This document shows, in pieces, positions 1-64,000 of a stretch of DNA of 64,000 nt. Each line of letters opens with the position of its first letter. Position 1 is the stretch's first letter. The translations under genes and the position numbers were made by a program. The notes beneath the pieces were generated by a model. That model saw nothing but the letters and a program-made list of their open reading frames with translations, searched no databases and was not told the origin of the DNA. The stretch is from an uncultured Phycisphaerales bacterium. GTDB lineage: Bacteria > Planctomycetota > Phycisphaerae > Sedimentisphaerales > Anaerobacaceae. The stretch spans positions 896,001 through 960,000 of the forward strand of contig OY970359.1 in assembly GCA_963718665.1 (NCBI GenBank), written 5' to 3'.

Positions 1-91
1 TTAAATGTACCCATCACGCCTCATTTTTATACGCAATTTATTATCGCAATGAATATCATCGGCCTTGAGTTTGTAGGACAGAGACGACATT

Positions 92-1036
92 TTATATTTG
101 CAATTTCAACCTCTTTTTCATTTTTTCCTGGAGCCCTGATAGGGCTTTAGGGCTTATTGACCATCCTTGATTGATTAAGCTATTTACTATGTTCATAAAC
201 ATCTTCTTTGGTGGAGGAGGTACATCTTCTATGAGATATGCATTATCACCCTCAAGGATAATGGAAAGTATGTTATACATCTGGGTATTGGACACTTCTA
301 TCTGGAATTCCTCAATTAGAAAAGGATTTTCAATTTCTTTTAGTGCAAGATTCTCTCGTCTATTATCAAAACCATCGCCGTTAATGTGGTAAACCTCATA
401 CCCGTCTGGTATTTTGCCATGCATATATTCCCAAATTGTATTATGCATCAGGATAACTTTGCCATTATCGTCAGTTCTATAAGCAAATTCAGGCTTATTC
501 AATAATATCCTTTTGTCAGGACTTAAAAGCAAATCCCTGATGGAAAGACTTATATCAAGCATTCTGTTATATATGTCTTTTAGCAAATTACTATCGAGTA
601 TTTTTTCGAATCTGACAGTAGTATTTTTTCTCCCTCTATGATTTTTGTACGCATTTTCGGCACTACAATAATATAGCTTATCTTCTCTTATAGAATAAAA
701 CACATAAAATGAATTCGGGGAGTTTAGCAAATAATTTAGATTAGAAGCGGCCACAGAATAGCTAAAACTGCCATCTTGGTTTTTCTTCTTATTTGAAGAT
801 TTAATTTGTGCGTGACACCTAATATTAGTTGGATGCCCGCCATTATCCACGAGGGCTTCGATAACTAAATCGACACCATAATCGTTTTTAGATTCTTCTC
901 TCACGACAAACCAAGGGTCAGTGAAGAGTTCGCAGAACTTTCTGACTCCTAAATCACTATTAATATGCGATATCGAACGTCGAGGTAAGCTACCATAATG
1001 CGGGTTATCTAAACTTCTGGAATCCTGGGCCACCAT
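92..1036 (-). CDS. DUF4365-like PD-(D/E)xK domain fused to HNH (HNH_3-like) domain
   Basis: N-terminal REESKNDYGVDLVIE...AQIKS resembles DUF4365; C-terminal LMHNTIW...EVYHINGDGFDNRRENL resembles HNH_3; AT-rich. Confidence 0.7.
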   Translation of the reverse strand: MVAQDSRSLDNPHYGSLPRRSISHINSDLGVRKFCELFTDPWFVVREESKNDYGVDLVIEALVDNGGHPTNIRCHAQIKSSNKKKNQDGSFSYSVAASNLNYLLNSPNSFYVFYSIREDKLYYCSAENAYKNHRGRKNTTVRFEKILDSNLLKDIYNRMLDISLSIRDLLLSPDKRILLNKPEFAYRTDDNGKVILMHNTIWEYMHGKIPDGYEVYHINGDGFDNRRENLALKEIENPFLIEEFQIEVSNTQMYNILSIILEGDNAYLIEDVPPPPKKMFMNIVNSLINQGWSISPKALSGLQEKMKKRLKLQI

Positions 1037-1102
1037 ACTTACTTCCTTATTATTTATAAAAACATCTGCCGTCTGTATCTTTGAACGTCGCCTTGAAAAC
1101 TT

Positions 1103-1489
1103 TCATAACTCACCTGCTTTTCTTAGAGTGTTTACAACTGTGAATGCACCAACTAATATCACATATATGAGAATTATTGCCTCTAACGTAAAGACAGCAA
1201 TACCCAGCGCATAAGCAACTTTCCATTTAATGTTAAAATCTGCGGTAATCTCATGGATTGATTCTTCTAAGGTCGATATTTCAACGATTATATCTGTGTA
1301 AAAAGCAATAATTGCTAATAAAAGTAGTAACGAAATAGCCCAGGTTTTCTTCATCCAAGTATAAACGCTACAAATTAACCAAGCCAAGCCCCAGAGCAAA
1401 TTTCTTGATGGAGTGAAAAAATATGGAAGACTGATAAGCACACCAATTATCGCTACGAGCTTATACTTAAAGAAAACCGAGAGCTTCAT
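1103..1489 (-). CDS. hypothetical membrane protein
   Basis: 128 aa ORF with about 4 hydrophobic segments in the same AT-rich islet. Confidence 0.6.
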   Translation of the reverse strand: MKLSVFFKYKLVAIIGVLISLPYFFTPSRNLLWGLAWLICSVYTWMKKTWAISLLLLLAIIAFYTDIIVEISTLEESIHEITADFNIKWKVAYALGIAVFTLEAIILIYVILVGAFTVVNTLRKAGEL

Positions 1490-1647
1490 AGTTCACCGGA
1501 ATAACCAGAATAATTAGGGACAGCCGTATTTTTTTTATTTACTTAATAACTACCGGAAAGCAAAGTTGACGGTCCAAGGTGCGAATCTCTTCCAGGCCAT
1601 AAGGCAACAGTATATCGTCAAAGTGGGAGGAAAAGCAAGGATTTTGA

Positions 1648-1695
1648 TTTAGTCGTTAGTCGATAGTGGTTGGTCGTTAGTCGTCAGTCGTTAGT
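1648..1695. repeat. degenerate heptamer tandem array (TTAGTCG)n
   Basis: ttagtcg ttagtcg atagtgg ttggtcg ttagtcg tcagtcg ttagt. Confidence 0.9.
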
Positions 1696-1700
1696 AAACT

Positions 1701-1821
1701 GGGCCCCCTGTTGCAAAACCAACGCAGTAACTTCTCGGGGGCAGGCGGGCGGATGCGGAAGAACCCTGCCATTCTCCGACGTAACTCGTCGGAGTAAGTG
1801 GCAGGGCTAAGTATTTTAAGG
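1701..1821 (+). repeat. structured dispersed repeat, copy 1 (candidate ncRNA or non-autonomous element)
   Basis: Aligns with 43499-43609 (37/40 identical over the 5' core) and with 32954-32993; CCCTGCCA/TGGCAGGG stem with inner hairpin. Confidence 0.8.
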
Positions 1822-1858
1822 AAGAAAAAACGGCGTTTTTTTTGTGCGTCCCTTCGGC

Positions 1859-1881
1859 TGGTTCGACAAGCTCACCACAGG
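1859..1881. repeat. short palindromic repeat GGTTCGAC..GCTCACC (intergenic copy)
   Basis: tggttcgacaagctcaccacagg; relatives at 29140, 30664 (opposite strand) and 34114. Confidence 0.8.
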
Positions 1882-1955
1882 TCGCTACGCTTGCTTAGGG
1901 CCTGCTTTGTGGTAGAATCTTTGCGTTGAAAAACTACTTTTGGAGATGATTGGAT

Positions 1956-3218
1956 ATGGCAAAGGCGAACGCGATAGTGGCACAGTCGGGCGGGCCGACG
2001 TGCGTAATCAATTCGAGCGTGTGCGGGGTAATTCAGGAAGCAGCGAAAACGAAGAAAATCGGCAGAGTGCTGGCGGCACACGACGGCATATTGGGTGTTT
2101 TGAAAGAAGAGCTGTTCGACGCATCGGCGGAAAAGGCATCGGTAATCGAAGCACTGAAGCGAACACCCGCGGCGGCGATGGGGTCGTGCAGATACAAACT
2201 CAAATCCTTAGACCAGGCACAATCGGATTTCGACAGGGTATTGGACGTTTTCAAGGCGCACGATATACGATATTTTTTCTACGCGGGCGGCAACGACTCA
2301 ATGGATACGGCGGACAAGGTAAAAAATATAGCGGCACAACGGGGATATGAGCTTGTCTGCATCGGGATACCGAAGACGATTGATAACGATTTGGCATATA
2401 CGGACCATTGTCCGGGATTCGGAAGCGTGGCAAAATACGTGGCGACCTGCGCGATGGAGGCGGGGCGGGACAATGAAGCGTTATCGACTTTCGACACGTG
2501 CAGCATCGTTGAGGTGATGGGCAGGAACGCGGGCTGGATTGCGGCGGCATCGGGATTAGCGACAAGAGAGCCGAAGGACGCACCGCATCTTATTTATATG
2601 CCTGAGGCGGCGTTTACGTTTGAGCAGTTAATCAGGGACGTTAAAGAGGTTTACAGGGAATTCGGCAGGGTGTTTATTATCGTGGGGGAAGGGCTGAAGG
2701 ACGAAAAAGGCAATTATGTTACCGCGGAAACCGCAGGGTTTGGCAATGACGCCTTCGGGCACGCGCAATTAGGCGGAGTGGCGGAGATGCTCAAAACGAT
2801 AATCGAAAAAGAGGCGGGAATAAAGGCACGCTGGAACAAATTGGGGACACAGCAAAGAAGCGCGATGCACTTCGCGTCGCTTACCGATATCAACGAGGCA
2901 TATATGTGCGGCAAGCATGCGGTTAAGGCGGCGATGAGCGGGGTCAACGGGAAAATGATAACCTTAGTGCGAGCAAAGGGCGAGAAATATAAATGCACGA
3001 CGGGGTTTGCGGAACTGAAAGACGTTGCAAACGGGGAAAAGAAGGTGCCGAAGGAGTTCATAAACGAAAAGGGCAATCATATCACCGAGGCGTGTCGGAG
3101 ATATATCGGGCCATTGATTAAAGGGGAAGCGCCGATAACTGTCGGAAAAGACGGATTGCCCGTGTATGTTCGGCTGGCAAAGAAATGGGTTGAGAAGAAA
3201 CTGCCGAGTTATCTATGA
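1956..3218 (+). CDS. pfp: phosphofructokinase family, PPi-dependent signature
   Basis: AQSGGPT, GGNDS (Asp) and PKTIDND (Lys) PPi-type signature, VEVMGRNAGW. Confidence 0.85.
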   Translation: MAKANAIVAQSGGPTCVINSSVCGVIQEAAKTKKIGRVLAAHDGILGVLKEELFDASAEKASVIEALKRTPAAAMGSCRYKLKSLDQAQSDFDRVLDVFKAHDIRYFFYAGGNDSMDTADKVKNIAAQRGYELVCIGIPKTIDNDLAYTDHCPGFGSVAKYVATCAMEAGRDNEALSTFDTCSIVEVMGRNAGWIAAASGLATREPKDAPHLIYMPEAAFTFEQLIRDVKEVYREFGRVFIIVGEGLKDEKGNYVTAETAGFGNDAFGHAQLGGVAEMLKTIIEKEAGIKARWNKLGTQQRSAMHFASLTDINEAYMCGKHAVKAAMSGVNGKMITLVRAKGEKYKCTTGFAELKDVANGEKKVPKEFINEKGNHITEACRRYIGPLIKGEAPITVGKDGLPVYVRLAKKWVEKKLPSYL

Positions 3219-4462
3219 ATCTGGGCAAATATTCATTCGGGATTGGGGACAGGTTCGGGCTTGAGGGAGATGCCCTGCTTTCGGCAATAATGCAGGCAGA
3301 GAAGGTCGGCGTCGAGGTTACGCCCGTCTGGAACAAGTCGCATCGTGAGCATACGATAATCGGGACGACACCTGAGGATGTCCGCGAAGAGGCGGACGAG
3401 GCAGTTGCGGGGATGGGATGGGGCGGACATTATTTTGTCGATGCGGACCATATAAATCTGAAAACGGCTGATTTATTTGTAAAGGCGAGTGATTTTTTCA
3501 CGCTTGATGTTACGGATTATATAGGCCAGTCGGCAGAGAAGGATGAGATAGATAATTTTATCGACGGATGTGTGAAGTACATTGACGGTCTGGCAGTTCC
3601 GGGGATTGAAGGGAGTATGGTTGTCAGCGAAAACGTTGTAAGGGCAATAGCGGACAGGTATTTGCACGCGGTGAAAGAGGCGGGTGAAATATATCGGCAT
3701 GTAGCATCTAAAAAAGGCGTAGGCAATTTTGTTGTAGAGCTATCGATGGATGAGACGGATACGCCTCAATCACCGGTGGAATTATTTTTTATCCTGGCCG
3801 CGGCGGCGCAGGGGGAGATTCCGGTCCAGACAATCTCGCCGAAGTTTTCGGGCAGATTCAATAAGGGCGTGGATTACGTCGGTGACGTCGGGCTATTCAC
3901 GAGAGAGTTCGAGCAGGATGTAGCGATAGTAGCGTACGCGGCCGAGGAATTTGGATTGCCGAAGAATTTGAAGCTGAGCGTTCATTCGGGCAGTGACAAG
4001 TTTTCGATTTATGGGGCGATTAACAAGGCGCTGAGAAAATTTGACGCGGGACTTCACGTCAAGACGGCAGGGACAACGTGGCTTGAGGAGCTTGCGGGGC
4101 TGGCGATTGCGGAGGGCGAGGGACTGAGGATTGCGAGGCAGATTTACGCGGAGGCATTTTCACAGATAGATGAGCTGACGAAGCCATACGCGACGGTGAT
4201 TGATATTGATAAGGGCAGATTGCCGAGCCCTGAGGTGGTCGCGGAGTGGAACGGGAAAAGATTCGCGGAGGCGCTACGGCACGACCAATCCTGCGGACGA
4301 TATAATCCGGATTTGAGACAGCTTTTGCACGTCGGGTACAAGGTCGCGGCGGAGATGGGGGTGGAATTTACCGATGCGGTAGCTGACTGCGAACGTATAA
4401 TCGAGCCGAATGTAACTGAGAATATTTATCAGAGGCACATTAAACCGATTTTTATCGACTAA
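3215..4462 (+). CDS. uxaE: tagaturonate/fructuronate epimerase
   Basis: SFGIGDRFG, FVDADH, ELSMDE, KLSVHSGSDKF, HVKTAGTTWLEEL motifs; context. Confidence 0.85.
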   Translation: MNLGKYSFGIGDRFGLEGDALLSAIMQAEKVGVEVTPVWNKSHREHTIIGTTPEDVREEADEAVAGMGWGGHYFVDADHINLKTADLFVKASDFFTLDVTDYIGQSAEKDEIDNFIDGCVKYIDGLAVPGIEGSMVVSENVVRAIADRYLHAVKEAGEIYRHVASKKGVGNFVVELSMDETDTPQSPVELFFILAAAAQGEIPVQTISPKFSGRFNKGVDYVGDVGLFTREFEQDVAIVAYAAEEFGLPKNLKLSVHSGSDKFSIYGAINKALRKFDAGLHVKTAGTTWLEELAGLAIAEGEGLRIARQIYAEAFSQIDELTKPYATVIDIDKGRLPSPEVVAEWNGKRFAEALRHDQSCGRYNPDLRQLLHVGYKVAAEMGVEFTDAVADCERIIEPNVTENIYQRHIKPIFID

Positions 4463-4477
4463 ATTCGGGGATAAATT

Positions 4478-5311
4478 ATGAAGGCGTTATTTGATTTGAC
4501 GGGCAAGGTGGCGGCGGTAACGGGTGCGGGCGGGGTGCTTTGCGGGGAAATGGCGAAGGCGCTGGCCTGCGCGGGGGCGAAGGTGGCGGTGATGGATTTA
4601 TCACAAGAAGCGGCAAAAAAGATAGCGAATGAGATAAATGAAGACAGTGGACGGAGGACAGAGGACAGAGCAATCGCGGTGAAGTGTAACGTGTTAGACA
4701 AACGACAATTGGAGGCAGCGAGGAAAAAGATTGTCGCGAAGTTCGACAAGGTAGATATCCTGATAAACGGCGCGGGGGGCAATAGGAAAGAAGCGACGAC
4801 GTCGGAGAGTTTGTCGTTTTTTGATTTGCCGGCGGAGGCGATACGCGGGGTGTTCGATTTGAATTTTCTGGGAACTCTTTTGCCAAGCCAGGTTTTCGGC
4901 AAAGATATGGCAAAGAATGGCTCGGGAGTGATACTGAATATATCGAGTATGAACGCGATGAGGCCATTGACGAAGATTTGCGGGTATTCGGCGGCAAAGG
5001 CGGCGGTAAGCAATTTTACGCAGTGGTTAGCGGTGCATATAAATCAGAATTACTCGAAGGACATACGGGTCAACGCGATTGCGCCGGGGTTTTTCCTGAC
5101 GGAGCAAAACAGGTTTTTGATGACTGATGAAAAAAGCGGGAAGCTGACACCCCGTGGAAAGAGTATAATCGAGCACACGCCGATGGGCAGATTTGGCAAG
5201 CCGGATGATTTGACTGGAACGGTGCTTTGGTTAGTGAGCGACGCAGCGAGATTTGTTACCGGGATTGTTGTGCCGGTGGATGGCGGATTTTCGGCGTTTA
5301 GCGGAGTATAG
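4478..5311 (+). CDS. SDR oxidoreductase, likely fructuronate reductase (D-mannonate oxidoreductase)
   Basis: TGAGGVLC, INGAGGN, YSAAKAA, VDGGFSAFSGV; hexuronate context. Confidence 0.85.
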   Translation: MKALFDLTGKVAAVTGAGGVLCGEMAKALACAGAKVAVMDLSQEAAKKIANEINEDSGRRTEDRAIAVKCNVLDKRQLEAARKKIVAKFDKVDILINGAGGNRKEATTSESLSFFDLPAEAIRGVFDLNFLGTLLPSQVFGKDMAKNGSGVILNISSMNAMRPLTKICGYSAAKAAVSNFTQWLAVHINQNYSKDIRVNAIAPGFFLTEQNRFLMTDEKSGKLTPRGKSIIEHTPMGRFGKPDDLTGTVLWLVSDAARFVTGIVVPVDGGFSAFSGV

Positions 5312-5384
5312 CTTTTACAGAAAACATAAACGTCTGATGTTGAAGGGTCTTGACATTTATATTTGAAAGGTCAGGCGATAAAAT

Positions 5385-6803
5385 ATGGCTGAAACTTTTA
5401 TGTCCGAGGATTTCCTGCTTCAAACCAGAACAGCCCGTATTCTATATCACGAGTACGCAGCCGGTATGCCGATTTTTGACTATCACTGCCATATTTCGCC
5501 TCGTGAGATTTCGGAGGACAAACAATATCAGAACCTGACTCAGATCTGGCTTTATGGCGACCATTACAAATGGCGGGCAATGCGAGCCAACGGAATCGAC
5601 GAGAGATACTACACAGGCGAGGCAACCGATTTTGAAAAATTTCAAAAATGGGCCGAAACCGTTCCAAAGACAATCCGCAACCCGCTGTTCCACTGGACCC
5701 ATCTGGAATTAAAAAGGACATTCGGCATCGCCGACAAGCTCCTCAATCCTGATACCGCAAAAGAAATCTATGACAAATGCAGTCAAATGCTGCATTCGCC
5801 GGATTTTTCGTGCCGGAATCTGCTGCGAAAGGCGAATGTGGCGTGCATCTGCACCACCGATGACCCAACCGACACCCTTGAGTTTCATAAAAAACTGAAG
5901 GATAGCAAGTTTGAAATAGCAGTTCTGCCCTGCTGGCGGCCTGATAAGGCGATGGCTACGGAGAATACCGCCGGATTAAACAAATGGATTGATGCGCTGT
6001 CCGCCGCGGCTGATATTGATATAGTCGATTATCGCGACTACATTGAGGCATTGACAAAAAGACACGAATTTTTCCATTTAAATGGATGCAGGATAAGCGA
6101 CCACGGACTTGATACACCTTACGCCTCGGACTTCACCGATTCCGGGCTTAAAAAGATATTTGCCCAGATTCGAACGGGCAAAAACATCGATGGAGAAGAC
6201 ATTGTCAAGTTCAAATCGGCAATGATGTATGAATTCGCTCAAATGGACTATGAAAAGGGCTGGGTTCAGCAATTACATCTGGGCGCACTGCGGAACAATA
6301 ATACGCGAATGTTGAAGACCCTCGGCCCCGACACGGGTTTCGATTCAATCGGCGACTTTGAAATCGCCCGCCCATTGGCAAGATTCCTCGACAAGCTCGA
6401 CAGCACTGGGAAACTTCCCAAAACAATAGTTTACAATATTAATCCGAGAGACAACGAGCTTATCGCCGCGATAGCGGGCAACTTCCAGGACGGTTGCTGT
6501 CCCGGCAAGATTCAGTTTGGCCCGGCCTGGTGGTTCCTTGACCAAAAAGATGGAATGCAAAAGCAGATTGAAGCCCTTTCGAACCTGGGGCTTCTCAGCC
6601 GGTTTGTAGGTATGACGACCGATTCAAGAAGTTTCCTGTCTTATCCGAGGCACGAGTACTTCCGCAGGATATTGTGCAACATTATTGGTAACGACGTTGA
6701 AAACGGGCTAATACCGCCCGATATTGAATTGACCGGCGGTATGGTGCGGGACATCTGCTACAACAATGCGTGTAATTATTTTTCAATTCAGACAAATGAA
6801 TAG
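5385..6803 (+). CDS. uxaC: uronate (glucuronate/galacturonate) isomerase
   Basis: PIFDYHCH, GDHYKWRAMR, CTTDDP, WWFLDQ, TDSRSFLSYPRHEYFRR. Confidence 0.95.
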   Translation: MAETFMSEDFLLQTRTARILYHEYAAGMPIFDYHCHISPREISEDKQYQNLTQIWLYGDHYKWRAMRANGIDERYYTGEATDFEKFQKWAETVPKTIRNPLFHWTHLELKRTFGIADKLLNPDTAKEIYDKCSQMLHSPDFSCRNLLRKANVACICTTDDPTDTLEFHKKLKDSKFEIAVLPCWRPDKAMATENTAGLNKWIDALSAAADIDIVDYRDYIEALTKRHEFFHLNGCRISDHGLDTPYASDFTDSGLKKIFAQIRTGKNIDGEDIVKFKSAMMYEFAQMDYEKGWVQQLHLGALRNNNTRMLKTLGPDTGFDSIGDFEIARPLARFLDKLDSTGKLPKTIVYNINPRDNELIAAIAGNFQDGCCPGKIQFGPAWWFLDQKDGMQKQIEALSNLGLLSRFVGMTTDSRSFLSYPRHEYFRRILCNIIGNDVENGLIPPDIELTGGMVRDICYNNACNYFSIQTNE

Positions 6804-6847
6804 TCGGAACCACTAACAAAGAGCGGATATATTCTTCTCAGGAGTAC

Positions 6848-7756
6848 ATGATGTCGGATGCAGCAACAGCGTTGAAGGAGTTTAAGGTAACCAAGTCGTT
6901 TTTTGTGGGGATTGATTCGGACGGGTGCGTATTTGATACTATGGGGATAAAGCAGCGGGAGTGTTTCTGCCCGTGGACGGTGGCGTGTTTTGGTTTGCAG
7001 CCGGTGGCGGAGGCGGCGAGAGAATGCAGGGTATTCGCAGATTTATTCAGTAAAACCCGTGGTGCGAACAGGCACAAGACGCTGAAAAAAATTTTGTCGG
7101 AATTGCTGCCGAATCATCCGCACGTAAAAGAGAGAGGATTTAAGGTGCCGCAACTGCCTCATTATTTCGCGTGGGTCGATGACCCCAAGAGCATCCTGAG
7201 CAATGACGGATTAAAGAAGGCGATTGAGGCGGCGAAAGACCCGATGGTGAAGAAAGAATTAGAGCAGGCGCTGGACTGGAGCAAAAAGGTGAACCAGGCG
7301 GTAACGGATATCGTAAAGGGGATACCGCCCTTCCCGTACGTGCGGGAGAGTTTGGAGAAGGTGCAGCCGAAGGCCGACGTTATAGTGGTTTCGGCAACTC
7401 CTGGCGAGGCGCTTGTGCGGGAATGGGAAGAGCACGATATCGCCAAATACGTCACGGTCATCGCGGGCCAAGAGATGGGAACAAAGGCCGAGCATCTTGA
7501 ATATGCGACGAAAGGCAGATACGATAAGGACCATGTTTTGATGGTTGGCGACGCTCCGGGCGACCTGAAGGCGGCAAAAGCGAACGAGGCGTTATTTTAC
7601 CCGATAGTGCCCGGCAAAGAGACGGAGTCGTGGAAGCGGTTTTTTAATGAGGCGTTTGACAGATTTCTCAAGGGGCAGTTTGCCGGCGTATATGAGCGGA
7701 AGCTGATTACTGAATTCGAGAATTCCCTGCCGGGTAAACCGCCGTGGGAAAGGTAA
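6848..7756 (+). CDS. HAD-family protein, candidate gluconate kinase/phosphotransferase
   Basis: GIDSDGCVFD (DxD), VVSAT, MVGDAPGD; kinase role inferred from pathway context only. Confidence 0.75.
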   Translation: MMSDAATALKEFKVTKSFFVGIDSDGCVFDTMGIKQRECFCPWTVACFGLQPVAEAARECRVFADLFSKTRGANRHKTLKKILSELLPNHPHVKERGFKVPQLPHYFAWVDDPKSILSNDGLKKAIEAAKDPMVKKELEQALDWSKKVNQAVTDIVKGIPPFPYVRESLEKVQPKADVIVVSATPGEALVREWEEHDIAKYVTVIAGQEMGTKAEHLEYATKGRYDKDHVLMVGDAPGDLKAAKANEALFYPIVPGKETESWKRFFNEAFDRFLKGQFAGVYERKLITEFENSLPGKPPWER

Positions 7757-7789
7757 AACACATTGCGGATTTCGGATTGTAGATTGAAA

Positions 7790-7817
7790 TGGATTCCTGC
7801 TTGCGCAGGAATGACAA
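7790..7817. repeat. REP-like palindrome ATTCCTGC-TTGC-GCAGGAAT-GAC, preceded by heptamer repeats (7763-7787)
   Basis: tggattcctgcttgcgcaggaatgaca; related cccgcttcggcgggaatgaca near 9107-9127. Confidence 0.75.
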
Positions 7818-7819
7818 AA

Positions 7820-9094
7820 ATGGTGATTGAACGACAATATGCGGATGGAGTCATCAGCAAAGAGCAGATGCAGGAGGCGGTGGCGGAGTATTTCAGGCGA
7901 CGGAGATACTCCGGCAAAAGCATACTTGTTATCGTCCCGGATAATACCAGGTCCGGCCCCGTCGGCGGGGTGTTCAAAGCCATATTCGATTGCGTCGGGA
8001 ATGACGTAAAAAAATTAGACGTGTTAGTTGCGCTGGGGACTCACCCGCCGATAAGCGAAGAGCAGATTTGTGCCCGGCTGACAATGACACAGAATGAGCG
8101 CAACGGCAAATACAAGTCGGTGAATTTTTTTAATCACCAGTGGGACAACCCGGAGATGTTCAAATTCGCAGGGCAGATTCACGCCGACAAGATAGAACGG
8201 CTGACCAAGGGGCTTTTCCGCGAAGAGGTTGAGGTCACGGTCAACAAGCTTGTTTTCGATTACGATGAGTTTTTTATCATAGGACCGGTATTTCCGCACG
8301 AGGTTGTGGGGTTTTCGGGCGGGCATAAATATATCTTCCCGGGCGTCGCGGGACCTCAAATCATAAACTTTTTCCACTGGCTTGGCGCGGTGATAACGAA
8401 CCCCGCGATAAACGGCAACAAGTGGACAGCGACTCGTGAAGTTGTCGAGAACGCGGCATCATACATAAAAACGCCGCATACGCTGTTTGCCCTGGTGGCA
8501 GATAAGGAACAGGTCAAAGGCATATTCATCGGCGAATGCGTGGAGGCGTGGGAGAAGGCGGCGGATTTGTCGGCAAAGGTGCATATCGTCTATAAGGACA
8601 AGCCCTACAAGACGGTGCTGGGGATAGCGCCGAAGATGTATGACGAGATATGGACGGCTGGCAAGGTAATGTATAAGCTGGAGCCGATTATTGAAGACGG
8701 CGGTATGCTGATTATTTACGCGCCGCATATCAAAGAGGTTTCGGTAACGCACGGCAAAACAATCGAGCAGGTCGGCTATCATACGCGAGATTATTTCCTC
8801 AAGCAGTGGAACAAGTTCAAGGATTATCCTCTCGCGGCGATAGCTCACTGCACGCACGTCAAAGGAATCGGCACGTATAACAACGGCGTGGAAAAGCCGA
8901 GAATCAACGTCGTTTTGGCGACGGGGATAAGCAGAGAGCGATGCCAGAAGATAAACCTGGGCTATATGGACCCGGAACAAATTGACATCGCAAATTACGA
9001 GGGCAAGGAAGATAAGGGAATTTTGGTTGTTCATGACGCGGGTGAGACGCTGTATAGATTGTCGGACGGTTCTATACCAAGAATAAGAGAATAA
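7820..9094 (+). CDS. lactate racemase (LarA) family protein, candidate D-mannonate/D-gluconate 2-epimerase
   Basis: PDNTRS, ALGTH, FNHQW, PHEVVGFSGGHKYIFPG, FFHWLG; start uncertain (7811 or 7820). Confidence 0.8.
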   Translation: MVIERQYADGVISKEQMQEAVAEYFRRRRYSGKSILVIVPDNTRSGPVGGVFKAIFDCVGNDVKKLDVLVALGTHPPISEEQICARLTMTQNERNGKYKSVNFFNHQWDNPEMFKFAGQIHADKIERLTKGLFREEVEVTVNKLVFDYDEFFIIGPVFPHEVVGFSGGHKYIFPGVAGPQIINFFHWLGAVITNPAINGNKWTATREVVENAASYIKTPHTLFALVADKEQVKGIFIGECVEAWEKAADLSAKVHIVYKDKPYKTVLGIAPKMYDEIWTAGKVMYKLEPIIEDGGMLIIYAPHIKEVSVTHGKTIEQVGYHTRDYFLKQWNKFKDYPLAAIAHCTHVKGIGTYNNGVEKPRINVVLATGISRERCQKINLGYMDPEQIDIANYEGKEDKGILVVHDAGETLYRLSDGSIPRIRE

Positions 9095-9151
9095 ACACCC
9101 GGCCCCCCCGCTTCGGCGGGAATGACAGATATATAGAAAGGAAATCATAAA

Positions 9152-10603
9152 ATGACACAGGCGGATATCGGATTGGTCGGACTGGCGGTAATGGGTGAAA
9201 ACCTGATTTTGAATATGGAGAGCAAGGGATTCACCGTCGCTTGTTACAACAGGACGGTTTCGAAGGTCGATGATTTTGTAAACGGGCGGGCAAAGGGCAA
9301 GAAAATAATCGGCTGCCGCTCAATCGAAGAACTGACGGCGAACCTGAAAAAACCGAGGAAGGTAATGCTGATGGTCAAGGCGGGACAGGCAGTGGATGAT
9401 TTCATCGAACAGCTGCTGCCTCATCTTGATAATGGGGACATAATTATCGATGGTGGCAATTCGCATTTCCCGGATACGATTCGCAGGACCAAATACGTGG
9501 AGAGCAAGGGCAAGCTGTATATCGGCACGGGCGTATCGGGCGGCGAAGAAGGCGCGTTGCGCGGGCCGTCGATTATGCCGGGCGGTTCGCCGGCGGCGTG
9601 GCCAGGCGTCAAACCGATATTCCAGGCGATTTGCGCCAAGACAGAGAATGGAGAGCCCTGCTGCGAATGGGTCGGCGAAAACGGCGCGGGGCATTTTGTG
9701 AAAATGGTACACAACGGCATCGAATACGGCGATATGCAGTTGATTTGCGAGACGTATCATTTGATGAAGGAAGGATTGGGTTTGAGTAACGCCGAGATGC
9801 ACAAGGTCCTCGCGGAGTGGAACCAGAGCGAACTGAACTCATACCTGATTGAGATTACGCGTGATATTCTCGCTTACAAAGACGAGCAGGGAAACGAAGT
9901 CATCGATTTGATACTGGATACCGCGGGGCAAAAAGGAACGGGTAAATGGACCGTTGTCGCTGCGCTGGATTCGGGTCAGCCATTAACGCTTATAGGCGAG
10001 GCGGTATTCGGGCGGAGTTTGTCAGCTTTGAAGGATGAACGGGTAAAGGCATCGCAGGTATTGAAAGGCCCGAAGGCGCAATTCAAAGGGGACAAGGCAA
10101 AATTCCTCGATGATTTACACAAGGCGCTTTACGCGTCGAAGATAATAAGCTATGCGCAGGGTTATCAATTAATGCGAGCCGCGGCGAAGGAATACGGCTG
10201 GAATCTCAACTACGGCGGCGTCGCGCTGATGTGGCGAGGCGGATGCATTATCCGCTCGATATTCCTGGGCGAGATTAAAAAGGCGTTCGACAAAAATCCG
10301 AACCTTGAAAACCTTTTACTCGACCCGTTTTTCAGGAGGGCAATGACAAAGGCACAGGTTTCCTGGCGGCGGGTAGTAACAACGGCGGTCAAACTTGGCA
10401 TCCCAATTCCGGCAATCAGTGCGGCAATGGCGTTTTACGATGGCTATCGTCACGAGCGGCTGCCGGCGAATTTATTGCAGGCACAGCGTGATTATTTCGG
10501 TGCGCATACTTACGAGCGGGTTGATAAGCCGAGGGGCGAGTTTTTCCATACGAACTGGACCGGCCGGGGCGGCGATACAAGCTCATCCGCATATACCGCG
10601 TAA
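9152..10603 (+). CDS. gnd: 6-phosphogluconate dehydrogenase, decarboxylating
   Basis: GLAVMG, IIDGGNS, GVSGGEEGA, VKMVHNGIEYGDMQ, QAQRDYFGAHTYER. Confidence 0.97.
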   Translation: MTQADIGLVGLAVMGENLILNMESKGFTVACYNRTVSKVDDFVNGRAKGKKIIGCRSIEELTANLKKPRKVMLMVKAGQAVDDFIEQLLPHLDNGDIIIDGGNSHFPDTIRRTKYVESKGKLYIGTGVSGGEEGALRGPSIMPGGSPAAWPGVKPIFQAICAKTENGEPCCEWVGENGAGHFVKMVHNGIEYGDMQLICETYHLMKEGLGLSNAEMHKVLAEWNQSELNSYLIEITRDILAYKDEQGNEVIDLILDTAGQKGTGKWTVVAALDSGQPLTLIGEAVFGRSLSALKDERVKASQVLKGPKAQFKGDKAKFLDDLHKALYASKIISYAQGYQLMRAAAKEYGWNLNYGGVALMWRGGCIIRSIFLGEIKKAFDKNPNLENLLLDPFFRRAMTKAQVSWRRVVTTAVKLGIPIPAISAAMAFYDGYRHERLPANLLQAQRDYFGAHTYERVDKPRGEFFHTNWTGRGGDTSSSAYTA

Positions 10604-10738
10604 CGCCGAATACGGCAGTAAATGTTAATCTTTTGGTTTCCGGCATATATCGACAATTTCATCTTTCTCGTCAAAAGTCAGACCATCTGTCGTCAATAAT
10701 CGCCGACGCCGTCGTGAGGAAGTAAATCGGCTGGCAAG

Positions 10739-10767
10739 TTGACTTAAACAGAATCGTCGTGTATATT
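10739..10767 (+). promoter_or_regulatory. sigma70-type promoter
   Basis: TTGACT-17 nt-TATATT upstream of 10818. Confidence 0.6.
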
Positions 10768-10817
10768 CTGGCAAGTGAAAGAACCAGGTTTTTGACGATA
10801 TTTTCACAGGAACTCTT

Positions 10818-11063
10818 ATGGATTTGTTCTGGAAAATAATGATAGCGGCTGCGGCGATTGTCGTTATCGGCTGGATTGCGTACGGAATATGGGAATGGCG
10901 TGAACGCAAACTCGAAAAAGAAAGACCAAAAGTCAGGTCTGAGAAATACCAGCAGGCGTCAAGTTCGGTCACGGATTACGCCAAAAAGCTGGCTGAATTC
11001 AAAAAGCCGACATATAAACGTGAAGACGCCCCCCCGACAGACACCAGGCCGCCACAGGGATAA
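10818..11063 (+). CDS. small single-pass membrane protein
   Basis: N-terminal TM helix, AGGA RBS, upstream promoter. Confidence 0.7.
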   Translation: MDLFWKIMIAAAAIVVIGWIAYGIWEWRERKLEKERPKVRSEKYQQASSSVTDYAKKLAEFKKPTYKREDAPPTDTRPPQG

Positions 11064-11170
11064 ACGTCAACAGCAGGAACATTTTTGCCCGAAGATTTTC
11101 TGCCGCAGGACAAAATGGTCGAGGACGTTTGCTTCAACAACGCAGAGAGATACTTTGCGATGTCGCTCGA

Positions 11171-11683
11171 TTAACCTTTAGCGGCTTTAGTGTTGTGAAT
11201 GGTCGGGATGGGTTTGAGATATTCGAACAACTCGAATACCTCCCCCGACGCCCCTTTGAAAAACGCTATCCTGACGCCGCCCATCATTTTCGGGTCATCT
11301 ATAATCGGAGTGGAGAAGCTGACGCTTTTGGCCTTGAGCTTGGCGACAACAGTGTTGATATCCTTGACCTCAAGGGCAATGTGGTCAATAGGACCGGTCG
11401 TTCTTGACTTGACCTTATTAACATCATCCGGCTGAAGAAGCTCGATTATGCACGAGCCCCGGCGAACCAGCCCAAAGCCATACCCGGAATCCAGATGTGT
11501 TCTGTGAACCACTTCAAAACCAAGCGTATCAGTATAAAAAGCGAGCGCCTTGGTCATATCACTCGTAAACACGCATATATGCGCAAGGCCGTTTATGTCG
11601 GGGATATTAGCGTCTGCGAATGAGGATTTATTAACAATAGCCATAGTTATAACCACCATAAAAACAACAATAAAGCCGTTCAC
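11171..11683 (-). CDS. VOC/glyoxalase family protein with probable signal peptide
   Basis: LAHICV, FYTDTLGF, IELLQP, IDHIALEV, EVFELFE; start uncertain (GTG 11683). Confidence 0.8.
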   Translation of the reverse strand: MNGFIVVFMVVITMAIVNKSSFADANIPDINGLAHICVFTSDMTKALAFYTDTLGFEVVHRTHLDSGYGFGLVRRGSCIIELLQPDDVNKVKSRTTGPIDHIALEVKDINTVVAKLKAKSVSFSTPIIDDPKMMGGVRIAFFKGASGEVFELFEYLKPIPTIHNTKAAKG

Positions 11684-11792
11684 GTCCCGTCTTTTGCGCA
11701 GCCGGGTAAGCCCTCTCAAAAAAACTATGCAGCCCAATGACTCGGAAACACAATTTATGCGATTGAATCATTGCTTATGATTTTCTGCGTAT

Positions 11793-11821
11793 AAAAAAGG
11801 TCCCGCTTTGGGGGCGGGACC
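11793..11821 (-). terminator. intrinsic terminator after cold-shock gene
   Basis: GGTCCCGC/GCGGGACC stem followed by U6 on the minus strand. Confidence 0.8.
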
Positions 11822-11847
11822 ACAGGTTTTTCGTTCGGCAAACCGTT

Positions 11848-12051
11848 TTAGGAAGGTTTGACGTCTGTCGCTTCCGGGCCTTTCTTGCCCTGGGCGAGAG
11901 TGTATTCCACCGCCTGACCTTCTTTTAGTGTCCTGAAGCCCTCGGCAACAATTTTGGAGTGATGAATAAACACATCCTCGCTGCCGTCATCAGGAACAAT
12001 AAAACCAAAACCTTTTTTCTCATTGAACCATTTTACTTTACCTGTAGCCAC
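11848..12051 (-). CDS. cspA: cold-shock protein
   Basis: GKVKWFN, KGFGFI, DVFIH. Confidence 0.95.
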
Positions 12052-12356
12052 GTGTTTCTCCTTTTAACCCATACCGCCGGCTCCTCGCTGTTTCGCGAAG
12101 GCGCTTTTGCGAGGATTGTTTAAAAGCGCCCCTTACACGGTGACAAAATAGCTTAAAACCCTTTGTAATTCAACAACTTTTTTAAGGATTTTTTTGCTTT
12201 TCAGGCGGCAGACAGGAGGCATTTTATCCCCGATCAACCGGCCAAATACCGCCAGCAGCCGTCATCTTCGTATCATTTTAACCCTCAAAACGGGGGTTTT
12301 TGCTTTACTTGGACGCCGTAGGAAGGTATATCAGTAGTTCTGATATGTTAAAAAGC

Positions 12357-12385
12357 TTGACATAGCAGCAACTTTAAACTAAATT
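12357..12385 (+). promoter_or_regulatory. sigma70-type promoter of rpsB operon
   Basis: TTGACA-17 nt-TAAATT. Confidence 0.7.
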
Positions 12386-12451
12386 CTCAGTTTTGGTTTT
12401 CGGTTTCGGTACCGATATATGTTTCTTTAATTAAGGTTTTTGGAGGTCTTT

Positions 12452-13282
12452 GTGGTTAAAGAGTTGGCAAAAGAGTTGATTAGTGCAGGCGTCCATTTTG
12501 GACACAGCGCAAACAGATGGAATCCCAAGATGGGGCCTTTTATTTTTGGCAAACGCGGGCAGATACACATCATCGATGTTCGCAAGACCCTGGCAGGCTT
12601 GGTAATCGCCAGGAAACTGCTGGTGGACGTCATATCCTCGGGCAAAGATGTCGTATTCGTGGGAACCAAAAGGCAGGCGCAAAAGGCGGTTGAGGCCTCG
12701 GCGGAAAAGTGCGGTATGCACTTCGTCTCGGACCGCTGGCTTGGCGGAACACTCACGAATTTCAGAACGATACGCTCGCGCGTTCAGCGGCTCGAAGAGC
12801 TGGAAGGAATGCAGGAAGCGGGCACGCTCGAATCGCAGAGCAAAAAGCAGGCATCCCGGCTCAAACGCGAGCTGCGGAAAATAAAAAGCAATATGGACGG
12901 CATTCGCAGAATGAGTCGGCTGCCGGGAGCAGTGGTTGTGGTTGACTGCAAAAAAGAATACCTCGCCCTGCGGGAAGCCAGGAAACTCGGCATAACCACC
13001 ATCGGGATTATCGATACCGATTGTGACCCGGATACGGTTGATGTGGTGATTCCGGCCAACGACGACTCAATTAGAGCGATAAGCTTGCTCTTAAACGAGC
13101 TTGCGGATGCGGTCGCTCAAGGCAAGACGATGGACACAATCCGCAAAGACGTCGCAGCAAAACCCAAGCACATCAGGTCAAAAAGAACCGTCATGGCACG
13201 TGCGGATAAGCCGGAAGCAGAGCAGGCCCCCGAAGCAACAGGCGAAATACCTCAGCCCGGCAGCGAACCCACACAGCAATAA
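12452..13282 (+). CDS. rpsB: 30S ribosomal protein S2
   Basis: AGVHFGH, WNPKM, FVGTK, RWLGGTLTN, IPANDD; GTG start after GGAGG. Confidence 0.97.
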   Translation: MVKELAKELISAGVHFGHSANRWNPKMGPFIFGKRGQIHIIDVRKTLAGLVIARKLLVDVISSGKDVVFVGTKRQAQKAVEASAEKCGMHFVSDRWLGGTLTNFRTIRSRVQRLEELEGMQEAGTLESQSKKQASRLKRELRKIKSNMDGIRRMSRLPGAVVVVDCKKEYLALREARKLGITTIGIIDTDCDPDTVDVVIPANDDSIRAISLLLNELADAVAQGKTMDTIRKDVAAKPKHIRSKRTVMARADKPEAEQAPEATGEIPQPGSEPTQQ

Positions 13283-13326
13283 AAAAAACGATAATACCGA
13301 AAAGGTTTTTAGCAGGAGTTTTTGAA

Positions 13327-14214
13327 ATGGCGGAAATCTCGGCATCACTGGTAGTTAAACTTCGCAAGATGAGCAGCCAGGGTATGATGGACTGCAAAAA
13401 GGCGCTTGAAGAAGCAAACGGCAATATAGATGAAGCAATGACGATTCTTCGCAAGAAAGGTCTTGCAACATTAGTTAAGCGTGCAGAGCGAGAAACGACA
13501 GAAGGTTTAGTTGTTATTACCCATGGTGATATTGGTGGTGGGAAGAAATGGGTTTCTTTAGCAACTCTATGCTGTGAAACTGACTTTGTCGCCAGAAGTG
13601 ACCCTTTTAGAAATTTGGTTGACTATTTGGTTGACGCTATAAAAAATAACACAAAAGAGCACCCATCAGATAAGGGGACTAAAAGTATCCTTGAGACTTC
13701 TGTAAGCGGTAAAAAATATAACGATATTATGACCGAGGCGGTTAGCAAAACTGGCGAGAAGTTGCAAGTGCGTGATTTCGAGAGATATATGCTCAGTGGC
13801 CCGGGTCTTATAGGAACGTACCTTCATTTCAATGGGAAGGTCGGTGCTATGGTTGAGATTGAAACGAGCGACGAGACAACAGCTCAAAATGAACTAATGC
13901 AGAAAGTATCTAATGATATTGCGATGCACATTACCGCGACAAAGCCGCTTGCCCTGGATAAATCAGGCATCGACCCAAAGGTAATCGAGCAGGAAAAGAG
14001 TATTTACGCCGACCAGGTGAAAAACAAGCCGGCGAACATCGTGGATAAAATAGTCGAAGGCAAACTGAAGAAATTCTTCGAGGATAACTGCCTTCTCGAC
14101 CAGAAGTTTGTAAAGGACGATACAAAAACAGTGGCGCAGGTATTGGAAGAGGCCGCCAAGTCGGCAGGCGGCAAGGCAACGCTGAAAAAATTCGTGCGTT
14201 TCGACGTCGGGTAA
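13327..14214 (+). CDS. tsf: elongation factor Ts
   Basis: GMMDCKKAL, CETDFVA, IAMHI, FVRF; follows rpsB. Confidence 0.95.
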   Translation: MAEISASLVVKLRKMSSQGMMDCKKALEEANGNIDEAMTILRKKGLATLVKRAERETTEGLVVITHGDIGGGKKWVSLATLCCETDFVARSDPFRNLVDYLVDAIKNNTKEHPSDKGTKSILETSVSGKKYNDIMTEAVSKTGEKLQVRDFERYMLSGPGLIGTYLHFNGKVGAMVEIETSDETTAQNELMQKVSNDIAMHITATKPLALDKSGIDPKVIEQEKSIYADQVKNKPANIVDKIVEGKLKKFFEDNCLLDQKFVKDDTKTVAQVLEEAAKSAGGKATLKKFVRFDVG

Positions 14215-14266
14215 GCGGTCTGCCGGATATGTTTTCGCCGACCCGGAAGGATACGGGGAACGAAAA

Positions 14267-14983
14267 ATGCCAGTGAGCAAATACAAGCGGGTGCTGCTGA
14301 AATTATCGGGGGAAAGTTTTTGCGAACAGGGCGGATTCGGGATTGACGGCAAGCAGCTCGAATCTATAGCCAGCAGGATTGCCGAGATTAACAAACTCGG
14401 CCCGCAGGTCGCCGTCGTCGTCGGCGCGGGAAACTTCATCCGGGGGGAAAAATTCTCAAAAAAGACATCGATACCGCGAAATACCGCGGATTATATGGGT
14501 ATGCTCACGACGATTATCAACGCCTGCGCACTGCAGGAAACGCTCGAAAAACTCGGGACAACGACTCGCGTAATGAGCGCGATAGAGGTCGAGGCAATGT
14601 GCGAGCGGTTTATACGCCGAAGAGCGCTGAGACATTTCGAGCAGGGAAGAATCGTCATACTGGCAGGCGGAACCGGCAACCCGTTTTTCACCACCGACAC
14701 CTGTGCTGCCCTGCGGGCTGTGGAGCTTGAGGCGGATTTGTTGATTAAAGCGACCACGGTTGACGGCGTTTACAGCGATGACCCCAAGAAAAACCCCGGC
14801 GCGAAGCTTTTTGAGAAACTGTCATACCAAGATGTCCTCGAAAAGAACCTCCGCGTGATGGATCATTCGGCCGTAAGCTTGTGCCGGGACAATAAAATCC
14901 CCATCGTAGTTATTAACATCTTCAAAACCGGCAACCTTAGCAAAGCGATTCGCGGCGAACCGGTAGGAACCGTGATTTCTTAA
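14267..14983 (+). CDS. pyrH: UMP kinase
   Basis: LLKLSGE, GAGNF, GTGNPFFTTD. Confidence 0.97.
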   Translation: MPVSKYKRVLLKLSGESFCEQGGFGIDGKQLESIASRIAEINKLGPQVAVVVGAGNFIRGEKFSKKTSIPRNTADYMGMLTTIINACALQETLEKLGTTTRVMSAIEVEAMCERFIRRRALRHFEQGRIVILAGGTGNPFFTTDTCAALRAVELEADLLIKATTVDGVYSDDPKKNPGAKLFEKLSYQDVLEKNLRVMDHSAVSLCRDNKIPIVVINIFKTGNLSKAIRGEPVGTVIS

Positions 14984-14999
14984 GGGATGGAGACGAGAT

Positions 15000-15560
15000 A
15001 TGCCTGTTAAAGAGATAATGACAAACAGTGAAAATAAAATGAAAAAGGCGGCGGACATCCTGCTGGACGAGCTTAAAGGCGTTCGCACGGGTATGGCATC
15101 GACAGGCCTTGTTGAAAATATACGGGTCGAGTATTACGGCAACCCGACGCCGCTAAAGGCGCTTGCCGCCCTGTCAACGCCTCAATCGGATATGATTTTA
15201 GTAAAGCCCTTCGACCCCGGCTCAATCAAGGATATCGACAAGGCGATACTGGCCAGCGACGTTGGTTTGACGCCTATGGTCGATGGCAAAGTCATTCGCC
15301 TCAATGTCCCCGCCCTTACCGAAGAACGAAGAAGACAAATAGTGCATCAAATCAGGGGCTTTGGCGAACAGGCCAAGGTAAGCGTCCGCAACGTCAGAAG
15401 AGACGAAATAAAAACGCTTGAAAAAGAAGAAAATGACAAGCTGGTAACCGAAGACGACCTGGAAAAAGGCAAAAAGCAGCTTGACGATATGGCCAAACAA
15501 TATACCGACAAGGTTGACCATATGGTCAAGCACAAGTCAGATGAAATAATGCAGGGTTAA
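15000..15560 (+). CDS. frr: ribosome recycling factor
   Basis: VRTG, VEYYG, LTEERR, VRNVRRD. Confidence 0.95.
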   Translation: MPVKEIMTNSENKMKKAADILLDELKGVRTGMASTGLVENIRVEYYGNPTPLKALAALSTPQSDMILVKPFDPGSIKDIDKAILASDVGLTPMVDGKVIRLNVPALTEERRRQIVHQIRGFGEQAKVSVRNVRRDEIKTLEKEENDKLVTEDDLEKGKKQLDDMAKQYTDKVDHMVKHKSDEIMQG

Positions 15561-15563
15561 ACC

Positions 15564-15651
15564 GGAATTGAGAATTTAGAACGAAGAGTTAAGAATTCAA
15601 AAAAACGACCGCTGGAGCGTTTCTCAATTCTTCATTCTAAATTCTTAATTG
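15564..15651. repeat. inverted pair of degenerate heptamer arrays
   Basis: gaattga gaattta gaacgaa gagttaa gaattca ... ttctcaa ttcttca ttctaaa ttcttaa. Confidence 0.7.
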
Positions 15652-15699
15652 TCAATCGAGGGACGTAATTGATATTTATTCGGTTTTGGGGATTATCCT

Positions 15700-18600
15700 A
15701 TGGAACACTCGGAAACCAACATAACAAAGAAAAAAACCGGCAAAAAGATATTAAAAATCACGGCAGGCGCAGTTGTTATTCTGCTATTGCTGGTGATTTT
15801 GCTGGTGGCGTTCATCGTCCCGGCGTATGTCTCCAGCGAAAGCGGACGAAAATTGATACTCTCGAAAGCCAACGCCTCAGGCGCGGGGGCTATCGACTTC
15901 ACTAAACTGTCAATGAGCTGGCTCAAAGGCATCAGCGTTACCAATATCAGTTTCAAAAACGCCGACCGGGGACTTTCGGTGGCGGTAAAAGGCGTCTCAA
16001 CCAGACCTGATTACGGCGCACTGCTGGCCGGCAACCTTTCCTTCGGCGAAACGGTAATCGATGAGCCGAAGGTGGAAATAGATGTCGATAAAATGAAACA
16101 GAAAACCGCCGAGACGCAGAAGGCCGCCGCTAAACCGGCAGCCAAAGGCAAACCGGAAACCTCTGCCGGCGTGCCAATCAAAAAAATAGACCTCGTCGTA
16201 AAAGACGGGGACGTAAAAATAAAAGATAAACGCGGCGAAGTCGAGGTCTCAAAGATAAACAGCAAAGTGGCCCTGCTTGGGCCTGGTGAAAAAACCACTC
16301 TCGCCCTGGACGCCAGTATCGCCGGGCAGGGAGCCGCCTCGACGGTAAACGCCCGCGGCGACCTGACTCCTGGTAAAAACTGGGACTTAAGCAAAGCAAC
16401 CGCAAATATTACAGCCGACGTGAATAATCTTAACTTGAGTCAGTTGGAATCCATATTGGCTATCGCGGGTGTTGACGTAACCGCCAGAGGTACAGTTTCG
16501 GCGCATTTGAAAGGCGCGTTGAAGAATGGCGTTGTGGAAAACGTCGGCCTGGACGTGCAGGGCAGCTCACTCGAAATAACCGCCCTGCAACTCAAAGGGG
16601 ACACGATAAAAACCGACGCCCTGAACGTCACAGTGGAAATCGGCCAGCAGGGAAATCTTGTAAACGTCAATAAAATGAATATCGTGACCGACTGGTTCAG
16701 GGCCGACGTCAACGGAGCTGCGCCGATGTCACTGGCATCTGTTTCGGAATTTATGAAACAGGGTTCTAAAAACGAGTTGAAGGCGAATCTCGAATGCAAT
16801 CTGCCCGCGGTGGCGGGGATGCTTCCTAAAACGCTGGGCCTCAGTAGCCAGACAAAATTAACCGGCGGCAAGCTCGTCGGCAGCATCCAGACCGTTAATG
16901 AAACGGGCGGTAAAATGCTGGCTGGGCAGGTGAGCGTCGAAGGTCTCACCGGCACGATGGACGGCAAGCCGGTGTCCCTCTCCGAGCCGGTGCAGGTGCA
17001 GGCGAAAATATCCGCCGAAGGTGACAATATAAAATTTGAAAAAATCAGCGTGTCATCGTCTTTCGCAACCGTCAATTGCGACGGCAACACCGAGACGTTT
17101 AATTACGATACGCAGATTGACCTCGCCAAAGCCGCCTCTGAGCTGGGACAGTTCACCGACCTCGGCAAATACAAGCTCGCCGGGCAGTTCTCAGCCAAAG
17201 GGCAGCTAACCAACAACGCAAAAACCACGATGCTTGCCTGCTCGTCGAAAATATCGAATCTGCGGGTAAATCCCACCGCCGATATAACCGTCAGTGAGCC
17301 GAATGCCGCGCTCGATGTAACCGCCGCAATTGATAAACAAACCAACGTGCTGCTGGTAAAACAGTTCAAAGCAGACACAAGCTTAGGACAGTTCAGCGTC
17401 CAGGACGGACGCCTCCCTATGGGCGCAGATGTTAAAGAGCCGATTTCGCTTACCGCCTCCGCCAAGGGCCTCGACCTCGCAAAAGTCCAGCCATACCTTG
17501 TAATGACAAAGGCGATTTCGAAAGACGTCGTGCTTGGCGGTATGGTTGATTCGAATATCACGCTCAGCTCCAAAGACGGCAGCTACAAAGTTACTACCGA
17601 TTCGACAAAAATCTCAAACCTTCTTGTAAAAGCCCCGGGTAAAGAGGCGTTTACGCAGAACCCCGTCGCGATTGTCCTCGACGCGGAAGTGAATCCGACG
17701 ACAAAAACAATGGCTGTCAACAACGCGGAGATTGCAAGCCCCGACATAAAAATCAAAGCCAGTGTCCAGCAGAAAATAGAGGGACAAAACAGCTCCATAC
17801 AGGGAACCGCAAAGCTCGACTACGACTGGAAGGCGATCACGGGAATGCTTTCGCCCTTTATGCCCGCGGACCTGAAAATCGAAGGCAAACGCCAGGACTC
17901 AATCAGCTTCGCCAGCAAATATCCGACTAACGACCCCAACCAGATGCTCGCCAACCTCAACGCCCAGGCCAAAGTCGGCTTCGACAAGGTCTCCTATATG
18001 GGCCTCAACGTGGGGACAACCAACGTGGATATAAAAGTAGATAAAGGTTTGTTGACCATCCCGAAATTTACCTCTACGGCCAACAACGGCCAGCTTAATT
18101 TCGGCGGCTCAGCCGACTTCAAAAAGAACCCCGCGATATTCAGAACACCCGGACAAATGCAGATTGTCAAAGATGTGCAGCTTAACGTTGAGATGGCAAA
18201 CAAGCTGCTGTCAAAAGTAAATCCGATTTTCTCCGGGGCCTCCAACGTAACCGGCGTTGCCAATTTCCAGTGCGACCGGCTCGCTGTCCCCATAATCGGC
18301 GGTAAACCCGAAGACGCCAATATCGCCGGCACGATTTCCCTCATGCAGGTAAAAATGCAGTCGGGACTGCTGGCGGCAATAATGACGGCTATCGGCGGTT
18401 CGGACAATATGATGACCCTCCATCCCACCGCATTTACCGTCAAAGACGGCTTTGTCAACTATACGAATATGCAGATGGACCTCGGCAGCAGACCCATCTA
18501 TTTCAGCGGAAGCGTTCCCGTTGACCCCAACAGGGAAATCAAAAGCTTCAGTGTTACCCTGCCTGTTACCGCCCTCGGCAAAACGGTTTCAACCGGCAAA

Positions 18601-18741
18601 AAAGCTGGGCCGGGCAGGATAACCGCTTATATTAAAGGAACGCCGAATAAACCAAAACTTGACCTGGGAAAAATGCTCCAGAATCAGGCCGTACAAACAG
18701 GCCTTGAACTCCTGATGGAAGGCGCCAAAAAGGGAAGATAA
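15700..18741 (+). CDS. AsmA-like large envelope protein
   Basis: N-terminal TM anchor then about 950 aa of beta-rich repeats; IKGTPNKPKLD-type C-terminus. Confidence 0.7.
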   Translation: MEHSETNITKKKTGKKILKITAGAVVILLLLVILLVAFIVPAYVSSESGRKLILSKANASGAGAIDFTKLSMSWLKGISVTNISFKNADRGLSVAVKGVSTRPDYGALLAGNLSFGETVIDEPKVEIDVDKMKQKTAETQKAAAKPAAKGKPETSAGVPIKKIDLVVKDGDVKIKDKRGEVEVSKINSKVALLGPGEKTTLALDASIAGQGAASTVNARGDLTPGKNWDLSKATANITADVNNLNLSQLESILAIAGVDVTARGTVSAHLKGALKNGVVENVGLDVQGSSLEITALQLKGDTIKTDALNVTVEIGQQGNLVNVNKMNIVTDWFRADVNGAAPMSLASVSEFMKQGSKNELKANLECNLPAVAGMLPKTLGLSSQTKLTGGKLVGSIQTVNETGGKMLAGQVSVEGLTGTMDGKPVSLSEPVQVQAKISAEGDNIKFEKISVSSSFATVNCDGNTETFNYDTQIDLAKAASELGQFTDLGKYKLAGQFSAKGQLTNNAKTTMLACSSKISNLRVNPTADITVSEPNAALDVTAAIDKQTNVLLVKQFKADTSLGQFSVQDGRLPMGADVKEPISLTASAKGLDLAKVQPYLVMTKAISKDVVLGGMVDSNITLSSKDGSYKVTTDSTKISNLLVKAPGKEAFTQNPVAIVLDAEVNPTTKTMAVNNAEIASPDIKIKASVQQKIEGQNSSIQGTAKLDYDWKAITGMLSPFMPADLKIEGKRQDSISFASKYPTNDPNQMLANLNAQAKVGFDKVSYMGLNVGTTNVDIKVDKGLLTIPKFTSTANNGQLNFGGSADFKKNPAIFRTPGQMQIVKDVQLNVEMANKLLSKVNPIFSGASNVTGVANFQCDRLAVPIIGGKPEDANIAGTISLMQVKMQSGLLAAIMTAIGGSDNMMTLHPTAFTVKDGFVNYTNMQMDLGSRPIYFSGSVPVDPNREIKSFSVTLPVTALGKTVSTGKKAGPGRITAYIKGTPNKPKLDLGKMLQNQAVQTGLELLMEGAKKGR

Positions 18742-18775
18742 CCGAATAGCTATTCAGGCCGGGAGGTAATAAAGT

Positions 18776-20101
18776 ATGTTCGATAAAATTTTATCCACCC
18801 CGACCGCACAGGTCGGCAGAGTCGGAAGATTTGTGATTTTCCAGATTAAGCTCTGGATTCATTGCTTTCGGCTGCTCAAAAAAAACCGTTCAGGACAGCA
18901 GGCGGCTGCGCTATCCTATTACACAATGTTCGGCATCGTCCCGCTGGCAGTCGTGATGCTGATGGTCGTCCAGTTTTTCCCGGCTTATCAGAACGCCGGC
19001 CAGAACATCAAGGAAGCGGTTTACTCGCAACTGCACCTTTCCACAATTGAGTACCCTGACCCCGCAAACCCTAATTCCAACATAAAACTAACCGATAATC
19101 TGGACGCAATCGTCGCCAAAGTTTTCACCGGCTTCAATCATGGAACAATCGCTGTTTTAGGCGCGGTCTTTATTATTTTTGCGGCGTTGATGATGCTGTC
19201 AACTATTGAGGGGGCGTTTGACCAGATTTGGGGCGTCGGCAGAAGCAGAAGCATTATCCACAGAATCGTCAACTACTGGACTCTGTTGACTGGCGGCCCC
19301 CTGCTGCTCGTTGCCGCGATATACGTCGCCACGAAATATGCCGCCATCAGCCAGATACAAAAAACCGTGCTCTCACATACCGCCCCCGCCGTAGTTTCAT
19401 ACTTCGCTTCAGCCGCGGGATTTTTCCTGCTCTACTTGCTGCTCCCCAACACCAAAGTCAAAGTCCGCGCCGCTATCTGGGGAGCAATTGTCGCGGCGAT
19501 TGTCTGGACACTGGCCAAATGGGGATTCAAACTCTACGTGGTAAAATTCATTCCATACAATCAGATTTATGGAGCATTGGGACTAATACCACTGGGCGTA
19601 TTCTGGATTTATCTTAGCTGGTTCATTGTCCTCTTCGGCCTTCAGCTCACCTACACCACTCAGCACCTCAACACCCTCGATGCCGCTGAAATAGCCGCCG
19701 CCAGGAAACAGGAAGAATACTTTATCGCTAACGACCTGACCATAATGAATATGGTAGGCGAAATTGCCTCCGCCTTTAAGGCCGGCGACGGCGCGGTCGA
19801 AGCGGGGACAATTTCCGCCAAACTTAATATGCCGCCCGAATTCGCGGAAAAAGTCCTGTCGCATTTAGCGGCAAGGGGTATTCTGGCAAGGGTATCCGAA
19901 CCAAAGGACGGCTTCCTGCCCGCCAAATCCCCCGATGATATGAAACTTTCCGAAATCGCCGCCGCCATTTCGCTGGCAGGTTTCGGTCAGTCAGCCGATG
20001 CGCCCGCTGGTCTGCGTAAGGTCGCCCAGTCGCAGCAGGAAATGTTCTCGAAGTTTAATGTTACGCAGCTTATTGGCGGCAAAAACGACCAGATCGGTTA
20101 G
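18776..20101 (+). CDS. YihY/BrkB family membrane protein with C-terminal Rrf2-like wHTH
   Basis: AAALSYYT, IEGAFDQIW, YNQIYGALG, WIYLSWFIVLFG. Confidence 0.9.
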   Translation: MFDKILSTPTAQVGRVGRFVIFQIKLWIHCFRLLKKNRSGQQAAALSYYTMFGIVPLAVVMLMVVQFFPAYQNAGQNIKEAVYSQLHLSTIEYPDPANPNSNIKLTDNLDAIVAKVFTGFNHGTIAVLGAVFIIFAALMMLSTIEGAFDQIWGVGRSRSIIHRIVNYWTLLTGGPLLLVAAIYVATKYAAISQIQKTVLSHTAPAVVSYFASAAGFFLLYLLLPNTKVKVRAAIWGAIVAAIVWTLAKWGFKLYVVKFIPYNQIYGALGLIPLGVFWIYLSWFIVLFGLQLTYTTQHLNTLDAAEIAAARKQEEYFIANDLTIMNMVGEIASAFKAGDGAVEAGTISAKLNMPPEFAEKVLSHLAARGILARVSEPKDGFLPAKSPDDMKLSEIAAAISLAGFGQSADAPAGLRKVAQSQQEMFSKFNVTQLIGGKNDQIG

Positions 20102-20263
20102 GCAAAGAACAAAAAAACAGTCGGTGTGCCATACACCTGTCACACACCTAAAGATTACTATTGACTCTCATCCTTAATGCCTTGTAGTGTCTCACATTGA
20201 CGAGCGGACCTGATAGTGGTCTGAAAAACAGGCAAATCTCTTTTGTATGGATGGGAGAATTAT

Positions 20264-21685
20264 ATGAAAACGGCAAATCATGGCTTTAAAAATCCTTTTG
20301 CGTGGCTTCGGGCGATATGTTGCTTTTCGCTTCTGTTTGTTCTTGTCGGCTGCGGCGAAAGTACTCTTCCGCTTGCCAATTGGCTCGAAAAAAACGCTTT
20401 GAAAAACGGGACCATTTCAGCAGGTGCTGTCCGGATAACGAACTATAGCGACCCCTGCCTTGTGGCCTCCAGGCAACGACTGACGGATACCTTGTATGTG
20501 ATGGAAGCAAATATGACTGATGCAAACATAATGCCGCAGTCCTATATGTCAAATGAAAGCTCTTTCAAGCTTGGTCTGGTCCTAGGCTGGGCTAAAACGG
20601 AGGTTAATTCATTATCGTTACCAGACCTGAACGGAACGAATGACTTATTTCAAGCTATGACTAACGTTCAACCTAAGCCCACCGAGATAGAAATGGTCGG
20701 ACTAAGAATGGCAGCACGGAAATTTGTCGAGTCCGAGATAGAAGACCTTAACCTGATGAGCGTTTATCCGGTTGACTGCAACTATTATAAGCGGTACGTA
20801 ATCTCTCTCGACTGCACGGCGTGGGTATGTGGTAAAGCAAAAGCCGCCCTGGTTCTGATAGATTTATACCCTTACAATGCTGATATCTGGTGTCACGAAG
20901 AAGCCAATAACGTGTATTCTTTGAATAGTGACATTAACATGTGGAATAGCAATGGCGAGATAAAATGGGATGCAACCAACATAAAATGGAATGGTAAGTT
21001 ATCAATATTAGGAAGAGGATTCGATGGAAACTCTCTTAAGCATCTGACTCCTCCGATACTACTGCATAAAGCTGATAAAGACGCGATATCGAACTACATA
21101 GCTCGGTTACATGAGTGGCTCGCAGACAGCAAACTATGTCCGCGTATTGTTCTGGTTGAACGAATGGAGGAGGGCGAGTATTTAATTTCTACTCAGGGAG
21201 AATACTCGGGATACGGATTTCGCGGAGGCGGCGCTCTTCCGTTAGGAATGTCAGCCAGTGTGGAAGCTGAAGCCGAGAAGAAAAATGCGGTCAAAAATGC
21301 AACGGTTCAGCCATGTGATCTGGCTTTTGTAGCCGGCAATTCTCGAGCCGGCTGGCTGTTCAGACCCAGCACAAGGGAACAAAACAGTATGTCTCCCAAA
21401 GAGCGGCGGTTAAGAATGGTTGTGGATATTCCCAAAGGTATGACGAAAGTAGGTATCTATGTCCACAAACTTTTCCTGGATTCTGACCTTCAGGTTATTC
21501 CCAGCACGGATTTTTTGAACGAGGTAGCCAACCATTGGCTAAATCAATGGGCACTATTCCAGTCAGATTCACTATATGAAACACTAATGGAAAACGATCC
21601 GGCGCTTTACGGACTCATAAAAACACGCATTCGGAACTTGCTATCCCAGGGCTGGTCGGAAGAAATTGTTGCTGATATCCCTTAA
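20264..21685 (+). CDS. hypothetical lipoprotein
   Basis: lipobox-like LVGC; long ORF with atypical codon usage. Confidence 0.65.
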   Translation: MKTANHGFKNPFAWLRAICCFSLLFVLVGCGESTLPLANWLEKNALKNGTISAGAVRITNYSDPCLVASRQRLTDTLYVMEANMTDANIMPQSYMSNESSFKLGLVLGWAKTEVNSLSLPDLNGTNDLFQAMTNVQPKPTEIEMVGLRMAARKFVESEIEDLNLMSVYPVDCNYYKRYVISLDCTAWVCGKAKAALVLIDLYPYNADIWCHEEANNVYSLNSDINMWNSNGEIKWDATNIKWNGKLSILGRGFDGNSLKHLTPPILLHKADKDAISNYIARLHEWLADSKLCPRIVLVERMEEGEYLISTQGEYSGYGFRGGGALPLGMSASVEAEAEKKNAVKNATVQPCDLAFVAGNSRAGWLFRPSTREQNSMSPKERRLRMVVDIPKGMTKVGIYVHKLFLDSDLQVIPSTDFLNEVANHWLNQWALFQSDSLYETLMENDPALYGLIKTRIRNLLSQGWSEEIVADIP

Positions 21686-22308
21686 TTGATACCAAGCAAA
21701 CAGACGGCCTTGTAAAGAAAAAATAAACCGAAGAGCAGCATCGCGCCGGCACAGACCTGCATAACCCGCTGCTGAACCTTCGGCCCCAACAGCGTCGTGC
21801 CGTGAAAACTCGCGAAAGACAACGCCGTAACCCACATAAAATCGACTAACCAGTGAACCACCGCAAATAAAACAAAAGCATGAAGACCTAATTTGGTTGC
21901 GCTGGTCGCCAGCCCCAGCCCCACCGTCGCCCACCATAACAGAAAGTATGGATTAGATATGGTAAAGATTATGCCAGCCCAAACCGGCTTATCTTTCCTC
22001 GCCACCGACGCAGTGTTTACAGGATGCGAAGCCGTTTTGAACATCCCGTATGCCATATAAAGCAAAATAAGACCGCCCATAATACCAATAACGATTTGCG
22101 CTGATGTTTTCTGAAAAATAGTCCCCAGCCCCAGGATAATCAGAACCATCAGAGGAAATTCGACGATACCGTGGCCCACTGCCAGCAATGACCCCGCCCA
22201 TCGGTTGCGTGTCCCCATCGTAATCGCCGTCGCCGTAACAGGCCCCGGCTGCATCGCACCAGATATCGATATGATAAACACCTGAATTAAAAACAAAACC
22301 AGTGTCAT
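21682..22308 (-). CDS. LysE family translocator
   Basis: SGAMQPGP, GHGIVE, SNPYFLLWW. Confidence 0.9.
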   Translation of the reverse strand: MTLVLFLIQVFIISISGAMQPGPVTATAITMGTRNRWAGSLLAVGHGIVEFPLMVLIILGLGTIFQKTSAQIVIGIMGGLILLYMAYGMFKTASHPVNTASVARKDKPVWAGIIFTISNPYFLLWWATVGLGLATSATKLGLHAFVLFAVVHWLVDFMWVTALSFASFHGTTLLGPKVQQRVMQVCAGAMLLFGLFFLYKAVCLLGIN

Positions 22309-22366
22309 CTGTTATTTTGTTCTCGTTTTTTTGTGATGCGCTTTGCGCACCATTTTATAGGATTTC

Positions 22367-22456
22367 TTGTTTTGAATTTGTTTTTTTGGTCATTTGAATT
22401 TGTTTCGTATTTAGAGTTTAGGATTTCGAATTTCGGTTGCGGCCAAAGGCCGCCAA
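22367..22456. repeat. T-rich degenerate heptamer array plus small GCGGCC-AAA-GGCCGC hairpin
   Basis: ttggtca tttgaat ttgt ttcgtat ttagagt ttaggat ttcgaat. Confidence 0.65.
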
Positions 22457-22459
22457 CCG

Positions 22460-22875
22460 TTACTCCCCAATAATTTTAACCAGCACACGTTTTTTCCGTT
22501 TGCCGTCGAACTCGCCGTAAAATATCTGCTCCCAGGGACCGAAGTCCAGCGAGCCCTCGGTAATCGCGACGACAACCTCTCTGCCCATAATCGTCCGCTT
22601 CAAATGCGCATCGGCATTGTCCTCGTAGCCGTTATGGTGATACTGTGAATACGGCTTTTCCGGCGAAGTTTTTCCAGCCACGTCTCGAAATCCTGATGCA
22701 GCCCCGGCTCATCATCATTGATAAAAACCGACGCCGTAATGTGCATCGCGTTAACTAAGCACATACCTTCCTTGACGCCGGATTCAGCGACGCACTGCTC
22801 AATTTCGCCGGTGATATTAATAAAGTCCCTGCGATGAGGCGTATTGAACCAAAGCTCTTTTCGGTAACTTTTCAT
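22460..22875 (-). pseudogene. yjbQ: YjbQ/UPF0047 family gene with a 1-nt frameshift near 22665 (possibly an assembly error)
   Basis: [16 protein letters not shown] in one frame and [26 protein letters not shown] in another; junction CTT-CG-CCG is one base short of L-A-P. Confidence 0.8.
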
Positions 22876-22948
22876 AAGTCCGTAACTCCTTATAACAATT
22901 GACCTTGAAGACATTTTAGCAACTTTTTGTTTCCGGGCAAATATTATC

Positions 22949-22977
22949 TTGACAATGGGTATAGGTATATATAAACT
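22949..22977 (+). promoter_or_regulatory. sigma70-type promoter
   Basis: TTGACA-17 nt-TAAACT. Confidence 0.7.
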
Positions 22978-23046
22978 GATTAAAGCAACAGAAGAGACAC
23001 CCTTGCAAGAGGAGAAACATCAGGTCTTATTTGGATGGGATGAAAA

Positions 23047-26000
23047 ATGACTAAAACACACCTAATCGCATTCATGGCAATTGTATTTTTGAGTTTCGCC
23101 TCGTTTGGACAAGCGGCGACGCAGCCATGGGGTACGGCATTAGGTTCATTTAATGGTGTTACGAATTACTCGAACGGCATATGGACCTATGATAGTGGAA
23201 TCCATAATACGAGCACAGGTATCAATACAGGCTTGGAGTGGCAATGTGTGGAGTATGTCCAGCGATATTACTACATGCAGTACGGGATGGATCTCCTTAG
23301 TTTGAGTGGCGGATTGAATGCTTGGCAGTTCTTCGGTAATGCAGCAAATATGCACTTAACGGCCTATACCAACGGTAGTACAACGGCTCCGCAGATCGGT
23401 GACATCCTCTGCTTTAATCAGACGAGCTTATCAGGCCTCGGTCATGTCGCAATCATTCGCAGCGTTGATCAGGCAAATTCAGTAGTACATGTAATTCAGC
23501 AGAATGTAAAGAACGGTGATTCGAGTCCCAACGGATACGGAACAGATGTTGATTGGAAGTTTGCATACAGTGTGAGCGGTGGGACATACACCGTTGATGT
23601 TACTCTTGGCAATGTTGGAGGCTCTCGCCTTGGATCTGATTACTACTGCCAGGGATGGCTACGGAACGTTGTGGTAACGCGTCTACCTGCCCCGACGCTG
23701 AGTACCCCGGCCAACGGTGCGACGAACGTTTCCACCACAACAGCTTTCTCATGGTTGAACGTGAGCGGGAACTACGGGTATCGGATCATCGTCTCGACAA
23801 ACGCCGCAGACTTGACGACGGACCCCACGGCAACCGGCGGTAATCCAACCAACGGTTTCAACATGGACCTGACCACCTACGACCAGACCACTTATACCCC
23901 GACCAGTGCGCTCAGCGCCGGCACGACATACTACTGGGAAGTTCATGCCAAAGCCGGCAGTTTGGACCAAGCTGGCTACTGGAGCCAGGGTAACTTCACC
24001 ACGGCAGCGGCGGCAGCGACACGTATCATCAGTTTAAGTAATAATCTTACCTTTGGCAATGTGACGGTAGGTTCAACACCGCAGAGCAGTTTTACCATCT
24101 ACAACACTGGAAACTCGACACTGACGGTGAGCAGCATCAGCTATCCGAGCGGGTTTAGCGGCAACTGGTCAGGCACGATTGCGGCAGGCGGTTCGCAAGG
24201 CATGACCGTAACATTCTCACCAACTTCGGCGATTAGTTATGGCGGCACAGTGACGGTCAATTCGGATGCGACCAGCGGGACGAACACCATTACCGCGTCG
24301 GGCACCGGCACGGCCTCACCGACACGCATCATTTCCCTAAGTGGCAATCTTGCCTTCGGCAGTGTGACGGTAGGTTCATCGCCGCAAAGCACTTTGACGG
24401 TCAACAACACCGGCAACTCGACACTGACGGTAAGCAGCATCAGCTATCCGAGCGGATTTAGCGGCAACTGGTCAGGCACGATTGTGGCAGGCGGTTCGCA
24501 AGGCGTGACTGTGACGTTCTCCCCAACTTCGGCGACCAGCTATGGCGGCACAGTAACGGTCAATTCAGATGAGACCAGCGGGACGAACACCATCACCGCT
24601 TCCGGCACAGGCACGGCGGCGGCAACTCGCATCATTTCGCTGAGCGGCATCATGGCGTTTGGTAGCCTTGCTGTTGGATCGAGCGAGGGTGCTCTCCTGA
24701 CGATATACAACAACGGCAATTCAACGATGACGGTGAGCGGAATCAGCTATCCAAGTGGATTCAGCGGAAGCTGGTCGGGAACGATTGCGGCAGGCGGTTC
24801 GCAAGGCGTGACCGTAACATTCTCACCAACTTCGGCGATTAGTTATGGCGGCACAGTAACGGTCAATTCGGATGCGACCAGCGGGACGAATACCATCAGC
24901 GTTTCTGGCACAGGCGCGGCGGTAGACACGACGCCTGATCCGTTTACATTTGCGGCCCAGACCGGAGTGACATTGAGCACAACGGCTACGTCGAACACGA
25001 TTACAGTGAGCGGGATCAATGCAGCCGCGTCTATAACAATAACCGGGGGAACTTATTCGATAAACAGCGGAGTATACACGAGTGCAGCGGGAATGGTAAA
25101 TAACGGCGATACGGTGGCTGTCAGGCAGACATCCTCAGGCAGCTATTCGAGTACCACCAACGCAACATTGACAATAGGGGGAGTGAGCGGCACGTTCAGC
25201 GTAACAACACAGAGTGCGCCCGCGGATACGACGCCTGATCCGTTTACATTTGCGGCCCAGACCGGAGTGGCATTGAGCACAACGGCTACGTCGAACACAA
25301 TTACAGTGAGCGGGATCAATGCAGCCGCGTCTATAACAATAACCGGGGGCACCTACTCGATAAACAGCGGGTCATACACGAGTGCAGCGGGAACGGTAAA
25401 TAACGGCAATACGGTGACTGTCAGACAGACATCCTCAGGCAGCTATTCGAGTACCACCAACGCAACATTGACAATAGGGGGAGTGAGCGGCACGTTCAGC
25501 GTGACAACGCAGAGTACGTCCGTGGACACCACGCCGCCCACAGTAAGCCTAACTGCTCCCAACAGCGGGACGTTCTCGTTGGGAAGCCAGATGACGATTT
25601 CAGCGACCGCCAGCGACGCCAGCGGCATCAGTTATTGCTGCTATGCCCTGGTCAAGGGCGGCACGGTGCTTGGTATCATCTATCAGGACAGCGTCGGCGG
25701 CGGAATGGTCAATTCATACAACTGGACCGTTCCGGCAACGTTCAACGGCTACACGATCAATGGCACGGACTACCAGATTTTCGTGGAGGCATGGGACGCC
25801 TCGTCGAACCAAAATCATAACGGGGCTGTGTCCAGCGGATACCTCACGCTCCAGCCGGCGGCAATCCCCGCGCCTTCAATCAGCAGTGTGTCGCCACCTT
25901 CAATGCCGCCGTTGAACGCCAACCAGACGCTCACCATCTACGGCAATAATTTCCAGAGCGGAGCCACACTCACCTTTGTTCCGCCGGAAGGCGGCACCAT

Positions 26001-27231
26001 TGCCAGCACCGCCAGCAAACTTACTTTCGTTTCGAGCAGCCAGATAAGCTACCAAATCAATAACCTCAGCGATTCCGGCTCTTGGACCGTGAAGGTGAAC
26101 AACCCGGATGGCCAGTCATCCGGCACGGCGATCTTTACGGTCACCGCAGGGGTGCTGCCGCCACCGACCTGTAAATTCGGAAGCTTTGATGGACAGAATA
26201 ATGTTAAACTGACGTTAAAGGATTGCAGCAATAACGATGTGACGTTTGGTTTGACGGGCGGCGGTTATGGCGAGATAAATTGCGATGATTGCTCCTTCTC
26301 AACAATCACACTGTTCAATACTACCGATAAATCGACGCTGACGATTTCAACCAAAGGCAATGTTGGAACAAGCGTAGGCGATATAAGTTGCTCTGGGCCG
26401 CTGAAAGGAATTTCAGCTACAAATATCGAACTGGACGGCAGCATTACAATCGGCTCATCCTCAAATCCCAAGGCATCTGTAATAATGGTGTTTGACCAAG
26501 CCAATAACCTGACCATAAACAGTCAAATGCCAATACAGTCGATTTCCGCAACCGAATGGTTCGGCGGCTCAATTGACGCGCCATCTATCGGCAGTATTAC
26601 GACCAAGGGCGATAAAAAACGAAGTATAACAGGCGATTTGGATGTTGATGTAACAAGCGGAACTATCCAGAGCATCAAAACTGCCGGCACATTATCAGGC
26701 GATTGGACGTGCGATTCTATCAAGAGTATCTCCGCTACAGATATTGTCGAAACCAATCTGACATTAAATCAGCAGCCGGACGCAAAGACACTCGCTCTCG
26801 GCAGTTTAATCGCTAAGGGCGAGATAAATTCCAGTCAAATACTATCGCAAGGTAATGTCGGAACAGTTACCGCCGGGGCCATGATCGATTCAAACTGTTT
26901 TGCGGGGGTTGCGGAAGGTATTACTGGTTTGCCCGCAGCCGAGACAGCCAGTTTTTCTAAAACGGCTACAATCAAGAGCATAGCGATTAAAGGCATCAAG
27001 ACAGAGTCATCGCCGTATTATATTAACAGCAATATCGCCGCTGCGAATATTCTAAGTGCTTCCATTGTTTATCCGCAGAGCGACAATGGCGGTGTGCCTT
27101 TCGGCTTGTCTGCTGATAATATTAATAAGCTGACCATCAAAAAGACGGATGGCACCACTACTTCGCTAAAAAACCTTGGCAAATCGACGGATTCACAGAC
27201 GATAGACGGTGTTGAAATCCGCCTTTATTAG
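23047..27231 (+). CDS. large secreted modular protein: CHAP amidase, Fn3-like, 3 ASH/choice-of-anchor D Ig domains, 2 x 100 aa repeats, further Ig-like domains
   Basis: signal peptide; WQCVEYVQRY and GHVAII (CHAP Cys/His); repeated LxFGxV..NTGNSTLTVSSI..VTFSP modules. Confidence 0.8.
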   Translation: MTKTHLIAFMAIVFLSFASFGQAATQPWGTALGSFNGVTNYSNGIWTYDSGIHNTSTGINTGLEWQCVEYVQRYYYMQYGMDLLSLSGGLNAWQFFGNAANMHLTAYTNGSTTAPQIGDILCFNQTSLSGLGHVAIIRSVDQANSVVHVIQQNVKNGDSSPNGYGTDVDWKFAYSVSGGTYTVDVTLGNVGGSRLGSDYYCQGWLRNVVVTRLPAPTLSTPANGATNVSTTTAFSWLNVSGNYGYRIIVSTNAADLTTDPTATGGNPTNGFNMDLTTYDQTTYTPTSALSAGTTYYWEVHAKAGSLDQAGYWSQGNFTTAAAAATRIISLSNNLTFGNVTVGSTPQSSFTIYNTGNSTLTVSSISYPSGFSGNWSGTIAAGGSQGMTVTFSPTSAISYGGTVTVNSDATSGTNTITASGTGTASPTRIISLSGNLAFGSVTVGSSPQSTLTVNNTGNSTLTVSSISYPSGFSGNWSGTIVAGGSQGVTVTFSPTSATSYGGTVTVNSDETSGTNTITASGTGTAAATRIISLSGIMAFGSLAVGSSEGALLTIYNNGNSTMTVSGISYPSGFSGSWSGTIAAGGSQGVTVTFSPTSAISYGGTVTVNSDATSGTNTISVSGTGAAVDTTPDPFTFAAQTGVTLSTTATSNTITVSGINAAASITITGGTYSINSGVYTSAAGMVNNGDTVAVRQTSSGSYSSTTNATLTIGGVSGTFSVTTQSAPADTTPDPFTFAAQTGVALSTTATSNTITVSGINAAASITITGGTYSINSGSYTSAAGTVNNGNTVTVRQTSSGSYSSTTNATLTIGGVSGTFSVTTQSTSVDTTPPTVSLTAPNSGTFSLGSQMTISATASDASGISYCCYALVKGGTVLGIIYQDSVGGGMVNSYNWTVPATFNGYTINGTDYQIFVEAWDASSNQNHNGAVSSGYLTLQPAAIPAPSISSVSPPSMPPLNANQTLTIYGNNFQSGATLTFVPPEGGTIASTASKLTFVSSSQISYQINNLSDSGSWTVKVNNPDGQSSGTAIFTVTAGVLPPPTCKFGSFDGQNNVKLTLKDCSNNDVTFGLTGGGYGEINCDDCSFSTITLFNTTDKSTLTISTKGNVGTSVGDISCSGPLKGISATNIELDGSITIGSSSNPKASVIMVFDQANNLTINSQMPIQSISATEWFGGSIDAPSIGSITTKGDKKRSITGDLDVDVTSGTIQSIKTAGTLSGDWTCDSIKSISATDIVETNLTLNQQPDAKTLALGSLIAKGEINSSQILSQGNVGTVTAGAMIDSNCFAGVAEGITGLPAAETASFSKTATIKSIAIKGIKTESSPYYINSNIAAANILSASIVYPQSDNGGVPFGLSADNINKLTIKKTDGTTTSLKNLGKSTDSQTIDGVEIRLY
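24019..24915 (+). repeat. three ~303 bp intragenic tandem repeats (ASH-like Ig domains)
   Basis: TRIISLS...ASGTG module three times. Confidence 0.85.
24925..25524 (+). repeat. two near-identical 300 bp intragenic tandem repeats
   Basis: DTTPDPFTFAAQTGV starts at 24925 and 25225. Confidence 0.9.
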
Positions 27232-27523
27232 TAGCACGCAAATATTTTTGAAGACCTGCGTCGGCGGGGGTTTGTAAATACCCACGCCGACTTACTCCCA
27301 TTTCTCGACCAATCTGTAAATTCAATTGACCTGAACGGCCTAATCTGTCCGCCGAAGGCGAGACCTCGCCCGCCGCTATGCGGCGAGGCGGGTGTTAATC
27401 CGTGATTGTAAATTAGATTGACCAAAGGCATAAAATCGGTGATTATATTCCCGGGGTTTAACGACCTCACTTGTTGCGGAGGGGTTGTTAGAGCAACAAG
27501 ATTGTCTAATAAGGGCCAAACGA

Positions 27524-28123
27524 GTGGCATATAGTCAGCAGATAAACATAGAAGACGTAGTTTTAGTGCAACAATGGCGTAAGGGCGATGCCGCCGCCAT
27601 CGAGAAACTCGTCTGCAAATACCAGGGCCGAATCTATAACCTCATCCTGAAAATCTGTTCAAATCCCGACGATGCCGCGGAACTAATGCAGGATACGATT
27701 GTCAAATTATTAGAGAACATTGATAAGTTTGAGAGCCGAAGTGCGTTTTACACATGGGCGTTCAGAATCGCGGTCAACCTGACGCTGAACTACCGCAAAA
27801 GAAAGGCAACCGTCGGGTTTACTTCGCTGGATGCGGAAACGGCTTCGGACAATGAGCAGGCCAGGCAGGGTCTGGCAGCGATTTTATCGGACGATAAGTC
27901 ACCTGACCCCGCCCAGGTCGCTGAAAACAAGGAATTGTGCGACCTGATACAAAAAGGTATCGGTAAGCTTGATGACGAACACAGGACAATTATTGTGTTG
28001 CGGGATATTGAAGGAATGGATTACGAGCAAATCGCGGAAGTGCTGGGCACAGAGTTGGGCACGGTTAAAAGCCGGCTCAGCCGGGCCCGCGCCGCGTTGA
28101 GGCAGATTCTGGGGGCCTTATGA
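27524..28123 (+). CDS. ECF sigma-70 factor
   Basis: DAAELMQD, FYTWAFRIAVN, YEQIAEVL..GTVKSRLSRAR; GTG start inferred. Confidence 0.92.
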   Translation: MAYSQQINIEDVVLVQQWRKGDAAAIEKLVCKYQGRIYNLILKICSNPDDAAELMQDTIVKLLENIDKFESRSAFYTWAFRIAVNLTLNYRKRKATVGFTSLDAETASDNEQARQGLAAILSDDKSPDPAQVAENKELCDLIQKGIGKLDDEHRTIIVLRDIEGMDYEQIAEVLGTELGTVKSRLSRARAALRQILGAL

Positions 28124-29176
28124 ATTTTGAACAAAATCCGAAAATTGATGAGTTGCTGAACGGTTACATCGACGGCGAGTTGTCGGCTGATGAACGTTCG
28201 CAGGTAGAACGCCTTGTCAGCGAAAACTCTGGGATAGCACTACGTTTACTTCAGCTCGAAAAATGCAAATCGCTGGTAAGCTCGTTACCCCCTGCTGAAC
28301 CGCCCGCCGCGGTGGTCGCCGGGATTAAAGAACTGATTCGCAGCCATTCGGCGGGCTCACATAAATCCAAACATATTGAGAGACAACGAGGGGCACGACA
28401 CCTGTTCATTCGTCAAGCCCTTGCGGCATCGATAATCATCGGCGTCGTGGGTATTATGGGCGCGGTGGTGTATAAGATTGTCGGACCGGAGGAAACCGCC
28501 ACGCCAATCGTCGCGATGAAATCCGCACCGACAATTAAGCCGGCTGCGACGCCTGTAGTTGCGAAGTTGCCGGAAACGAAAAAAGAAGTTGTTGTTGCCT
28601 CCGCCGAGGACACTACGAGCGTCGGCATGTACTCGCTGCAACTGCAGACCGCCGATTTTGCCGCGGTTGATGCTTATGTAAATAAACTCCTCGAAGAAAG
28701 CCCCTGGCTGCGATACGAAGCGACGAAAGACCAGCCGGGCAAAAGCGAATACAAAATACTTTGCAGCAGAGGCGGCCTTGAGGCAATGATGAGCGATTTA
28801 GCTACGGTGTGGTCAAAGTTCGATTCGACAACACTGATTGTGCATACCGATAACCTCGGCCAGTATGTAACCGTCGCATCGGTGAAGCCGGAGCAGATTG
28901 CCGATATTGCCAGACAGGACACAATCGATAAACGCGTAAAATTAGCGAAGGATTTCGCGGTCATCAACAGCGTCTCGCAAATTATGCCCGAAGAAAAAAT
29001 GTTGGCCCTGACCGACCGTTCGCTCTCAGACCTGACCACTATCCCCAAGCCGATCCTGACCTCAGGCGATAAGAGTGCCGTAACCGCCCCCAAAGGCGAC
29101 ATGGGACAAGATCCAGGTCGATTTGAATATCGTCGTCGCTGGTTCGACTTCGCTCACCACGGGCGGCCACAAATAA
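28120..29176 (+). CDS. transmembrane anti-sigma factor; probable extra base near 29104
   Basis: LLNGYIDGELS, one TM, overlaps the sigma stop; read as-is the ORF runs 86 nt into pilT, while the shifted frame gives DKIQVDLNIVV..GGHK* at 29176 before a hairpin. Confidence 0.7.
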
Positions 29177-29227
29177 AAAACCCCTGGATGGCCGAGGGTT
29201 CAAACTGCCATAAATTGATTCAATCCG

Positions 29228-30364
29228 TTATTCGAGATTCAATGCCTCAGCGAACGTGGCGAGGTTATTGGCCCACTTTCGTGCCTCTTCCAGTTCAACC
29301 ATATCTGCTTTAACCAAGCGGGCGAGGTGCCGTTCCATCGTAATCATCTTCTCCTCGTACCGGCTGGAGGTCTTGGTCTGGAGCTGCGAATATATCTGCT
29401 CGACCTTGCCTGTCCTGATGAGGTTGGCGGTGGCGTAGTTATTGTTTAGAATTTCCATCGCCACGATTCGGCCTTTGCCGTCTTTTCGCGGGATGAGTTT
29501 CTGACTGATGATATACGCCAGGCCAAGCGAAAGCTGGTTTCGCACCTCGTTTTGCCTGCCGGGCGGGAAATAATCGAGTATGCGCATTATTGTCCCCGCG
29601 GTGTCCCTTGTGTGCAGCGTCGAGAAAACCAAATGTCCCGTCTCGGCGGCCATAAGCGTCATCGCGATTGTCTCGGCGTCGCGCATTTCGCCGACAAATA
29701 TGATATTCGGGTCCTCGCGGAGCATCGAACGCAATCCGTCGATAAACGAATACACGTCCCTGCCGATTTCACGCTGCGAAATGAGCGCTTTTTTCTGGTC
29801 AAATATATATTCGATGGGGTCCTCGATAGTGATTATCCGGCAGGCCTTCTCTTCGGATATGCGGTTAATCATCGATGCGATTGTTGTCGATTTGCCGGCG
29901 CCCGTTACGCCCGTAAGCAAAACCAGGCCGTGCTTGCGATTTATGATGTCTTTCCATATATCGTTGGGAAACCCCGTCTTTTCCACCGGCAGGATATCCG
30001 CCGACAGCGCGCGAATGGCCGCGCAGATGCCGTCATTTTCTTTGAAGACGTTGATTCGAAAATGCGTCCCTGCTATACGGTATGAACAATCGACGCTGTG
30101 CTGCTCGCGTAATTTGTCGATGCTCGCCTCCGACAGGAGAGGCAATATCAACTGTTCGGCCATCTCAGGCGTAAGGTTCGGGCCTTTGAGCTTTTCGAGG
30201 TCGCCATCAACGCGGTACGTGGGCGGGGCGCCGACCTTGAGGTGCAGGTCCGAAACCCGCATCGTGCCCATATTCTCGAAATAGGTCAGCATATCCTGGA
30301 TGCTCAGCTGACCCATATCCTCGGTTGGATATACGTTTTTATTAACTTCGTAAACGACCGCCAT
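29228..30364 (-). CDS. pilT: PilT/PilU family type IV pilus ATPase
   Basis: SDLHL, GVTGAGKST, TIEDPIE, LREDPNIIFVGEMRD, AAETGHLVFSTLH. Confidence 0.92.
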   Translation of the reverse strand: MAVVYEVNKNVYPTEDMGQLSIQDMLTYFENMGTMRVSDLHLKVGAPPTYRVDGDLEKLKGPNLTPEMAEQLILPLLSEASIDKLREQHSVDCSYRIAGTHFRINVFKENDGICAAIRALSADILPVEKTGFPNDIWKDIINRKHGLVLLTGVTGAGKSTTIASMINRISEEKACRIITIEDPIEYIFDQKKALISQREIGRDVYSFIDGLRSMLREDPNIIFVGEMRDAETIAMTLMAAETGHLVFSTLHTRDTAGTIMRILDYFPPGRQNEVRNQLSLGLAYIISQKLIPRKDGKGRIVAMEILNNNYATANLIRTGKVEQIYSQLQTKTSSRYEEKMITMERHLARLVKADMVELEEARKWANNLATFAEALNLE

Positions 30365-30519
30365 TTCCGCTCCTTAACAAAACAACATAAATTATAAGTT
30401 CCGGATTCGGGATTTCCAAAAGCCCCCCGCGCACTAATATCGGCAAGGGGCGTATCGGCAAAAAACAGGGGGTTTATAAGCTGAATTTGGCAGTTTTGAG
30501 GCGTTTTTTAGGACGGTTG

Positions 30520-30816
30520 TTATTTAGCGCGGGCGAGCCATTCGTTGAGGTTTTTGGCTAAGATTTTGACGTCCTTTTTGGTCATTATGTGGCTGATGAT
30601 TGCGGGCGGTATTTTGAGATTGACCATTGCCTTTTGCGCACGTTCCCACAGCTTGTCTCGCTTAGTCCTGAGCGAAGTCGAAGGGTTGGTGTCATTGTCC
30701 GCTAAATAAAGCTCGCTGACTAATTCGCTCAACTTGCCCAGCGAGATTGCGCTGAGATTGTTGTAGTAATTCGATATTACGTCTTTTTGATACGCTGAGT
30801 ATTCCTGTTTAGCCAT
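30520..30816 (-). CDS. conserved hypothetical protein (planctomycete-type) with in-frame repeat insert
   Basis: YQKDVISNYY..LSELVSELYLA..LWERA; NPSTSLRT encoded by a palindromic repeat. Confidence 0.75.
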   Translation of the reverse strand: MAKQEYSAYQKDVISNYYNNLSAISLGKLSELVSELYLADNDTNPSTSLRTKRDKLWERAQKAMVNLKIPPAIISHIMTKKDVKILAKNLNEWLARAK

Positions 30817-30818
30817 AT

Positions 30819-31030
30819 TATAGTCGCTCGTTATTAGTCGTTAGTATTTAGTATATCGTACTGAGGATAATTCTGCCTCAAATCTACATGGAAATCAAGT
30901 GCTGAAACGCATAAAAGATTAGACACGGATTCAACCCGTGAGATGGCGGCTTTGCCTATCTCACGGGTTTAACACTGATTAACACGGTTTTTCTTATTAG
31001 TTGTAAATGCAGGGCGGGGTTTACCCCGCC
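30819..31030. repeat. repeat cluster: heptamers, ACACGG-type nonamers split by an AACCCGTGAGAT/ATCTCACGGGTT palindrome, GGCGGGG-TTTA-CCCCGCC hairpin
   Basis: read directly from sequence. Confidence 0.75.
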
Positions 31031-31049
31031 AATTTATTCGGAAGTTTGA

Positions 31050-31376
31050 TTAAGCGTAGGCGTATTCTTTCTTTTCAGGCACAAAATCCACTCGCACCGC
31101 ACAATTTAATGCTGATGCAATCTTTTCCAGCATACCCATCGAGTGGCCGCTGTACTCGGTACTTTCAAGCCGGCTTATTACCGATTGTGTCGTTCCTACG
31201 AGTCCCGCAAGCTGTTTTTGGCTTAACCCTGCCTTGATGCGCAGACGGTGTATCTGCATCGCGATATGTGCCTTCTCACGTTCACCGCGAACGGATGTAG
31301 CACGCTTGGCATTGCCTTTTATATATCGGCCGTGAAGTATCTTCACCGCATCGGTTGTTCTTCTTTTATTACGCAT
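31050..31376 (-). CDS. XRE/HigA-like HTH antitoxin
   Basis: LRIKAGLSQKQLAGLVGTTQSVISRLE. Confidence 0.88.
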   Translation of the reverse strand: MRNKRRTTDAVKILHGRYIKGNAKRATSVRGEREKAHIAMQIHRLRIKAGLSQKQLAGLVGTTQSVISRLESTEYSGHSMGMLEKIASALNCAVRVDFVPEKKEYAYA

Positions 31377-31379
31377 ATT

Positions 31380-31435
31380 CACAATTCCTCTTCATACGTA
31401 TGGGCAGCGGGGTTCTTAATATAATTGACTTTACT
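31380..31435 (-). pseudogene. possible C-terminal remnant of the cognate RelE/HigB-like toxin
   Basis: SKVNYIKNPAAHTYEEEL* ends just before the antitoxin start; no full ORF upstream. Confidence 0.45.
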
Positions 31436-31605
31436 GAGCAATATCGCAAATATGCGATATTAGTTCAAGTGATTTTTGCTCAATTGCTAAATTTTTTAAC
31501 TCTTATGCCAAACGGCTCTATTGCCTGAAATCGCTGGCTAAATCAAACGTCGGGCTGGAAATAATTAGCGTTGGGATTATTTTTACTCTTGTTTATACCC
31601 ATTCC

Positions 31606-32490
31606 TTAACTATGTTTTAGTCCTTGGCGAACAGACAGAGAGGCAAGGATGTTTTCAGCAATACTAATTCTCCGAGTCGCGCCATTTTGGTCCCCTGCCG
31701 CGAAGTAAAGCCAATAGAGTAAGGTTGACTTATTATACAATCGCAGTGGGCGCCGAGCCACACCAGCGAATACTGACCTGAGTTGATTCAAATAATATTC
31801 GCCGACTTGATTTGGCTTAGCTATCTTGATGATCTTTGTATACTCCCCAAATAGATTCTGACCTGTTTTTGTCTTGTAAAAAACACCGTACCAATCGTGA
31901 GACCCGAGCACCTCATCCAATTTATAACGTGAGGTTTTGTTAATACGACCATCCCGACGAAGGAGGCGGTTTACAGCAACACCCAAGGGAAACAAACACC
32001 AAAGGTCGATCGCGTGAGTTTGAGCGACCGCTTCAATGGTAGTCCAATTAACTTGCATACCATACGGATCAAGGAAGAGAACAGCTCGCCAGTGGGTCCA
32101 GTCACATTTCTTACAGAGCTTCTTCAGATATATGTTGGCATCATCATTCTTTACCTTAATATTATCATCGGGGTACTCATCCTGCAACCGCGATAGTTGT
32201 GCGGTATTATTTGGTTTGTTGTCGATGAAAATGTACTTGTCAAATTTAGGTTTAACTTGAAGAGCTAAGCGTGCTGAACCATCGAATACCTGCGGAGCCG
32301 GTTTTGGGAAAAACCCTTGAATGTTATTTTTTGTGTTTCTGTGAATTGGTGAGTGACTGCCGCTTCCGGCGAAGGCATCAACGTACATTAATTGGAAGGG
32401 CTTGTCCTTCATGAAAGTCGTGAATGCAGCCAAATATAGCCCAAGTCGGTATTGTTTGTCTATTGTATGGACTCCACCGAACTGGTTCAT
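31606..32490 (-). CDS. three-Cys-motif partner protein (TcmP)-like, methyltransferase-like fold
   Basis: FGG..T..K..L..YL, YVDAFAGSG, GSARLAL, LFLDPYGMQV.W. Confidence 0.8.
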   Translation of the reverse strand: MNQFGGVHTIDKQYRLGLYLAAFTTFMKDKPFQLMYVDAFAGSGSHSPIHRNTKNNIQGFFPKPAPQVFDGSARLALQVKPKFDKYIFIDNKPNNTAQLSRLQDEYPDDNIKVKNDDANIYLKKLCKKCDWTHWRAVLFLDPYGMQVNWTTIEAVAQTHAIDLWCLFPLGVAVNRLLRRDGRINKTSRYKLDEVLGSHDWYGVFYKTKTGQNLFGEYTKIIKIAKPNQVGEYYLNQLRSVFAGVARRPLRLYNKSTLLYWLYFAAGDQNGATRRISIAENILASLSVRQGLKHS

Positions 32491-32767
32491 GGTCGACCTC
32501 GGAATTAGTAAGAATAATCACTTCATCTTGCTATAATTTTACCTTCTTTTGTTTCCCGATTCTACCGACAAAACCTGCCCGAATACAATCATTTTTACCA
32601 CCCTTCTTCGCCTAAGGGCTACGCAGGGCAGGCGAAGACCACCGAGAACCACGAAGGAAAATATAAATATAATTCTTCGTGCCCCCTTCTTTTCTTCGTG
32701 GTAAACCCTGAAAAAACAAGAACTTATAGCGATACACATAAATTCTTTTAGTAAAGTTGCATTTTCC

Positions 32768-32795
32768 TTGACTTGACTGTTTTGTTTGATAGAAT
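32768..32795 (+). promoter_or_regulatory. sigma70-type promoter upstream of the structured leader and HNH gene
   Basis: TTGACT-16 nt-TAGAAT. Confidence 0.55.
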
Positions 32796-32802
32796 ACTAA
32801 CC

Positions 32803-33020
32803 CGCTGAGTCAGGAGCTCGGCGTAACAGCACAGCAGTGCAAGCATTTCGGGACAGCAGTCCCAAGTTTCGCGCCTTGTGCGCAAGGTAAATCAAAACAA
32901 TTTTCGTCTTGTGTTTTGTTGTTTGTTTTGAAATTTGGGATTTTGAAAAAAAAGGGTCCCCTGCTGCGGAACCAATGGAGCAGGTTCTCGGGGATCTTCG
33001 CTTCGCTCCGAGGAGAGGAT
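32803..33020 (+). ncRNA. candidate structured leader RNA of the HNH-AP2 gene, including copy 3 of the dispersed motif (32954-32993)
   Basis: hairpins CGCTGAG/CTCGGCG, GGGAC/GTCCC, CCTTG/CAAGG; 40 nt motif 33/40 identical to 43499-43538. Confidence 0.45.
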
Positions 33021-33023
33021 GTT

Positions 33024-33623
33024 ATGAAGACGCGCGTGAACATATCGTTTGAGGTTCCCTGTTGGCTCGAATATATCTGTGTGTGTCCTTTACTTATCTA
33101 TCGCCGGCTGCGTTTCGGCTATACCTTCCGCAAAATTCCGCTCACACAAAATCAGGTTACGATTGTTGACCCCAAAGATTATTACTGGCTTGTTAAGTAT
33201 AACTGGTTCGCCTGCCGGTCGTTGCAGACATGGTATGCACATCGCGCCGCCAAAATAAACGGCAAACGTTCCGGAACTTCGATGCACTGCCAGATTATGC
33301 CCTTACCCAAAGGTCTTCTCGTTGACCACGCCAATGGCGACGGCCTCGATAACCGCCGCGCTAACCTCCGTCCCGCCACTCCCGCTGAAAACGCCCACAA
33401 TCGCCGCAAATACTCCACTCCAACGTCTTCTAAATTCAAAGGCGTTCGCTGGCACAAATACAGTAAGCAATGGGCCGTTTCAATTGTTATCAACCACAAA
33501 TCAATCTTTATCGGCTACTTCGACATCGAAATCGAAGCCGCAAAGGCGTATGATGAGGCGGCGAAAAAATACCACGGCGAGTTTGCCCGACTGAATTTCC
33601 CGAAAGGAACTCCTGTGTTTTAA
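33024..33623 (+). CDS. HNH endonuclease with AP2 DNA-binding domain
   Basis: IPLTQ..IVD, MHCQIM, VDHANGDGLDNRRANLR, ENAHN, SKFKGV, AAKAYDEAAKKYHGEFARLNF; AGGAG RBS. Confidence 0.92.
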   Translation: MKTRVNISFEVPCWLEYICVCPLLIYRRLRFGYTFRKIPLTQNQVTIVDPKDYYWLVKYNWFACRSLQTWYAHRAAKINGKRSGTSMHCQIMPLPKGLLVDHANGDGLDNRRANLRPATPAENAHNRRKYSTPTSSKFKGVRWHKYSKQWAVSIVINHKSIFIGYFDIEIEAAKAYDEAAKKYHGEFARLNFPKGTPVF

Positions 33624-33750
33624 CTGTCCGCTACACGCTACCCGCTGTCCACTAATTTGGCCGGATTTACACTGGCATTAGGGTTGCGGTTAGGTATAAT
33701 CTTGTCAAAAATGCCGGCCAGGATGGCCGTAGTGAATAATCCTTGAGGAT

Positions 33751-36700
33751 ATGAGCGCAAAGACGTCAAAACTGATTTTGATTGCGATTGCACTGTTTGT
33801 GTCGGCTGGTTCGGCATACGCGATTGACAACACACAAGCAAAGGCCTTCGCCGGACGCGACGTTCAAATCACCTCTGACGAATTAACCAATTATCACGAC
33901 GCCAACGGCACGGATGTTATTGTCATCGATGGAAAGGTCTCGATTGCGGCAGGCGCGGATACGTTCGCGGGCGAAAAAGCCGTCGTATGGTTGAAAAGAA
34001 ACACGGGAAGCAAAAACATCGGCGTCTGGTGCTGCGTATCGGGCGATATTTCCGCGAAAAGAGGCAACGGCACTCGAATAGTCGGGCTTAACTGGGAAAC
34101 AATCGAAAACGGTGGTTCGACAGGCTCACCACAAGGCAAAATGATGGTTATCAGTTTCGAGGCGACGGGTGAAGTATTCGTTACGGCAAAGAAAATTGAG
34201 CATACAGACGTCCGGGGCGGAGAATTTTACAACTATGCATTCACCGTGACCGCCAAAACATATAAAAACTTCGCGGACCAGTGCGCCGCAGTTTCGCCAG
34301 TGATAGTTACATTGGCGACCGAGGCGAATCGCCCTGCTGCCAAACCAAAGGCAGCGACTGCCACGGAAGGTGGGGCAGGATTTATTGACCAGTTGTTTGG
34401 CCCCGCAAAAAAACCGCAGGCGTCTGTTGAGAAAGTCCCGCAGCAGGTAAAAATACGATACCCCGTAAATTTAGCGCCGGCCGGCGAGCAGGAGCCAAAT
34501 ATCGAATGGGGTATCGCAACATCGCCCGCCGCGGACGGCTCATCAAAAACCGAGGAATTAGCGACGGTAATAGGGCGATTTTACCTGTGGCAAAAACAGG
34601 ATGAGCAGGGCCGATTGCTGGAAATGCAGGCGGACAACGCGGTTGTATTTTACGCCGGCGAAAAAACCGGCGAAGGCGAAGAATCGGGCGGGGTAAAGGA
34701 CATCGGGACAAAAGGGGCAATTAAGGCAATTTACGTCCGCGGCGACGTCGTTATGACCGAGGGGTTGCGCACGATACGAGCCGACGAGATGTATTATGAT
34801 TTTGAGAACAAAAGAGGTCTTGCAGTCAACGCGACGATGCGAACATTCGATGTCGAGCGCGGGGTACCTATATATGTCAGGGCTGCCAAAATCAGGCAGG
34901 TGGCAGAGGGCAAATTCACCGCCGACAACGTGGTCGTAACAAGCAGCGAGTTCGCCACCCCCCAGGTTTCGCTTAATGTGTCGAACATCATCGTTACCGA
35001 TACGACAACAATAGACCAGGAGGCGGGTCAGAGCAAAGACAGCAGTTACGACGCGCAGATGTGGGATATCCGGCTGAAAACCGAAGATACAACGGTATTT
35101 TATTGGCCCTATATGCGGAGCAATCTCGAAAGGCCGGACACGCCCCTCAAGAGTTTGCGTATCGGCAACGACAATATCTGGGGCACAACGATAGAGTCGC
35201 GGTGGTTTTTGTCTCGATTGCTTGGTCTGCGCGAGCCGGATGGAACCGATGAAACATTCGATTTGGATTACCTCAGCAAGCGGGGCGTCGGCACGGGAAT
35301 GGACGTGGATTACCAGCAGGATGAACGGCTGGGGAAAATCACGAGCTATTTAATCGACGACAGGGGTGAAGACCGGCTGGGACGGGTTGCCTTCAGGCGA
35401 AACCTCAAACCGCCGGAAGATTTACGCGGAAGATTCAGCTGGGTCAACCGGGAATTTATGCCGTATAACTGGCAGGTTACAACGGGCATCGATTACGAAT
35501 CGGACGAAAACTTCCTCGAAAGTTACCGCAGACACGAGTATAACACCGGCCCCGACCGCGAAACGTATATACACCTCAAAAGAATCGAAGATAACTGGGG
35601 TCTCGCGTTTCTGGTTAAGGGGCGGATTAACAATTTCGCCGACGAATTGGATGAGATGCCGACAGGCGAATATCACCTGACGGGCCAGTCGATTTTCGAC
35701 GACAAGATGACGCTGTACAGCGACACCTATAGCGGGCGATACAGACAAGAAATAGGCAAGAATCACACAACGGAAATGGACCAGGATTATTTCGGGTTTG
35801 GCACGCACAGGACCGAGGTTGATTTGCCGATGTGGACCAATGAAGCGGCGGTAAAAGTGGTGCCTTTCGCCGCGGGAACGGTTGGCTATGACGGACGCAG
35901 CGGGTTTGACAGGTCGCTGGTGGACGGCAGCGACACCGGCAAAGTCGGTGATGAAACCGTTGGAATCGGCGAATTTGGAGTGCGCAGCTCAACCGAGTTC
36001 TGGAAAATATACCCCGACGTCAACAGCCGATTGTGGGACCTAAACGGATTACGACACATCATAACGCCCGGCGTAAGCACTTCGATTTACGGGGCAAGCG
36101 ACACTGAGGTCAAGCAGCACAACGCGGCACATGTAGAGCTGACGCAACTATTGCAGACAAAACGCGGTCCCGATGAACATATTGCGGACTGGATGCGGCT
36201 TAATATGGGCATGACGTGGTTCGAGGATAACGACAAGAGGACGACCGGTTCGGGACCATACAGATATTTATGGAATAATCCTATGACGCCCTTACGGACG
36301 TTAGCTGCGCCGGAAATATTGAACGGCGACCTCGACCATGGACTTAAGAGATTCGAGACATACGGGCCGGTGAGAGATTACTTCGATACCGACTATATGT
36401 GGCAGATAAGCGACACTACGGCATTGTTGAGCAGCGGGTATTATGACATTCACAGCGGGACCGTCGAACAGTTCGATATCGGGTTTTCGCGGACGAGATT
36501 GCCCGACCTGAGCTATTACGTCGGCACCAGGTACCTGCAGGACGTCAACGTGCTGAACAAACACGGCTCCAACGCCTTTGTGTGCGCGGTAAGCTATGTC
36601 CTCGACTCGCGATACACCGTTGTTTTCTCGCAGCAGTATGATTTCCAATACAGGGCAAACGTTGAAAGCGAAATAACGCTCATCAGGCGTTATCACCGGA

Positions 36701-36840
36701 TGTTCTGGTCGATATCAGCCAGCACGGACGCGTCGCTCGACCGCCAGTCGATTATGTTTAACATCTGGCCGGAAGGCGTGCCGGAATTAGTGACAGGCAG
36801 CAGACGATACTCCAGCTTAAGCAGCCCCGGCGAGCAGTAA
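33751..36840 (+). CDS. lptD: LPS-assembly protein LptD-like outer membrane protein
   Basis: signal peptide, OstA-like IRADEMYYD, DYLSKRGVG, LRHIITP, beta-barrel pattern. Confidence 0.75.
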   Translation: MSAKTSKLILIAIALFVSAGSAYAIDNTQAKAFAGRDVQITSDELTNYHDANGTDVIVIDGKVSIAAGADTFAGEKAVVWLKRNTGSKNIGVWCCVSGDISAKRGNGTRIVGLNWETIENGGSTGSPQGKMMVISFEATGEVFVTAKKIEHTDVRGGEFYNYAFTVTAKTYKNFADQCAAVSPVIVTLATEANRPAAKPKAATATEGGAGFIDQLFGPAKKPQASVEKVPQQVKIRYPVNLAPAGEQEPNIEWGIATSPAADGSSKTEELATVIGRFYLWQKQDEQGRLLEMQADNAVVFYAGEKTGEGEESGGVKDIGTKGAIKAIYVRGDVVMTEGLRTIRADEMYYDFENKRGLAVNATMRTFDVERGVPIYVRAAKIRQVAEGKFTADNVVVTSSEFATPQVSLNVSNIIVTDTTTIDQEAGQSKDSSYDAQMWDIRLKTEDTTVFYWPYMRSNLERPDTPLKSLRIGNDNIWGTTIESRWFLSRLLGLREPDGTDETFDLDYLSKRGVGTGMDVDYQQDERLGKITSYLIDDRGEDRLGRVAFRRNLKPPEDLRGRFSWVNREFMPYNWQVTTGIDYESDENFLESYRRHEYNTGPDRETYIHLKRIEDNWGLAFLVKGRINNFADELDEMPTGEYHLTGQSIFDDKMTLYSDTYSGRYRQEIGKNHTTEMDQDYFGFGTHRTEVDLPMWTNEAAVKVVPFAAGTVGYDGRSGFDRSLVDGSDTGKVGDETVGIGEFGVRSSTEFWKIYPDVNSRLWDLNGLRHIITPGVSTSIYGASDTEVKQHNAAHVELTQLLQTKRGPDEHIADWMRLNMGMTWFEDNDKRTTGSGPYRYLWNNPMTPLRTLAAPEILNGDLDHGLKRFETYGPVRDYFDTDYMWQISDTTALLSSGYYDIHSGTVEQFDIGFSRTRLPDLSYYVGTRYLQDVNVLNKHGSNAFVCAVSYVLDSRYTVVFSQQYDFQYRANVESEITLIRRYHRMFWSISASTDASLDRQSIMFNIWPEGVPELVTGSRRYSSLSSPGEQ

Positions 36841-36992
36841 CCCTGATTTCGGGACACATAAGCCGACCGGCCAAAAGCGGGCAAGTTCGAGCGAACAAAC
36901 CTCTATCACCTAATGTAAAAACTCCACGCACTAACCACTTTGCCGGCACGGTTATTTGAGGTATAATGGCGGGTGATATGAGGCGACAAAAT

Positions 36993-37861
36993 ATGAAATT
37001 TACGAAAATGCACGGTATCGGCAATGACTACGTCTTCGTGGATTGCTTCCATGAACGCGTAACGAATCCGGCGAAAGTCGCAAGAGAAATAAGCGACAGG
37101 CACTTCGGCGTTGGGTCTGACGGCCTGATTCTGATTTGTCCATCCAAAAAAGCAGACGCCCGAATGCGGATATTTAACGCCGACGGCTCGGAAGCGGAGA
37201 TGTGCGGCAACGGAATCCGCTGCGTCGCAAAATACGTCTATGAAAAAAACATCGCCAAAGCCCGCGGGCCCGTTGCAATGGGCAACGGGACGAAATACCC
37301 GGCGTCGCTCAAAATCGAAACCGGCGCGGGTATCATGACCGTCGGTCTGGCTTTGCAGAATAAAGAGGTGCAGAAGGTCTGCGTTAATATGGGCAAGCCG
37401 AGATTCAGGCCCAAAGAAATACCCGTGAAACTCCCGGGCGAAAGGGTTATCGAACATAAAATCGAGGTTGCCGGCGAGGAATTGGCTATGACGTGCGTCT
37501 CAATGGGAAATCCGCACGTGATATTTTTCTGCGACGACGTCGCGGCGGTCGAGCTTGAAAGTATCGGCCCGGAGATTGAGAACCACAATTTGTTCCCCAA
37601 AAGAACAAACGTGCATTTCGTCGAGATTAAAAGCCGAGACGAATTTACGATGCGAACCTGGGAGCGAGGCAGCGGGATAACGCTTGCCTGCGGAACAGGC
37701 GCCTGCACTGCGCTGTCGCCGCGGCCGTAACAGGTCGATGCAGCAGGTCATCAACCGCCCAACTGCCCGGCGGGCAACTGCAATTGAACTGGTCAACCGA
37801 AGACAACTGCGTCTATATGACGGGGCCGGCAGTCGAGGTTTTCCAGGGCGTCTGGTCATAA
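36993..37861 (+). CDS. dapF: diaminopimelate epimerase, 1-nt frameshift near 37710
   Basis: FTKMHGIGNDY, EMCGNG, SMGNPH, WERGSGITLACGTG; C-terminus AVAA..LPGG.L...VYMTGPAVEVFQG* in the shifted frame. Confidence 0.9.
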
Positions 37862-37904
37862 TTTTAGCGTAAAAAACACGCCTTATCACACTCAAAACAC
37901 GGAT

Positions 37905-37924
37905 ATGTTGCTTTTTGTCAACAT
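37905..37924. promoter_or_regulatory. palindromic operator-like site ATGTTG-N8-CAACAT
   Basis: perfect 6 bp arms upstream of the NtrC gene; 18/20 copy at 58791-58810. Confidence 0.55.
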
Positions 37925-38031
37925 CAATGCTTGACAAAATCAACGTAACCATTATCATTGATGTTGTAAATCATTTCGGATTTCGGACAGTTCACGGGCA
38001 GGGAACGCCCCAAAATGGGAGCCGGGTAGCG

Positions 38032-39417
38032 ATGGCTGAAAAGACAATTCTCGTGGTGGATGACGACAAGGTAATCCGCGATTGCCTGACGGAGTTTTTG
38101 AAGACCGAGGGATTCAAAACGGGCGTCGCAGCGACAGTCAAAGACGCTGCCGCTGAGCTGGAAAAGCAGGATTACGCGCTTGTCATTACCGAAATCAACC
38201 TGCCCGACGGCGACGGCTTTCAATTGTTGGATTTAGTAAGGCATAATCATCCTCAGACCGTTGTCGTGGTCATCACCGGCTATGGCACTATCGAAAGCGC
38301 GGTGCGGGCGATAAAGACCGGGGCTTATGATTATCTCACCAAGCCGATTAACGACGACGAGCTGCGCCTCGCGGTTACACGCGCGATAAAACAGCAGTCG
38401 CTCATCAGTGAAAACGTCAGCTTGCGCTCACTGCTTGAGCAAAGATACAGTTTGGACAACATACTTAGTCATGATTATAAAATGGCGAGGATATTCGAGT
38501 TAGTGGAGGCCGTGGCGGACAGCAAAACCACGATTCTTATGACGGGGCCGTCGGGAACGGGCAAAACGATGCTCGCCCGCGCGATTCATCACCACTCCGG
38601 CAGACGCAAAGAGGCCTTTATTGAAGTAAGCTGCGGCGCGCTACCCGAAACGCTCCTCGAAAGCGAACTCTTCGGCCACATTAAAGGCAGTTTTACGGGC
38701 GCGGTGGCAAACAAGAAGGGAAAATTCTTAGCGGCGGATGGGGGGACGATATTTTTGGATGAGGTTGGCAACGCGTCGCCCGCGCTGCAGGTGAAATTGC
38801 TTCGGGTGCTGGAAGACAGGCAGTTTGAGCCGGTGGGAAGCAATAAGACGATTACGGTTGACGCGAGGATTATATTAGCAACGAACAGAAACCTGATCGA
38901 GGAGGTCAAGCAGGGCAGGTTCAGGGAGGATTTGTATTACAGAATCAACGTCGTTACGATAAATCTGCCTGCGTTATCGGAGAGGGTTGGGGATATTGAG
39001 CTATTGGCCAAGCATTTTTTGAAGAGATACAGCGGGCAGCACAACAAAAAGAAGCTGGGAATAACCGATGAGGCAATGGGGTTTCTGGAACGTTATCCCT
39101 GGCCGGGCAACGTGCGAGAGCTTGAGAACGTGATTGAGCGGGCGGTGCTGCTGGGTAAGGGCAGCTTCGTAACGCCCGACGATTTGCCGGCGGTCATCAG
39201 GCAGGAGCAGGTCATCCAGGGGCCGGAGTATAAGGCGGTGAGTTTGAAAAAGGCGGTCGCTGAGCCGGAGAAAAATATCATTCGCCAGGCGCTTGAGGCG
39301 CACAAATGGAACAGGCAGGAGACGGCGGACGCACTTGGTATTAACCGCACGACGCTTTTTAAGAAGATGAAACGCTACGGACTTTATGCGGAGGCCGAGC
39401 GGTTAGGGCTTATGTAG
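38032..39417 (+). CDS. sigma54-dependent NtrC-family regulator (REC-AAA+-Fis HTH)
   Basis: ILVVDDD, GPSGTGKT, ESELFGH..GSFTGA, FREDLYYR, WPGNVRELEN, LGINRTTL. Confidence 0.95.
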   Translation: MAEKTILVVDDDKVIRDCLTEFLKTEGFKTGVAATVKDAAAELEKQDYALVITEINLPDGDGFQLLDLVRHNHPQTVVVVITGYGTIESAVRAIKTGAYDYLTKPINDDELRLAVTRAIKQQSLISENVSLRSLLEQRYSLDNILSHDYKMARIFELVEAVADSKTTILMTGPSGTGKTMLARAIHHHSGRRKEAFIEVSCGALPETLLESELFGHIKGSFTGAVANKKGKFLAADGGTIFLDEVGNASPALQVKLLRVLEDRQFEPVGSNKTITVDARIILATNRNLIEEVKQGRFREDLYYRINVVTINLPALSERVGDIELLAKHFLKRYSGQHNKKKLGITDEAMGFLERYPWPGNVRELENVIERAVLLGKGSFVTPDDLPAVIRQEQVIQGPEYKAVSLKKAVAEPEKNIIRQALEAHKWNRQETADALGINRTTLFKKMKRYGLYAEAERLGLM

Positions 39418-39576
39418 TCGCAAGACACGGACAGACGCGGACTCTAAAAACACACGGACTGGCACAGACACAAGACGCAGGATGCAAGGGAGAAGGCAGA
39501 AGTTAGAAGGCAGAGGGTGGAAATCAGGTCATTAGGATACCAGAGTATCAGGAAATAAGGCAGAGGGCGGCTATCT

Positions 39577-39882
39577 TTATTTTTCCTCTTTGGGCAGCTC
39601 GTACATTCCGTGGCCGCTGTTGCGGAGTTTGCCCAGCCGGCACAATTCCTCCCAGACCTCGCGAGGAAACTGGTTTGGCGGCTGTATCGCGTAAACGCCC
39701 TTGGCCCCGCTCGAAAAAGGCCCGCGTCCGAGATTCGAATCGTCATCGAGCGCAGTAAGTTTGAGCCGTTTCTTGAACGCCTTCATCGCGCTCTTGAGCG
39801 TCTCCGGCGTTATGCTACTTGCCTGAGCCGGCAATTCGTTAGCCGGGGGAATGCCGGACCCTTGCTGCTGGTTATCTGTCAT
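39577..39882 (-). CDS. conserved hypothetical protein (planctomycete-type)
   Basis: LKSAMKAFKKRLKLT.LDDDS.LG; GGAGG RBS before ATG 39882. Confidence 0.8.
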   Translation of the reverse strand: MTDNQQQGSGIPPANELPAQASSITPETLKSAMKAFKKRLKLTALDDDSNLGRGPFSSGAKGVYAIQPPNQFPREVWEELCRLGKLRNSGHGMYELPKEEK

Positions 39883-39970
39883 ATCTGCCTCCGTTCTCGT
39901 TTTAAATTTAAGCCACAGAGATATTATAGCCACAGAGGGCACAGAGAAATATTTTCGACCCCGATAAAGT

Positions 39971-40555
39971 TTACTTAGCGTTCTTCTTAGGGGCATTTGG
40001 TTCTGTTTTAGCCGCATTCGGGTCGGCCTCGACCTTAGTCGCCTCCGGGCCAAATACGACAACATCGTCAACAAAGAAATTAATGCCCGGCGACGGGCCT
40101 TCCAAGTAAACATCTAATGTTGTCAAAGTCCCGCTGGCGCTAAGTGTGAATTCTCCTGAAAGCTCGACCCATTCAGTTTTGCTCGCCGTTGCCTTGGCAA
40201 CATTCTTATATTTGGTGCCCTTGTCGTCGGCCTGTTCGATGGATATCGTTATGGTATTGGCATCTGCGTTTTCCAGGCGAACCCACGCTGAAATCTTATA
40301 TGTCTTTCCATTCAATACTTTGCCCAGCAGGGACTGTTTTATCCCCTGCCACTCCGCGGTCCTGCCGAACACCTTTGCGCTTTTTGCGCCGCTGTGAACC
40401 GGCGTTGTTACCGCCTCGATTTTGCACGACCTGTCTGACCAATCTTCGATTCCGTTTTCAAAACCGGGATTTTTCAGCACGTTGGCATCGCCGAACGCCG
40501 GCGTAAATGACACAAGCAAACTTAAAAGCAGGCATGAACACATATACTTAATCAT
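39971..40555 (-). CDS. secreted carbohydrate-binding (CBM4/9-like) protein
   Basis: signal peptide, NPGFE.G...W, HSG..S, WQG..Q, YKISAWV, FFVDDV. Confidence 0.85.
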   Translation of the reverse strand: MIKYMCSCLLLSLLVSFTPAFGDANVLKNPGFENGIEDWSDRSCKIEAVTTPVHSGAKSAKVFGRTAEWQGIKQSLLGKVLNGKTYKISAWVRLENADANTITISIEQADDKGTKYKNVAKATASKTEWVELSGEFTLSASGTLTTLDVYLEGPSPGINFFVDDVVVFGPEATKVEADPNAAKTEPNAPKKNAK

Positions 40556-40653
40556 TTTATCAATCCCTCAATAAACATTTACTAAAGTTGTTATCGCTAC
40601 ACTCGTTAACAGGTTACTTTTATCATCTGAATCTGTCAAGTGGGCAAAAGGTT

Positions 40654-40880
40654 TTACCGCGGAGAACGCTGAGACCGCGGAGATTTTTTTAGACACGGAT
40701 TAACACGGCTTTAGCAACCTCAAAGAATCTTTAGACGCTAAGAAGGGAGAAGATACTCGATACTGGATGCTCGATACTCGAAGGCGGGGGCAGGTAAATC
40801 TTGTTGGAAACTCACCGCGAATGTCGGTAGAATCGATAAGTAATGCAAAAATAAAAGAGCAAAAAGTAAAAATAAAAATT
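40654..40880. repeat. cluster of nonamer and heptamer degenerate repeats
   Basis: ccgcggaga acgctgaga ccgcggaga; acacggatt aacacgg; gatactc gatactg gatgctc gatactc. Confidence 0.75.
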
Positions 40881-40924
40881 ATGGCAGACGGAAAAACGAT
40901 TGCTGCCTCCCTCTTTCTAATCCT

Positions 40925-41710
40925 TTATCGTTTCTGGACAACAACAAACTGACAGTTGAAAAATGCGCTTGATAAGAAAGCAATTATATTTGCCTTATCT
41001 TTTCTCTGCTGACTTTCCATCAATTTTTCAATTATACTGCTCAACGGCATCTCCGTTGTTTTCTGGAGTATCGTTGTCAGCGTTTCGAATACTTTATCTA
41101 AATGTACCGACAACGGCATATCACCAATTTTATCTAAGGACTTCTCAACATCCGAACTAAATCTCTCAAAACCATAATCCCCTTTTAATTCTTTAGGACT
41201 TGAGTAAAAGTGCCAAGGCCCCTCAAGCCTGAAAGAAATGTGATGCCATTCTTCATCGATAAACCGTCCCTGAATGCCATCAAAAGAAGGTCTGACAAAA
41301 ATCGAGTTTTTGCAAACAACCCTATTGGCGTAATGGACTGCAAGTTCTTGTGGGCTGTGAAATGCTGGCGCAACATAATATACTTGCTCTCCTTTATCTT
41401 CAAGGTCAAGTAGCAAAATATGCTGTCTTGAACGATTGATATTTATAAGATACATGCGATAGACAGGAGAACCTTCTGAGAAAAATCCATCCCTTACTTC
41501 TTTAGCATAGCTCCTTATCATACAGTCTGTGAGTTTGAATTGGAAAAAGTATGACAAACCAGGCCTGTCTAATCTCACATCATATCCCAAGTTAGCTTCC
41601 TGCCGTAAAGAAGGGAAAAAAGGTACAGCAATCAATTCTCTACCGGGCCAGTTCACCATCTCGTTAACAATTGCAAATCCATAAGAGAACTCGGAGATAA
41701 TAGGTTTCAT
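40925..41710 (-). CDS. hypothetical protein, PD-(D/E)xK nuclease-like
   Basis: SE..., E..LGYDV, FFQFK motif; AT-rich. Confidence 0.6.
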   Translation of the reverse strand: MKPIISEFSYGFAIVNEMVNWPGRELIAVPFFPSLRQEANLGYDVRLDRPGLSYFFQFKLTDCMIRSYAKEVRDGFFSEGSPVYRMYLININRSRQHILLLDLEDKGEQVYYVAPAFHSPQELAVHYANRVVCKNSIFVRPSFDGIQGRFIDEEWHHISFRLEGPWHFYSSPKELKGDYGFERFSSDVEKSLDKIGDMPLSVHLDKVFETLTTILQKTTEMPLSSIIEKLMESQQRKDKANIIAFLSSAFFNCQFVVVQKR

Positions 41711-41896
41711 TATTCCCTCTAAATGCTTTCCGTAACCATAAATCTTTTAATCTTCCGACCTTAAGGTAACAGTATAATACTAAACAGCAAAAAAAGACAA
41801 GTATTTTTGGGTTAACAGGAATAATTGGCCCTTGAAAACCGGGCAGTATTGGGTAGAATTGGAGACAACACCAAAAGCAATGTGAGGAATTGACTT

Positions 41897-42676
41897 ATGG
41901 AAACGTGTTTTGTAATACAACCTTTTGATGGCGGTGTGTACGATAAACGTTATGAAGATATATTTGAGCCAGCTATCAAAAATGCGGGGTTGGAACCTTA
42001 TAGAGTCGACCGAGATCCCAAAGTAAGCATACCAATAGAAGATATTGAGAGAGGTATTAAAAATTCACGCTTATGTTTTGCAGAGATTACTCTTGACAAT
42101 CCGAATGTATGGTTCGAACTTGGTTATGCAATTGCTAATCAGAAAGATGTGGTCCTTGTGTGTTCCAAAGAGAGGACAAAATTTCCTTTTGATATTCAGC
42201 ATCGACGGTTAATTCAGTATAAAACCGATTCACCCAGTGATTTTAATGAATTGCAAGTTGCTATTACAGAACGCATCAAGGCGTTGATGAAAAAGGAAAT
42301 TAAGCTGGATGAAGTCAAGCGATTGCGATTATCCCCTATTGCTGAAACTCAAGGTCTTAAGCAACATGAAGTCACAGCTCTTGCAACAATAATGCAAAAC
42401 CAGTTAACTCCTGAATCAACCGTTTTAAGTTATACGGTTAAGGAAGATATGAATAAAGCTGGTTTCACGGATATTGCCGTGAGTCTTGCTTTGAAATCCT
42501 TATTAAAGAAGGGCATGGTAAGAATCAAACAAGGTACTAATTATGATGGCGAAGAATATCACGCATATATCGTCTCTAAAAACGGAGAAGAATGGTTGCA
42601 GCAAAATCTAGACAAACTAATACTGCAAATGGAACACAGGAACCTCAAAAAAATTACCGATGATATTCCCTTCTGA
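41897..42676 (+). CDS. nucleoside 2-deoxyribosyltransferase-like (NDT) domain plus wHTH-like C-terminus ending in DDIPF
   Basis: CFVIQPF, YRVD, AEIT..NPNVWFELGYA, PFDI. Confidence 0.75.
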   Translation: METCFVIQPFDGGVYDKRYEDIFEPAIKNAGLEPYRVDRDPKVSIPIEDIERGIKNSRLCFAEITLDNPNVWFELGYAIANQKDVVLVCSKERTKFPFDIQHRRLIQYKTDSPSDFNELQVAITERIKALMKKEIKLDEVKRLRLSPIAETQGLKQHEVTALATIMQNQLTPESTVLSYTVKEDMNKAGFTDIAVSLALKSLLKKGMVRIKQGTNYDGEEYHAYIVSKNGEEWLQQNLDKLILQMEHRNLKKITDDIPF

Positions 42677-42766
42677 TATCGGAAGGATGTCAGCATTGAA
42701 GAGTAATCGACTCATCCCCCATTTTAGTCAGCCCCATGCTGTGCAGGAGAAGTGAGCAGACGAACT

Positions 42767-43465
42767 ATGCCGAAGAAAAGACATTCAGCGAGTAAATATC
42801 TGCCGAGAGGGCTGGACATACTCTACGAAGACAAGGATATCCTTGTGGTGGATAAGCCGGCGGGGCTGTTGACCGTGGGGACGGACAACAATAAAACCCG
42901 GACTGCTTACTATATGCTGACCGATTACGTGCGCAAGGGCAATCCGAGGTCGCGAAGCCGGATTTTCATTGTTCATCGGCTGGACCAGTCCACCTCCGGC
43001 GTGCTGGTATTCGCGAAAACCGAAGAGGCGAAATTCAATCTGCAATCACAGTGGAAAGACACGGAAAAGAAATATATCGCGGTGGTCTATGGCCAGTTAG
43101 CCAAAAAGGAGGACGTTATTACCTCATACTTAGCCGAAAACAAGGCCTACGTCGTCTATTCCACAAAAGACGCCACAAAAGGCAAATTGGCGCATACGGC
43201 TTATAAGGTGCTTAAAGAGAGCAGGCGGTTTAGCTTGTTAGAGATAAATCTTCTGACTGGCAGGAAAAACCAGATACGCGTGCATTTGGCTGATAAGGGA
43301 CACCCGGTCGTGGGCGACGGCAAATACGGAAAATCAAAGGATGGATTCAGGCGATTGGCACTTCACGCCAAATCGCTCTCCTTCAACCACCCGGCAAACG
43401 GCAGGCGGATGACTTTTGAAACCAGAGTGCCGAATTATTTCAATGAGCTGGTTGATAACGGATAA
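42767..43465 (+). CDS. RluA family pseudouridine synthase
   Basis: VVDKPAGL, VHRLD..TSG, TGRKNQIRVH, HPVVGD..YG; start 42752 or 42767. Confidence 0.93.
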   Translation: MPKKRHSASKYLPRGLDILYEDKDILVVDKPAGLLTVGTDNNKTRTAYYMLTDYVRKGNPRSRSRIFIVHRLDQSTSGVLVFAKTEEAKFNLQSQWKDTEKKYIAVVYGQLAKKEDVITSYLAENKAYVVYSTKDATKGKLAHTAYKVLKESRRFSLLEINLLTGRKNQIRVHLADKGHPVVGDGKYGKSKDGFRRLALHAKSLSFNHPANGRRMTFETRVPNYFNELVDNG

Positions 43466-43498
43466 GTAATTGCCGATTGCCGATTGTTGATTGAAAGT

Positions 43499-43609
43499 GG
43501 GTCCCCTGTTGCAAAACCAAAGGAGTAACTTCTCGGGGGCAGGCGGGCAGATGAGGACTAACCCTGCCACTCGCCAAGGGCGAAGATGGCAGGGCTAAAT
43601 ATTTTAAGG
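43499..43609 (+). repeat. structured dispersed repeat, copy 2, preceded by a (TTGCCGA)n heptamer array
   Basis: aligns end to end with 1701-1821 except for a different inner hairpin. Confidence 0.8.
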
Positions 43610-43617
43610 GAACAGGA

Positions 43618-44538
43618 TTACGCGTTTCTGCGCGGGGTTTTGCGGACGATTGCCTCGTAATCTTTTACTTCGTCGATGGACTCGAAGCCGACGACGACGG
43701 CGCTGACGCAGCCGAGGTTGAAGACGAAGTCGGCGGTTTTTTCGCGAAGTTCGGGGTCGTTACGATAGTGGCCTTCGCCAATTTGTTTCATACCGACGAC
43801 GCCTTTGCCTGCATCGTGAATTTTACGGATGATGGGGACAACTTCATCGGGAGAGCCGTCCATATCCACGCCTGTGGCGTTGATTCTGGTGTGGACGGAT
43901 TCGACCCAGGGTTCTTCTGCGGCGACTTTGAGGGCGTCCATCGAGTGGCAGGAGACACCGAGCGCGCGGACTTTGCCTTTTGCCTTGGCTTCGCTCATTC
44001 CGTCCATATACGGTTTGAGAGTTTTGTTCCAGTCGGGCGCCATCATACAGTGGAGCAGGAGAAGGTCGATGTAGTCGGTGTTCAATTCACTGAGGAAGCG
44101 GTCGATTGTCACAAGCGGTTTTTCTTTTTCTTCGACGGGCGGGTCCCAAACCATCAGTTTGGAAACGATGGTGAACTTGTCGCGTGGGACACCCTGGAGG
44201 GCGGGGATGATATAGGGATGCGAGCCATACATATCGGCGGTGTCGAAGAGCCGACAGCCGCGGTCATAAGCTTCTTTCAATAAACCCTGGAATTTTTCTT
44301 TGCCGAGACGGACCTGATTCGAGGAGTGCCTTCCGCCCTTCATACCTGTGCCGCAGCCGACGCGTGTAACTTTGATTCCGGTTTTGCCGAGGGGAACGAT
44401 TTCCCACGGGTCAAAGGTTTTGCTCTTCGCCGATGTTACGGCGTTTGATGCGCATCCTGTCAATGTCGAGCCAAGCAGAAGACCTGATGCGCCGACGAGT
44501 GAGCCGGCAAGAAATTCACGACGTCCGATGCGTTCCAT
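43618..44538 (-). CDS. aldo/keto reductase with Tat/lipoprotein signal
   Basis: GRREFL, LTGC, LGKTG, FDTADMYG, DYIDLLLLH, GVSCH. Confidence 0.9.
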   Translation of the reverse strand: MERIGRREFLAGSLVGASGLLLGSTLTGCASNAVTSAKSKTFDPWEIVPLGKTGIKVTRVGCGTGMKGGRHSSNQVRLGKEKFQGLLKEAYDRGCRLFDTADMYGSHPYIIPALQGVPRDKFTIVSKLMVWDPPVEEKEKPLVTIDRFLSELNTDYIDLLLLHCMMAPDWNKTLKPYMDGMSEAKAKGKVRALGVSCHSMDALKVAAEEPWVESVHTRINATGVDMDGSPDEVVPIIRKIHDAGKGVVGMKQIGEGHYRNDPELREKTADFVFNLGCVSAVVVGFESIDEVKDYEAIVRKTPRRNA

Positions 44539-44576
44539 TTTTAGCACTCCTGAAATTATGACTTGCAATTTTTTTT

Positions 44577-44621
44577 AGCCACAGAGTTTTTAAGCCACAG
44601 AGGACACAGAGGTCACAGAGA
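44577..44621. repeat. CACAGAG nonamer-type repeats (also at 39911-39947)
   Basis: agccacagag..agccacagaggacacagaggtcacagag. Confidence 0.75.
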
Positions 44622-44693
44622 ATTGAATTATAAACAATGTTAATCCGTGTCTTTTTCATTGTATCAGGCACTCTTAGTTTTTTTATGACGCCC

Positions 44694-45224
44694 TTAATGT
44701 ATTTGGCCGAGCATGTTTCGCCATCGATTGATATGCCCATCTTCGTCGGCCTGGTCCTTTTCAATCATCTTTCTTGTTTGTTCGTCCCAATCGACGGTTT
44801 CAAGGAGTTCAGCATAATGTTTTACGGCCTTTGTTTCAACCCAAATACCGGTTTTTAGAATGGCTTTTGGTCCGAGGAGGCGGGAGACGAAACCAAAAAC
44901 GAAGCCGACCATCCAGAAGGCGGGCCTCAGGATGGCGGGTTTGAAGCCGTATTCGTAGAGTTTGACCTGGAAATCCTGGAGGTGGGTCATCTCGTTGCAC
45001 ATAGCGGCGATAAGCTGGCGATTAAGCTCGGACGGGGTTTTGGTGAGCTGGAATTTATAGATGCTGACTGCCATAGTTTCGAGGGTGTGAAAGGCCTGAA
45101 GGGCTTTTTTGAGCGTTTTCAACTTCGCCGGGTTGGTGGGTTTGCTTCTGAGGTGAATATCGTGTGCCGTCATCTGCGGGCGTATTATTTCGACATTATA
45201 TTTTTGCCTGTTCTCGCCGGTCAT
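44694..45224 (-). CDS. ferritin-like di-iron protein (COQ7/DMQ hydroxylase family-like)
   Basis: E..A..IY..Q, E..H, VE..AV.HY, DE..H. Confidence 0.8.
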   Translation of the reverse strand: MTGENRQKYNVEIIRPQMTAHDIHLRSKPTNPAKLKTLKKALQAFHTLETMAVSIYKFQLTKTPSELNRQLIAAMCNEMTHLQDFQVKLYEYGFKPAILRPAFWMVGFVFGFVSRLLGPKAILKTGIWVETKAVKHYAELLETVDWDEQTRKMIEKDQADEDGHINRWRNMLGQIH

Positions 45225-45396
45225 TTATCGCATCCTTTCACGTAAGTAATATTGATTATCCCAATGAGCAGGCGATTTGTCAAATGCAGGAATACACGAC
45301 AAAAACCTTGCGAAAACGGGCTCGTTTAGTTATCGTTTGAGGTTCGTTTTGGCAGTCAAAATTCGAGAGTTAAAAATTATTTGCGGGAAAATTGAA

Positions 45397-47436
45397 ATGA
45401 GTGAAGCGGTAAGAGTGAAAGGCGTAACTGAGCTTGATGAACTTTGTATCGATACGATAAGATTTTTGTCGGCGGACGCGGTCCAGAAGGCCAAGTCGGG
45501 GCATCCGGGTATGCCGATGGGTTTGGCGCCGGCGGCATATACTTTGTGGATGCGGCATCTGAAATTCAATCCGGCGAATCCGAAGTGGTTCAACCGCGAC
45601 AGGTTTGTGCTTTCGGGCGGGCATGGGTGTATGCTGCTTTATTCGCTGCTGTATCTGACGGGCTACGATATGACGCTGGATGACCTGAAAAACTTCAGGC
45701 AGTGGGGAAGCAAGACGCCGGGACATCCGGAATACAAACCCGAACTTGGAATTGAGGCAACGACGGGGCCGTTAGGCCAGGGGATTTCGAACGCGGTTGG
45801 TATGGCGATTGCGCAGAAGTACACGGCTAATTATTTCAACCGCGAGGGATTTCCCGTTGTCGATTACAAAATTTACGTAACCTGCGGTGACGGCGACCTC
45901 GAAGAAGGAATATCAAGCGAAACAAGCTCATTAGCGGGACATCTTGCGCTGGATAATTTGATTGTCATTTACGATGACAATCACATTTCAATCGACGGCG
46001 AGACGGGTTTATCATTCACCGAGGACACGGCGAAACGCTACAAGGCATACGGGTGGAACGTGATTGAGGTGCCGGGTGACGGGAACGATATGGTAACATT
46101 CGAAAAGGCGCTGAAAAAAGCGAAACGGACGAAGGATAAGCCGACGCTGATAAAACTTCGCACGCATATCGCATTTGGCGCACCGACAAAACACGATACG
46201 GCAGAGGCGCACGGCTCGCCATTGGGTGAAGATGAGATTAAAGCGACCAAACGAGCATTCGGCTGGGACCCGGAAAAGACGTTTAATGTCCCCGAACAGG
46301 TCCTGCCGCATACCCGCACCGCCATCGACAAAGGCAAAAGGGCGGAGGCGTCGTGGAATCGGATGTTCAAAAAATATGAGGCGGCAAATCCGCAGTTAGC
46401 GGAACAGTTCAAAAACGCCGTCGAAAATAAAGTCGCGGTTGATATTGATTCACTGCTGCCCAAATTCGACGTGGTGAAGGAAGGCAAGCCCAACGCGATT
46501 GCGACGCGTTCAGCATCAGGAAAAACGCTGGACGCTCTTATGCCGCATTTGCCGTTTATACTGGGAGGCAGCGCGGACCTGACGCCATCGAATAATACGC
46601 GATGGAAAGACGTGAAGGATTTTCAGCCGAATTGCCGCGAGGGCAGATACATCAGGTTCGGCGTTCGTGAGCACGGGATGGGCGCGATACTCAGCGGCAT
46701 ATCAATAAGCGGGATGACCCGCGCTTTCGGCGGAACTTTTCTGGTATTCAGCGATTATATGCGCGGCGCGGCGCGAGTGGCGGCGATATCACATTACCCG
46801 ACGATTTTCGTCTGGACGCACGACAGCATCGGCGTGGGCGAAGATGGGCCGACACATCAGCCGGTGGAACACTTTGCGGCGCTGCGGGCGATACCGAACC
46901 TGCTGACTATCAGGCCGGCAGACGCGAATGAAACCGCGCAGGCGTGGAAATTCATTTTGCAATACCGCAACGGGCCGGTGGCGCTGCTGCTTACGCGGCA
47001 GAATCTGCCCATTATTGACCAGACCAAATACGCATCTGCGGATAATCTCGCCAAAGGCGCTTATGTTTTGATTAGTGCGGATAAATCGGATGTGTTGCTT
47101 TTGGCGACCGGCTCGGAGGTTTCTCTTGCAGTCGAAGCATATAACAAACTTTCCGCTGAAGGGATTAAAGCAAGAGTGGTTAGTATGCCCTGCTGGGAGT
47201 TATTCGAGAAGCAAAGCAAAGAATATCGCGACTCGGTGATACTGCCTGACGTGAAGACAAGGGTCGGCGTCGAGGCGGGAATTGAGCTTGGCTGGCACAA
47301 GTGGGTTGGGGACAAAGGAATCTTTATTGGTATGTCTTCATTCGGCGCATCAGCCCCCTTCAAGACCTGCTACGAAAAATTCGGGATAACAACTGATGCC
47401 GTGGTAACCGCAGCGAAGAAATTACTGGGCAGATAG
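45397..47436 (+). CDS. tkt: transketolase
   Basis: SGHPG, NRDRFVLSGGH, TTGPLGQG, GDGD, FGVREHGM, HDSIGVGEDGPTHQP. Confidence 0.97.
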   Translation: MSEAVRVKGVTELDELCIDTIRFLSADAVQKAKSGHPGMPMGLAPAAYTLWMRHLKFNPANPKWFNRDRFVLSGGHGCMLLYSLLYLTGYDMTLDDLKNFRQWGSKTPGHPEYKPELGIEATTGPLGQGISNAVGMAIAQKYTANYFNREGFPVVDYKIYVTCGDGDLEEGISSETSSLAGHLALDNLIVIYDDNHISIDGETGLSFTEDTAKRYKAYGWNVIEVPGDGNDMVTFEKALKKAKRTKDKPTLIKLRTHIAFGAPTKHDTAEAHGSPLGEDEIKATKRAFGWDPEKTFNVPEQVLPHTRTAIDKGKRAEASWNRMFKKYEAANPQLAEQFKNAVENKVAVDIDSLLPKFDVVKEGKPNAIATRSASGKTLDALMPHLPFILGGSADLTPSNNTRWKDVKDFQPNCREGRYIRFGVREHGMGAILSGISISGMTRAFGGTFLVFSDYMRGAARVAAISHYPTIFVWTHDSIGVGEDGPTHQPVEHFAALRAIPNLLTIRPADANETAQAWKFILQYRNGPVALLLTRQNLPIIDQTKYASADNLAKGAYVLISADKSDVLLLATGSEVSLAVEAYNKLSAEGIKARVVSMPCWELFEKQSKEYRDSVILPDVKTRVGVEAGIELGWHKWVGDKGIFIGMSSFGASAPFKTCYEKFGITTDAVVTAAKKLLGR

Positions 47437-47468
47437 TCGCAAATACAGCTATTACAGATACTTATAAC

Positions 47469-47498
47469 GGCGGGCCGCGCAAAACGACCCGCCTTTTT
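47469..47498 (+). terminator. intrinsic terminator after tkt
   Basis: GGCGGG/CCCGCC stem plus T5. Confidence 0.75.
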
Positions 47499-47644
47499 GT
47501 TAGACCGACCTGAAAACGACAAGGGAGATACGATGTTTCCCAGCCACCTCAATTTTGAGGGATTTTTAACTTGACATTCTATTTTTAATGTGGTAAGCGT
47601 ATATTAAGAATCGTATTTGTTTTGCATGGAAAGGGGCAATACAA

Positions 47645-48913
47645 ATGAAAACTCAAATGTTAGCTATGTTTCTTACCATTGTTTTTTCATCGGCAGTTAC
47701 TCGGGCCTCATCTGTCAGCGTCCCGCTTCCCGGAGCCGTCGGCACGCTGCCAAAAACTGTTTCTTTTGATGCCGGCACAAGTTTCAAACACATCGATGAA
47801 GTTCTTCTATGGTGCAGCGGCTCAGTCACATACGGCTGGGGTTATATTGAGTATAATCCTTATGATATTGAATACCAAACAATACCTGCTGATATTTACG
47901 TCTCTACGAATCCTGCCGGATTCTGGGTTGGCGGATTTTGCTCCAGCGAGGGGCCATTCAGTCAGGAAGAAATATTCCACGGTACTCAATCATCAACCTG
48001 GGATTTTCTGCTCAATGGACAGGCCGGGTTAACTATTCAGGTGCCTTGTCCTCCTCTTCCTGTTTGGGAGCATGTGTTAATCCCTCCGAGCGGCTATATC
48101 TCACAGGCCACACTCATCATAGACGGCACTGTAATAGATATTTTGAGTCCCTCTTTGGGGGAAATACTGACCGGCGGGTCTGAATATACCATAAGCTGGC
48201 AGGATTACCGAAGCCAATCACCCTGTCCCTACAGTTATTTCCTGGACTATTCCATCGATGGGGGACAGCACTGGTTAGCGATTGACCCAAATGCTGTAAC
48301 CGGTTCTTGTTCATACGACTGGATTGTGCCGCATGTAAGTTCCCGGCAGTGTATGATACGCATCACTGATGCCAACGACCCTAATTTTACAGACACCACT
48401 GTGGGCTATTTCATTATTCACGGAGGCCTAACGGACCTGAATAGGGACGCATTTGTTGACTTTTTCGATTATGCGATTTTGGCGCTCAATTGGCAGCAGT
48501 CACCAGACCCTTGCGACCCCAATAGTGGCGATATAAATAAAGATAGCATTGTTGACATCTATGACCTTGCTGAATTATGCGCTGACTGGCTGGTCTGCTA
48601 TGTAACACAGGCGACCGACCCTGAGCCATCTGACCTCACCGGTGATGTAAACATAAATGTGATACTGCAATGGTCACCCGGTAATAATGCTACCTCACAA
48701 AATATTTATTTCGGCACTGATTTTAACGCAGTGAGCAACGCCGATACTGATAATCCGGCTGTTTACATGGGTAATCAGGATGCCAATTTCTGGGACACAA
48801 ATAACTATGCCCCAGACGGATTGATTCCAGACACCAGCTATTACTGGCGTATCGACGAGGTTGCGGGCTGTACGGCAAAAGGCGATGTCTGGAGCTTTAC
48901 TACTTCTCCCTAA
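47645..48913 (+). CDS. secreted protein with dockerin-like duplicated Ca-binding motifs and Fn3-like C-terminus
   Basis: signal peptide; DLNRDAFVDFFD, GDINKDSIVDIYDL; YYWRIDE...GDVWSFTT. Confidence 0.8.
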   Translation: MKTQMLAMFLTIVFSSAVTRASSVSVPLPGAVGTLPKTVSFDAGTSFKHIDEVLLWCSGSVTYGWGYIEYNPYDIEYQTIPADIYVSTNPAGFWVGGFCSSEGPFSQEEIFHGTQSSTWDFLLNGQAGLTIQVPCPPLPVWEHVLIPPSGYISQATLIIDGTVIDILSPSLGEILTGGSEYTISWQDYRSQSPCPYSYFLDYSIDGGQHWLAIDPNAVTGSCSYDWIVPHVSSRQCMIRITDANDPNFTDTTVGYFIIHGGLTDLNRDAFVDFFDYAILALNWQQSPDPCDPNSGDINKDSIVDIYDLAELCADWLVCYVTQATDPEPSDLTGDVNINVILQWSPGNNATSQNIYFGTDFNAVSNADTDNPAVYMGNQDANFWDTNNYAPDGLIPDTSYYWRIDEVAGCTAKGDVWSFTTSP

Positions 48914-48929
48914 CCTAAATATTGAATAC

Positions 48930-48968
48930 GCCGTTATCGCAGCGGCGAAAAAACTGCTGGGCAGATAA
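48930..48968 (+). pseudogene. displaced duplicate of the tkt 3' end
   Basis: AVIAAAKKLLGR* versus tkt AVVTAAKKLLGR*; 29/39 nt identical. Confidence 0.8.
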
Positions 48969-48979
48969 TACCCTTGCGG

Positions 48980-49882
48980 TTAGTGCGACAGCAACAGCAT
49001 ACAGACGCCGATGATGACGCCGACGAGAGCGACGGCCTTGCGGCGGATTTGGACCTCGCCGAAAATGAACGCCCCGCCGAGGAAGGAAATTACGACGCTT
49101 CCGCTACGGACAGCAGTTACAAGCGAAATCATCGCCCCCTGATAACCAAGAGCTTTGAAGTAAGCAACATCGGCAACAGCCAGTAAAGCCCCGATAAGGA
49201 GGATACCCCATCGCCATTTGAAGGGAGTGTGTTTTGCGCGGACCGGCCACCAGAAAACAAACAGGACAAAGGCCATAACGGGAACCGAATAAATCATAAA
49301 CCAGACCTGGACGCCTACGGCGGAAAAGCCAAGCGTGTGGACGAGATATTTGTCGTAAAGTGCGCTGGCAGCGCCGATGAGAACCGAGAGGACAAGAAGA
49401 ATAACCCATTTATTAGTATGAAAAACGATGCCTTCACGGCCGCCAACGAGAGAAAAGATATAGTAGGAGACGAAAAGCACGCCGAAGGCGGCCCATTGAA
49501 ACGGGGTGAGGCGTTCACCGAAAACCAGCATAGCGCCGAGGAGCGTCCAGGCGGGGCCTGAAGCACCGATTGGGGCGTATATTGAGATAGGCAGGTGCTT
49601 TACGGAAAAAAAGCCCAGCAGCCAGAGCGAGACGACGATAATGGCCTTTATGAAGCAGCAGAAATGCGCCAGCGGACCAAAAGGCGGGATAAATATCCCC
49701 AGTGGCGTCAAAAAGTGAGGCGAAACCGCAGAAAGCACTATAATGGGCAAAAGCAACACCGCCTCCACTAATACCGCGAAGAACAACAGCGGTATTACGG
49801 CATTATTGTGGATGGCTCTTTTCCTGCATACGTCATACAGCCCCACAAAGACAGCCGAAAAGGCGCTAAGATATAACCACAT
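48980..49882 (-). CDS. DMT/EamA family transporter
   Basis: about 10 TM segments, two EamA repeats (LVFGE, FIFGE). Confidence 0.9.
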   Translation of the reverse strand: MWLYLSAFSAVFVGLYDVCRKRAIHNNAVIPLLFFAVLVEAVLLLPIIVLSAVSPHFLTPLGIFIPPFGPLAHFCCFIKAIIVVSLWLLGFFSVKHLPISIYAPIGASGPAWTLLGAMLVFGERLTPFQWAAFGVLFVSYYIFSLVGGREGIVFHTNKWVILLVLSVLIGAASALYDKYLVHTLGFSAVGVQVWFMIYSVPVMAFVLFVFWWPVRAKHTPFKWRWGILLIGALLAVADVAYFKALGYQGAMISLVTAVRSGSVVISFLGGAFIFGEVQIRRKAVALVGVIIGVCMLLLSH

Positions 49883-50090
49883 ACTGCTTCACCAAATAAT
49901 AATAACAGAACGGCTCGTCAGGGCAAAGGCCCCTGCCGGAGCATGGTACGAAAGGCGGTATTTTTACCATAATAGAATATCGTTTGCACACTAAAAAAAA
50001 CTGCAATGATTCCATATCTACGCCCGGGGCTGGCTTAATGAGGCAAATAATCGTAGAATGGCTAAAAGCTCTGCGTATTATTCAGGATTT

Positions 50091-53000
50091 ATGGAGCTTG
50101 GTAACGACAAGTTGATTTTTGAACTGAGCCGGCGATTAAGCGCTACCGGGGGGGTGGTAAAAGTCGCCGGGACATGGGGTTCTTTTGCGCGTCTTTTGGC
50201 AACATATCTTTCAAAGCAGCTATTCCGGCCGATTATTTATGTTTGTCCGCATATTGATGACGCGGATAACGCGGTTGATGATTTGCAGACATTCGGGGCC
50301 GAGGACATTCAATTACTGCCCGCGTGGGAGGGCGAGGAGGAAATAGCGGACGCAACCGACGAGATTCGGGCGGACCGGCTCAAAACCGTCGCTCGTGTCT
50401 CGTCACTCATTACTCGTGTGGAAGGTCGTGCCATAACCATCGCGGCGTCGATGCAGGCGATAAGTCAACCCATACCGAAACTATCGGCCATCGAGAGCGG
50501 TTCACTTGCGCTTCAAACCGGAAAGCAGACAACGCCTGAAGATGTAAGTACGTGGCTGATTGATAACGGATTCGAACGGACGGACAAGGTTGATTTGCCG
50601 GGGCAATTCGCGAGAAGAGGCGGAATCGTCGATATTTATGCGCCGCTTGTCAGCACAAATGAAAGATTGGCGAGCAATGACAGCGTCAGCTCACAGGCGC
50701 TACGCATAGAATTTTTCGGCGACACAATCGAAAGCATCCGCACAATCGATTTGGATACGCAGGTATCGACGAATCAGTTATCGGCGGTCAGCATCGTATC
50801 GGCGACATGCGGGGACAAGCAGGAACAGCGGGAGCTATTCCTGAATATACTGCCTGCTGATGCGATTGTAATTTTGGATGAGCCGGCGGACTGCCAGGAG
50901 GTGGCAAAGGTATATTTCGAACGGGCGGAGCAGAAAGAACGGCTATACAACTGGCCTGAAATTCATAAATCGCTCGAACGATTCACGCAGCTTCATATTT
51001 CCCGGTTCGCGACTGAAAACCCGGATGAATTTATCAAATTAGATATAAGGAGCGTTCAGCAGTATCAGCACAAGGCGGCATCGCTTTGGGCGGGACATAA
51101 GGAGGCGCTGGCTGAATTAGTCGAGCTTGCAAAACATCAGGACGTGCTGCTTTACTGCGAAGCGGAGGCGGAAATTGACCGGGTGAGCGAAATTATCAGA
51201 CAGGAGCATAGTGAGATTCCGCCAAGATTCAAACTGCTCAAGGGATTTATTCATCAGGGATTCGCGATACGATCGCTGAACGCGACGATTCTGAGCCATC
51301 ATGAATTATTCGGGCAATTCGCGCTTCGGCGAAGGCAAAGGCCGATGCGTGCGACAACGCCGATTGATACGCTCGAGGATTTGCAACAGGGCGATTATGT
51401 CGTGCACAGCTCTTACGGCGTGGGGAAATTTTTAGGTATCGAGACCATCAGGGAAAAGACAGGCCAAAATGAGTACCTGACAATCGAATACGACGGTGGC
51501 GTCAAGGTGCAGGTCTCGGTGAATAATATCGGGCTGGTGCAAAAATACATCGGCACAAGCCCGAAGCGGCCCAAATTGTCGAAGGTCGGCTCGAAGCGGT
51601 GGCAAAACCAGAAAGAAAAAGTTGCGCAATCCGTCAATGACCTTGCGGTTGAACTATTGGAGCTTCAGGCCAAACGCCAGGCGATAGGCGGGTTCGCGTT
51701 TGCGGCGGATTCGAATTGGCAAAAAGAATTCGAGGAATCATTCCCATACCAGGAGACGCCCGACCAGACGACCAACGCGGCGCAGATAAAGGAGGATATG
51801 ATGCATCCCACGGCGATGGACCGGCTGCTTTGCGGGGACGTGGGTTACGGCAAAACGGAGCTTGCGATGAGGGCAGCGTTCAAGGCGGTCGAGAACGGCA
51901 AGCAAGTCGCTGCGCTTGTGCCTACTACGGTGCTGAGCATCCAGCACGCCCGGACGTTTACGGAACGCTTCGCGGATTTCCCGGTTGTAATCGAGTCGCT
52001 TAACCGATTCAAGACGACCGCCCAGGCAAAAGACGTGATTTCCCGTACAAGAACCGGCAAGGTCGATATCCTGATTGGGACGCATCGGCTGTTGAGCGGG
52101 GACGTGAAGTTCAAGGATTTGGGGCTGGTGATAATCGATGAGGAACAGCGATTCGGCGTCGAGCACAAGGAAAAGCTCAAGAAGCTGCGGGTGAACGTTG
52201 ACATACTGACGATGACGGCGACGCCGATTCCGCGGACGCTGCATATGGCGATGCTGGGCCTTCGGGACATAAGCTCGCTTGCGACCGCGCCGCTTGACAG
52301 ACGGAGTATCGTTACGAGCGTAACTACTTACAATGACGAACTCATACGCAAGACGATTAGCCGGGAATTGAACAGGCAGGGACAGGTTTTCTTTGTTCAT
52401 AACCGGGTCAAGTCAATCGAAAAGAAATGCTGGGAAATTCAGAAGCTGGTTCCCGACGCCAAGGTCGCGATTGCCCACGGGCAGATGACTTCGCACGAGC
52501 TGGAAAAGGCGATGATTGCGTTCGTGCTGGGCCAGACCGACGTGCTGGTCTGTACGACGATAATCGAGTCGGGGCTGGATATTCCCAACGCCAATACGAT
52601 GATTGTCAATGACGCGGACCGGTTCGGCCTGGCGGAATTGCACCAGTTACGCGGCCGGGTGGGCAGATACAAGCACAGGGCATACGCGTATATGCTGCTT
52701 CCGGCATCTCGCCCCATCACGCCAATCGCATCAAGGCGGCTGAAGGCCATCGAGGAATATTCGCATCTGGGCGCGGGTTTCAGGATTGCACTGCGGGATT
52801 TGGAAATTCGCGGGGCGGGAAATATCCTCGGCGCGGAGCAGTCGGGGCACATTCAGATGGTCGGCTATCAAATGTATTGCGAACTGCTGGCTAACGCCGT
52901 CAAGCAAATGAAAGGTGAGCCGATTGAAGGGATACCGACCGCCAACATAGATTTGGGGTTCGCGGCATACATAACCAAAAACTATATTCCAGCAGACAGA

Positions 53001-53369
53001 ATCCGCCTGGACGTTTATCGCAGAATCGTGGTGGCGAAAAACGCGGAAGAACTGAAACATCTCGAAACGGAGCTTGCGGACGTTTATGGCCCGCCGACTG
53101 AAGAGGTTAAATCGCTTTTGAGTATCGCCGGGCTTCGAATAGCCGCAAGCGAGCTGGATATAAAAAGCATCGTGGCACACGGCGGGAACCTGGTATTTTC
53201 TTTCGCGGCGGACGCGGACAAACACGCAAAACGACTGTTTAAGAACATTGCGGGCAGATATACTGTAGCCGACGAGACAACGGCGTATCTGCATCTGCCG
53301 GAAAGCTATTTCGAACAGCAAACACTTATAAATTTTGTCCGTAAAATTTTGAGAGGGAAAAAGCAATGA
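50091..53369 (+). CDS. mfd: transcription-repair coupling factor
   Basis: RGGIVDI, GDYVVH, MDRLLCGDVGYGKTE, IIDEEQRFGV, TATPIPRT, QLRGRVGR, DLEIRGAG. Confidence 0.97.
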   Translation: MELGNDKLIFELSRRLSATGGVVKVAGTWGSFARLLATYLSKQLFRPIIYVCPHIDDADNAVDDLQTFGAEDIQLLPAWEGEEEIADATDEIRADRLKTVARVSSLITRVEGRAITIAASMQAISQPIPKLSAIESGSLALQTGKQTTPEDVSTWLIDNGFERTDKVDLPGQFARRGGIVDIYAPLVSTNERLASNDSVSSQALRIEFFGDTIESIRTIDLDTQVSTNQLSAVSIVSATCGDKQEQRELFLNILPADAIVILDEPADCQEVAKVYFERAEQKERLYNWPEIHKSLERFTQLHISRFATENPDEFIKLDIRSVQQYQHKAASLWAGHKEALAELVELAKHQDVLLYCEAEAEIDRVSEIIRQEHSEIPPRFKLLKGFIHQGFAIRSLNATILSHHELFGQFALRRRQRPMRATTPIDTLEDLQQGDYVVHSSYGVGKFLGIETIREKTGQNEYLTIEYDGGVKVQVSVNNIGLVQKYIGTSPKRPKLSKVGSKRWQNQKEKVAQSVNDLAVELLELQAKRQAIGGFAFAADSNWQKEFEESFPYQETPDQTTNAAQIKEDMMHPTAMDRLLCGDVGYGKTELAMRAAFKAVENGKQVAALVPTTVLSIQHARTFTERFADFPVVIESLNRFKTTAQAKDVISRTRTGKVDILIGTHRLLSGDVKFKDLGLVIIDEEQRFGVEHKEKLKKLRVNVDILTMTATPIPRTLHMAMLGLRDISSLATAPLDRRSIVTSVTTYNDELIRKTISRELNRQGQVFFVHNRVKSIEKKCWEIQKLVPDAKVAIAHGQMTSHELEKAMIAFVLGQTDVLVCTTIIESGLDIPNANTMIVNDADRFGLAELHQLRGRVGRYKHRAYAYMLLPASRPITPIASRRLKAIEEYSHLGAGFRIALRDLEIRGAGNILGAEQSGHIQMVGYQMYCELLANAVKQMKGEPIEGIPTANIDLGFAAYITKNYIPADRIRLDVYRRIVVAKNAEELKHLETELADVYGPPTEEVKSLLSIAGLRIAASELDIKSIVAHGGNLVFSFAADADKHAKRLFKNIAGRYTVADETTAYLHLPESYFEQQTLINFVRKILRGKKQ

Positions 53370-53908
53370 CAAAAACGCTTATAAGATACTGCTGTATTAC
53401 AGCATTGATGGGGCTTACGGGGATTGTTCTGGCAATCAGCCCGTCGGAAAAACAGCAATTGGACAATTTCAAGGTATCGACGCTGAAGGGACTTCGCGGA
53501 GTGGCAGTCAGGGTGGTAATTGTCCGGGATGACCCGAACATGCTGCCGTTTCTCAAAGAACAGACCCTCCAGGGTGAAGTCGAGGTTGCTCTTCAAAACG
53601 CCGGTATCGAGATTGCCAGGCCTACGCCGGAAGTGGGGCTTTACGTGGTGCTGGCCAAAGTAACGGCGGCGAGTACAGACAACCTGAACATTGCGATGCA
53701 CGTCCAGTCGTCGCTTTTGCAGATTGTGAATTTATCGCGGGACACGACCATAAAAACAGAGGCCCTTACCTGGCCATCCTTCGGGCAGAGCAGGTTCGGC
53801 GTTGTTTCGGTCGCAATCGTCAAAAGCGCCGTCGAAAAAACCGTCAAAGAACAGGTAAAGGACTTCACCAACGACTGGAAGGCAGCAAATCCGAAACAGC
53901 AACCATAA
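53366..53908 (+). CDS. hypothetical exported protein
   Basis: signal peptide, coupled to the mfd stop. Confidence 0.75.
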   Translation: MTKTLIRYCCITALMGLTGIVLAISPSEKQQLDNFKVSTLKGLRGVAVRVVIVRDDPNMLPFLKEQTLQGEVEVALQNAGIEIARPTPEVGLYVVLAKVTAASTDNLNIAMHVQSSLLQIVNLSRDTTIKTEALTWPSFGQSRFGVVSVAIVKSAVEKTVKEQVKDFTNDWKAANPKQQP

Positions 53909-53971
53909 AACAATTTGGTATTGTAATCTTACTGTTAGTCAATTAAACTTTGGCCGCGATATAAACTTTTT

Positions 53972-54036
53972 TACCGCAGAGAACGCAGAGCTTGTTTTAT
54001 GTTCTCTCTCTGCGGACTCCGCGTGCTCCGCGGTGA
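53972..54036. repeat. inverted nonamer-type repeats
   Basis: ccgcagaga acgcagag ... ctctgcgga ctccgcgtg ctccgcggt. Confidence 0.7.
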
Positions 54037-54058
54037 AATAAAACAGGTAGCCAACGGA

Positions 54059-54976
54059 ATGGCAAGAAGAAGACAAAGAGCTGCATCGAATCAATGGTTT
54101 AATTTCGCGAGAGACTCGTACCTTGAACGGACGAGCCGGCCTGTTTACGCAATCGTTTATCTGCTGCCTTTCATAATCTTTTATGAATTAGGCACAATCT
54201 TCATCAATACCGACGTGCTGAGCCAGACACAGGTAAGGGTGGTGGCGTTTGTCTGGCTGCAGGAGCTGCTGCGGCATCTCGGCTTCGGCGGCAAATTCCT
54301 CTGGGCAGCACCGGCATTAGTCGTGGTCGTCATACTGCTGGCATACCAGCTTGTTTCGAGAAAGCGATGGTGGGTTTCGTTCGGCGATATGCTGCCTATG
54401 ACAATTGAGTGCGTGCTGCTGGCCATACCGCTTATCGTGCTGAGCTTGTTTTTGAACAGCGCGACTGCGCCGAAACACAGCCGGACTAATGACGTTGTGC
54501 CGAGGGCGATTGTCGTGCAGTGCGCAGCCGAACAAAACGCGGCGCAGGCAAAGACAAAATATCAACAGCCAAAGGCAACGGTAATCGCGAAGCCGAAGCC
54601 ACAATCATCGCTGCTTGCCGATATTGTTACGGGTATCGGCGCGGGCATTTATGAGGAATTGTTGTTCCGGCTGATACTGATATGCGCGATAATGCTTTTG
54701 CTGCAGGACGTGATTGGAATAAATCAGCACAGCGCCGTAATCATCGCGGTGCTTCTATCGGCGGCTCTTTTCGGCGCACATCACCACATCGATTTCCTGA
54801 CCGGGCGGGTAAACCAGAGCGACTTATTCGACTGGTCCAAATTCGCATTCCGGACAATGGCCGGTGTTTATTTCGCGGCGTTATTCGCAATACGCGGCTT
54901 CGGAATCACGGCCGGAACGCACGCGTTTTACGACATAATCGCAACTTTGATTAACGCGATTGTCTTCCAGCGATAA
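54059..54976 (+). CDS. CPBP (CAAX-protease-like) intramembrane metalloprotease
   Basis: YEELLFR, LFGAHH, HAFYD. Confidence 0.9.
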   Translation: MARRRQRAASNQWFNFARDSYLERTSRPVYAIVYLLPFIIFYELGTIFINTDVLSQTQVRVVAFVWLQELLRHLGFGGKFLWAAPALVVVVILLAYQLVSRKRWWVSFGDMLPMTIECVLLAIPLIVLSLFLNSATAPKHSRTNDVVPRAIVVQCAAEQNAAQAKTKYQQPKATVIAKPKPQSSLLADIVTGIGAGIYEELLFRLILICAIMLLLQDVIGINQHSAVIIAVLLSAALFGAHHHIDFLTGRVNQSDLFDWSKFAFRTMAGVYFAALFAIRGFGITAGTHAFYDIIATLINAIVFQR

Positions 54977-55189
54977 AAAAACGTCAAAAATCCTCCCCAC
55001 AGCAAAATTTTTTGTCGAAATTTCACTTCTGTTACCCGTTTAGAACCCGTGGTTTGTGTAATAATCGTCCTATAAGTGAGCGAAAAGGCCCTATCAATAC
55101 TGATAATGGGCTTGAATTTTACGCTTGTTTTGTTGTATAATGAGGACGTGGAACGAGATTATAACAATAGATTTAAGGTCTGACAAACT

Positions 55190-55735
55190 ATGGAATCGCC
55201 ACAAGTCAATATAGCAATCGAGGAATTATCCTTCAGCTTATTCCAGCGACCACTGCATCCTGAATTGTTCAATATCTACGCCAGCAGACGGATCAAAAGC
55301 GAGAAGTATGAGGCGTTGATATGGGTTACCGGCTGCACTCACGTCGTAAGCGCCTTCGCGGGCGACGTATGTCTGGCTGAAGTCATCAGCACACCAAACC
55401 AGATGCTGCCTGAGCGAGGACTGATTGAGCGTTTCCAGTTCCACGGGCCCCGCTCACACAAATGCACGCTGAGCAAAAACGTCAGCTATATGACCGATTT
55501 CCAGGTTGAGCGTCTCACGCCGGCGCTGTACCGGCAGAGTTTCAATGACCTCGAACGATTCGGCAGAGACCGCGGCGTGTTCGTCCGGTTCCCTGAACTT
55601 GAGATAGACGGCCTGCAGCCCTTCTGCTACATAGATTTCGAGGCGAGAAAAACCGAGATTCACGTTCACACTTTCGCCGCGTATCCCGACCAGATAGCGA
55701 TTGTAAAAACGCAGTCGCTGTTCGATTTCCAGTAA
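55190..55735 (+). CDS. DUF2617-like protein
   Basis: LFQRPLHPELF, WVTGCTH, HTFAAYP, VKTQSLF. Confidence 0.7.
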   Translation: MESPQVNIAIEELSFSLFQRPLHPELFNIYASRRIKSEKYEALIWVTGCTHVVSAFAGDVCLAEVISTPNQMLPERGLIERFQFHGPRSHKCTLSKNVSYMTDFQVERLTPALYRQSFNDLERFGRDRGVFVRFPELEIDGLQPFCYIDFEARKTEIHVHTFAAYPDQIAIVKTQSLFDFQ

Positions 55736-55817
55736 TAGTCGAAGTACCCGGCTGTGAATTATCCCCCGCGAACAGAATAAACAATCCCGCTCCGCGCGTG
55801 ATTTTCGCAAGTTTATT

Positions 55818-56801
55818 TTATGCCTGCTGCCCGGCGGCGTGTGTTTTGAGGGCATCGAGCTTTTCGCGGATTTCCTCAGCCATTCGGCTGTTCGGAAAAT
55901 CGTGAATGATTTCCATGCCGGTATTAACCGCCTTGGTCCATTGCTTGCCTGATACGGCCAACGCAAACTGCACGCCGAGGTTATGCAGCTTTGTGCGGAA
56001 GACATCCCTTGCGGCTTCCTGCAGGGCAAGGCCCTCGTTGGGCGTAAGATATTGGTCAAGCTCACGCAGGATTTCGATGCTTCGGTCGGTTACCTGGCGT
56101 TTGACGGCGTCATCCCAGGCGTTGAGGAGTATTTTCTTGCGTTCCTCTTTCTTTTCGAGCAGTCGCTGTCTCATCGCCAAGGCCTTGTCGCTGGTGGGGT
56201 ATTCCTTTACCAGCAGCTCAATCTGGGCGCTCGCCTTTGCCCATTGATGGTCATCGAGGTGCTTTTCAATATGGCTTATTATCTGGTTCATTCTTTCAGC
56301 ATCATTGGCGTCGCGGTATTTGTCGGCCTGCAAATGAAGCTGCTCGGCGAGCTTTTTATAGCCGGTTTTGTGAGCAATTTCATCGATGATTTCGTATGCG
56401 GAGTCAAAGTCCTTCTGCTGCAACTTGTCGAAAACAGCATCCCGGAGCGTCTGCATATCGTTATCGCGGAAGGCAATCACCTTGGCCGTCTCGCTGACGT
56501 GCGTGCTTATATTAACCTGATTTACGACCTGGCGGAGCTTTTCAAGCTCATCAGCCACCTTGTCCGTTTTCGCGTTGGTATCATCAATGAGGTCGAGCAT
56601 TTTCAGGGAAGATACGAAAATGACTACCAGCGTTATCATGGAGAATAACGCCACAAGCAGCCCCAATGCGCTGGTAATGCCGGACGACTCCTTCCCAAAA
56701 GCGCCCGCGAAAAGCGCAACCAGAACAACAGCCGCGATTACACCGTAAACAATAAACAGGTTCTTGAAATTCGCCAGCGGGTTGTTTTTTCCGTGCTCCA
56801 T
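55818..56801 (-). CDS. conserved hypothetical membrane-anchored helical protein
   Basis: 2 N-terminal TM segments, helical/TPR-like body, FPNSRMAEE. Confidence 0.8.
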   Translation of the reverse strand: MEHGKNNPLANFKNLFIVYGVIAAVVLVALFAGAFGKESSGITSALGLLVALFSMITLVVIFVSSLKMLDLIDDTNAKTDKVADELEKLRQVVNQVNISTHVSETAKVIAFRDNDMQTLRDAVFDKLQQKDFDSAYEIIDEIAHKTGYKKLAEQLHLQADKYRDANDAERMNQIISHIEKHLDDHQWAKASAQIELLVKEYPTSDKALAMRQRLLEKKEERKKILLNAWDDAVKRQVTDRSIEILRELDQYLTPNEGLALQEAARDVFRTKLHNLGVQFALAVSGKQWTKAVNTGMEIIHDFPNSRMAEEIREKLDALKTHAAGQQA

Positions 56802-56928
56802 AGTTGTTCCTTAAAAATAGTTGCTGTCAGGAAATATCGCGTCTATTATAATCCTTTTCCGGCGGCCTTGTCAATATCGCCGGAAACAGACAAAGGCAGA
56901 TATATCGGTTTAAGGGGAGATATTGAAA

Positions 56929-58149
56929 ATGGATACTATCAACCAGTTAACCTTAGTGGCAATCCTGTTGGCCAGTATGACAAACTCAGTCAAAGCAGCT
57001 ATTGACCCAAATCAACAAGCCATAGCGGCGGGCAATAACAAATTCGCCCTTGAGCTTTATCAAAGGCTGCAAAGCCAGCAAGGCAATCTATTCCTGTCGC
57101 CATACAGCATATCGACGGCTTTGGCGATGACCTATGCGGGAGCGAAAGGTCAAACAGAAAAACAGATGGCCGAGGCACTTTGTTTTGCGCCTATGAAAAA
57201 TGAGCAGTTTCACAAGGCATTCGGCGAAATCATCAAACAATTGAACACTTCGGGCGAAAAAGGCAGCTATGAGCTGGTAGTAGCAAACGCGTTATGGGGG
57301 CAAAAGGACTATAAATTTCTGTCGGAGTTTTTAACGCTTGTCAGAGAAAACTACGGGGGCGATTTGCAGCAGGTTGACTTCGCAGCACAAACCGAGGCCG
57401 CAAGAAAGACAATCAACACCTGGGTGGAAAGTAAAACCAAAGACAAGATAAAGGAGCTAATCAAGCCGGGGATGCTCGATTCGATGACCCGGCTTGTTTT
57501 GACAAACGCCATTTACTTCAAAGGCAAATGGGCAAGCCCGTTCAAACCGGAATTAACAAAGGACTCGTCTTTTACGTTGCTCAACGGCGAAAAGCCGAAC
57601 GTACCAATGATGAACCAGACGGGCAAATTCGGTTATATGGAAACCAACGATATACAGGCACTTGAGATGCCTTATGTGAATAATGATTTGTCGATGGTCA
57701 TTCTGCTTCCTAAACAAGCAGATGGCATCAAAGACCTTGAAAAAGAGCTTGTTTCCGACAATCTCGCCGGCTGGCTTTCCGGGATTCACAAACGTGAAGT
57801 GCAGGTCTTTTTCCCAAGGTTCAAGATGGCAAGCGAGTTTGGGTTAGGCAAGGTACTTAGTGCAATGGGAATGCCGGACGCGTTTTCGGGAAAGGCAGAT
57901 TTTTCCGGTATGACAGGCAATAAAGACCTCTTCATATCGGCTGTGGTTCACAAGGCATACGTCGATGTCAACGAAGAGGGAACCGAGGCAGCGGCGGCAA
58001 CCGGCGTTGTTATGAAATTAACCTCGATCCGCGAACCATTGCCGGTTTTCAGGGCCGACCATCCGTTTATCTTTTTGATTCGCGATAATCAGACGGGCAG
58101 CATCTTATTTTTGGGCCGAGTGGCAAACCCTGCTTCGAAAGACAATTAA
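56929..58149 (+). CDS. secreted serpin
   Basis: SPYSI, NAIYFKGKW, VNEEGTEAAAAT hinge, FRADHPFIFLI. Confidence 0.95.
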   Translation: MDTINQLTLVAILLASMTNSVKAAIDPNQQAIAAGNNKFALELYQRLQSQQGNLFLSPYSISTALAMTYAGAKGQTEKQMAEALCFAPMKNEQFHKAFGEIIKQLNTSGEKGSYELVVANALWGQKDYKFLSEFLTLVRENYGGDLQQVDFAAQTEAARKTINTWVESKTKDKIKELIKPGMLDSMTRLVLTNAIYFKGKWASPFKPELTKDSSFTLLNGEKPNVPMMNQTGKFGYMETNDIQALEMPYVNNDLSMVILLPKQADGIKDLEKELVSDNLAGWLSGIHKREVQVFFPRFKMASEFGLGKVLSAMGMPDAFSGKADFSGMTGNKDLFISAVVHKAYVDVNEEGTEAAAATGVVMKLTSIREPLPVFRADHPFIFLIRDNQTGSILFLGRVANPASKDN

Positions 58150-58192
58150 TTTTGGCAGTACACCCGACAAAGCCAGAGGACTATCCAGGTGC

Positions 58193-58618
58193 TCATGTCA
58201 TTGCCTCAGCGATAATTTCATGAACAGCTTCGGCGTCTTTCATATAAAAACGCAGCCGGGCTCGACGAGAGCGATACCACGGTATGGGAGAAATTTCTGA
58301 CACAATTTCCAGATACTTGCCCAGCAAAAAGTTTCTGCCCACACTTATTTCCTCGATAAACTCATTATCTTCCAGTTTTCCTTTATCCTTGAACCATAAA
58401 CTGTTTTCCAATATGAAAAGACGACAAAGGTAAAAAACGAGCAAAACTCGTCTGTCTGTGATATACAAACCTGCCTCACACAAAATGGGTATCGGAAAAA
58501 AGATTCGGTAACTGGGAAGGGACTTACCCGATGCAAACCACAACCACGGTTTGAAGAGAAGAACTTTCTCCCCGGGCAGAAGCTTTGGCAGCATATTGAA
58601 ACTGAACCTGAAACCCAT
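58193..58618 (-). CDS. hypothetical protein (PH-like LYITDRRV)
   Basis: ORF with RBS, between the serpin and its duplicated 3' end. Confidence 0.6.
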   Translation of the reverse strand: MGFRFSFNMLPKLLPGEKVLLFKPWLWFASGKSLPSYRIFFPIPILCEAGLYITDRRVLLVFYLCRLFILENSLWFKDKGKLEDNEFIEEISVGRNFLLGKYLEIVSEISPIPWYRSRRARLRFYMKDAEAVHEIIAEAMT

Positions 58619-58682
58619 GAATAATCCCTTTCTGTCATTTAATATAGTAGCCGGAAACCTCGCCACTGTCTATTCATCTCAA

Positions 58683-58757
58683 TTTATCTTTTCGATTCAC
58701 GATAATCAGACGGGCAGCATCCTGTTCCTGGGCCGACTGGCCAACCCTGAGAGCTAA
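58683..58757 (+). pseudogene. displaced duplicate of the serpin 3' end
   Basis: FIFSIHDNQTGSILFLGRLANP versus FIFLIRDNQTGSILFLGRVANP; 58/66 nt identical to 58066-58131. Confidence 0.88.
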
Positions 58758-58790
58758 ACAACCCCTGTTTTTGCTACTGAAATGTGGTTT

Positions 58791-58810
58791 GTGTTGCTTT
58801 TTGTAAACAT
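58791..58810. promoter_or_regulatory. operator-like site matching 37905-37924
   Basis: GTGTTGCTTTTTGTAAACAT versus ATGTTGCTTTTTGTCAACAT. Confidence 0.5.
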
Positions 58811-59149
58811 TGGCGTGGATATATTGCAATGTTAGCTGAAAAGGCACGATGGCAAAGTATAAGCGAAAAATGGCGGGAAAGCCGTAAATTCAGGCCATTG
58901 TATGGCCGTTGTTTTTTGGCAACGCCCAGCCCCAAACCGCAAACAGGTTGCACCCGTGAATAGTCAAACAAAACTCAAGGTCAATACAACAAACGCCGGT
59001 TTTGAGCCGTTTTCGCAACCGGGTAAATTATCACAACAAATACAGGTAAAACCTTGTAGCGAGTATGCGTTTTGCACGTATAAAATTAAGACAGTGCCGA
59101 TGACAGAACAACAGGCAACGCCGATTTGAAATTTTGCGAGGGTACTGAT

Positions 59150-59416
59150 ATGGATGAAGCACGGCTGGCAGACGAGTTAAATGAACTTGTAAAACAATTC
59201 GGAGGCGCCGCAGACCCCACATCGAAACGCCTGGAACTCCTCGCCAAAAAAGCAGAAGTAAACCAGAAAGAACTCCAGGCGAGCGTCGATTGTCTGCGAG
59301 AATCGCTCGATTACCTGCGGGTTTGCATCAAATACCTGCTTTTGGATATTGAGGCCACCCGCCGGGAAAACGACTACCTGCAAAAGCTGCTCAAGGATAA
59401 AGACCGGGAAGAGTAA
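59150..59416 (+). CDS. small coiled-coil conserved hypothetical protein (planctomycete-type)
   Basis: ESLDYLRVCIKYLLLDIEATRREN; GAGG RBS. Confidence 0.8.
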   Translation: MDEARLADELNELVKQFGGAADPTSKRLELLAKKAEVNQKELQASVDCLRESLDYLRVCIKYLLLDIEATRRENDYLQKLLKDKDREE

Positions 59417-59484
59417 CCCCGCCGGCCGCACAATTATCCTTTGTGAGCAATAATCCTGTTTTTACTTTGCCGCAATCTGTCTGT

Positions 59485-61473
59485 CTATTTACCGGACGGC
59501 ACCACTGGCATTGGCTGGCCCGGGGGCATTTGCCGCGGCTGCTTCGGCGGCATACCCTGATTCATCTGGCCTGGCTGCTGCTGCATCTGCTGCTGCATAA
59601 TCATCTGGAACGCCATCATCATCTCAGAAAGGTGCTCTTTGGTTAATGCGAAATCGATGGCCAATGAGCCGTTATCTATTTTGGCTGCGAAAACAAGATT
59701 GCTCTTACTCGGTACATCGGGCATCGTAAACGGCATCGGGGTAAACCCCTGCATCATTTTCATCAAGCGCAGATAGTTATATGTAACTATGGCGTCCTTG
59801 CCGTCGGCGTCCGGGATAACCGACATCGCCTTTTGCATTTCCGAGCATACCTGCGCGGGAGTGCCTGCCTTTACCTGGTCGATGAGTTTGCAAACGGCGT
59901 TGGGGTCGTTCGATATCCTGCATACAAACAGGCCATTGACAATCGCCCAGCGGTATTCGAAGCCGCCGCCATACATCGCCTCAATCATTTTTGCCTCGGG
60001 CAAATTAGCGTCGGCCATTTTCATAGACAGCTTTGCGACGTCTATTGAAACGCCCTTGTAATTTTCTGCGCCGTGTTTGACGGTAAAGCCGGTTTCCATA
60101 CCCATATTTTTGTAGAGGTCGCCAAATGCGCTGCCAGTCCAGAGCTGGATAAATTCATCTCTAACTTTGTTAAACCGGTTAACATCCTTTACCTCAAGGA
60201 CATATTTTGCATCGAATAACGGCTTTGCGTTGGGGTCAACCTTGAACGAGCAAACAATAAAATCGCCAATTGAATCAGCGGAATCATCGAGGAGCTTTTT
60301 GGTTTTAATGATGTTGGGGTCATTGGCGTCTTTTCCTGACATTATCGCCATAAGGTCAATACACTTGGCGTTGAGTTTCTTATACGTCGTATGATTTATC
60401 CGCGCGACTAAATTCATCGCCGCGCCATCCTCGGTGTAGCCGATAAGCGGGTTATTTTTAGCGGCGCCATCAGTAACGAACATCCCGGCCATTTCGGTCC
60501 CGGGCAGAGCATCCAAACCGACCCTGAAATTAAGCACGGCGGGTTTGGGATTACAGGAAAGCGTAATCGACTTTGACTGCTGCGTAAAATCTTTGGCGTA
60601 ACCGGCGAAGGCATTCGCGAGGCCGGCCATAAATACCGGGCTTTTCTGCAACTGTGCCTTTTGGGTTTTCATGGACTCAATCTGAGTATCGAAGCTGGCA
60701 ATCATCGGACTATTGGGGTCTTTGGCAGCCATCTGCTGTTTGGCCTTTTCGAGATTATCGATGTTGGACTGGATGCCCATTGCCGGGTCGGCTAAGTGCT
60801 TTCTCATTTCCTCCAGGCCATCGGAAATTTCTTTTTTGTAAACCGACGAGATTTTCACAAGATTCGCGTAGGCCCATATCGGTTCAGTTGATGACTGTTT
60901 GGCCTGTGCGGCATCGAGAGATGACGCTAAATTAGTTGCTTTTGCGCCGGTGATTGTCGAGGCCATAGAGTTGAGTTTGCGGTAATCTTTCGACATAAGC
61001 GCAAACGAGTTGACCTTTTTGATGAAGAATTGCGCCGAAGCACCCATTCCGACGGCTGATATACCGTTGGAGTCGGACGGACTGACATGAAAGTTAGGGT
61101 CGGTAAGCTGGGCGTAATTGGTAACAGGCAGCAGGATGTAAATGTCCGGTTCCTTATCGCCTGATTCGGCTGTCGCGAACGCCACAAAAGTGCCGTTGAC
61201 GTCAAAACCCTTAAGTTCGAAGTTGCCGAACATCATACCGAGCTGGCCCTTAATCATACTGCCGGTTGACACCGGCATCGGCGAGACGCCCATAAGATAC
61301 TGGTCAAGATTGCCGGTGGCCTGATTGAGATTATTAATCCGGACGCAGAAAATAGCGTCCGCGGGAATCATACTGAGCACCGCATCGCCTTTATCGGCCC
61401 CCTGCACAAATGCCGGAACGCATAAAGCTAATATGATTGCTGCGAGTGTTGTTGAAATAGTGCGTCTGAACAT
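59485..61473 (-). CDS. large exported hypothetical protein
   Basis: signal peptide, GGAGG RBS, Q/P/M-rich tail. Confidence 0.8.
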   Translation of the reverse strand: MFRRTISTTLAAIILALCVPAFVQGADKGDAVLSMIPADAIFCVRINNLNQATGNLDQYLMGVSPMPVSTGSMIKGQLGMMFGNFELKGFDVNGTFVAFATAESGDKEPDIYILLPVTNYAQLTDPNFHVSPSDSNGISAVGMGASAQFFIKKVNSFALMSKDYRKLNSMASTITGAKATNLASSLDAAQAKQSSTEPIWAYANLVKISSVYKKEISDGLEEMRKHLADPAMGIQSNIDNLEKAKQQMAAKDPNSPMIASFDTQIESMKTQKAQLQKSPVFMAGLANAFAGYAKDFTQQSKSITLSCNPKPAVLNFRVGLDALPGTEMAGMFVTDGAAKNNPLIGYTEDGAAMNLVARINHTTYKKLNAKCIDLMAIMSGKDANDPNIIKTKKLLDDSADSIGDFIVCSFKVDPNAKPLFDAKYVLEVKDVNRFNKVRDEFIQLWTGSAFGDLYKNMGMETGFTVKHGAENYKGVSIDVAKLSMKMADANLPEAKMIEAMYGGGFEYRWAIVNGLFVCRISNDPNAVCKLIDQVKAGTPAQVCSEMQKAMSVIPDADGKDAIVTYNYLRLMKMMQGFTPMPFTMPDVPSKSNLVFAAKIDNGSLAIDFALTKEHLSEMMMAFQMIMQQQMQQQPGQMNQGMPPKQPRQMPPGQPMPVVPSGK

Positions 61474-61866
61474 TGTATTACCTCCCTAATAATTGTTTCA
61501 TTTTTTATGTGGACGGGTTCAACTTCGCGGTATTTATACACACAAAACTGATGTCCTGCAAGAAAATCACATAGAAATAATGTTTTAGGACTTGGGTATC
61601 CTTGTTTTTATGCAAGAATAGGGATTTTCGTGTTCTTTTCCGAACAAGTCAGGCCTTGTTTTGGTCGATATCAAGGCAGGATTAGCAGGGCATAGTCCGG
61701 TAAATGAACAAGGTAACCCATACGGCAATAGAATATATAAGGAAAGTCCTATGCAACAGGCGGCAATCGTTGACAGGACGAGCCAACAGAGTAGAATAGT
61801 AAATGCGGAGAACACAAAGGGCTAAGGCGTTTAACAAACTTTGAATAATGCTATCTGAGGTAAAAG

Positions 61867-64000
61867 ATGTTTGAGCGATTTACAGACAGGGCACGCAAGG
61901 TGATGGCGCTGGCAAACCAGGAAGCACAGCGTTTCAACCACGAATACATCGGGACCGAGCACATCCTTCTGGGCTTGGTTAAGGAAGGAAGCGGCGTCGG
62001 CGCAACCGTTCTTAAAAACTTAGACGTGGATATAAAGAAGCTGCGCTTAGAAGTTGAGAAGCTCGTAAAGAGCGGCCCGGATATGGTTACGATGGGCAAG
62101 CTGCCGCATACGCCACGCGCCAAAAAGGTAATCGAATTCGCAATCGAGGAAGCGCGGTCGCTGAATCATAATTATGTCGGAACAGAGCACCTGTTGTTGG
62201 GCCTGTTGCGCGAGACCGAAGGCATCGCGGCGCAGGTAATGATGAACCTCGGACTTCGGCTGGAAGACGTTCGCCAGGAAGTGCTGAACCTTCTGGGAGC
62301 CGGCGTCGATACGAATGAGCCGACGGGGCTTGATATGAAAATGGGCGGACCTGCGGCGGCAATGGGCGGAAAACCCAAGAGCAAGACGCCTGCGCTCGAT
62401 AGTTTCGGCAGGGACCTGACTCAACTGGCAATCGACGGCGAACTTGACCCGGTCATAGGAAGAAAACGCGAGATAGAGCGATTGATTCAGATATTGTGCA
62501 GACGCACGAAGAATAACCCGGTGCTGCTGGGCGAGGCGGGCGTGGGCAAGACCGCAATCGTCGAAGGACTCAGTCAGCAGATAATCAATAAGCAGGTGCC
62601 GGAGATTCTAAAAGATAAACGCCTCGTGGTGCTGGACCTTGCGATGATGGTCGCGGGGACAAAATACCGCGGGCAGTTCGAGGAACGAATAAAAGCGGTA
62701 ATCAACGAGGTCCGAAGAGCCAAAAGCGTGATATTATTTATCGATGAGCTGCACACGCTGGTCGGGGCGGGCGGCGCGGAAGGCGCGATTGACGCGTCGA
62801 ACGTTCTCAAGCCGGCCCTTGCCAGAGGCGAGGTGCAGTGTATAGGCGCAACCACTCTCGATGAATACAGAAAGCACATCGAGAAGGACGGCGCGCTCGA
62901 GCGGAGATTCCAGACGATTATCGTTGAGCCGCCTTCAAAAGAAGAGACGGTCGATATACTCAGGGGATTGCAGGACCGCTACGAAGCGCATCACAGGGTG
63001 CGGTTCACCGACGAGGCGTTGTTCCAGGCAGTAGAAATGTCAACGCGGTATATCACAGGCAGATGCCTGCCCGACAAGGCGATAGACGTTGTCGATGAGG
63101 CGGGCGCGAGAGTCCGGCTGAAAAATATGGCCCCCCCGCCGAACCTCGCGGAGCTTGAAAAGAAAATCGAGAATCTCCAGCGCGAAAAGGACGAGGCGGT
63201 CCGTAACGCCGACTACGAACGAGCAGCGTCGCTGAGAGACGAGGCACAGCAGATGCTCAACGACAAGACACAGATGCAGAAGAGCTGGTATGAGGAAAAC
63301 AAAGAGGCAACAGGCATAGTTGATACGGAAGTAATCGCCGAGGTCGTGAGCAATATGACGGGCGTGCCTTTGACTCGATTAGAGAAGAAAGAAACACAAC
63401 GGCTGCTCGAACTCGAAGCTGAAATTCACAAGCAGGTCGTCTCGCAGGATGACGCGGTGGCCGCGGTTTCCAAGGCGGTACGTCGCAGCAGAAGCGGAAT
63501 GAAAGACCCGAACAGACCGATGGGGTGCTTTATTTTCTTAGGGCCCAGCGGCGTTGGTAAAACGCTGCTTGCGCAGGCGCTTGCGGAGTTTATGTTTGGT
63601 GACAAAAACGCTCTTGTCCGGCTGGATATGAGCGAGTTTATGGAAAAGCACAACGTCAGCCGGCTGGTGGGCGCTCCTCCGGGATACGTCGGCTACGAAG
63701 AAGGCGGCCAGCTTACCGAAAGAATCAGACGCAGACCATACGCTGTGCTGCTGCTTGATGAAATCGAAAAGGCGCACCCGGACGTTTACAACATACTGCT
63801 CCAGATAATGGATGAGGGACGCCTGACCGACAGCTTCGGCAGAATGATTGACTTCAAGAATGTAGTCATCATTATGACCAGCAACATCGGCGCGGAATTG
63901 ATAAAGAACAATACCGGCTTCGGCTTCAGCAAAAGGACGCCTGAGGCCAACTACGAAAAGATGAGAGATATGTTGCGCAAGGAAGTCGAGCGTCATTTCA
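61867..64000 (+). CDS. clpC: ATP-dependent Clp protease ATP-binding subunit (partial, runs off window)
   Basis: manual translation: [45 protein letters not shown]; absent from the ORF track because no stop lies in the window. Confidence 0.95.

Follow-up and report, generated by a model that had tools for sequence, protein, structure and literature searches.

Background

HNH-AP2 homing endonucleases were reportedly described by Magnani et al. in 2004, and I-HmuI of phage SPO1 is an HNH homing endonuclease that nicks DNA. In the HEARO/IscB systems an HNH ORF is preceded by a conserved structured non-coding sequence; the HEARO or omega-RNA has a few hundred nt and IscB has about 400-500 aa. Enterobacteria have REP/BIME and pneumococci have BOX, both of them modular interspersed repeats. 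The 'IPA-HNH' genes of ICP1-like phages are presented as HNH-AP2 homing endonucleases in an excerpt of PMC10448857, and an excerpt of PMC2988022 gives RBS-sequestering hairpins as regulators of I-TevI, -II, -III, segB and mobE. Intergenic direct repeats of the heptamer TAACTGA in Beggiatoaceae and cyanobacteria are the subject of an excerpt of PMC4679880.

How does the locus studied here compare with these systems? The window, which is the whole stretch of 64,000 nucleotides that was analysed, belongs to the genome of an uncultured member of Sedimentisphaerales (G000), and its features are collected in Table 1. Like HNH-AP2 homing endonucleases, the protein joins an N-terminal HNH_3 to a C-terminal AP2 domain in about 200 aa, and its genes are free-standing and patchy. 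Unlike them, these genes are expanded on the chromosomes of free-living Sedimentisphaerales (about 20-34 copies), encode a conserved N-terminal helix and lack a phage or intron context. I-HmuI (PDB 1U3E) is matched over its residues 6-120 by residues 38-148 of the protein (profile, E 1.4e-5); the present protein differs in having a C-terminal AP2 rather than helical/HTH modules and in not being intron-encoded, and its nicking is putative.

The DNA ahead of the gene also has described counterparts. As in the phage homing endonuclease leaders of the PMC2988022 excerpt, a stable structure is predicted just upstream that would pair with the Shine-Dalgarno sequence of the nuclease gene. Unlike the leaders of that excerpt, the structure here is a dispersed, reusable module (motif A below), found also at unrelated genes and in 3' regions, with two competing pairings of its GGGG and no known promoter-switch logic. 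With REP/BIME and BOX the module shares short imperfect palindromes, tens of intergenic copies, co-orientation with genes and mosaics of sub-modules. It differs from them in its sequence, in its confinement to one bacterial family and in its strong enrichment before one gene family, and module A shows no link to the RAYT-like genes. The arrangement of an HNH ORF behind a conserved structured non-coding sequence recalls HEARO/IscB omega-RNA, but the protein of about 200 aa lacks RuvC, the bridge helix and the remaining parts of IscB, and the motif has 48 nt, is without Rfam match and is absent from most homologues. Finally, the TAACTGA repeats resemble the hundreds of short period-7 intergenic arrays seen here, often near start codons, although, compared with the excerpt of PMC4679880, the unit here varies from array to array and arrays also begin right behind stops. 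A literature search found no description of motif A or of the HNH-AP2 expansion, and none for Sedimentisphaerales together with HNH.

Table 1. Features of the window around the nuclease gene and the two other copies of motif A
Feature	Position	Strand	Basis or remark
Motif A, subfamily A2, tail GCAGGCGGGCGGAUG.., no gene directly behind	1699..1746	+	CM match G000:897699-897746, 61 bits
REP-like hairpin CCCUGCC..GGCAGGGCUAAGUAUUUU	1764..1817	+	behind the 1701 copy
2.77-kb segment (XRE-HTH, TcmP-family gene, leader, HNH-AP2)	30902..33672	.	absent from the corresponding site of G007 and G017
Sigma-70-like promoter TTGACT-16-TAGAAT, extended TG	32768..32795	+	10/12 hexamer matches, consensus match only
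Leader 5' part, 3-4 short hairpins	32803..32890	+	fold; leader type shared with a few paralogues
T/G-rich low-complexity tract, degenerate heptamer-type array	32897..32953 (approx.)	+	
Motif A, subfamily A1, hairpin module	32952..32999	+	CM R1 match G000:928952-928999, 62 bits
Tail B (AUCUUCGCUUCGCUCCGAG) and Shine-Dalgarno GGAGAGGAU	32994..33020	+	kept in 16/16 aligned A1+B leaders
HNH_3-AP2 endonuclease gene, 199 aa	33024..33623	+	Pfam, invariant residues, PDB matches
Heptamer-type array CUGUCCG CUACACG CUACCCG CUGUCCA	33624..33653	+	directly behind the stop codon
Heptamer array TTGCCGA x3	43470..43493	+	from 4 nt past the stop of the upstream gene
Motif A, subfamily A2	43497..43544	+	between two convergent genes (3' region); CM match G000:939497-939544, 62 bits
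REP-like hairpin CCCUGCCA..UGGCAGGGCUAAAUAUUUU	43560..43605	+	

Results and discussion

A free-standing nuclease gene with a patchy site

The ORF had been read as an HNH-AP2 endonuclease of the homing type from its letters, and the Pfam profile search bears this out: HNH_3 (PF13392, E 5.6e-8) covers residues 93-124 and AP2 (PF00847, E 2.8e-9) the C-terminal residues 136-185. All catalytic residues are conserved; D101, H102, N104, D109, R111, N114, N123 and N126 are invariant among 25 aligned homologues. Plant AP2/ERF structures are the top matches in the PDB by sequence as well as by fold, Foldseek gives a probability of 0.96 against I-HmuI, and the AF2 model has a mean pLDDT of 85. Sequence comparison supports a homing-type, I-HmuI-like HNH-AP2 endonuclease with predicted cleavage or nicking activity. 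The N-terminal segment, earlier described as extra, is so only relative to I-HmuI, whose match begins at residue 38; its conserved helix (residues 13-31) and the pattern P..WL...P.L.YR...YG..FR.I recur across the family and do not set this protein apart.

The gene is one of 27 HNH-AP2 loci in G000. Up to 34 matches were found in relatives. In free-living Sedimentisphaerales the genes number about 20-34 per genome; they are divergent, at about 50% identity, and some of them are kept at syntenic sites. As the original prediction held, no intron, phage or transposase context adjoins the gene, which lies beside genes for an XRE-type HTH and a TcmP-family protein. Its site, upstream of a conserved 1029-aa gene, is filled in 7/15 assessable genomes and lacks the HNH-AP2 gene in 8, among them the two closest by flank; in G007 the flanks of the 2.77-kb segment join directly. 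These observations support a free-standing gene that is present or absent at its site. The tree of the syntenic HNH genes, from which no rows were dropped except paralogue HSPs that were partial or had an internal stop, is star-like, with 16/28 inner branches open and bootstrap not settled, so one origin and several are not distinguished. DNA reads from 4 runs, compared with the locus, gave contigs only, with extra depth over the repeated parts.

Motif A and its subfamilies

The window copy of subfamily A1 consists of P1 (GGGUCCCC/GGGGAUCU), P2 (UGCUGC/GGAGCA) and a loop with ..AACCAAU... Its exact 40-mer occupies 32954-32993; the window holds no second match at 3 or fewer mismatches, and such a match occurred in 0/100 shuffles. 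The reported ungapped identity of 33/40 to 43499-43538 was reproduced, identity to 1701-1740 is 31/40, and the motif indeed lies about 30 nt before the start codon (its GGGG ends at 32993, the ATG begins at 33024). As to the stem changes against 43499, the G-U to G-C change was found again, while the U-A to C-G change could not be reproduced and reads as U-G to C-G; both are one-sided in the pairing register used.

The protein-less copies at 1701 and 43499 are alike at 37/40, and their similarity goes beyond the motif, with 72 nt at 90% and another 23 nt at 96%. They belong to subfamily A2, which is present also in genomes without detected HNH-AP2, and they have a tail unlike tail B and a REP-like hairpin behind. 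In G000, A1 joined to tail B (CUNCGC..CUCCGAGGAG) precedes HNH-AP2 genes in 6/6 copies. Tail classes were assigned by eye. Across the window no covariance model of Rfam 15 reached its gathering score, and a scan of 32700-33100 gave one chance-level match only (E 4.6). The motif A family is an undescribed, strongly conserved 48-nt structured motif with subfamily-specific tails.

Motif and nuclease are distributed differently

Is this motif the private RNA partner of the nuclease? Of 22 motif A copies in G000, 8 lie upstream of an HNH-AP2 gene (binomial P about 1e-10), and others stand behind or before unrelated genes. As many as 19/27 paralogues in this genome are without motif A, so the motif is not required for the HNH-AP2 family. 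Elsewhere it precedes 3/80 homologous HNH-AP2 loci and is lacking in 77/80. A CM search found it in 25/41 genomes, all of family f1. Three of these are without detected HNH-AP2 (8 copies in G013, 7 in G021, 11 in G024), and G026, G033 and G040, from other families, are rich in HNH-AP2 (9-18 genes) without motif A. The original prediction would have been contradicted by homologues lacking the motif together with motif copies beside random genes. Homologues do mostly lack it, but the copies are enriched at HNH-AP2 genes, and because of this enrichment the second half of that outcome did not arise.

The original prediction had proposed an RNA-plus-nuclease element, in which the leader RNA would be a dedicated guide or cofactor as in HEARO/IscB and the copies at 1701 and 43499 its non-autonomous derivatives. 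The position directly ahead of the ORF and the occurrence of A1+B in G000 solely before HNH-AP2 genes would fit it. However, the motif is absent from most paralogues and homologous loci, orthologues have swapped it for other modules (see below), the 199-aa protein has HNH_3 plus AP2 alone and thus brings a DNA-binding domain itself, and the genome has no TnpB/IscB-type domain, just as Rfam gave no match. Nor do the supposed derivatives stand up: they are of the other subfamily with another tail, sit in ordinary intergenic repeat landscapes, and their kind occurs where no HNH-AP2 was found. The RNA-partner model is already largely refuted by this distribution, and we regard it as extremely unlikely.

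The same counts bear on a further reading, in which HNH-AP2 proteins would recognise the DNA of motif A, home to it or use it as an operator. The nuclease genes would then lie beside their targets, and the protein-less copies would be targets still unoccupied. The enrichment beside HNH-AP2 genes would agree with this, and motif and gene counts within the genus correlate weakly (Spearman 0.49, P 0.014, with kin not independent). Moreover, AP2 prefers GC-rich DNA according to the excerpt of PMC10448857, and the motif has CCCC/GGGG runs. Yet the paralogues are only about 50% identical and the motif is almost invariant, it persists where no HNH-AP2 was found, and at orthologous sites the gene stays and the module changes, which is the reverse of insertion at a fixed target. 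A target site thus appears highly improbable.

Pairing, strand and conservation

The CM search gave 281 motif A matches, of which 65 (58 distinct) were aligned, taking the best per genome. In this alignment, which was fitted to the model and favours its structure, 88% of the cells pair, against 47-55% with the partner slid. The most conserved parts, CCCCUG and CUCGGGG, are mutually complementary. G-U makes up 112/694 stem cells, which would mismatch on the other strand. Most copies in G000 are co-oriented with an adjacent gene, and 4-5/22 are antisense or ambiguous against their neighbours in a crude ORF map. At pair 6:58, C stands opposite G in 5/5 sequences and U opposite G in only 3/53. Over the 58 distinct copies most stem changes are one-sided, with a covariation score of 0.191 vs 0.200 for shuffles, 447/500 of which reach the score. 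Pair 16:41 is unpaired in 35/58, and its G is the least conserved stem position. We infer that motif A probably acts as a sense-strand RNA hairpin. Its conservation goes far beyond the need of a plain hairpin and points to a trans-acting factor, recent spread or gene conversion.

Could the conserved positions instead be those of a promoter? Read as a portable sigma-54 promoter for nuclease genes, motif A would place TGG at -24 and TTGC at -12, exactly spaced, and the copies at 1701 and 43499 would drive short RNAs ending at a REP-like terminator. On the 5' side of the hairpin TGG hardly varies, TGG-N9-TTGC fits the spacing, rpoN is present in the genome, many copies lie 15-40 nt ahead of a start codon, and a hairpin plus U-run follows the copies at 1701 and 43499. 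On the other hand, the would-be spacer CCCCUG is invariant and complementary to the downstream CUCGGGG, the G of the -12 GC is the very position that is least conserved in the stem, and pair 6:58 covaries. A canonical TGGCAC-N5-TTGC site found in the genus (G007) looks different, and 190 nt ahead of the window copy there is a separate sigma-70-like promoter. We therefore consider the promoter very unlikely.

Modules are exchanged between orthologous sites

Leaders and 3' regions are mosaics of modules A, C, D, E and F, tail B, REP-like hairpins and heptamer arrays in varying order. The nuclease gene has orthologues at 96-97% aa in two sister species, and there the place of module A is taken by module E (G019) or F (G006); nucleotide homology begins at tail B (32996, G019) or at ATG-6. 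At the 43499 site G019 and G006 have A, G007 has module F together with a REP-like hairpin, and G017 has arrays only; the array at 43470..43493 is present yet different in all four. Three copies of motif A are interrupted by another module (301572-, 2215019- and 1570139+). The copy before an mtnA-like gene is orthologous in G020.

Do these exchanges reflect movement of DNA? Miniature mobile repeats (REP/MITE-like hairpins) might insert or recombine preferentially near nuclease genes without any RNA function, their conservation then being due to recent spread or gene conversion. The swapping at one position between close orthologues, the nested interruptions of A and a copy number of 2 to 26 among 24 related genomes all speak for this, as does a 499-nt GIY-YIG-plus-motif block that is 95% identical in G008 with unalignable flanks. 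Two Y1_Tnp (RAYT-like) genes of G000 are flanked by hairpin repeats as well, but these are of the ..GGGGCUAAAU family, to which the hairpin behind the 1701 copy also belongs, and module A flanks neither gene. No clean filled/empty junction or target duplication of module A could be defined at 43499, because every relative differs over the whole spacer. Furthermore, the copy in G020 is 47/48 identical vs 86% in the surrounding 2.7 kb, and the G-U pairs and the orientation bias favour a strand-specific, transcribed structure. Purely DNA-level mobility is unlikely on balance, though it deserves to be taken seriously.

An IS200/IS605 or TnpB context was considered and rejected: the genome has no PF07282 match, and its Y1_Tnp genes lie elsewhere with another repeat. 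Period-7 arrays dominate intergenic DNA in this order and are the dominant tandem repeat of G000, where they occur at or after the stop in 12/27 HNH-AP2 paralogues. That such arrays track HNH-AP2 was hinted at in 7 genomes and did not hold in 15 (Spearman 0.38, P 0.17); G038 and G030 have no HNH-AP2, yet 21 and 11.5 arrays per 100 kb.

The leader and the favoured explanation

A promoter, hairpins from 32803 and a T-rich tract had been noted ahead of the gene, and all three are found there (Table 1); the position of the promoter gives a leader of about 220 nt. Its 5' part has 1-4 further genome matches per 20-nt bin, and similar leaders stand before the paralogues at 278592-, 122457- and 666252+ and occur in other species (L079, L083). 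As a whole the leader does not fold more stably than shuffles do (z = -1.25, with equally good folds in 21/200). The tail B/Shine-Dalgarno region is predicted to pair with UUCUCGGGG (GGGG) of motif A, and RNAalifold on 16 A1+B leaders gives the UUCUCGGGG/CUCCGAGGA pairing, in which both partners have changed at 2 pairs. The minimum-energy fold of the window copy (-26.6 kcal/mol) has the Shine-Dalgarno paired, and the CCCC/GGGG form has -25.2; as the alternative folds are at most 1.5 kcal/mol apart, prediction cannot tell which one forms.

What may such a leader do? Motif and nuclease are separable, modules are swapped between orthologues, and the pairing potential of the motif is conserved. 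We give a probability of about 0.55 to the explanation that motif A is a reusable structured intergenic repeat and that, placed before this free-standing gene, it forms a leader which damps translation of the homing-type nuclease. The ORF is a member of a lineage-specific family of free-standing HNH-AP2 (I-HmuI-like) endonucleases, and module A is one of several short structured interspersed repeats rather than the nuclease's own RNA. The bacterial family strings module A with C, D, E, F, REP-like hairpins and arrays in changing combinations before or behind genes, and at HNH-AP2 genes subfamily A1 is fused to tail B with its putative anti-Shine-Dalgarno stretch. The GGGG of the module can pair either inside the hairpin, with CCCC, or with the CUCC of tail B. 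The fold predicted to be the more stable one buries the ribosome binding site, and therefore the leader most likely holds the translation of a potentially harmful nuclease low, in the manner of phage homing endonuclease genes. We infer that the RNA would be made, would fold as drawn and would exert this translational control.

There is a further scenario, in which the expanded family of HNH-AP2 genes would evolve together with the hairpin cassettes as one selfish system. In it A1+B would be a dedicated riboregulatory switch, with GGGG alternating between CCCC and the anti-SD tail, read by some factor, possibly the nuclease itself, and nicks made by the nuclease beside the start codon would drive cassette swaps between paralogues and species. 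We hold this scenario to be rather doubtful.

Conclusions

The tempting reading of the locus as a new RNA-guided nuclease is removed as unsupported. What is left is a free-living planctomycete lineage whose genomes of 2.5-3 Mb each hold 20-34 homing-type nuclease genes that are intact, divergent and under purifying selection. The locus also shows clearly that leader cassettes are exchanged between orthologous genes. Motif A is a candidate for a new class of cis-regulatory RNA and, on the translation-damping explanation, a test case for how chromosomes keep selfish nuclease genes harmless. If the co-evolving system were true, it would be a new nuclease-plus-cis-RNA mobile module, distinct from RNA-guided systems.

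The nuclease and its leader

The locus was found much as the original prediction had described it. A sigma-70-like site is followed by local hairpins from 32803, by a tract that is rich in T and G, and by the predicted 40-nt motif (motif A), which ends 30 nt before the ATG, at 33024, of an HNH-AP2 ORF. The exact 40-mer is unique in the window even when up to 3 mismatches are allowed, and 100 shuffles gave no match. Identity is 33/40 with 43499-43538, as predicted, and 31/40 with 1701-1740. These two protein-less copies are 37/40 alike, and well beyond the motif they have in common 72 nt at 90% and a REP-like hairpin. Taken whole, the leader folds with ordinary stability (z = -1.25; 21 of 200 shuffles equally stable).

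The ORF encodes 199 aa with HNH_3 and AP2 domains, an architecture already described for homing endonucleases (PMC10448857, PMC3794426). By profile match, residues 38-148 resemble the nicking homing endonuclease I-HmuI and the AP2 part plant AP2/ERF structures; Foldseek with the AF2 model (pLDDT 85) agrees, and the N-terminal segment is modelled as a helix at residues 13-31. With a cut-off of E <= 1e-5, a protein database search gave 2046 hits, none annotated more specifically than 'AP2 domain-containing protein' or 'HNH endonuclease'. The catalytic and structural residues D101, H102, N104, D109, R111, N114, N123 and N126 do not vary across 25 aligned members, and the N-terminal segment P..WL...P.L.YR...YG..FR.I is likewise conserved. 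The related loci come from MAGs of uncultured Sedimentisphaerales (Phycisphaerae). The window's own genome, G000, is one contig of 2.61 Mb with 27 loci at 43-53% identity (two split into two HSPs in tblastn), and a separate genome search gave 29 matches. The family is found in 28 of 41 related genomes, among them 21 of the 23 other genomes of the genus (maximum 34 matches per genome) and some genomes from two other families of the order.

A tree of 31 of these proteins is star-like overall. A very long branch (1.27 changes per column) leads to the window protein and its orthologues in G006 and G019, which points to unusually fast divergence of this lineage, particularly in the N-terminal segment. 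Within the ORF, nucleotide matches to as many as 9-11 paralogues are confined to 33520-33600, the final 80 nt of the AP2 coding region. Three paralogues carry a relic second copy of the coding end (..YHGEFARLNF) past the stop codon, with a short heptamer array in between; coding end and relics together may be a hotspot of recombination or gene conversion.

Such period-7 arrays, of varying unit, outnumber every other short tandem repeat in G000 by a wide margin. With at least 3 copies, 171 are intergenic and 105 lie inside crude ORFs, and any single period of 8-15 has at most 19 intergenic arrays. They start directly 3' of stop codons and change rapidly between species; among 15 genomes of the order their density does not track HNH-AP2 copy number. 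Their nearest published likeness is to TAACTGA heptamer repeats (PMC4679880).

Features of the window, of G000 and of related genomes
Feature	Position	Remark
Sigma-70-like site	window 32768-32795	TTGACT-16-TAGAAT
Motif A, exact 40-mer	window 32954-32993	= G000 928954+
Motif A before HNH-AP2	G000 1715706+, 928954+, 278670-, 2219476-, 666180+, 301572-, 2061749-, 1146743-
Motif A behind unrelated gene	G000 939498+ (= window 43499)	between convergent pair
Motif A behind unrelated gene	G000 177530+	between convergent pair
Motif A behind GIY-YIG gene	G000 543294-	between convergent pair
Motif A broken up by other modules	G000 301572-, 2215019-, 1570139+
Motif A before GIY-YIG gene	G013	no HNH-AP2 match in genome
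Motif A before uvrB	G021	no HNH-AP2 match in genome
Motif A, no gene close downstream on same strand	one copy in G024	no HNH-AP2 match in genome
Motif A before histidine kinase gene	one copy in G016	3 HNH-AP2 matches in genome
Period-7 arrays	window 1652-1696, 43470-43493, 33624-33653	examples; also genome-wide
2.77-kb variable segment	window 30902-33672	XRE-HTH, TcmP-family and HNH-AP2 genes
1029-aa protein	window 33751-36840 (+)	signal-peptide-like start
Relic coding ends	G000:C1 1175870+, 2486513+, 1629336+	HNH-AP2 paralogues
Small GIY-YIG gene	G000:C1:543248-543610 (-)	outside window
Y1_Tnp (RAYT/IS200-like) genes	G000:C1:442788-443231 (-), 1274075-1274527 (-)	outside window
Terminator-like hairpins	window 1764-1817, 43560-43605

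Distribution of motif A

Is motif A tied to the nuclease? Iterated nhmmer and a covariance model of the motif (R1) each count 22 copies in G000. Eight lie within about 115 nt upstream of an HNH-AP2 start, many more than chance would give (binomial P about 1e-10, using 28/2360 from a crude map of 2360 ORFs). The other 14 have mixed contexts: some lie between convergent genes, some precede a glycosyltransferase-like or an mtnA-like gene, and 4-5 are antisense or ambiguous. Across genomes, R1 matches the motif in 25 of 41, namely 24/24 of the bacterial family f1 plus G000; the 16 from other families have none. Solo copies occur where HNH-AP2 has no match (8 copies in G013, 7 in G021, 11 in G024; the tabulated contexts are those of the copies inspected), and HNH-AP2 matches occur without the motif (18 in G026, 9 in G033, 11 in G040). 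Within the genus the two counts are moderately correlated (Spearman 0.49, P 0.014, kin not independent). Motif and nuclease are separable in both directions across genomes, and the enrichment of the motif before HNH-AP2 genes is real. An RNA partner of the nuclease, as originally proposed, finds no support, with 19 of 27 G000 paralogues lacking module A (some have other hairpin modules or heptamer arrays in their leaders, some neither) and the motif just upstream in only 3 of 80 public HNH-AP2 loci. For two of these 80 the upstream sequence available is shorter than 100 nt. An IscB/HEARO-like reading was likewise rejected on domain architecture and motif distribution.

A 499-nt block of the small GIY-YIG gene and motif A, which begins 5 nt past the stop, is 95% identical in G008 with unalignable flanks, and in G021 a copy lies behind a similar gene end. 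This is possibly a second small-nuclease cassette with the same module.

Sorted by eye, 61 distinct copies and those of G000 fall into subfamilies. A1, with the loop GCGGAACCAAUGGRGCGGG, is fused to a tail B (AUCUNCGCNNCGCUCCGAGGAG, then the SD); A1 plus B precedes HNH-AP2 genes in 6/6 copies in G000 and in most sampled copies of other species, and so is an HNH-specific subfamily. A2 (GCAAAACCAAAG.AG.AAC, tail RCAGGCGGG.GGAU.AGGA) holds 1701, 43499 and the copies at unrelated genes, and the tail of a third group is a GACGC..GCGUC hairpin. The original prediction therefore compared two different subfamilies, and its non-autonomous derivatives at 1701 and 43499 are unsupported.

Pairing and a possible role in translation

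In 58 distinct copies, aligned by fitting to the model, P1 (GGGUCCCC/GGGGAUCU) and P2 pair in 88% of cells, compared with 47-55% for a slid partner. G-U accounts for 112/694 cells, which pair on the sense strand only, and at pair 6:58 a C is partnered by G in 5/5 sequences, a U by G in 3/53. Most stem changes are one-sided, and 447 of 500 shuffles reach the overall covariation score; the 19 G000 copies analysed alone likewise show mostly one-sided changes and no covariation excess over shuffles. Thus pairing potential is conserved, while selection on an RNA fold is unproven. One orthologous copy, 47/48 identical between G000 and G020 within 2.7 kb at 86%, is clearly under constraint. Rfam gave no match to motif or leader. 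Could motif A instead be a sigma-54 promoter? Its TGG-N9-TTGC fits and rpoN is present, but an invariant spacer, a -12 G that varies and the CCCC/GGGG complementarity do not suit such a promoter.

For 16 A1+B leaders, RNAalifold favours a hairpin CCUGYU/RGCRGG followed by UUCUCGGGG/CUCCGAGGA; the consensus buries the start of the SD, and 2 pairs are changed on both sides. The minimum free energy of the window copy is -26.6 kcal/mol with the SD paired, and -25.2 with CCCC/GGGG forced. Hairpins that sequester the RBS are reported to control homing endonuclease genes, the free-standing segB and mobE included (PMC2988022). By this analogy and the predicted burial of the SD, we read the HNH-AP2 leader as a putative translation damper, which would be assembled from a reusable module.

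Turnover at orthologous sites

The window gene sits upstream of a conserved 1029-aa gene. HNH-AP2 is present at this site in G000, G006, G019, G014, G008, G002 and G015, and absent in G007, G017, G013, G010, G003, G005, G018 and G016; in G012 the site ends at a contig break. G007 and G017, the closest to G000 by flanking protein (90%), both lack the 2.77-kb segment. The orthologous nucleases of G019 and G006 are 96-97% identical to the window protein, yet nucleotide homology with G000 begins only at 32996 (tail B) and at 33018 (ATG-6), respectively. Where G000 has motif A, G019 carries another hairpin, module E (CCCCCGCCGUUUUGC..GCAAAACGAGACGCGGGGG), and two tails, and G006 carries a third, module F. 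All five genomes compared at the 43499 site have a heptamer array that begins 4 nt past the stop codon. Next comes module A in G000, G019 and G006, module F with a REP-like hairpin in G007, and more arrays in G017. Orthologues thus exchange module A for other modules, and this protein-less site shows turnover of the same kind. As a homing or operator site for the nuclease, motif A would hardly be expected to stay nearly invariant among paralogues about 50% identical, or to change while the gene stays put.

A search of 31 related genomes found the 1029-aa protein in 28; it has no match in Pfam or NCBIfam. In the spacer upstream of its gene, G000 has XRE-HTH and TcmP-family genes and G006 an RCC1-repeat gene; G007 and G017 have nothing there. 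The spacer is a hotspot of cargo turnover. The empty junction of G007 carries a canonical TGGCAC-N5-TTGC site.

A rival reading of module A as a DNA-level mobile repeat accounts for both the swapping and the nested insertions, and G000 encodes two RAYT-like Y1_Tnp genes, although the hairpins on either side of these genes are of another family (CCCCGGCC..GGCCGGGGCUAAAU), to which the terminator-like hairpins behind 1701 and 43499 also belong.

The original observation is therefore confirmed, and its interpretation partly supported. The element is a variant of two known kinds, the homing-type nuclease gene behind a structured leader and the modular interspersed repeat.
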